From contig NEEC01000130.1 of assembly GCA_002189035.1 (NCBI GenBank), forward strand, positions 1-32,202: DNA of 32,202 nt, read 5' to 3'. This document shows, piece by piece, positions 1 to 32,202 of this stretch. Made by a program: the position numbers and the translations under genes. This DNA comes from Utricularia gibba (Eukaryota > Plantae > Magnoliophyta). Numbering within the stretch: the first letter of the stretch is position 1; each line of letters opens with the position of its first letter. The notes below the pieces were generated by a model. The model was not told the origin of the DNA and searched no databases. It worked only from the letters and a program-made list of their open reading frames with translations.

Positions 1-1297
1 TTCAAGTTGATGGGGACATACTTGGGCAATCCGGCATGCATCCCTGAAAGATTCAACAGGATTAGAAAGTTCAATTGTCCTGCTAGAAATCAGTATCTTC
101 CGTGGGTTGCGTTGAACCAAGATGAAGCATAACAAAGCAGTGAAAGAAATCTAATGGGTTGAAATAAAAGAGCCATGAATACAGGATGAACTTAATACAA
201 CGAAACACTCAAGATTACAATAATTTTAGAGCCATAGTTTCGGAGCTACATTAACCAACTACAAGTCATGGATGATGGAAGCCTACCACATAACTACATA
301 AAGCCACCTACAATCTGGCAACAAACAACTCGACTTCTAGTGTTTATCCAGCTTTAATAAAGGTGCTGTATACCCCAATTCTTCTTCAAAACGTTCAACA
401 CAAGGAGCCCTATGAAAAGCTTTCGGTATTTCAATATCTTATCCCACCATATGCTTTCGACACTCAACGAACTGTACTTGATGCAGAAGCCATAACCATG
501 ATACAGTCTTACAACATGGAACATCATGATTTCCCAAAATAATCCAGAAACACTCGAGAAATAACCTTCAACATTCTCATTAGCACCTTCAAAAACTCTA
601 CTTTGTTTTCTGGGACAACTAAATACTTCAGTGAAAAAAGAAAAACTGGATAAACCGTCATCATGCGAACACTTAAAGCGCCAACCTTGCAATAATCATT
701 GTATTAAAAAAAACAACAAATAAAGAAGATATGCAATTCAGAGAAACAAGCATTACCCCCAGCAATCCCTCTGAGCTTGGGAATCCTTCGGTATAAAGGC
801 ATTTGTCCACCTTCGAATCCCTTACGAACACCAGGCCCAGACCTCGATTTCTGACCCCTCATACCGAATCCACAGCTGCCCCCTTGCCCAGCAGCATGAC
901 CACGCCCCTTTCTTTTAGCCGTCCTCCTCGACCCTGGCTGCGGACCTAAGTTATTCAGCCGGAACCGCACAGCTTGCGAACTCGCAGCATTTTCTTGCAC
1001 TCCAGAAGCAGCGTCAGCTGCACAGTGAACTACAAGGGAGTGTCCCCTACTTATTTCCTGATTCTTAAGCTTAATGACCGGAACCAGAAATGGCTTCGGC
1101 TTCAATGACCTCACATTCCCCTATTTGATAGACAACTCTTTAAATCATCCACCGGTGCAGAATTCAAGCAGAGGATTTCCCCTGACTAGGATAACGGAAG
1201 AAATCCAGTTCATTACCTGAAAATCCGAAGCCAGGCGGCGGCGCGGCAAGGCTCCGGTCGGAGGAGCAGGCGTGGATAGAAAGAGCACTGAGGCCAT
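1..1297 (-). CDS. RPL15: Nuclear-encoded plastid 50S ribosomal protein L15 (uL15c), 3' end outside window. Exons 1297-1217, 1120-757, 43-<1
   Basis: Spliced translation [13 protein letters not shown]...DFQ|GNVRSLKP...[70 protein letters not shown]|[14 protein letters not shown] matches the uL15 signature with an N-terminal transit-peptide-like extension. GT-AG junctions are phase-consistent. Confidence 0.95.
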
Positions 1298-1384
1298 AGA
1301 AGGAGATAGGAAGGGGGATGCGTTTTGCTATTTTTCTTATTTTTAGTTAATATTTATTTTCCTTGTTTTACTTGGACTCCCATT

Positions 1385-1446
1385 TGGGCCAACGAAACCC
1401 ATAATCGGGCCTGAAATCACAATGCATTTGCATCTCCATAGGCCCA
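1385..1446 (-). promoter_or_regulatory. Site II (TCP-type TGGGCY/GGCCCA) motifs upstream of RPL15
   Basis: TGGGCC at 1385-1390 and GGCCCA at 1441-1446, 90-150 nt upstream of the ATG. Site II motifs are typical of plant ribosomal-protein promoters. Confidence 0.5.
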
Positions 1447-1995
1447 AGAGAATAATTAAAAACAATACCATACATAAATTTACTTATTTTTTCAATCAAA
1501 GATGCACTAACTAATTATTTTTTAAAAACAATTTCTGCAACATACTTATGTTTTTGTAAATCATTAATTTTTATCTAAGTTAATTTTTTTATATATACAA
1601 ATTTAAACAATAAATTCTTATTAATAAACTTTTGAAAAGTTGATTAAATTTAACTGATTTTTATTTAAAAAAAGAAATCCATTTCTCAATGTTTGAAATT
1701 TTCAACAAAATTTGGAAATCATCATATTCTATTTAGGATCAACTTATATCAAATCCTACTCCACGATATAATTTTTGAAATGACATTTTCTCATGTAAGT
1801 AAGAGCATTTCATCTAAATAATATCTGCTTGATATAGTAATAAAATACTATTAATAAAATCACACCTGAAGACAACGGCGGGGTCACGACAGCGCGCCGC
1901 CGACGCATAATGACACACAAATGGGACTTGACGTCGCCAGAAACTATGAGCATGATTTTTTTTACAGCGGTAAACGGCCACCTTTTACCATACTG

Positions 1996-4900
1996 CTACT
2001 TGCCTCCCTTCCCGTAGGTGTCCCTCAGCGTCACGATTCTATTGAACACCAGCTTATCGGGACTGGAATCACTATCAACAGCAAAGTAACCTGAAACAGC
2101 CACCACACTCACACATCAGCGTTCTATGCAGCAAACAAGAGCAATGATGGCTTCCTTGAATGGTCGGTTTAATGAGTTTACCTATGCGTTCAAACTGGAA
2201 TCTGTCTCCAATGGTGGCATCCTTCAACGAAGGCACTGCATATGCATCTCTTATGACAACCTTTGAGTGCGGATTGAGATCATCGAGCCAGTTTTCAAGC
2301 TCGGCCGGGTTCTGTGGTTCATATGCAAAAGTTTTATGGTATCACACAGGTTAGAGAATGAAACATGAGCTGAGGAAACAGTGAAATGATTGAAGAGTCC
2401 CCACCTCAGAGTTGAAGAGTTTGTTGAATAATCTGACTTCTACCTTGAGGGGGTCTACACCGGGTGACGCTTCAGACACCCAGTGGAGAACGCCCTGAAA
2501 TTTAGAAAGAATAATCTAGAAAACTGCGATTCATGATGATACTCATGTGAGGAAATTGTTAGATTGGGGACCTTGGGTTTGGAGGACTTTGTTGGATCAT
2601 AAACTGCTCGAATCTCAAGGATAGTCTCTCCATCATCTCCAAAAACTGCTTCAGTGCACTTGATAGGGAAGGCGTACCTTTACAGAGATAAATCATCCTA
2701 GGTAACTTGTATCACATATTCCAAAATAAATATAATGCAAGAAATTCAAGCGATCCAATGCACCTCAGGAGTACAGATTTCCCGGGAGCAAGTCCATAGT
2801 AATCTTTTGAATCTTTCATCCGAAAATCAGATTGCTCAATGTATACAACTTTTGAAAAGGGTACCTTAGAAATACATGAAGATTACGGTTGCCGTCAAAT
2901 GCAGCAAAAGGAGATGAAATGAGGATGTTAATAAATTCCATTTCACCTTGTAAAAAGAGGACGGATCTTCAGCAGGTAGGTTGGGCCATTTCTTTGCATC
3001 TAGTTCTGATATGGAGGAGGCATCCAAGTTTGTAATGACAACCTTGAATAGAGGAATTCCAAAACATTGATCCCAATGAATAATGTTTGTAAATGTAACA
3101 TACAAGACAAACATGGAGCTAATGCAAGAGTGACTACTCCGAAACATGACTGTTGAATGTGTGAATGCTACCTTTAGTGGGTTCAGAACAACCATAATGC
3201 GAGGAGCTGTCCTATTCAGCTCCTCTCTTATATGGGACTCCAGGAGCTCTATCTGCACCAGACTAGAGTCACTGCAACACAAAGGCTTAGAAGTCAGATG
3301 TTTGAAAAGAAACCCTCAAAATGGAACAAAAATATAAGAAATAGGACCTTCTAGAAATGCCAATTCCGCGAACAAATGAATTTATGGAAGAAGCAGTTAC
3401 ACCTCTGCGCCGTAATCCAGCAAGTGTCATCAAACGAGGGTCATCCCAGCCGTCAACATACTTTTCCGTGACTAGGCGGTTTAACTGCAGTATCCACGAG
3501 TAAATAATGGTTACTTTCAGAGGAAGAATCTACATGAAGTTGAAATACTAATCATTATAATTCTGACTATATGATTCACCTTACGCTTGGACATCACTGT
3601 ATTGGTGATATTCAGTCGAGCATATTCCCATACGAAAGGCTCATAAAGACCCAGAGCATCTAATAACCAGTAGTATGATGCTCGCCGGGTCTCAAATTCT
3701 AATGTGCAAAGCTGCCAGAAGAAGTTTAATTGAAAAAAAAAAAGATCTAAAGGAACTCATCAGTTCCTAGGAAGATGAAATTTGAGAGAGCTGCATGTAA
3801 TCCCAAAACGTGCATACCGAATGAGTTATGTCTTCAAGGGAATCAACTATACAATGTGCATAATCATAGCTTGGATAGATACACCATTTGTCTCCAGCGT
3901 GTGGGTGAGGGACGAACTACACATGTAAAGCCAAAAAAATTAATATTCTAACGAGCTATTCAACTAACAACATGCTTCAGTTAAAATGCACACCTTAATA
4001 CGATAAGCAATCAGGTCATACATATTAAAATTATCACTCTGCATATCCTGCTTCATGCGCAGTGTTGCCTTGCCTTCCTCAATCTTGCCCTGCTTCATCT
4101 CCTCAAACAAGTCTAGAGACTCTTTGATTGGTCTGTCTCGCCAGGGACTGTTCATCTTCTTGTCTCTGTACTCTTTTATCTCATCTGGTGTCTGCACGGG
4201 AGAAGCACATGATACCCAACAAAAAGATGCGAAGTTTTGCTTCAAGTCAAAAGAAAATATCTAAATAGCTGAGATACTTGATTATGGCTATAACCAAGAC
4301 ATGCTTCCTAAAAGAAAATTAAATAAACAAAGCATATAGGAGGAAAATGAGATCGACATTTGGAAACACACCTGGTGATCAACATAAGCAAAACCTCTTC
4401 GTATAAGTTCTACGGCCAACTCATAAAGTTCTTGGAAATAGTCGCTGGTATAAGTTATCTAGAATTTGAAAAATATCAAAACAGATTAAACATCATCGAT
4501 GATGCTGAGTATATTAGCGGCTTCTCAATGAAATAACACCTTAAAGGGCTTCCATCCCATCCAGCTAACAATTTCTTCAATATGATCAATGTACTCCTTT
4601 TTCTCGGCTTCTGGATTAGTATCGTCATACCTGAGGTGCTATTCATCAGTAACAATTTAATCAAAAGAATTATTTTTTCGTCAATTGAAAGAATGTGAGT
4701 GTCATCCAAAGCACAATAAAATTTTGTAAAAGGTTGCTTTAATGGAAACTCCATAGGAATTTTATGCAACTAAAAATTCTTACTATTCAAGTCTTTCAAG
4801 CCAAGGCATAAATCCTTATTTAGTACCTCAAATAGCAGGAACCATCTCTATCTTCAGCGAGTCCAAAATCGACAAACATGGCCTACAGGGCAAGGCTTTT

Positions 4901-7078
4901 TTCAGTTATTTTTTTAACAAACACCTCAGACATCAACTGAAATAACCTTGGCATGGCCTATGTGTAGATATCCATTTGGTTCAGGAGGGAAGCGAGTGAA
5001 AACTTTTCCTCCAGTGCGTCTCAAGTGTTTTTCAAGAACTTCCTTGGAATTACAAGCCCTGAGAACAGGGCGATCGCTGAAGTGAATCTCTGTATGAACC
5101 TGCCAACCAAAAAGGCAAGTTCAGAGAGTTGCATGACATTTACAAGATGGAGAAAAGGAAAAAGAAAATGCAAGCGTGACTGCAGGATGACATTACACGA
5201 CCTTCGAGAAGACATGAACACTCACAATTTACAAGATTTCTGAAAAGAAGGTCCAGATGAAAAAAAAAAAAAAACAGGTACCACAACATTGGATTTTTCA
5301 AATACCTTAAAGTTATCTTCTGGAGAAGGAAACGCTGACAATGAAAATGGATTCATTTCCTCTTTCGATAATTTGGGCTCTTCATTAATAACCTTTTCCT
5401 GTAAGAGAAAATAAAAAAATAAATGAGCACCAGCCATCCATAATAATTTGGAACATTTTTTGGAGCTTTGATGACAAGAGTTGTAGGGATTTGTCAACAA
5501 GTGAATGCAAAAAATTATACCAGCAAAATATTACAAGACCTCTAGCAAAAAAATGTTCTTTAGTGAAATAAATTTCACATTTTACAAACCTCTGCTTGAC
5601 AGCCTTCTCTTTTTTCTTTTTAGTAGGATCCTTGTTATCAGAATCTGTCTTTTCGCCAAGTAATTTGAACAACCTTGCATCAATGGTTTGCTGAAGACAT
5701 AAATAATACAAGCTCACAAATGACACAAAAAAGAATTAAATGATGCGAATGCACAGGTAAGAATGACAAAAAAACTCTGCCACCTTTATAATTTTTGAAT
5801 CCGCCCATGGATGCTTCTTTCTAACACAACTGACAAGTTTCCCCACTGCATAGCGGATGCAATCAGCAAAAGAATCATGTATCGTAAAAGGAGAAAAATC
5901 AGGGCTTCACATCATATTGATCGCTAGAATCTAGACCATGAGATATTCAATACTCAATGAATGAAATTCAGAGTAAAACCACGCATCTATAAGCCTGGCA
6001 TCCATCTTACTACAAGTAAATTGTAAACCCACCATTTGTCCGGTACCGCTCTTCAATGATAGTTGTTCTGTTCTCCTCAAATACCTCGTCAACAGCATTC
6101 ACAATGTCCTCCACAGTGACCTCTATTCCTGTTTTAATTCCAAAACATTACCGATCAGAAATATTCTCACATAAATAAAAATTTAAAAAATACAGAGCAG
6201 ATACAACTTGATGGAGTTTCATACCAACACCACATGCAACTTCAAAATCATCAACACGCAATTCATCAGATGCAGCAGCTTCAAGAAACAAAAAGGCGGC
6301 CTCCAGTTGTGCAGGAGTCTTAATCTGTGCTTAAAACCATTTTAAGAAGGATGCATAGGAAGTACTATCATTTGATAAACAAGGAATGATAATATCCAAC
6401 CTTGGAAGAAACAATATATTTCAACAAGGTAGGCCGATGAACCAAAGCATTAGCAGGAAACTTTGTTGCGACCTGTCAAGAATTAAAAAAAAAATCATGC
6501 CTCCGCTCGCCGTTCACAAAAGAAAACCCACACAGCATCAACTGAGATATTAGACGAATTTCAAATATAGTTGACCCTAACATGATTGTGAAATGAGTAT
6601 ATTGGAACAAAAAATACATTCAAAATCTCATGTTACTACATCCATAAGACCATTCAATGGGGCATTAGAAAAAAATATGATGCATGCCACTGAAGAACCA
6701 AACAGACATCCTATTTGGTGCAACCCAGAAAAATAATTCTCCTAGGCTTTGAAAAGATAAATACTTGGTGATTCCAAACCACCAACTTACAGTATACAGA
6801 AGGTTCCCAACAGTTCGATCGCATCCGTCAGCCACACCTGCCTGATATACAACAGGGGAACTTTCTTTCATTCATTTCCGACAAATCTCAATAACCCTGA
6901 AAACTACCCAAGTAAACATTACTAAAAACAATACCTCGTGAATAACGGCGATCAAATTAGCGGTGACCTTATTGTTCGCAACAGTGTTCTTCGCGGTTGT
7001 TTCTTCCAAACCAATCTTCCGAAACAAATCAACCACGTTTTCGGTGCCACCTCCCTCACTCTGGGTTTTCCCAACCAT
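1996..7078 (-). CDS. GlnRS: Cytosolic glutamine--tRNA ligase (eukaryotic GlnRS with N-terminal extension), 23 exons traced
   Basis: N-terminus [10 protein letters not shown]...[31 protein letters not shown]|[17 protein letters not shown]|[14 protein letters not shown]; HIGH motif [17 protein letters not shown] (exon 5099-4947); [10 protein letters not shown]; NTVMSKRKL; C-terminus FQFERIG|YFAVD...[21 protein letters not shown] (1996-1998). All junctions are in phase except one donor near 5586-5590. Confidence 0.97.
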
Positions 7079-7149
7079 TTTTCTCGCTTCAGAGCAATTG
7101 AAATGATATCTTGGTTCCTAAGAATATACAATACAGCTCCGCGTGAATG

Positions 7150-7181
7150 TGGGCCGCGTGGAGAGCTGCTCTGAAACCCTA
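7150..7181. promoter_or_regulatory. Site II motif plus telo-box upstream of GlnRS
   Basis: TGGGCC at 7150-7155 and AAACCCTA at 7174-7181, 70-100 nt upstream of the ATG. This pairing is common in plant translation-machinery promoters. Confidence 0.5.
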
Positions 7182-7372
7182 CCGTCGGAGAAGTGACCGC
7201 TGCTAGTAGTTATATCGTTATAAATATATTCATTTTATTTGTGGACAGCTTAAAATAAACAAATATATTAATGGCATGATTGCCTTATACCACGGCCTTG
7301 TATGAATCAAATCTGGTGGCTGTAAACAGGAAGCGAGTGGTGATCTTATCACAGATTAGTTATCAAATAAAC

Positions 7373-7776
7373 GAGAAAATTACAAAAATAACACCTTAAG
7401 TTTCAATCAATATAAAGAGTCTAAACTTCATGTTTCAAAATTGTAAAAAGATAGCTCAAGTTATTAAAATCATTTAACGAAAATTCAAATAATTTTCAAT
7501 TTTTTAAAAAATGAATCAAACATGAGAGATTAAGTATACAACGAATATCCAAAAATGAAAAGTTAAAAATTAGAGGTTAAATATATATATAAAAAAGATC
7601 AAAACAATTGTTAAAACCATTCAACTAAGATCAAAACATGAGGGGTTAAATATACAATTTTATAAGTTGGAATGCAAATTATTTACAAATAATGTAAGTT
7701 AAAGGGTCATAATTTTGAAAATTGAAGTTTAAACTCTTTATATTGAGTGTAATTTAACGTGTCATCGATAAATTTC
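7373..7776. mobile_element. Non-autonomous long-TIR (Mutator-like) MITE
   Basis: 7408-7442 (caatataaagagtctaaacttcatgtttcaaaatt) is the reverse complement of 7711-7745 at 32/35 nt. Weaker inverted similarity extends outward to about 7373 and 7776. An internal repeat aaacatgag...ttaa(g/a)tatacaa occurs near 7519 and 7634. No clear TSD. Confidence 0.65.
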
Positions 7777-8716
7777 AAACTTAAATAAAAAATATAAAAA
7801 AAAACATAAAATTATAAGAATTAAATATTTAAAACAGATAACATATTCTAATGAAAGTATGAACCGTTTTTCCTTAACTAACAATATACCATTTTATTAT
7901 TTTTCCAAATGTATTATATTTTCCATGCAAATATGATTTAAATAAAAATATAATATTTCAAATAGCCTTAAATATCATCTTATATGTTGTATTCTATATT
8001 TTTTTTCAACAACAACAATCTATATATTTGAAATTAAAAAACATTGAACTATTTAAGTAAATTGAATATTTATTATCAAAATTACTATAGAATATATAGT
8101 TTCTGAAATACAATTGATTATAGATAATAGATAATAACAATATATAATAATATATTTAATAATTTGAAATTATATGAATAGATAGTTTTTGTATTTAATA
8201 TTTTAAATAATTATATAAATATATATTATTCAAATTTTATTCTTAAGTTAAATATTGCTATCTTCAAAAAATATATATACAAAAAATATGCTAATAAAAA
8301 AATATACTATTGAATACTTGATTCCGTACATTTATTTTTTCTTGTACAATATAGGTACAATATCACGTCGTCAATGTATACATGATCTCATCATAATGTC
8401 GCCATTTAAATTCTATTTAATTTTTTAATTATGCCTCGAAAAAAGGAGAATGAAGGCCCTATACCTCCCCATTAGGATTGAGGGATCACTGTATGCGAAT
8501 TATTTTTAAAAAAATTAAAAAAAAAAAATTTGAAATGGATAATATTGTACAATTTGATTGATGTTTAAATATTAATTAATATAATATATAACACGTGCTC
8601 CTAAATGGAAAGAGTTTATTAAGGTAAATTCTATTGATGATGGTTTGTGATGACATTGGACAGACCGTGCTTAACAGGCAAACGAGTCACCTTTTAAACA
8701 TGGGAATGGAGCATCG

Positions 8717-9561
8717 TCATTTTCTTTTGGTTTTGGCGTTTCTTCTGTTTGATCTTGGAGTTGCAGCAGTGCCAAGGACTTTGTACATGTCTGCTGTGAT
8801 TTCCTTCAGCCACAGCCCAGGGAACAGTTCCTGAAACAGAATCCCAGGATGGAATACGTCGGTGTAAGCGTATTGATCGGAGAAGAAGGGCGATTTGGGA
8901 GTTCGGGGGGTGGGGGGGCTTACATTCAAGTGTCTCTGGACGATCTGGGGTCTTTTCTTAGGCCGGCGCGGCGGCCGGCGACCGAGGATACGGAGGAAGT
9001 CGTCTTCGATTTCTCTTTTCGATAGCGGGATTGAGAATCTCACCCGTTTCGTATCCTCCGCCGCGCCGATGCAATTGTTCGGATGGGCGGCGATTGGATT
9101 GTTGCTGACGCCGGCTTAGAGGAGGACTGCATCTGGGGGATTTCGGAGGGAGGAACCGACGAATTTATCACGAATCTCTTGCCACCGACAAGTCTACCGG
9201 CAACCACCGATGCAGCACGCCTCTTCCTCAGGTTCCGCGACGGAGGCAGAAAAGATGGATTTAGACCTTCCTTCCAAATCGCGTCCCTCATTTTCTCCGC
9301 TGCAATCTGCAGATCGTGAATCACTTTCATTCTCATCGCCTCAATCCCGCTCTGGTCCTTATCGCCTATTTCAATCGCCGCGCTTGGGCCGAATTCCGGC
9401 GATCCAACCAGGACGCTGTCCGAATCCAACTTCCAGGGTTGTCCCGACATATGGTCGTAAAATCCTTGACTCCTCCTCCGGTGACGATGACTCCCCCAGC
9501 CCACGTCACACGGCGGCGTAAAATTGCGCAACTCTTTACATCTTTGCTCTTCCCTACCCAT
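8717..9561 (-). CDS. DUF1639 family protein. Exons 9561-8924 (one frameshift near 9063) and 8830-8717
   Basis: N-terminus RNFTPPCDVGWG; middle GIEAMRMKVIHDLQIAAEKMRDAI and RNLRKRRAA; C-terminal DUF1639 core RFSIPLSKREIEDDFLRILGRRPPRRPKKRPQIVQRHLN|ELFPGLWLKEITADMYKV with a 93-nt GT-AG intron. Adding one G at TCG GCG [G]CG GCG GAG joins the two ORFs. Confidence 0.85.
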
Positions 9562-10876
9562 CTACCCCCTGCAATTGAAAAATCCCCAATCGGATTCTCC
9601 AGATTCCGGCGAATATGATAAAAAACGAAGACGGCGGAGCAGTTCTACTTCCACTGTGCGTCGTCGTCCCCTTGAAACGCCGGGTCTGTTGCTCTTTACT
9701 GGCGAGATGAACCGCGGGTTGTTCGTAGAAACAACCGAATGCACCAAATACATCAAAATGCTCTTTCTTCTACAAGTATACGAAAGAGTATTCACTTTTT
9801 ATTTTTTTTAAAAACATCGTATTTTGTATAAAAATTTTTTATTTTTGAGTAAAAAAAAGAAAATTTTAAATGTTTTTAGTAACAATAAAATTGAATCATA
9901 AAAATAATGATGATTTCAGGATTTTTAAATCACAATTTTTTATTATTTTATTAACTTAAATTATATCCACAATTTTAATAAAAAAATACAATTTTTGATA
10001 TAGTATATAAAATTTTAAAAAATTGAAAAAGACGAGTATTTTTTTAATTACTTGTAATAGTGAATATTTTTGTAATGTGTGTTTAATATAAAATTTAGTT
10101 CCATAAAGTCAAATTACGTAGTTAATCATATGTTATTGATTTTCAAAAAATAACTGTTAATTTCCATAATTTAAAAATCATATATAATTGATTTTAAAAT
10201 TGAACAAAATCAGTCCATATTGTTTTCCACTACAAAAAAAATTAATTTCAATTATAAAATTCTAATTTTTTTTTATCAATTTCATATCTTCCCATCATAC
10301 ACTCGAATGCCAGATGCCTATTTAGAAAATTAACCACTGTTACATTTTATCTCACACATTTTAATAAAAAAATGCATATAGAATGATCACTTTTTTCACA
10401 CAATATTTCATAAATTTTTAACCATGCCTTCACATACATACATTTCATCGAGCCTGCAGGAAATGACGTGACAGACGATGGGCGGCCACCGATCGACCGT
10501 ACACGGTGTCAAAGCACAAATTTTACTAAATAGTAAAACAATGAGATGTTAATTATATTTGATTTTTAAATAATGAAGATCAATTAATTTTATATGAAAA
10601 TAGTAAAAACTAAAAATAGTCAAAATGAAAAAAACATTAAAATCTAATTTTAATCAATACATCAAATTTTGTGAATTAAGTAAGTTAATTGAGATTAAAT
10701 ATGTCATTTAAACTAAATATTAAAAACTAATATTTTATGCATAATTCAGAATAATATATATATTTTTTATTTATGGATGCAATATAAGCATCTCTTCTAA
10801 CTGCATACACTCATTGAAAACGACGCATACAAACTCCTTCAGTAGTGGTAGCCTGTCGATCTTCCATGGATTCATC

Positions 10877-12164
10877 TCAAAGATCATTGTTGTGAGTACG
10901 AGGACGGCGGGTGCCATCCGATCCACCGGGCGCCGGATGGTGCAATGCCGGAGTTTGTCCGGCGTGGCCGGAAGCGGGGTTCTGAGGCAAACCCAACAGA
11001 CAGGATCATCATATGCGATTCTTGTAAAAATTGAGGGATGGATCCACGACTCACGAGTAGCGAGAATGGCACCTCGAGTGTTCCTTGGGTTGCTGCAAAG
11101 GAAGGGTTTAGCCAAGCCTGATGAGGAATCTCATTGAATCCAAGTCTTGTTTTTTGAATCCAAAGCCACATAACTTGTGTCTCAGCTTGGAGACATCTGA
11201 TGCGCTTGATCGCTTGGTCCAGAATCGCAGCTTGATCCCACTGAAAACAATGGTTCTTGGAGCTTGTTGGAGCTCCGGAAGTGGTGATAATCATGGTGAG
11301 GTTGATGATTATACCTTGGAGTTGCTTGTGCTCGGTAAAAGCTCCCGGAGGCTTCTCAGTTTCTCCCTCACTGCATCCCTTCTCTTCTGTTGAAAAACAG
11401 CTATGGTCATTTATGATGATTATGGTGTAAAAATTGTAGAAGTTACTGGTATTGCTTCACCCTGTCGCGTAACAACTGAAGCCTTTTCTTCCGCCGGAGC
11501 TTCTTCTGCTGATCCTGGATAACAGGGACCCGTAGATGTAAAGGAATTTACTGGGTTTCGGTAAGAGATTACAGGCTCACCAGATCTGCGCCCTGAGACC
11601 AAATCTGAGTTTTCCGTGGCGGTAAAGGAACGCTACGAGTTTGATCAGCATTCAAGGGATCTTCAGGGGATTTACCGGCGACCGCCCCCTTATCTGCCAT
11701 GCTCCACGTTTCCGGCAACGGCAGCAAAACTGTGGGATTTTGATCAGTGTTCAGGGGAATGTCAGGGGGGTGATTGAAGATCCCCGCCATGCCCACCGAA
11801 ATCTGAGTTTCCGGCAACGGCAAAGAAAAGGTGCGAACTTGATCAGTCTGCAGGGGAATCTCAGAGGTTTTATCGCCGACCACCGCTGCATCCACCGGAG
11901 TCCAAGTTTCCGTTGAGGAAACTCCACGAGCTTCATTCCCCGTCAGGGAGACTCAGAGGGTTCAACAACGAACGCCGCTGTATCCACAGGAATCCGAGTT
12001 TCCGGCGAGAGAAGGAGACTGCAGGTGCTGTTCATAGTCTCGCAAAATGGCAGATATCTCGTCGGAGTCGAAAACTTGAAGGTAATCCTCCATTGTCTCT
12101 GCCTTTTTTCGGTGACTGGTGATATGAAACAGGACACAAATCGATCATGTGAAGCTTCTGCCAT
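10877..12164 (-). CDS. Divergent bHLH transcription factor of PIF/SPT (group VII)-like architecture. Exons 12164(start uncertain)-11581, 11514-11461, 11386-11315, 11240-11175, 11117-11073, 10981-10877
   Basis: Phase-0 GT-AG exons read DQQKKLRRKKRLQLLRDR | KRRDAVREKLRSLRELLPSTSNSK | WDQAAILDQAIKRIRCLQAETQ. This parallels the PIF pattern ..HNLSER | [22 protein letters not shown] | [22 protein letters not shown], including the 66-nt helix-2 exon. There is one 1-nt frameshift at 11946-11948. The start codon and last two exons are less certain. Confidence 0.75.
11606..12005 (-). repeat. Coding tandem repeat, 99-bp (33-aa) period, 4 units plus a partial fifth
   Basis: Plus-strand anchor GTTTCC at about 11609, 11708, 11807, 11906 and 11998; TGATCAG at 11642, 11741 and 11840 (exact 99-nt spacing). 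Units: ETRIPVDTAAFVVEPSESP[L]TGNEARGVSST / ETWTPVDAAVVGDKTSEIPLQTDQVRTFSLPLP / ETQISVGMAGIFNHPPDIPLNTDQNPTVLLPLP / ETWSMADKGAVAGKSPEDPLNADQTRSVPLPPR. Confidence 0.9.
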
Positions 12165-13650
12165 GGAAATAGCGAAGCATGTCAGAGCTCCAGTTTTCGG
12201 CTGCCGCCATTTTATTTCTTCTTTAATAGGAATGCGTCCGTCGGATGCCTAAAATGGAATTTTCTTTAAGTCCAATTTTAGCGGATGATAAGCCGTACAC
12301 CTAATTCAAACTTTTTTTTAATTAAAAATATATTTCATTAAAGTAGTTTATGTAATTAATAATATATTTAAATTATTTAAAAGTATTTTTTAGTAAATTG
12401 ATTTTACAAATAGGTATTTAAAATGATATTGTATTTAATAGATATAATTAAATAGATGAAAAAAAATCTAACCTAGTTCACATAATTAAAGTAACTCATA
12501 TAACATGATAGTTTTAAAAAATATTTTAAAAATAAATATTAATGTGTTTCACAAATTGAATATATATTATAAAATAAATTTAATAATATAATAACCATTT
12601 TGTAATATATCCCACATTCTACGAGGGATCTCCTTTCTCGCATAGTGTGGCGGTGGAGTGGTCCGGCCACCGGCCACCGTCCGTCGGAGAAGCATCTCTG
12701 AAACTGCACTTTGTTCGTGGCTGCCAACGTGACTCCCAATAGTGTTCCGATTTTACTGAAATTATTTGGATGATATTATATTTATTATATTACTTTAATA
12801 TTTGTAGGTTCCCAAATTGAAAATCGAAACCAGCATGTACTATAGAACCTAGTTTTGAGAAGGGTGGATTCCGATACTAGCAATCTTTTGTGTTAAATAT
12901 ATATTATCCATATTTATTTCATAAAAATATTTCCAATTAATAATGTTGTCATGGAAATCCCAGTAAATTACAAAAGTGGTTATGTATAGAAATAAAAATA
13001 TTTAAATATCTGAGAGATAAAATGATAATGATCATTTTTGTAAATGATATACTGGTCAAAGTGTACTCCAAAAGCTATTGTAGCAGTGGGGTAATTTTCA
13101 AATGGGGTTAGAAAATTCATCATCCTGTACCATTGGAATGAAATAGAAAACATAATTAATTTTAACAAAATTAAAAATTCTAATAAAATAAAAATTGATG
13201 TGTGTTTGAAATTGTTTTATAAAATTATTATTATAAAATTAATTAATATTTGAAATGAAAAAAATAATAATAAGTGATCTTTATAAATAATTTACATATT
13301 TACTAATATTTATTAATAAACATACTTTATAAATTTACTTAAACAAAACATATTATATAATATTAATATTTATCAAACTCTTAACTAATATTATCAAATT
13401 AGTATTTATTTTAAAATGATATTAATTATAATTCTGTATTAATAAATAGATATAATAGTAAATTCAATTGTTAAAATCGAATCTTAAAAAACAATTATCT
13501 ATGAAAAACTACACACATCCATATTTTTCAGAAAATTGAATTGATTTTTAAAAATGAATTCTGATAGAAGAGAATCAGGTATATATTTATAAGACATTAA
13601 TTCTACGACAATACAATTCAATTTTGTATTATAATTTGATGGGGGGTGGA

Positions 13651-13760
13651 GGCGTGTCCTGAGGGGCGGACACGGAACCGAGGATAAGGATAGGGTGCCT
13701 GGGAAACAGAAGGAACGTATCCCGGTAACGTCGCTGCCCCTTCAAGCCGCGTCCTCAAAA
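13651..13760. promoter_or_regulatory. GC-rich non-coding island A (putative cis-regulatory module)
   Basis: Abrupt GC-rich block in very AT-rich DNA. Contains the inverted repeat CGTGTCC/GGACACG (13653-13674), an I-box-like GGATAAGGAT and GGAACGTATCC, and shares a module with island B. Confidence 0.45.
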
Positions 13761-14118
13761 TGGGATTTTTTAAGCAGTTCTTCTAGAGCACACCAATGCA
13801 TATCAATAGCTATAAATATATTATCCACATTAGCCAAGACATTTCCTACTTCTAAAAAATAATTTTATTACTAAACACATGTTGTAAAATAAACATAAAT
13901 TTAAAAACGTTTCTAATTTTGAATAAATTATAGAGCTTCAGTTTATATTTTATTAAAAATACTTTTTGAATATTATTTGTCAAAAAAATAGAATCCAACA
14001 AATGCTTTAGAAACATTCCTTATTTTTAATAAATTACACATACAATTTTTTATTATTAGAACCATTTCTTATAAAATTCTTTTTGATGGGTAAATGTTGA
14101 GTTTAATATTTAAGGAGT

Positions 14119-14415
14119 ATTGTGAAAAATTTTTGAATGTAATTTTTATTTTTGGAAAAGTAAAAAGTAGAATTAAATTGCAATAACTTAGATCAGGAAA
14201 CTGAGAATTAAAAACATTTTCAGAAATCTAATGTCAAAAATAGAAATAATAAATAAAAGCAATTATTTTATTATTTCTACTTTTACCTCATTTTCAACTA
14301 TATCCAAAAATTATTTTTGTTAAAAACAGAAATAGAAATATGAAGTATTCTACGTAAATTATTTTTGATAAAAATAGAAATATAAATAGCATTCAAAAAT
14401 TTTTAAGAACACAAT
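14119..14415. mobile_element. Degenerate foldback/MITE-like element
   Basis: Perfect 15-bp inverted repeat aaaaatttttgaatg (14125-14139) / cattcaaaaattttt (14390-14404), outer attgtg/cacaat, and a nested inverted pair (agtaaaaagtagaa near 14160 / ttctacttttac near 14275). AT-rich, so partly low complexity. Confidence 0.45.
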
Positions 14416-14586
14416 TTTAATTTTCAAAAACTAATCACTTTAAGTTTGGCTCTAATACTAAATATTATAATTCATTCTATCATTGTACAATATTATACAT
14501 TTGGATATTGAACTTGCATGATTTTACGTTTTTTTCATTTCGAATAAAATGGGCCCTATAACATTTGCATAGTAAAACAATTAAGC

Positions 14587-14830
14587 ATAGGTTTTGGAAG
14601 GGAGGAGGCAGGGGATCATCCTCCTAAAAGGATTTATATCATTTTCTTTTTGTTTTTTGCATGTAAAATGTTGAACCCCAGGAAACAGGATAAGGATTCG
14701 GGATGCCAGTTGCCACAGTGGAACGTGTCCAGGTGTCGGTGTCCATTGCAGATGCCGTATCCCTAGAGTCCAGTCCACCTTCGCATCACCTGCTACGTAC
14801 ATACTGTATTCTTTCCTCGTTCCGTTCCAT
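14587..14830. promoter_or_regulatory. GC-rich non-coding island B (putative cis-regulatory module)
   Basis: GC-rich block with AGGATAAGGAT (14687-14697), GGAACGTGTCC (14720-14730, ABRE-like ACGTGTC core) and tandem TGTC motifs. Homologous in part to island A. Confidence 0.45.
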
Positions 14831-15446
14831 TGGCTAAGTATATTAGATTCATGACAGAAATAATTTCGTAAAAAAAATATAGTTTATATTTTGATCATTG
14901 AAAACTTTCACTATAGGTAAAATATCATATGTGATCACTGCATGCTTTTGAGTGCAATGTTTTATATTCTCAACAGTTGTATTAAGATATTTTGACGGCA
15001 ATACAACCTCATCATTTCTGAGTTCTTGATATCACATGTGAGGTTTGTATGATAAAAAGCTTTACACAAATATTCCATGATTTATTTTGCAACTACTTGT
15101 AAGTATCTTCATTAAGTGATTAAAAATCCTACATTGGTCTTGCAAACAACTCTTTAATCATTTACATGTTTTATCATCCCTTTCATTTTGGAATTTGTAT
15201 GAATTTGAACGATTTTATTCGATAATATTTTATTGTTATCTTTATCAAGATAATATAAATCATCTTATATCAAATCATATTCAACGAGTTCATTTGTAAA
15301 ATATATCATATAAAAAGTTTCAGCATTTCTACTTTCTCACACATTTGTGTATTTCTTATTCTTCTATCCTATAACTACAAGAATAGTTTCTCTTGTCTTG
15401 TTAGAATAAGCAACATTCCTTTGAGCAATCGTATTAACTTGTTCAA

Positions 15447-15671
15447 CTCAAGAAAAAATCTGATGAAAATATGCAAACCTATAAAACTATGATTGTAGCT
15501 AAGTGTTATAATCAGAGAGAGTGAAGCAATTATGATTAAACCTTATCTTCGATAGTCATACTTGAACTTATTAGATATCTATTGTTTATTGGTGTACATC
15601 TAAATTATGAGATTTGGCATATGGATGTCAAAATCGTTTTTTTGAATACGTTATTGAAAAAGGAAAATACG
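15447..15671 (+). mobile_element. Ty1/copia reverse-transcriptase remnant (degenerate)
   Basis: One frame reads LKKKSDENMQTYKTMIVAKCYNQRE*SNYD*TLSSIVILELIRYLLFIGVHLNYEIWHMDVKIVFLNTLLKKE. It is colinear with the copia RT motif [56 protein letters not shown], with stops where G and E are expected. Confidence 0.85.
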
Positions 15672-17039
15672 AAGCAATGTTTTAAACTTTGCTAAAATTT
15701 TTCAAAAATTTGGATTTCAGATTTTTTTAAACAATTTTCAAACTTTAGATTTATTCTGTGTTAATAATTTTTTTGAAGTGACTATATTTAATTTTTTAAA
15801 ATTCTAAAATTTAATCGTAAAATCAAAATTCATATTTTATGATCAAATTTAGAAATTATTAAATTTTTTAAATCTACGTTCGTGATTAAATAAAATAGTC
15901 ATTAGAAAAATTTTATTATTTATTTATGGTTTTATTTAAAAATACAGTTATATCATAATATATTAAATTTCAATATATTTTTTATTTTATTGAATTTTAT
16001 AATATAATGTTTTATTATTGAATAAAATAGTTTTACAATTTCAAAACTAATTATATGTATAAATATCAAAATTAATTCTATTTTATATAATATAAATACC
16101 TTCAATTATAGATCAATTGCTTTCTTCAAATTTTCCTCATTTTTCTTGAGATTTTTTCCACATTTCTCTTTTTAGATCAAATCTGAAATTCAAAATTTTT
16201 CCAAAGATTATTTTGAGGTAGAGAAGGATTGTTTTGTCGAATTACCGAAGAGTTGATTTACCAAATGAGCCCTTCAGATTTGGAGCCCGTACGTAAAATT
16301 TTTCAGTGGCACAAATGTCATTTACCTACACACGAGACAGTCGGTAATTGAAGTTAATGGCAGCGGCGGGAGTCGTTCGGTGAGTGTACTTCCCCACGAT
16401 ACAAACCCAACGCCTCCTGCAGACGTGGCGGCTTCCCATCGGTGGTCGCCTCCAGCTCTGAGGATCACGTAGCGGCCCACCTCACAAAAGTGCATCCACA
16501 TAGCCTGCTTTTTGGTGAAGACAACCGACTGAAGTAACGTTCATATCGCAGTCGCCTTCTTGTTTTCTCTCCTTTTTCTACTTTTTTTTTCTAAAGAATT
16601 CCTGTTTTTCGACGAAAAGCACAAGCTCGGTCCCTTATATCATTATCGTTATCGGTATAGGATTCACTCGTGATCTGCTCTGCCATCTTTTGAGGTCTTT
16701 CCTGTGACCACTTTTTCCGCTGCTTTCGTTGGTGGGTGCTCAGCTTCCCCTGAGTCCGAGGTTAGTTTCGTTTTCCGATCCCGGATATTCGTGTCTGATG
16801 TGTGTTTGCGGCAAAATTAAGGAAATCTGCAGACCCAGCACGACGAATTCCGAGCTGTTTATCTATGTCTGTTCTTTGCCGCTGAAATCTCACCTGCATC
16901 GAATGAATGAAATAACCTTTTTTTTTTCTTTTGAAAGAATGGGATTGTGAACTGATTGTTTTGGAAGAAGGTAATGGGGAGCTTGCAGATGTTGGAGAAG
17001 CGAAAGGTTTTACTGCTGTGATTGAGAAGAAGGGAGCTG

Positions 17040-18445
17040 ATGGATAAGCAGTGTGATTTTTGTGTGGCATCGAGGCCTGTTGTATACTGCAAGGCGGATG
17101 CTGCGTATCTGTGCTTGTTGTGCGACGCCAAGGTTCATTCTGCCAACGCCTTGTCCTCTCGCCATCCTCGTACGCTGCTGTGCGACCTCTGCCGATGCCA
17201 CCCTGCACGTCTCCGATGCCTCGATCACGACGTTTTCATGTGCCGGAGTTGCGATTCCGGCCACAGCACCTCATGCCAGCAACAGAGGAGATCGGTGAAC
17301 TCCTACGCCGGATGCCCTTCTGCTACGGATTTAGCTGCACTGTGGAGACACAGTTCAACTCTCTCTGAAGTAACATCCTCTGGCAAAGAACCATCTTCCA
17401 GTTCTTCATCAGCAACTCAAGCCAAGGTGCATTCGTCTTACTTTTTTCTTCAGAGGAAGTTACATGAAGCTTGATGATCATGATTCTCACAGGGTGTGGA
17501 AGCTGATACACTGATGCAAAGTAGCTATGTACTGCATCAGATAATGGACCTGGATCGGCTGGAGCTCTCCGACGGCGCTGTGAAGGAACTGGCTGTGAAG
17601 AACGATGCGCAGGTCGACTACTGTGATGGCGAACTTCTTGAGTTAGACACTTCATTCTGGGAATGCAAAAGCCCTGCTGACAGCAATGAGGTTGTCCAGA
17701 CGACACGAATCTAGAATCCCATGTAAATAGAAAGAAAGGAGCAATCTTGGTCTGATCCACGATGCCTGTGCAGATATGGATGCAGGATCTCGGATTCTGT
17801 GACGATCCACGATACTTGGACAATGTTACTATACCTGATGTCGACCCGAAATTCCAGAACCTGGAAGACATCTTCGGGGATGGAGGAGGGAGCATGGAGA
17901 ATGCCTTTTTCTGCTCTGGCCAGGATTCATCTTCTGGCAAAGGAGAGCAGCTTTGTGGGAGCATAATCCAGGTAATCTCTCTGTTTCAGCAAATGAGTGT
18001 TCTTATTGCGAAAGAGGGATTCCATGCTTTGTGATTGCAGCTCCAGAAGCAAGACAGCACAGAAAGCAGAGAAACAAGCATATTTGATCAGCCAAATGGA
18101 TCTTCCTACTCAACTTCATCCTCCTCCATCTCCAAAGTCATCACAGAGAGCAGCGGTTATGAGTACAAAGACGACGGGTATTCTCCTAGTAGAGAGAAAG
18201 TGATAATGAGATACAAGGAGAAGAAAACAGCAAGGTATGTCTGCTGAGTGTTTAAATTCATCCTGGTTTTCCTGCAAAGAGTCGACCCTGAATTGGGCAT
18301 TGGATGTATCTGGTATACAGGCAGGAAAAGCAAGCTGAGTATGCAGCAGCAAGGGACAAATCTGCAGAGAAAAAGGGGTAAAATTCAGGTAATGATACAA
18401 CAAGAAGGCGATAAAAGCTCAGCAAACATCACCAGAAGCATTTGA
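17040..18445 (+). CDS. Double B-box zinc-finger protein with C-terminal CCT-like domain, BBX27/At1g68190-like (CONSTANS-like family). Exons 17040-17426, 17493-17690, 17774-17971, 18041-18234, 18321-18445 (frame anomaly in last exon)
   Basis: MDKQCDFCVASRPVVYCKADAAYLCLLCDAKVHSANALSSRHPRTLLCDLCRCHPARLRCLDHDVFMCRSCD (two B-boxes) plus YAGCPSATDLAALW; IWMQDLGFCD..IPDVD..FQNLEDIFG; REKVIMRYKEKKTAR (CCT start). GT-AG junctions are in phase. Confidence 0.9.
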
Positions 18446-19776
18446 AGCTGCAAGCCGTTCACATTGAACGCTTTTAGAGAACACCTGGGAATGCTTGCTT
18501 ATCGCAGGGCTTTCTTGAGAGTACAATTTTTCATACATACGCTTGTTGATTCGAATAGTTCATCCATTGGGAAGCTTCTTCGTGCTCAAAATTGAAAAAC
18601 TCCCAGATGCAATATTCTGCACAGAGGCTTCAGTTATATGTGATGATAATTCACAACGTGAACGACTCCAGGCAAATGACAAGAGAAGAGCAAGTAAACC
18701 AAGGCTCGAACGAACCTTTTCCAATTCATGAGCCATGATAACGTCAAAATCAAATGGGCCACGCGTTGAATTAGGTTATGATAATGTCAAAATTAAAGAT
18801 ACAATGAATACACGAATACATATGAAATCTAAATATACAAACATATAAATTATATTAAAAATAAATAAATACAATAAATTAATATTGATATACAATCTCT
18901 TCAAAAAACTTACGTTTCATGTGTTGTAGTTCAATTTATTGGATACTTAATTTTATCATGATATTACAATACTTATCTTGTAACATAATTTGGATGGGCA
19001 ATATGAGTTTTTTATTAGTATAAGTTTGAGTTAAAAAAAAAAAAGATGTTTTAGGTTTAAATAACAAAAATTAAATAGATTTATGACTTAAATAATAACT
19101 ATAATCACATACAAAACAAAAAAATAAGTATTAATTAGATTAAAGATCAATTCAATTTGAGAGCATATATTAAAATAAATAATTCCCAATTAAAAAATTA
19201 AAATGAAATTATCAAATATATAAAAAATTATAAATCAATAATAAATGATTGAACATAATATTTTTTTTAATATTATTTACATTTATTTTATACTTTAACT
19301 TTAAATTTGCTCGTTCGACTCATCAAATCATTAACTTAAATATACGTAAGTTAAAGACTGCTCTCTCCTAAGATACCCATAAACTAGATCAACATAAGAA
19401 ATTGGAATCAAGAGTTAGTACAGGGACATTATTTTAAATTGCCTGAATAAGAGCACCACTGCTAAATGAAAGATAGATTGAAAAACCAAAGTTGATAATT
19501 TGATATTTTAAAAATATTTTAAACCACACATTTGATATAAAATGAAATATCTTTATTTACCCTTTTAAAAATTAAATCGATTTTCAAATTAAATTGAATT
19601 TCACTTGAAGGAGTAAAAGATAATAAAATTTGAAATTTTAACTTAAAAGAAAATCTGGAGTAATTTTGTAACAAATGATGGAAATACTCATTTTGTTTGA
19701 ACACCAAACCAAAAAATATTTTAAAAATAATTATTGGTATTTATTTTTTCCTTTTTTTAAGAAAATAAAAATTCAT

Positions 19777-19824
19777 TTCGTCACTATGACGACACTGCAT
19801 ACGTCATATGTTGCTTCTATATAA
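19777..19824 (+). promoter_or_regulatory. as-1/ocs-type TGA-factor element plus TATA box of the GST gene
   Basis: TGACGACA-CTGC-ATACGTCA (19787-19806) is two imperfect TGACGTCA palindromes with the canonical 4-nt spacer. An extra TTTCGTCA half-site lies immediately upstream, and TATATAA is at 19818-19824, about 80 nt before the ATG. Confidence 0.75.
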
Positions 19825-19901
19825 CACCATTTACATCCAACGAAAACTGCACTACACGTCTTTTGTTTTTTTTACTCTCTGATTTGCACATCTGAAACTC
19901 C

Positions 19902-20670
19902 ATGGCTGCAGAATCGGCACAAGTGAAGCTTTTGGGCACAAAGCAAAGCCCATTTGCACTGAGGGCGCGCATATCCCTCAACCTCAAGTCCGTGGAGTAC
20001 GAGTTCCTGGAGGAACATTTTCCTGGTAAGAGCGAACTCCTCCTCAAATCCAATCCTGTTATGAAGAAAGTTCCCGTTCTCATCCACGGCGACGTCCCCA
20101 TCTCTGAATCTCTCGTCATTCTTCACTACATTGATGAGACCTGGTCCCAGGGACCCCCGATCCTCCCTTCTCATCCCGACGAGCGCGCTGTTGCCCGGTT
20201 CTGGGCTCACTGCATCGACGAAAAGGTACCATTTTGGAATAGCCCTTATGCCATTTTTTCTAATGTAGAGGAGCTCAGATACGTTTCCTCTGTTGTAGTG
20301 GTTTCCATGTGTTAGTGGCATTCTGCTGACAGAAGGAGAAGAGTTGAAGCAGAAGGTGGAGGGAGCCACAGAAGGAGTCGCTTTGCTGGAAAATGCTTTT
20401 GTGGGTATAAGCAAAGGGAAGAAGTTCTTTGGGGGAGAAACCATCGGATATCTGGACATTGCGTTCGGATGCTTTCTCCAATGGTTGGATGTTATCGGTG
20501 TGCTCTCTGGTCTGAAGCTCATCGATGAAATCAGGACTCCAAATTTGTTCCAATGGGCTCAAAATTTCACCTCCGACGCGGCGGTGAAGGATCTTCTGCC
20601 CCAGACCGATGAGCTCGTCGAGTTCGCTCAGTTCCGCATCAGCAGCTTCAAAGCTCCGGCCAAGAACTGA
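19902..20670 (+). CDS. GSTU: Tau-class glutathione S-transferase, 231 aa. Exons 19902-20225 and 20299-20670
   Basis: VKLLGTKQSPFALRARISLNLKSVEYE...LLKSNPVMKKVPVLIHGDVPISESLVILHYIDETW...RAVARFWAHCIDEK|WFPCVSGI...KKFFGGETIGYLDIAFG. Catalytic Ser is present, with the single phase-0 intron (73 nt) typical of tau GSTs. Frame is intact. Confidence 0.96.
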
Positions 20671-21962
20671 GTTGCTTCTGGTAAGAGGATATCAATGTGC
20701 ACCGCCTGCGTCTGTATCTCTATTCTGCTTTCCATGCTTTTTTCGATTTGAATTGTGTTTGTGAGTGTTCTGACGATCCAAATGTTCCTGTTTTTTTTTA
20801 AATAATCATTGTATAAAATATAAAATTTGAAAAGCTTAATCGTCGTGCTTAATATGAGGCCAGATACCTAATAATGAAATAATATGCTGGTTACATTTTA
20901 TTTATAAAGAAATAACATAAAAAAGTGAAAATTAACTATTTAAAATAAATAATATCGTACAATGAGATCACAGATCATGACATTTGATATCATAATCAAA
21001 CCTGATTAAATGCTAATGATGGGATAAAGGAATACTCAAGTAAGTATACTGAATGTTTAAGAGAAAAAGAATATAGGATTAGTAGACCAGTGTGACGCCA
21101 TCCCACACTAGTTACATACCACTGATGTATTTAAATAGAATAACTGTACTAATCTTTTATGAGATTCGGTGTCTGTAGTAGATAATGGAAATGTAGGTCG
21201 TTACATATCTCTACTTAACTATGATTGATTTGTGATGTATCTTTTATATTTTAAAATACAAAAGATTCTCAAATCGATTGCATTTTAACACTTCATTTTC
21301 TAGTTGGATCTGGGTTCAAGTATACACATGATTTTTTAATTGTTTGGATGATTTGGTAATAAGATCAAACTATCACATTATTAAATTCAATAGTCCACAT
21401 GGTACTCTGACTAATAACATACACGTGGACAAATAAAATATGACTGTAAAATTTAATTAACATAAAAATATCCATGTTATAATATTCAAAATGTGTATAA
21501 AAATACTAATTTGATTTATTAAAATATATATGCTACTTTTTTAAACTCATATTTATAAACTTCTCAGTATTTTCGAATAAACTATATATATATATAATTT
21601 GATTTCACGTTTTTTATTCGGTACTCAAATTTTTAAACAAAATTTAAACTACAAATTCAACACAACACAACTCCAACTATAAATTCAACACAATTTCAAA
21701 CATACTAAAGTTTGTACTATAGACACGCACTTTATAAAAAGATGGTATTTCGGAAATGACATGTTTTAGATATAATCATATGATTAGAAATCCTCACTAA
21801 AAAAACAGTGATTTTGCGAACTAAAAAACTCTGAAAAATTCCTATTTTTATAAAAACGGTCTAAAATTAATTTATTACAAATTCTAATGAGTTAATTTGA
21901 AAAAAAAAAAAACATAGCCGAAGTGGGATAAGAATTAATAATTAAATGGTATATCGTTATTC

Positions 21963-22274
21963 GGTGTTTCGTTATGAATAAGAAATTAATGATTCTCTAT
22001 TGTATCCTACGAAAATGGGATAAAATAATCCAAGATTATTAGATGGTATTATTTAATCCCTCAATAATATCATAAATACCTTTTGTTTTTGTTTTTTTAT
22101 AGAAAACCCAATTCAAAAAAATAAGAATATTTTCGTTATTTTAATTATATAAACAATTATCCTATCCCAATTATTACAATATAAATTAAACACATCAAAA
22201 TACAATACCATCTAATTCTAACTCATTATTCTATTTAATTTTATCTTGACATAACTTATCGTACCACATGCACC
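21963..22274. mobile_element. Degenerate Tourist/PIF-Harbinger-like MITE
   Basis: Ends ggtgtttcgttatgaataag and cttatcgtaccacatgcacc are imperfect inverted repeats. Internal gggataaaataatcc and ttatcctatccc motifs recall Tourist-type MITEs. Right flank is TTA; left flank TTC is only a partial TSD. Confidence 0.4.
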
Positions 22275-23067
22275 TTAATTTATAAAACTATGTGAAAATG
22301 TTTGAATAATTCCCACTTGCAATTTAATAACCATTTCAAATCTCGGTAATCCATCACGCTCGATTCTAGCCTAGCTGACGTATTCCATAATTAACACACT
22401 GTTTTTAATATTAGAAATTAATGTCATTAAGAAGACCAAAATGTATTCGTAGCTAATTAATGATATTCTTTTTCATTTATAAATAAGGATATTGATAATC
22501 ACCCTTTCATTCTTTCCAACACATTAATCAAAATTTTTTATTGAAAATGATCATTTTTTCACATAATTAAGAAAGGACAATCAGATTAATAATAAAATAA
22601 TAAGAAAATGGTTATGGTACAATTTATCTCACACATTAAATTTAAATTTTTACACTAAAAGTAGCCACTTTTATCATAATGATCCAATGTTGATGGGGGA
22701 GAGCATGCTTACTTTTTAATAAATTCATAATTGACAATTTTTCTAATAAAAAAATAAACTATATATTTGTGGTGGTTACGTAACTTTAAATGTTATATTA
22801 AAAAATAGATGTTTCTAAGAATTTTATAATAAAAAAATAAAAAATATGTATTGAATATTTATTGTCTTGCTTGGTAAACTCAACCGCGACGTGACGCCTT
22901 GATGTTTTCTCCGTGGGTGGTGAAAAGGGCGTATTTTCGTACGCGGAGGACTGAAGGAAAATTCTCCCTTCTCCGCCGTGTTGCCTGGTCAAATCCGGCC
23001 AAATACTTGCATATAAATTTGGAACCGCGCCGCTGATTTTTCTGTCTCACCACGCGCGGGGATTCCG

Positions 23068-23553
23068 ATGGGGAACCACATCTCGTGCAGATTAGGAGCC
23101 GCCAAGTCCACCAGGGTGATTCTCCCCGGCGGCGAAGTGCGCCAGTTCAAGGAACCGGTGACGGCGGCGGATCTGATGCTCGAATCGCCTAATTTCTTCC
23201 TCGTGAACTCACGATCGTTGAGGATAGGGAGGCGGTTGTCGCCGATTGCCGCGGATGAGGATCTCGAGTTCGGAAACCTCTATATTATGATTCCCATGAG
23301 GAGAGTTCATTCCGTAGCGACGGCGGCGGATGTCGCTGTTTTTATGATGGCTGGCAATTCCGCGTCCAGGAGGATCCAAGACCCCGCCGGCGTTTCAGGG
23401 GGCGCCAGGATATCGCCCGACACCACGGCGGTCGGAGGAGAGACAGGCAGTGGCGCCACGGAATTGAGTTACCCTGGGGAGTTGACGGAGTTCAAGTACA
23501 GGCTGTCGGTTTCCCGGTCGAAGCGGCCGGCGCTGGATACCATAACGGAATAG
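23068..23553 (+). CDS. DUF4228/PADRE-domain protein, 161 aa, single exon
   Basis: MGNHISC N-terminus (myristoylation/palmitoylation-like), TRVILPGGEVRQFKEPVTAADLMLESPNFFLVNSRSLRIGRRLSPIAADEDLEFGNLYIMIPM and C-terminal RSKRPALDTITE. Intact ORF. Confidence 0.9.
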   Translation: MGNHISCRLGAAKSTRVILPGGEVRQFKEPVTAADLMLESPNFFLVNSRSLRIGRRLSPIAADEDLEFGNLYIMIPMRRVHSVATAADVAVFMMAGNSASRRIQDPAGVSGGARISPDTTAVGGETGSGATELSYPGELTEFKYRLSVSRSKRPALDTITE

Positions 23554-24739
23554 CTGTTGAGATAATTTCTCCGCATGCGGTTGTATTTTAGATTTTTCTT
23601 TCTTTATGGAAATTTGTGTTTTTTAGGCCATTACACGAATTTTGAGTTGAATGTGAAATGTATATGATTTAATTAGATATATACACATATACATATATAT
23701 ATATTGATCATTAAATATTTTTTAATACAAAATTTAAATAATAGATATTATATAATTATTTTAAAATATTAAATAAACAAATGGAGCCAATGTGTGTATA
23801 TATATTCCTGTTATTAATTGAGAATAGAGTTTTCAATGTCAACTTCATGCATTTTTTAATCTAATTCACATATTTTGTGTCAATTTCAAATTTAATTTAT
23901 ACTAATTAACATATTAAAAGCCAAAAAAAAAAATAAGTATTTAAAAAATAGAAATTGAGCTACTGGAAACCATTTATGAAAGTATTTTATAGCTTTCTTG
24001 GGTTATTTATACAAAAAAGGCTAAACCTATTGGTGGACGTTTTTACTAATTCAAACGCACATTATTTTTGTATAATATTATTGGAACTAAATTTTATAAT
24101 TTTACATTATCATCTTTTGGAGATATTATTTAAATTAATAACATCATTCGTCCCTAATGAATGTGGAATATTATTTCTAGACCAAGGGCGTTACATATTT
24201 TTTTAGGTAATAAAATTACTCTATTATTTATTAAAATCCATTAGGGCGAATGGTGTGTTAGAGCATCAAGAAGAAAAAAACAATATCATTAAAAATATTC
24301 AACAATCAAGCAAGGGCCTAGCGCGTGGCCCTCCATTACTGGGGAGATAGGAGAGCGTGGGAAAAACGGCCGATGGGTGCGCGTAAAGATGGACGAGTGG
24401 CTCTTTCTCTTTGCAGCCATTGATGAGACCTTAAATCATCTGGAACCATAACCAGATCTCTTTGAATCATTTATTTGAGTAACCAAAGTCATAGGGAAAA
24501 TTCCGTTTCCATGTTCTTGTTCAGTACCTTGATACTGGGGAAGTAGTACAGGAAATCAGATGCGGAGAGATTGAGTTTTGTCCTTTTTTGTTGAGGAAGA
24601 TCTGAGGCATCCCAACTTGAGAAAAATGGAGTCTTGGTCATTTGCCGCGACCCCTTTTCTCTGTTGGGAAATTTGGAGGTTTCATTTTGCAATATAGTTT
24701 TTGTTCGAATTCTTGGTTCAATTCCAATCTGGAGTTTGG

Positions 24740-26758
24740 ATGGGAGCTGAAAGAAAATGTTTGTTCATCCTGTTTTCGGGTGCATTCGTTACCTTATTGA
24801 TCTTCTTGTCGCTTATTTCGGGCTTCAGTTACCCTTACTTCTCCGCATTCCCACCGGAAAAGTCATTTGTTCCAACGATTCACAAAGGGCCGGGCCTTCC
24901 TCCGGCATTCGCATACTACATTTTCGGCGGTCCTGGCGATGTGGATAGATTGTTCCGGCTGCTGCTCGCGTATACCATCCAGGAATAGATATTTGCTTCA
25001 TATTTCAGCTGATGGCAGCGATGACGAGAGGATTAGACTTGGGGCGTTGGTGAAAACAGTGCCCGCTCTTCGAGCATTTGGTAATGTGGATTTGATTGGG
25101 AAGCCTGATCCAAATACTCCACTGGGTTCCACGAATATTGCAGCTATCTTAAGAGCTGCTGCGATTTTGTTAAAGTTAGATTTTGGCTGGGATTGGTTTG
25201 TCCCTCTCAGTGCTTTGGATTATCCCTTGATTACCCAGGATGGTATGCTTTGTCTCTGTTGTGGATAAGAACCTTGCTTTCCTTTTGTTTTTGTTCATTC
25301 TAATATGGTAAATTGAATCTTTTTTGGACATTTTAATGCTGAATTGGATTTCTCTGCTGGATGAAATACTTAGCCTTCTGGTAACAACACAAATTGGTTG
25401 TTACTCCTGTAAACGAGCTCCATTACTTGATGTAGTCACCTTTTTACTAATTTGGAGTGTAACTTTTGGACATGATTGACTTATTGTAGGTCTATTATGG
25501 ATCCTGTTGGCTTAGTCTTACTGTTGTGAATTCTCGAGTTACCTTAGCAGTGATATGAAACTTCACCTGTCTGTGTTATGTTTACTGCAAATTTACAGAA
25601 CTTTTTCCCTTGCTAATGCGTTTGCACAATTTCCTGATGTATCTTCTCTTCTATAGAGCTTGGAAATGGTTAAAATATATCTTTTATTTGCAAGGGATTG
25701 CATTGTGCATAATCTACTCTTTGAGTTGCTTTTCAAATACACACTCTGTCAATCAAGTTTGCCAAAAGTAAAGCACGCTGCTAGAAGCTATCAGATATGC
25801 TTAAGTTCACGGATCTATCTGCAAATGAATGTTATCTGCTTGTTTTTTCACCTCCCCTGTGCAGCCATTGATCTGTTTACTTTGTGTTTGTTGTTTCAGA
25901 CTTGTCCCATGCGTTCTCCTCTGTTAGAAGAGACCTCAACTTCATCCAGCACACTAGTGATCTGGGATGGAAAGAGTAGGCAAAATCCTCTTCCCATATG
26001 TGGATTTCAACACCATTGAAAATGTTTTCCTAAAGTTTTCATGATCATCTCTGCAGGAATGACAGGATTCGGCCCATTGTAGTGATCCCTCTGTCTACCT
26101 TGCAAGGAAGTCACAAATCTTTCGTGCAACCGAAAAGCGGCCATTGCCTGATGCTTTCAAAGTCTACACAGGTACCATACCAAGTCCCTGTAATCCATCT
26201 CTCTCGATCCAAATGAAATGATCATATGTTGTTTCCTGCTAGGTTCGCCATGGTTTATCCTTAGTCGATCGTTCCTGGAGTTCTGTATTCTTGGCTGGGA
26301 TAACCTTCCACGCACCCTTCTCATGTATGCTAACAATGTCATCTTGCCCCAAGAAGTCTACTTCCATTCCGTCATCTGCAACTCCCCAGAGTTCAAGAAC
26401 ACTACTGTGAATCGGATTTGAGGTACTTCATCTGGGACGATCCTCCCAAGATGGAGCCTCATTTTCTCAGCAGCTCGAATTACGCCGGCATGGTTCGAAG
26501 CAGAGCGCTTTTGCTCGACAGTTCAAGGCGTATGATCCAGTTCTAGACATGATAGACAAGCGAATCCTCATGCGAGGCCGCAACCGCGTAACGCCTGGTG
26601 CTTGGTGCACTGGCAGTGGAAGCTGGTTCATGGATCCCTGCTCCAAGTGGAGGAGCAACATCAACGTTGTGAAGCCTGGATCTCGAGCCATGGAACTCCG
26701 GGAGTCCTTAGAGAAGCTTCTGGAGGAGCGGCAGACGCAGCACCATATCTGCACTTGA
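24740..26758 (+). CDS. Core-2/I-branching beta-1,6-GlcNAc-transferase family (GT14, GlcAT14-like glucuronosyltransferase). Exons 24740-25242, 25900-25975, 26057-26171, 26243-26758, with at least five 1-nt deletions in this sequence
   Basis: [14 protein letters not shown] + TM segment; [22 protein letters not shown][V]YHPRNRYLLH; [18 protein letters not shown]|[26 protein letters not shown]; [29 protein letters not shown]; [18 protein letters not shown]; PGAWC. The frame is restored by +G (24970), +C (24980), +G (26084), +T (26412) and +G (26507). Confidence 0.9.
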
Positions 26759-27954
26759 TTATTGCAGGTTCGGAAACACTTCCCACAAACAGGCTCAATG
26801 CCGTTCTTTGGATTTGTGAAGGTATCCTTTGAAGTGAAATCTTTAGAAGATAGAGGCTCAGGGAATGGAAGCTGCTGCTGCTGAGTTTTTTTTTTTTTTT
26901 TTCATTTTTTTGGGAGGATGAAGCTGTTGCTGTATAGATGACTCTGATTCTTTTTGATGAACTTGAGAGGAATTGTATCAGTGTACTTCCAGATTCTCAT
27001 TGATCATTTTGTTTGATGATAATTTAATTAATAATATGTTTAAATAATTTATGTTCAAATAAATACATTTGATGTTCTTAAAATTTAAAATATATTTGAT
27101 ATATGTATTTTTAATAGTCTTTCAAAATGATTGTTAATAAATGTATTTAAAATAAATCAAAAAAAATATTGTTTTACTAAAAAATTAATGCAAAAAAAAA
27201 ACCTAATGTGAATAACATAGTTATGCAAATATGATAAATATGTATTAATGAATTAAATAACAATTCATATGTAAAATTGAATATAAATATTCTATACTAT
27301 ATAATCAATCACTCTCTTAGTATTTATTGGGTTAACTCTAACTAACTAACATTAAAGTTTTAATAACTAATAACAATATTAATAATCCATTAATTGATAA
27401 ACTCAAATTAAATTGGGTTAATAGGCTAAAGTAATGTTTTGAAAATGTTTGAAGCTTATTTTATTTTTTGAAAATTACCAAAAATATTTTTAAATTTAGA
27501 TCAGCCGCAAATTAAATGATTTAAAATATAATAATTCATAATTTATTATATTTTTATAAAAAGTTTTAATTTAAAATAAATTTTTCAGGCATATTATTTT
27601 TTTTTTTTGTCCAAGAAAAGAAAACACAGATTTATTTTGACCAGAGAGAGACCAGAGTCATTGCAATGTGCAGGAATATCAGGCAGCATATCATTGGCAT
27701 CTATGAAATGAAATAAGATACAAACAGAAGAAAACAAATGAAAACGAGTAGCCTGGGAAAAAATCTTGTGCAAGTCTTTGGATTCCGGTGTGTGGTTGGT
27801 CGGCAAATTTTTTATTGGCTCGCCAGCGCCAACTGTAGAAAGCTCAGACGGAGCTCGCAGTGAAATACAAATACCCCACAATTCGTTTCTTGTTCCCATT
27901 GCAAAAATCAGTGACATTTTCGTAGCTGGGGCGGCCTTCGTTTCACACCTCTAA

Positions 27955-30649
27955 ATGGGCGATGGATATTCTTCGTCGAGGAGGGGCGGCGGAGCTGATG
28001 CTCCTTTGGCCGTAATTCGCGACATTCTTCGGATCTCCGGCGCCTGTAGTTTTCCGGGTGTCTTCAGGAAGGAGTGTGTGGAGTTGGTCCGGAGAATCTC
28101 GCTTTTGACTCATTTTCTTGAGGAAATTTGGGATTCCGAGAAGAATCGAGGGATTGCGAGATGGGTGGTTCCTCTTCGAACCGCTCTTGCTTTGCCGATT
28201 TGACTCTCGTGCTCCACGACGCCAGAAGGCTGCTTCTTGCCGCTGCCAACAACTTCGATTTTGCAGAGGACGCTTCTGTGAGTAGTCTCTTTCAGATTTC
28301 GCTCCTGCATTTGCTTCTCGGGTCAACCCTTTATCATGTTAAACTCCTAACTTCCCAGAAATGTTGTTAAGTTGCCTATTTCTGTGGCTTAAGCCTTGAG
28401 AGAGCGCTGATCTAAGCCTCTTCCTTCATGCATTCCGGTCCAGTTGGAACTTTCATGATGCTTTAGAAGCAGGGTTCTTGCTGAAATCGACAGATACCTA
28501 GCAAGAATCTGGCATCGGCATCGTTTTCCCTCTGCTTTTTAGGGAGTTTTAACCTTGGGAGGATGAAGTGAAACATTTCACGTGGGGTTGGTTTATGTCG
28601 GAAACTTTTCCCTCTGCATCTGGCTGTTGCTCTCGAACTTCCTTTTCGAGATTAGGTAGTCACTGAGGGGGACGAATCAGGCCAAGTTGGATAAGATGAT
28701 GCTTACTGTTTGAATCATTTGAGACCATTAGTGTGCTTGCTTAACCGAATAAGCGCGCACCCATGTTGCTCCAAACTGGCATGTTCCTACAAGCCTCAGC
28801 ATACTCCTCTGTCTGCTTATTTCTTGTCTTGACTTTGGGTGTGCATTTTAACACCATCCATTGAAGCTTACTGTTGTTTCTTGTTCAAGGTCATGTGCAC
28901 AAGAGAATCGCCATCCGATTTCGGGGGTGACGATGGAGTGGAGAAAGCACTGCTGAACTTTCCATATCAGTCTTTTGAAATATCAGAAGATGTGCAAGAC
29001 CAGGTTAGTAATAGCTCTTCTTGAACTTTCACCAGGCCAATGGAACTTTTCTGTAACTGGATCTAAGCTGTTGTGTATCCTTGTCGTCTCAGATTAAACT
29101 TATCCGGTCGCAGTTGAGACGAGCAGTCGGAAAATACAGCAGTTCAGATTCGAGCTTAGTACCACCGCCTTCAGATATTGAAGCTGATCTATCTCTACTT
29201 AGCAGCAGGGTAGCTAAAGTTCGAATTGAGGTTACAAAGAATGTCAATATCAAGTTCAGCCAGAGGCAGATGCTCTTGTGGAAAGCAAGGATTCTGAGGC
29301 CAGTGGAACGGATGAAGGTGCAGATGATAAGGGAAGCTTAAGTGAGACTAATGCTCATGAGAATTCCAAGAAAATGATGGCCGAAAAGGCAACTAGAAAG
29401 TGAAGAGGAGAGCAAGGCTCTAGGCTGCTCCCATCATTCACTTGTGATTCCTGTTGATTTCCTCTGCCCTATTTCACTTGAGCTCATGAAGGATCCTGTG
29501 ATCGTTGCGACTGGCCAGGTTCGAATCGAAAGTTAATCTTCTTCAGGGTTATTTCAGATTCTGCTTCATCTGACTCAACTGTAACATATTTCAGACATAT
29601 GAGCGATCTTGCATTCAGAGATGGATAGACTGTGGCAACAAGACATGCCCGAAAACTCGGCAGAAGCTATGGCACCTCAGTTTTACTCCAATCATCTGCT
29701 AAGGCGTTTGATATCCCAATGGTGTGTCAAGAACAATGTGCATCTCCCCACTGCTCTCATTGATGGAAAGATAAGACAGAGTGATGGCTCATTTCGGAAT
29801 ATCACTGGTAACATAGCAACTATCCGGGATCTTGTTCGTACCCTCTCTAGATCGACGGAGGATCTCCGGGCGGCAGTGGCTGAGATAAGATCACTCTCCA
29901 GGAGAAGCACAGACAACCGGATATTGCTAGCAGAAGCCGGAGCTATCCCGCTTCTAGTTAACCTGTTGCCATCTCAGGACGCTGGAATTCAGGATAATGC
30001 CATAACATGCATCCTGAATCTTTCTATATATGAGAGCAACAAGGAACTCATAGTGCTTGCAGATGCCATTCCATTGATCGTTAGAGTTCTCAGTACCGGA
30101 AGCATGGAAGCAAGAGAGAATGCAGCTGCCACCCTCTTCTGTTTATCCCTTGTAGATGAGAACAAGATCACAATCGGCGCGTCCGGAGCTATTCCAGCGC
30201 TGGCCTGCTTGAGAGTGGAACCCCAGGGGAAGAAAGATGCTGCAACCGCATTATTCAGCCTGTGTGCATACTCCCGGAACAAGGGGCGAGCCATCAAGGC
30301 TGGCATTGTACCTCCGCTACTGAACATGCTTACAGACGCACAAATAGCTTGGTGGATGAATCCCTGACCATGATAGCAGTCCTTGTAGCTACCGTGAAGC
30401 GAAATCAGCGATAGTGAAAGCCAACATGATACCTGTCTTGACTGGACTTGTGAGTACAGGCTCACCTCGCAACCAGGAGAATGCATCCGCCATTCTGCTT
30501 TCTCTGTGCAAGAAGGATAAGGAAAGCCTCGCCTCTGCCCGCCAACTCGGTGTAGTCGCCCCTCTCTTCGAGCTCACCAAAAACGGCACGGAAAGAGCAG
30601 GAGGAAAGCACTGCAGTTGCTGGAGATCCTGGCCAACACACCTCAGTGA
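27955..30649 (+). CDS. Plant U-box/ARM E3 ubiquitin ligase with UND domain, PUB10/PUB11-like. Exons about 27955-28277, 28890-29003, 29093-29518, 29595-30649, with multiple frameshifts
   Basis: UND: [22 protein letters not shown]...[21 protein letters not shown]|[12 protein letters not shown]-box: [24 protein letters not shown]|[24 protein letters not shown] repeats: [28 protein letters not shown]...[21 protein letters not shown]...[31 protein letters not shown]...[10 protein letters not shown]...[14 protein letters not shown]. Confidence 0.9.
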
Positions 30650-31539
30650 TTAACAGGTTCTTCTTTCTTCTTCCCTGAGAACACTATATTTAACTGTTCA
30701 AGGGCATGATTGGATTCGACTGGACAATGGGGGAGACGAACCAAAGCATGATGTATTTGCCAAAATGCTTTGTGGGTTCGCCATATTGGATTGCTATTCT
30801 TCATTCCCTTCATTCTTGAAGCTCTGTGAAATGCCTTGTTACCATGGCTGGCTACTACAACTGCTGAGTCTTTCATTGTTCCTGCTTTCTGAGATGATTG
30901 AAATGAAAGTAATGCAACTCACTGTTCATGTAATGGTTGAAGCGACAAGCACAGCACCCAAAAGAAACAGCAAAGTATAATTTATATATCAAATAGATGT
31001 AATTACATTGTTTAAAAAACCACTATTCTATTGTGATTTAATTATGTTAGATCAAGAATTGTACATGATAGAAAATGGATGAAAATCAAACTACTGTTGC
31101 ATAAAAAATAAATCTTAATCTAATCATGATTCAACTACTATTTAATTACGATTATCTATTTTTTTAAAAAGAATGTGCTTAATCAAGATTGAATCACTCA
31201 AATTGCGAACAATTGTAAATCACGATTTAAAACATTGTGTAATTCTGAATACATAATAGAAGCGTACGTGTTAAATATAATTTAAAAAACACAAGGCATC
31301 GTAGGGCTATTACTAATTAAACACTAAAAAGGGTTGAGAAATCCCAGGAGTTACGTAACGCATTTTGGTTCGTCCTCTTTGGCATTAATCTAACTGCACT
31401 GATCAAAGAGTACTTTATTTCAGAGTCAAATGCCGGTTCTGCGAAGGAAGTAACTGAATCTCAGGGCTCTGGCTAGGGTTTTTTATGTAGTGAATGATAG
31501 AGCTCGTACCTGGATTGGATTGAGGGAGAGAAATCACTC

Positions 31540-32202
31540 ATGGGAAACAGCATCGGAAATAGAAGAATGGCGGTTGTGGTGAGAACCAACGGGGACACTT
31601 TCAGATTGCCATGTCCGATACAGGCGGGAAAAGTGCTTGCAAATTATCCGGACACGTTTTGTTGGAGTCAGAGGAGGCGCGGCGCCGTGGAATCGGAGCT
31701 ACCTGATGGATCCGGATGACGATCTTGAGCCGAAGCGGATCTACTTTCTGATTCCGAAATCGGAGTTTCCAGAGGAGAGTAGGATTTTGACGAAATCGAG
31801 ATCGGAAGTTCGTCTGAGTGCCAGGGAGAGGCTGGAGAGCATCAAGATGCGGAGGTCGGCGCCGGCGATGCGCATCGCGATGGCTCCGACAGACGTTTCT
31901 GGAGTTCGGGTGACTATCCGAGTGAAGAAATCGGAGTTAGAAAGGATGCTGCGCGAGGACGGATACGGCAAGGAGCGGCGGCGGCCGCCCCGCTCAAGAA
32001 GCCAAGAACTCCGATCGTCGATCGCCTCAGGTTTCGTTTGCTCCAACTTCAATTCACGTAAAACTTCAAAACAAGGGTTTCGCTATCGGCTTTTTCATTC
32101 AAAAAGCAGAGAACTTGAATGTCTCCGTTGGTTCGTTCATGTTGCAGAGGCACAGTGGACTTTGTACCATCAACGAAAGTGACATCAAAATGCATGCTAC
32201 CG
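31540..32202 (+). CDS. Second DUF4228/PADRE protein, At1g66480-like subclade. Frameshifted; probable intron 32031-32147; 3' end likely beyond the window
   Basis: MGNSIGNRRMAVVVRTNGDTFRLPCPIQAGKVLANYPD[H]VLLESEEARRRGIGAT[L]MDPDDDLEPKRIYFLIPK...LSARERLESIKMRRS...GVRVTIRVKKSELERML parallels the family pattern MGNSLGGKKTAKVMKIDGETFKLKTP...HVLLESE..LEPKRLYFL..SAKDRLESL. It needs +C near 31653 and 31703. Confidence 0.8.

Follow-up and report, generated by a model that had tools for sequence, protein, structure and literature searches.

Exon 1 of a divergent bHLH gene in the bladderwort Utricularia gibba carries a 99-nt tandem array, and the question that it raises is whether the encoded 33-residue units amount to a new functional domain or to repeat DNA that has expanded inside a coding exon. 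An earlier note on this DNA had described the array as an unrecognised repeat domain at the N-terminus of a PIF-like bHLH protein. We followed it up in the window, that is, the whole stretch of 32,202 nt that was analysed. The array has the look of ordinary repeat expansion in one lineage rather than of a new functional domain.

The array itself is real, and occupies ~11581-12003 of the minus strand. Seed-and-extend alignment found a 64-nt core in four copies spaced by 99, 99 and 92 nt. Compared with itself, 11560-12030 gives identity peaks of 0.465 at lag 99 and 0.432 at lag 198, whereas 1000 shuffles never exceeded 0.357 at any lag. The array divides into a 92-nt unit A, full units B, C and D in register with one another, and a partial unit E (Table 1); GGAAAC marks the units at 12003, 11911, 11812 and 11713, and a variant, GGAAAAC, marks one at 11615. 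Gapless alignment of B, C and D gives 71, 66 and 58% nucleotide identity, with 15/33, 14/33 and 11/33 amino acids shared; units B-E hold exact register over 330 nt with zero indels, despite nucleotide divergence of 29-42%. With copies less than 70% alike, the array escaped TRF (minimum score 30). The protein consensus has ET at the start of the unit, PLx(T/A)DQ at its middle and LPLP at its end, so that both the 99-bp period and the rough consensus (E-T..., P-L-x-T/A-D-Q, L-P-L-P) of the earlier note match the unit alignment. Its count of four units plus a partial fifth, mostly in one frame, holds for the array and for the frame and register of B-E, but not for the 5'-most unit, which is short, off register and interrupted by stops.

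Table 1. Coordinates of the bHLH gene, its repeat units and its neighbours in the window
Feature	Coordinates	Strand	Remarks
N-terminal ORF	12004..12093	minus	ATG at 12093 (acaATGG); reads MEDYLQVFDSDEIS..., runs on to TGA 11964-11962, 43 aa
Unit A	11912..12003	minus	92 nt, not 99; first ~50 nt one base out of register
Unit B	11812..11910	minus	33 codons (ETWTPVDAAVVGDKTSEIPLQTDQVRTFSLPLP)
Unit C	11713..11811	minus	33 codons; holds first in-frame ATG past the stops (11790, ggcATGG)
Unit D	11614..11712	minus	33 codons
Partial unit E	11581..11613	minus	KTQIWSQGADL; end of exon 1, then donor CTG/GTGAGC
Intron 1	11515..11580	minus	66 nt, GT-AG, phase 0
Exon 2	11461..11514	minus	Lys/Arg-rich start of basic region (DQQKKLRRKKRLQLLRDR)
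Exon 3	11315..11386	minus	End of basic region, helix 1, loop (KRRDAVREKLRSLRELLPSTSNSK); Pfam HLH 18.9 bits, under the cut-off
Exon 4	11175..11240	minus	Helix 2 (WDQAAILDQAIKRIRCLQAETQ); bHLH helix-2 pattern by eye
Exon 5	10884..11117	minus	C-terminal 77 residues and stop
173-aa ATG-initiated ORF	9040-9561	minus	Just downstream of the bHLH gene; no Pfam match, absent from protein collection
B-box zinc finger gene	17022-17471	plus	Pfam
GST N-domain gene	19902-20312	plus	Pfam
Two PADRE/DUF4228 genes	23068-23550, 24867-25265	plus	Pfam
Core-2/I-branching glycosyltransferase gene	29609-30364	plus	Pfam
PUB-type ARM-repeat gene	31637-32179	plus	Pfam

What kind of gene contains the array? The frame of units B-E joins, in phase 0 and through a GTGAGC donor, four intact bHLH exons without stops. 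The introns measure 57-74 nt, and each is GT-AG and in phase 0; every exon length is a multiple of three, and the in-phase splicing that had been proposed is correct. With the exons searched singly, exon 3 alone scored 18.9 bits (E=1.3e-3) against the Pfam HLH model (PF00010), whose cut-off is 20.7 bits; a further alignment of exon 3, with Max bHLH chains (E about 0.08-0.1), covers their basic region and helix 1, and exon 4 alone (helix 2) has no Pfam match. We accept the gene as a divergent bHLH because of the exon 3 score, the Max alignment, the helix-2 pattern of exon 4 and the placement of the introns. Within the family we would put it with PIF/HFR1, by eye and from the intron positions. 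The label "PIF-like" in the earlier note has the intron positions and the by-eye pattern behind it; exon 3 alone falls under the Pfam HLH cut-off, and the APB core is absent.

Two further features of the introns may be recorded here. The 57-nt intron at 11118-11174 (minus strand, GT-AG) is stop-free and in frame, and its retention would insert 19 residues (VMWLWIQKTRLGFNEIPHQ) past the bHLH. Within intron 2 an ATG opens an ORF (11309-11410, minus strand) that runs in frame into the helix-1 exon (MTIAVFQQ/KRRD...), so that a transcript starting in this intron could yield a small HLH-only product lacking the basic region.

The surroundings are gene-rich, at about one gene per 4 kb, and this density, like the short introns (57-74 nt), agrees with a very compact genome. 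In the spacer upstream of the bHLH gene, where GC is otherwise 20-25%, there are two isolated GC-rich islands of ~120 nt (12620-12740 and 13640-13770). Rfam has no match for them; upstream exons, conserved non-coding elements and remnants of transposable elements are all possible identities. Rfam found no match anywhere in 9500-14000, and a bacterial promoter/terminator scan over 11900-12700 is irrelevant to a plant gene.

PIF-subfamily N-termini normally carry phytochrome-binding motifs. The APB motif (ELxxxxGQ core) at the N-terminus of PIFs binds phytochrome B; a regular expression for the core (EL....GQ) found it in none of the three minus-strand frames of 12210-11560, which bears out the earlier statement that there is no convincing APB motif. 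The VP[ED] COP1-binding motif is likewise absent in every minus-strand frame of exon 1; in HFR1 this motif is V-P-E/D-hydrophobic-G (Lau et al. 2019, PMC6745501). Literature searches on repeats in HFR1/bHLH proteins and on bladderwort bHLH genes turned up nothing relevant. The basic region of HFR1 lacks the G-box-binding His/Glu/Arg pattern. At the exon 2/3 junction here (LLRDR/KRRDAVREK), Leu and Asp appear by eye to occupy the His and Glu positions, a departure from His-Glu-Arg.

The 5' end of exon 1 is where the gene model fails. ATG 12093 is the best-context start, and the N-terminal ORF that it opens has the highest codon-usage score among its six frames. The 3' half of this ORF has a weak likeness to the end of a repeat unit, and may be a "unit 0". 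The MEDY peptide (in MEDYLQVF, which may resemble the HFR1 VP region) and the DNA directly upstream of unit A align weakly to a repeat unit, from which we tentatively suggest the gene's own N-terminus as the source of the array. Set against B-D, unit A lacks 1 nt near 11953 and 6 nt at its end, and its first ~50 nt are one base off the frame common to ATG 12093 and units B-E. TGA stops at 11964-11962 and 11955-11953 sit in that common frame. A third TGA (11945-11943) interrupts the frame in which unit A matches the repeat consensus, which is also that of ATG 12164, the start implied by the earlier reading. There are nine ATGs between 12210 and 11790, of which only ATG 11790, in unit C, reaches the bHLH exons; the two TGA stops part every upstream ATG from units B-E. 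With its N-terminus broken in unit A, the gene as assembled therefore cannot make a full N-terminus. The locus as assembled may give a shortened protein from 11790 behind uORFs, may be a decaying duplicate, or may contain two assembly indel errors within 50 nt; an upstream exon may also splice past unit A.

An intron that skips the unit-A stops was considered and is unlikely. Thirty-one frame-preserving GT..AG pairs are available, the best donors match 4/8 consensus positions, and the AT content of the candidates is 0.42-0.47 vs 0.55-0.68 in the real introns of the gene. The leader at 12093-12210 (minus strand) has its own ATGs at 12210, 12180, 12164 and 12148, which open ORFs of 11-73 codons upstream of 12093, and translation of the main ORF would need leaky scanning or reinitiation past these four. 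For annotation the lesson is that this gene model lacks an intact N-terminus and ought not to be translated straight across it.

Such damage raises the possibility of a pseudogene: the entire locus would be a duplicate from whole-genome duplication that is undergoing fractionation, and array and bHLH alike would go untranslated. The premature stops past the only good N-terminal ATG and the four more ATGs in the leader agree with this, as do an atypical bHLH (no H-E-R pattern and, by eye, Arg for the usual helix-2 Tyr) and a C-terminal region without detectable relatives: word search with its 118 aa (exon 4, read-through intron 4 and exon 5) found none among proteins of 65-206 aa. Exons 2-5, however, are intact and stop-free, with phase 0 and canonical GT-AG introns, and units B-E have neither indels nor stops. 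We think a pseudogene unlikely.

Whether the array was ever coding sequence can be approached from its frame. That of units B-E is the only stop-free one among six across 11572-11952 (127 codons), and its codon-usage log-odds are 0.098 per codon, where the recognisable genes in the window span 0.07-0.22 and the other frames of the array score -0.07 to -0.34. Differences between units are spread evenly over the codon positions (38/39/28; chi-square p=0.35), with no third-position excess. Between-unit dN/dS, a check proposed in the earlier note, gives no signal of constraint: the values in frame are 0.35-2.3, no lower than the 0.45-0.84 of the two shifted frames. About 10% of neutral simulations that start from a stop-free ancestral unit keep three units open, and therefore a coding origin is not proven by the open frame. 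The recurring motifs carry identical codons (GAT CAA, CCG GAA AC), which reflects shared DNA descent as much as protein selection. The evidence on coding is mixed, and the earlier claim of retention as coding sequence is not supported: the open frame, the lack of indels in B-E and the modest codon score agree with it, but the units show no constraint between them and no ATG reaches the array stop-free.

The repeat was rightly called unrecognised. The best Pfam match to the repeat region was DUF7407 (E=0.15; 12.9 bits vs a cut-off of 28.2). Word search with the 127-aa repeat ORF over proteins of 70-222 aa found no relative, and HMMER with the same ORF against 1.84 billion representatives gave 0 matches at E<=1e-3. 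ESM Atlas returned chance-level neighbours only (0.85 or less, low recognition), and exact look-up of four ORFs of the window in the protein collection found all of them absent. A dispersed repeat or transposable element was rejected as the source; within the window, the unit motif is confined to the array. On the plus strand a frame across the array is also open, for 91 codons, and this antisense ORF has no Pfam match.

These blanks have to be set against the reach of the searches. Even for a well-conserved PADRE gene of the window, the best relatives (in Sesamum, Buddleja, Paulownia and Rehmannia) are no more than 56-61% identical. Close relatives of the host are absent from the databases, and therefore blank searches do not prove lineage specificity. 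A disordered repeat, even if shared, is not detectable at such distance, and the blanks mean "no recognisable family" rather than "invented here".

As to fold, AlphaFold2 (single sequence, and so weak evidence for disorder) predicted no secondary structure, with a mean pLDDT of 55 and a pTM of 0.12. The 124-residue repeat region contains 15 Pro, 23 Ser+Thr and 15 acidic vs 8 basic residues. Both model and composition would fit an intrinsically disordered stretch.

On balance we consider it probable, though by no means assured, that the array is a coding minisatellite, formed long ago when a 99-nt segment of exon 1 (33 codons) was duplicated in tandem within the gene. The gene would be a divergent bHLH of PIF/HFR1 type, in a Lamiales plant that evolves fast and has a compact genome, and the segment apparently came from the gene's own N-terminal region. 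The encoded stretch would be disordered, Pro/Ser/Thr-rich and mildly acidic. After duplication the units would have drifted almost neutrally at the amino-acid level, with units B-E retaining the reading frame (no stops or indels) and the short motifs PLxTDQ and LPLPET; length and frame may have been tolerated or weakly selected. The 5'-most unit would then have taken frame-breaking indels in this copy, although the two frame breaks could instead be assembly indel errors, which would count against this part of the account. What the gene now makes may be a shorter protein from ATG 11790, with ~1.7 units and the bHLH, behind several upstream ORFs; alternatively, this may be a decaying duplicate.

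The same array could instead be an N-terminal domain with a function under selection, its short motifs forming a multivalent scaffold or phospho-degron in place of a photoreceptor- or COP1-binding region; the breaks in unit A would then be assembly errors or be bypassed. Frame and register kept for 330 nt without an indel at 29-42% divergence would be expected of such a domain, PLxTDQ and LPLPE/KT recur in every unit, and the gene is without an APB motif. Yet the units show no protein-level constraint between them, and the identical codons in their motifs are what DNA descent, not protein selection, would leave. Stops cut all upstream ATGs off from the array, no relatives occur among the 1.84 billion representatives, and VP[ED] is missing along with APB. 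We think this rather improbable. The degron or scaffold function proposed in the earlier note is pure speculation, given the lack of a VP[ED] motif and the featureless AlphaFold2 model. A more specific version holds that the 33-residue units arose in the bladderwort lineage and have been kept in two duplicate bHLH genes, where a multivalent PLxTDQ/LPLPET motif array would have taken over from a phytochrome-/COP1-binding N-terminus and would tune how stable an HFR1-like non-DNA-binding bHLH is or how it binds partners, the unit-A breaks being assembly errors or specific to this copy; we give this little credence. If the array were translated and selected, a light-signalling-type bHLH would have had its regulatory N-terminus rebuilt by repeat expansion in a drastically reduced plant genome. 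On present evidence, this is ordinary repeat expansion and decay in a disordered region.

Very unlikely, finally, is a non-coding minisatellite in a 5' leader, with the real protein a small HLH-only product, for example from ATG 11410 in frame with exon 3: the ORF at 11309-11410 does begin with ATG and read directly into the helix-1 exon, between-unit substitutions do look neutral and a plus-strand frame is open for 91 codons across the array, but the strong donor at 11580, the acceptor at 11515 and the in-phase basic-region exon 2 would then be purposeless, and the array frame, free of indels, scores best in codon usage.

The preferred reading, a coding minisatellite within a PIF/HFR1-type gene, can be placed beside two known systems. 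The first is HFR1 and the PIFs (subfamily VII). The helix 1-loop-helix 2 region fits KRRDxxxEKLRxLxELLP...K-x-D-Q-A-x-x-L-D-x-A-I, phase-0 introns fall in the basic region, in the loop and past helix 2, and the long N-terminus appears unstructured, all as in these proteins; as in HFR1, the basic region is without the G-box-binding His/Glu/Arg. Unlike them, this gene has no APB core and no VP[ED] motif, has Arg in place of the conserved helix-2 Tyr, and has an N-terminus built of 33-residue repeats. The second comparison is with intragenic coding minisatellites in the disordered regions of transcription factors. The units here are unusually long for these (33 aa) and old (29-42% nucleotide divergence), and the 5' unit is frame-broken, whereas the period that is a multiple of three, the kept frame, the low-complexity Pro/Ser/Thr-rich composition, the absence of a predicted fold and the fast, near-neutral divergence are those of such minisatellites.
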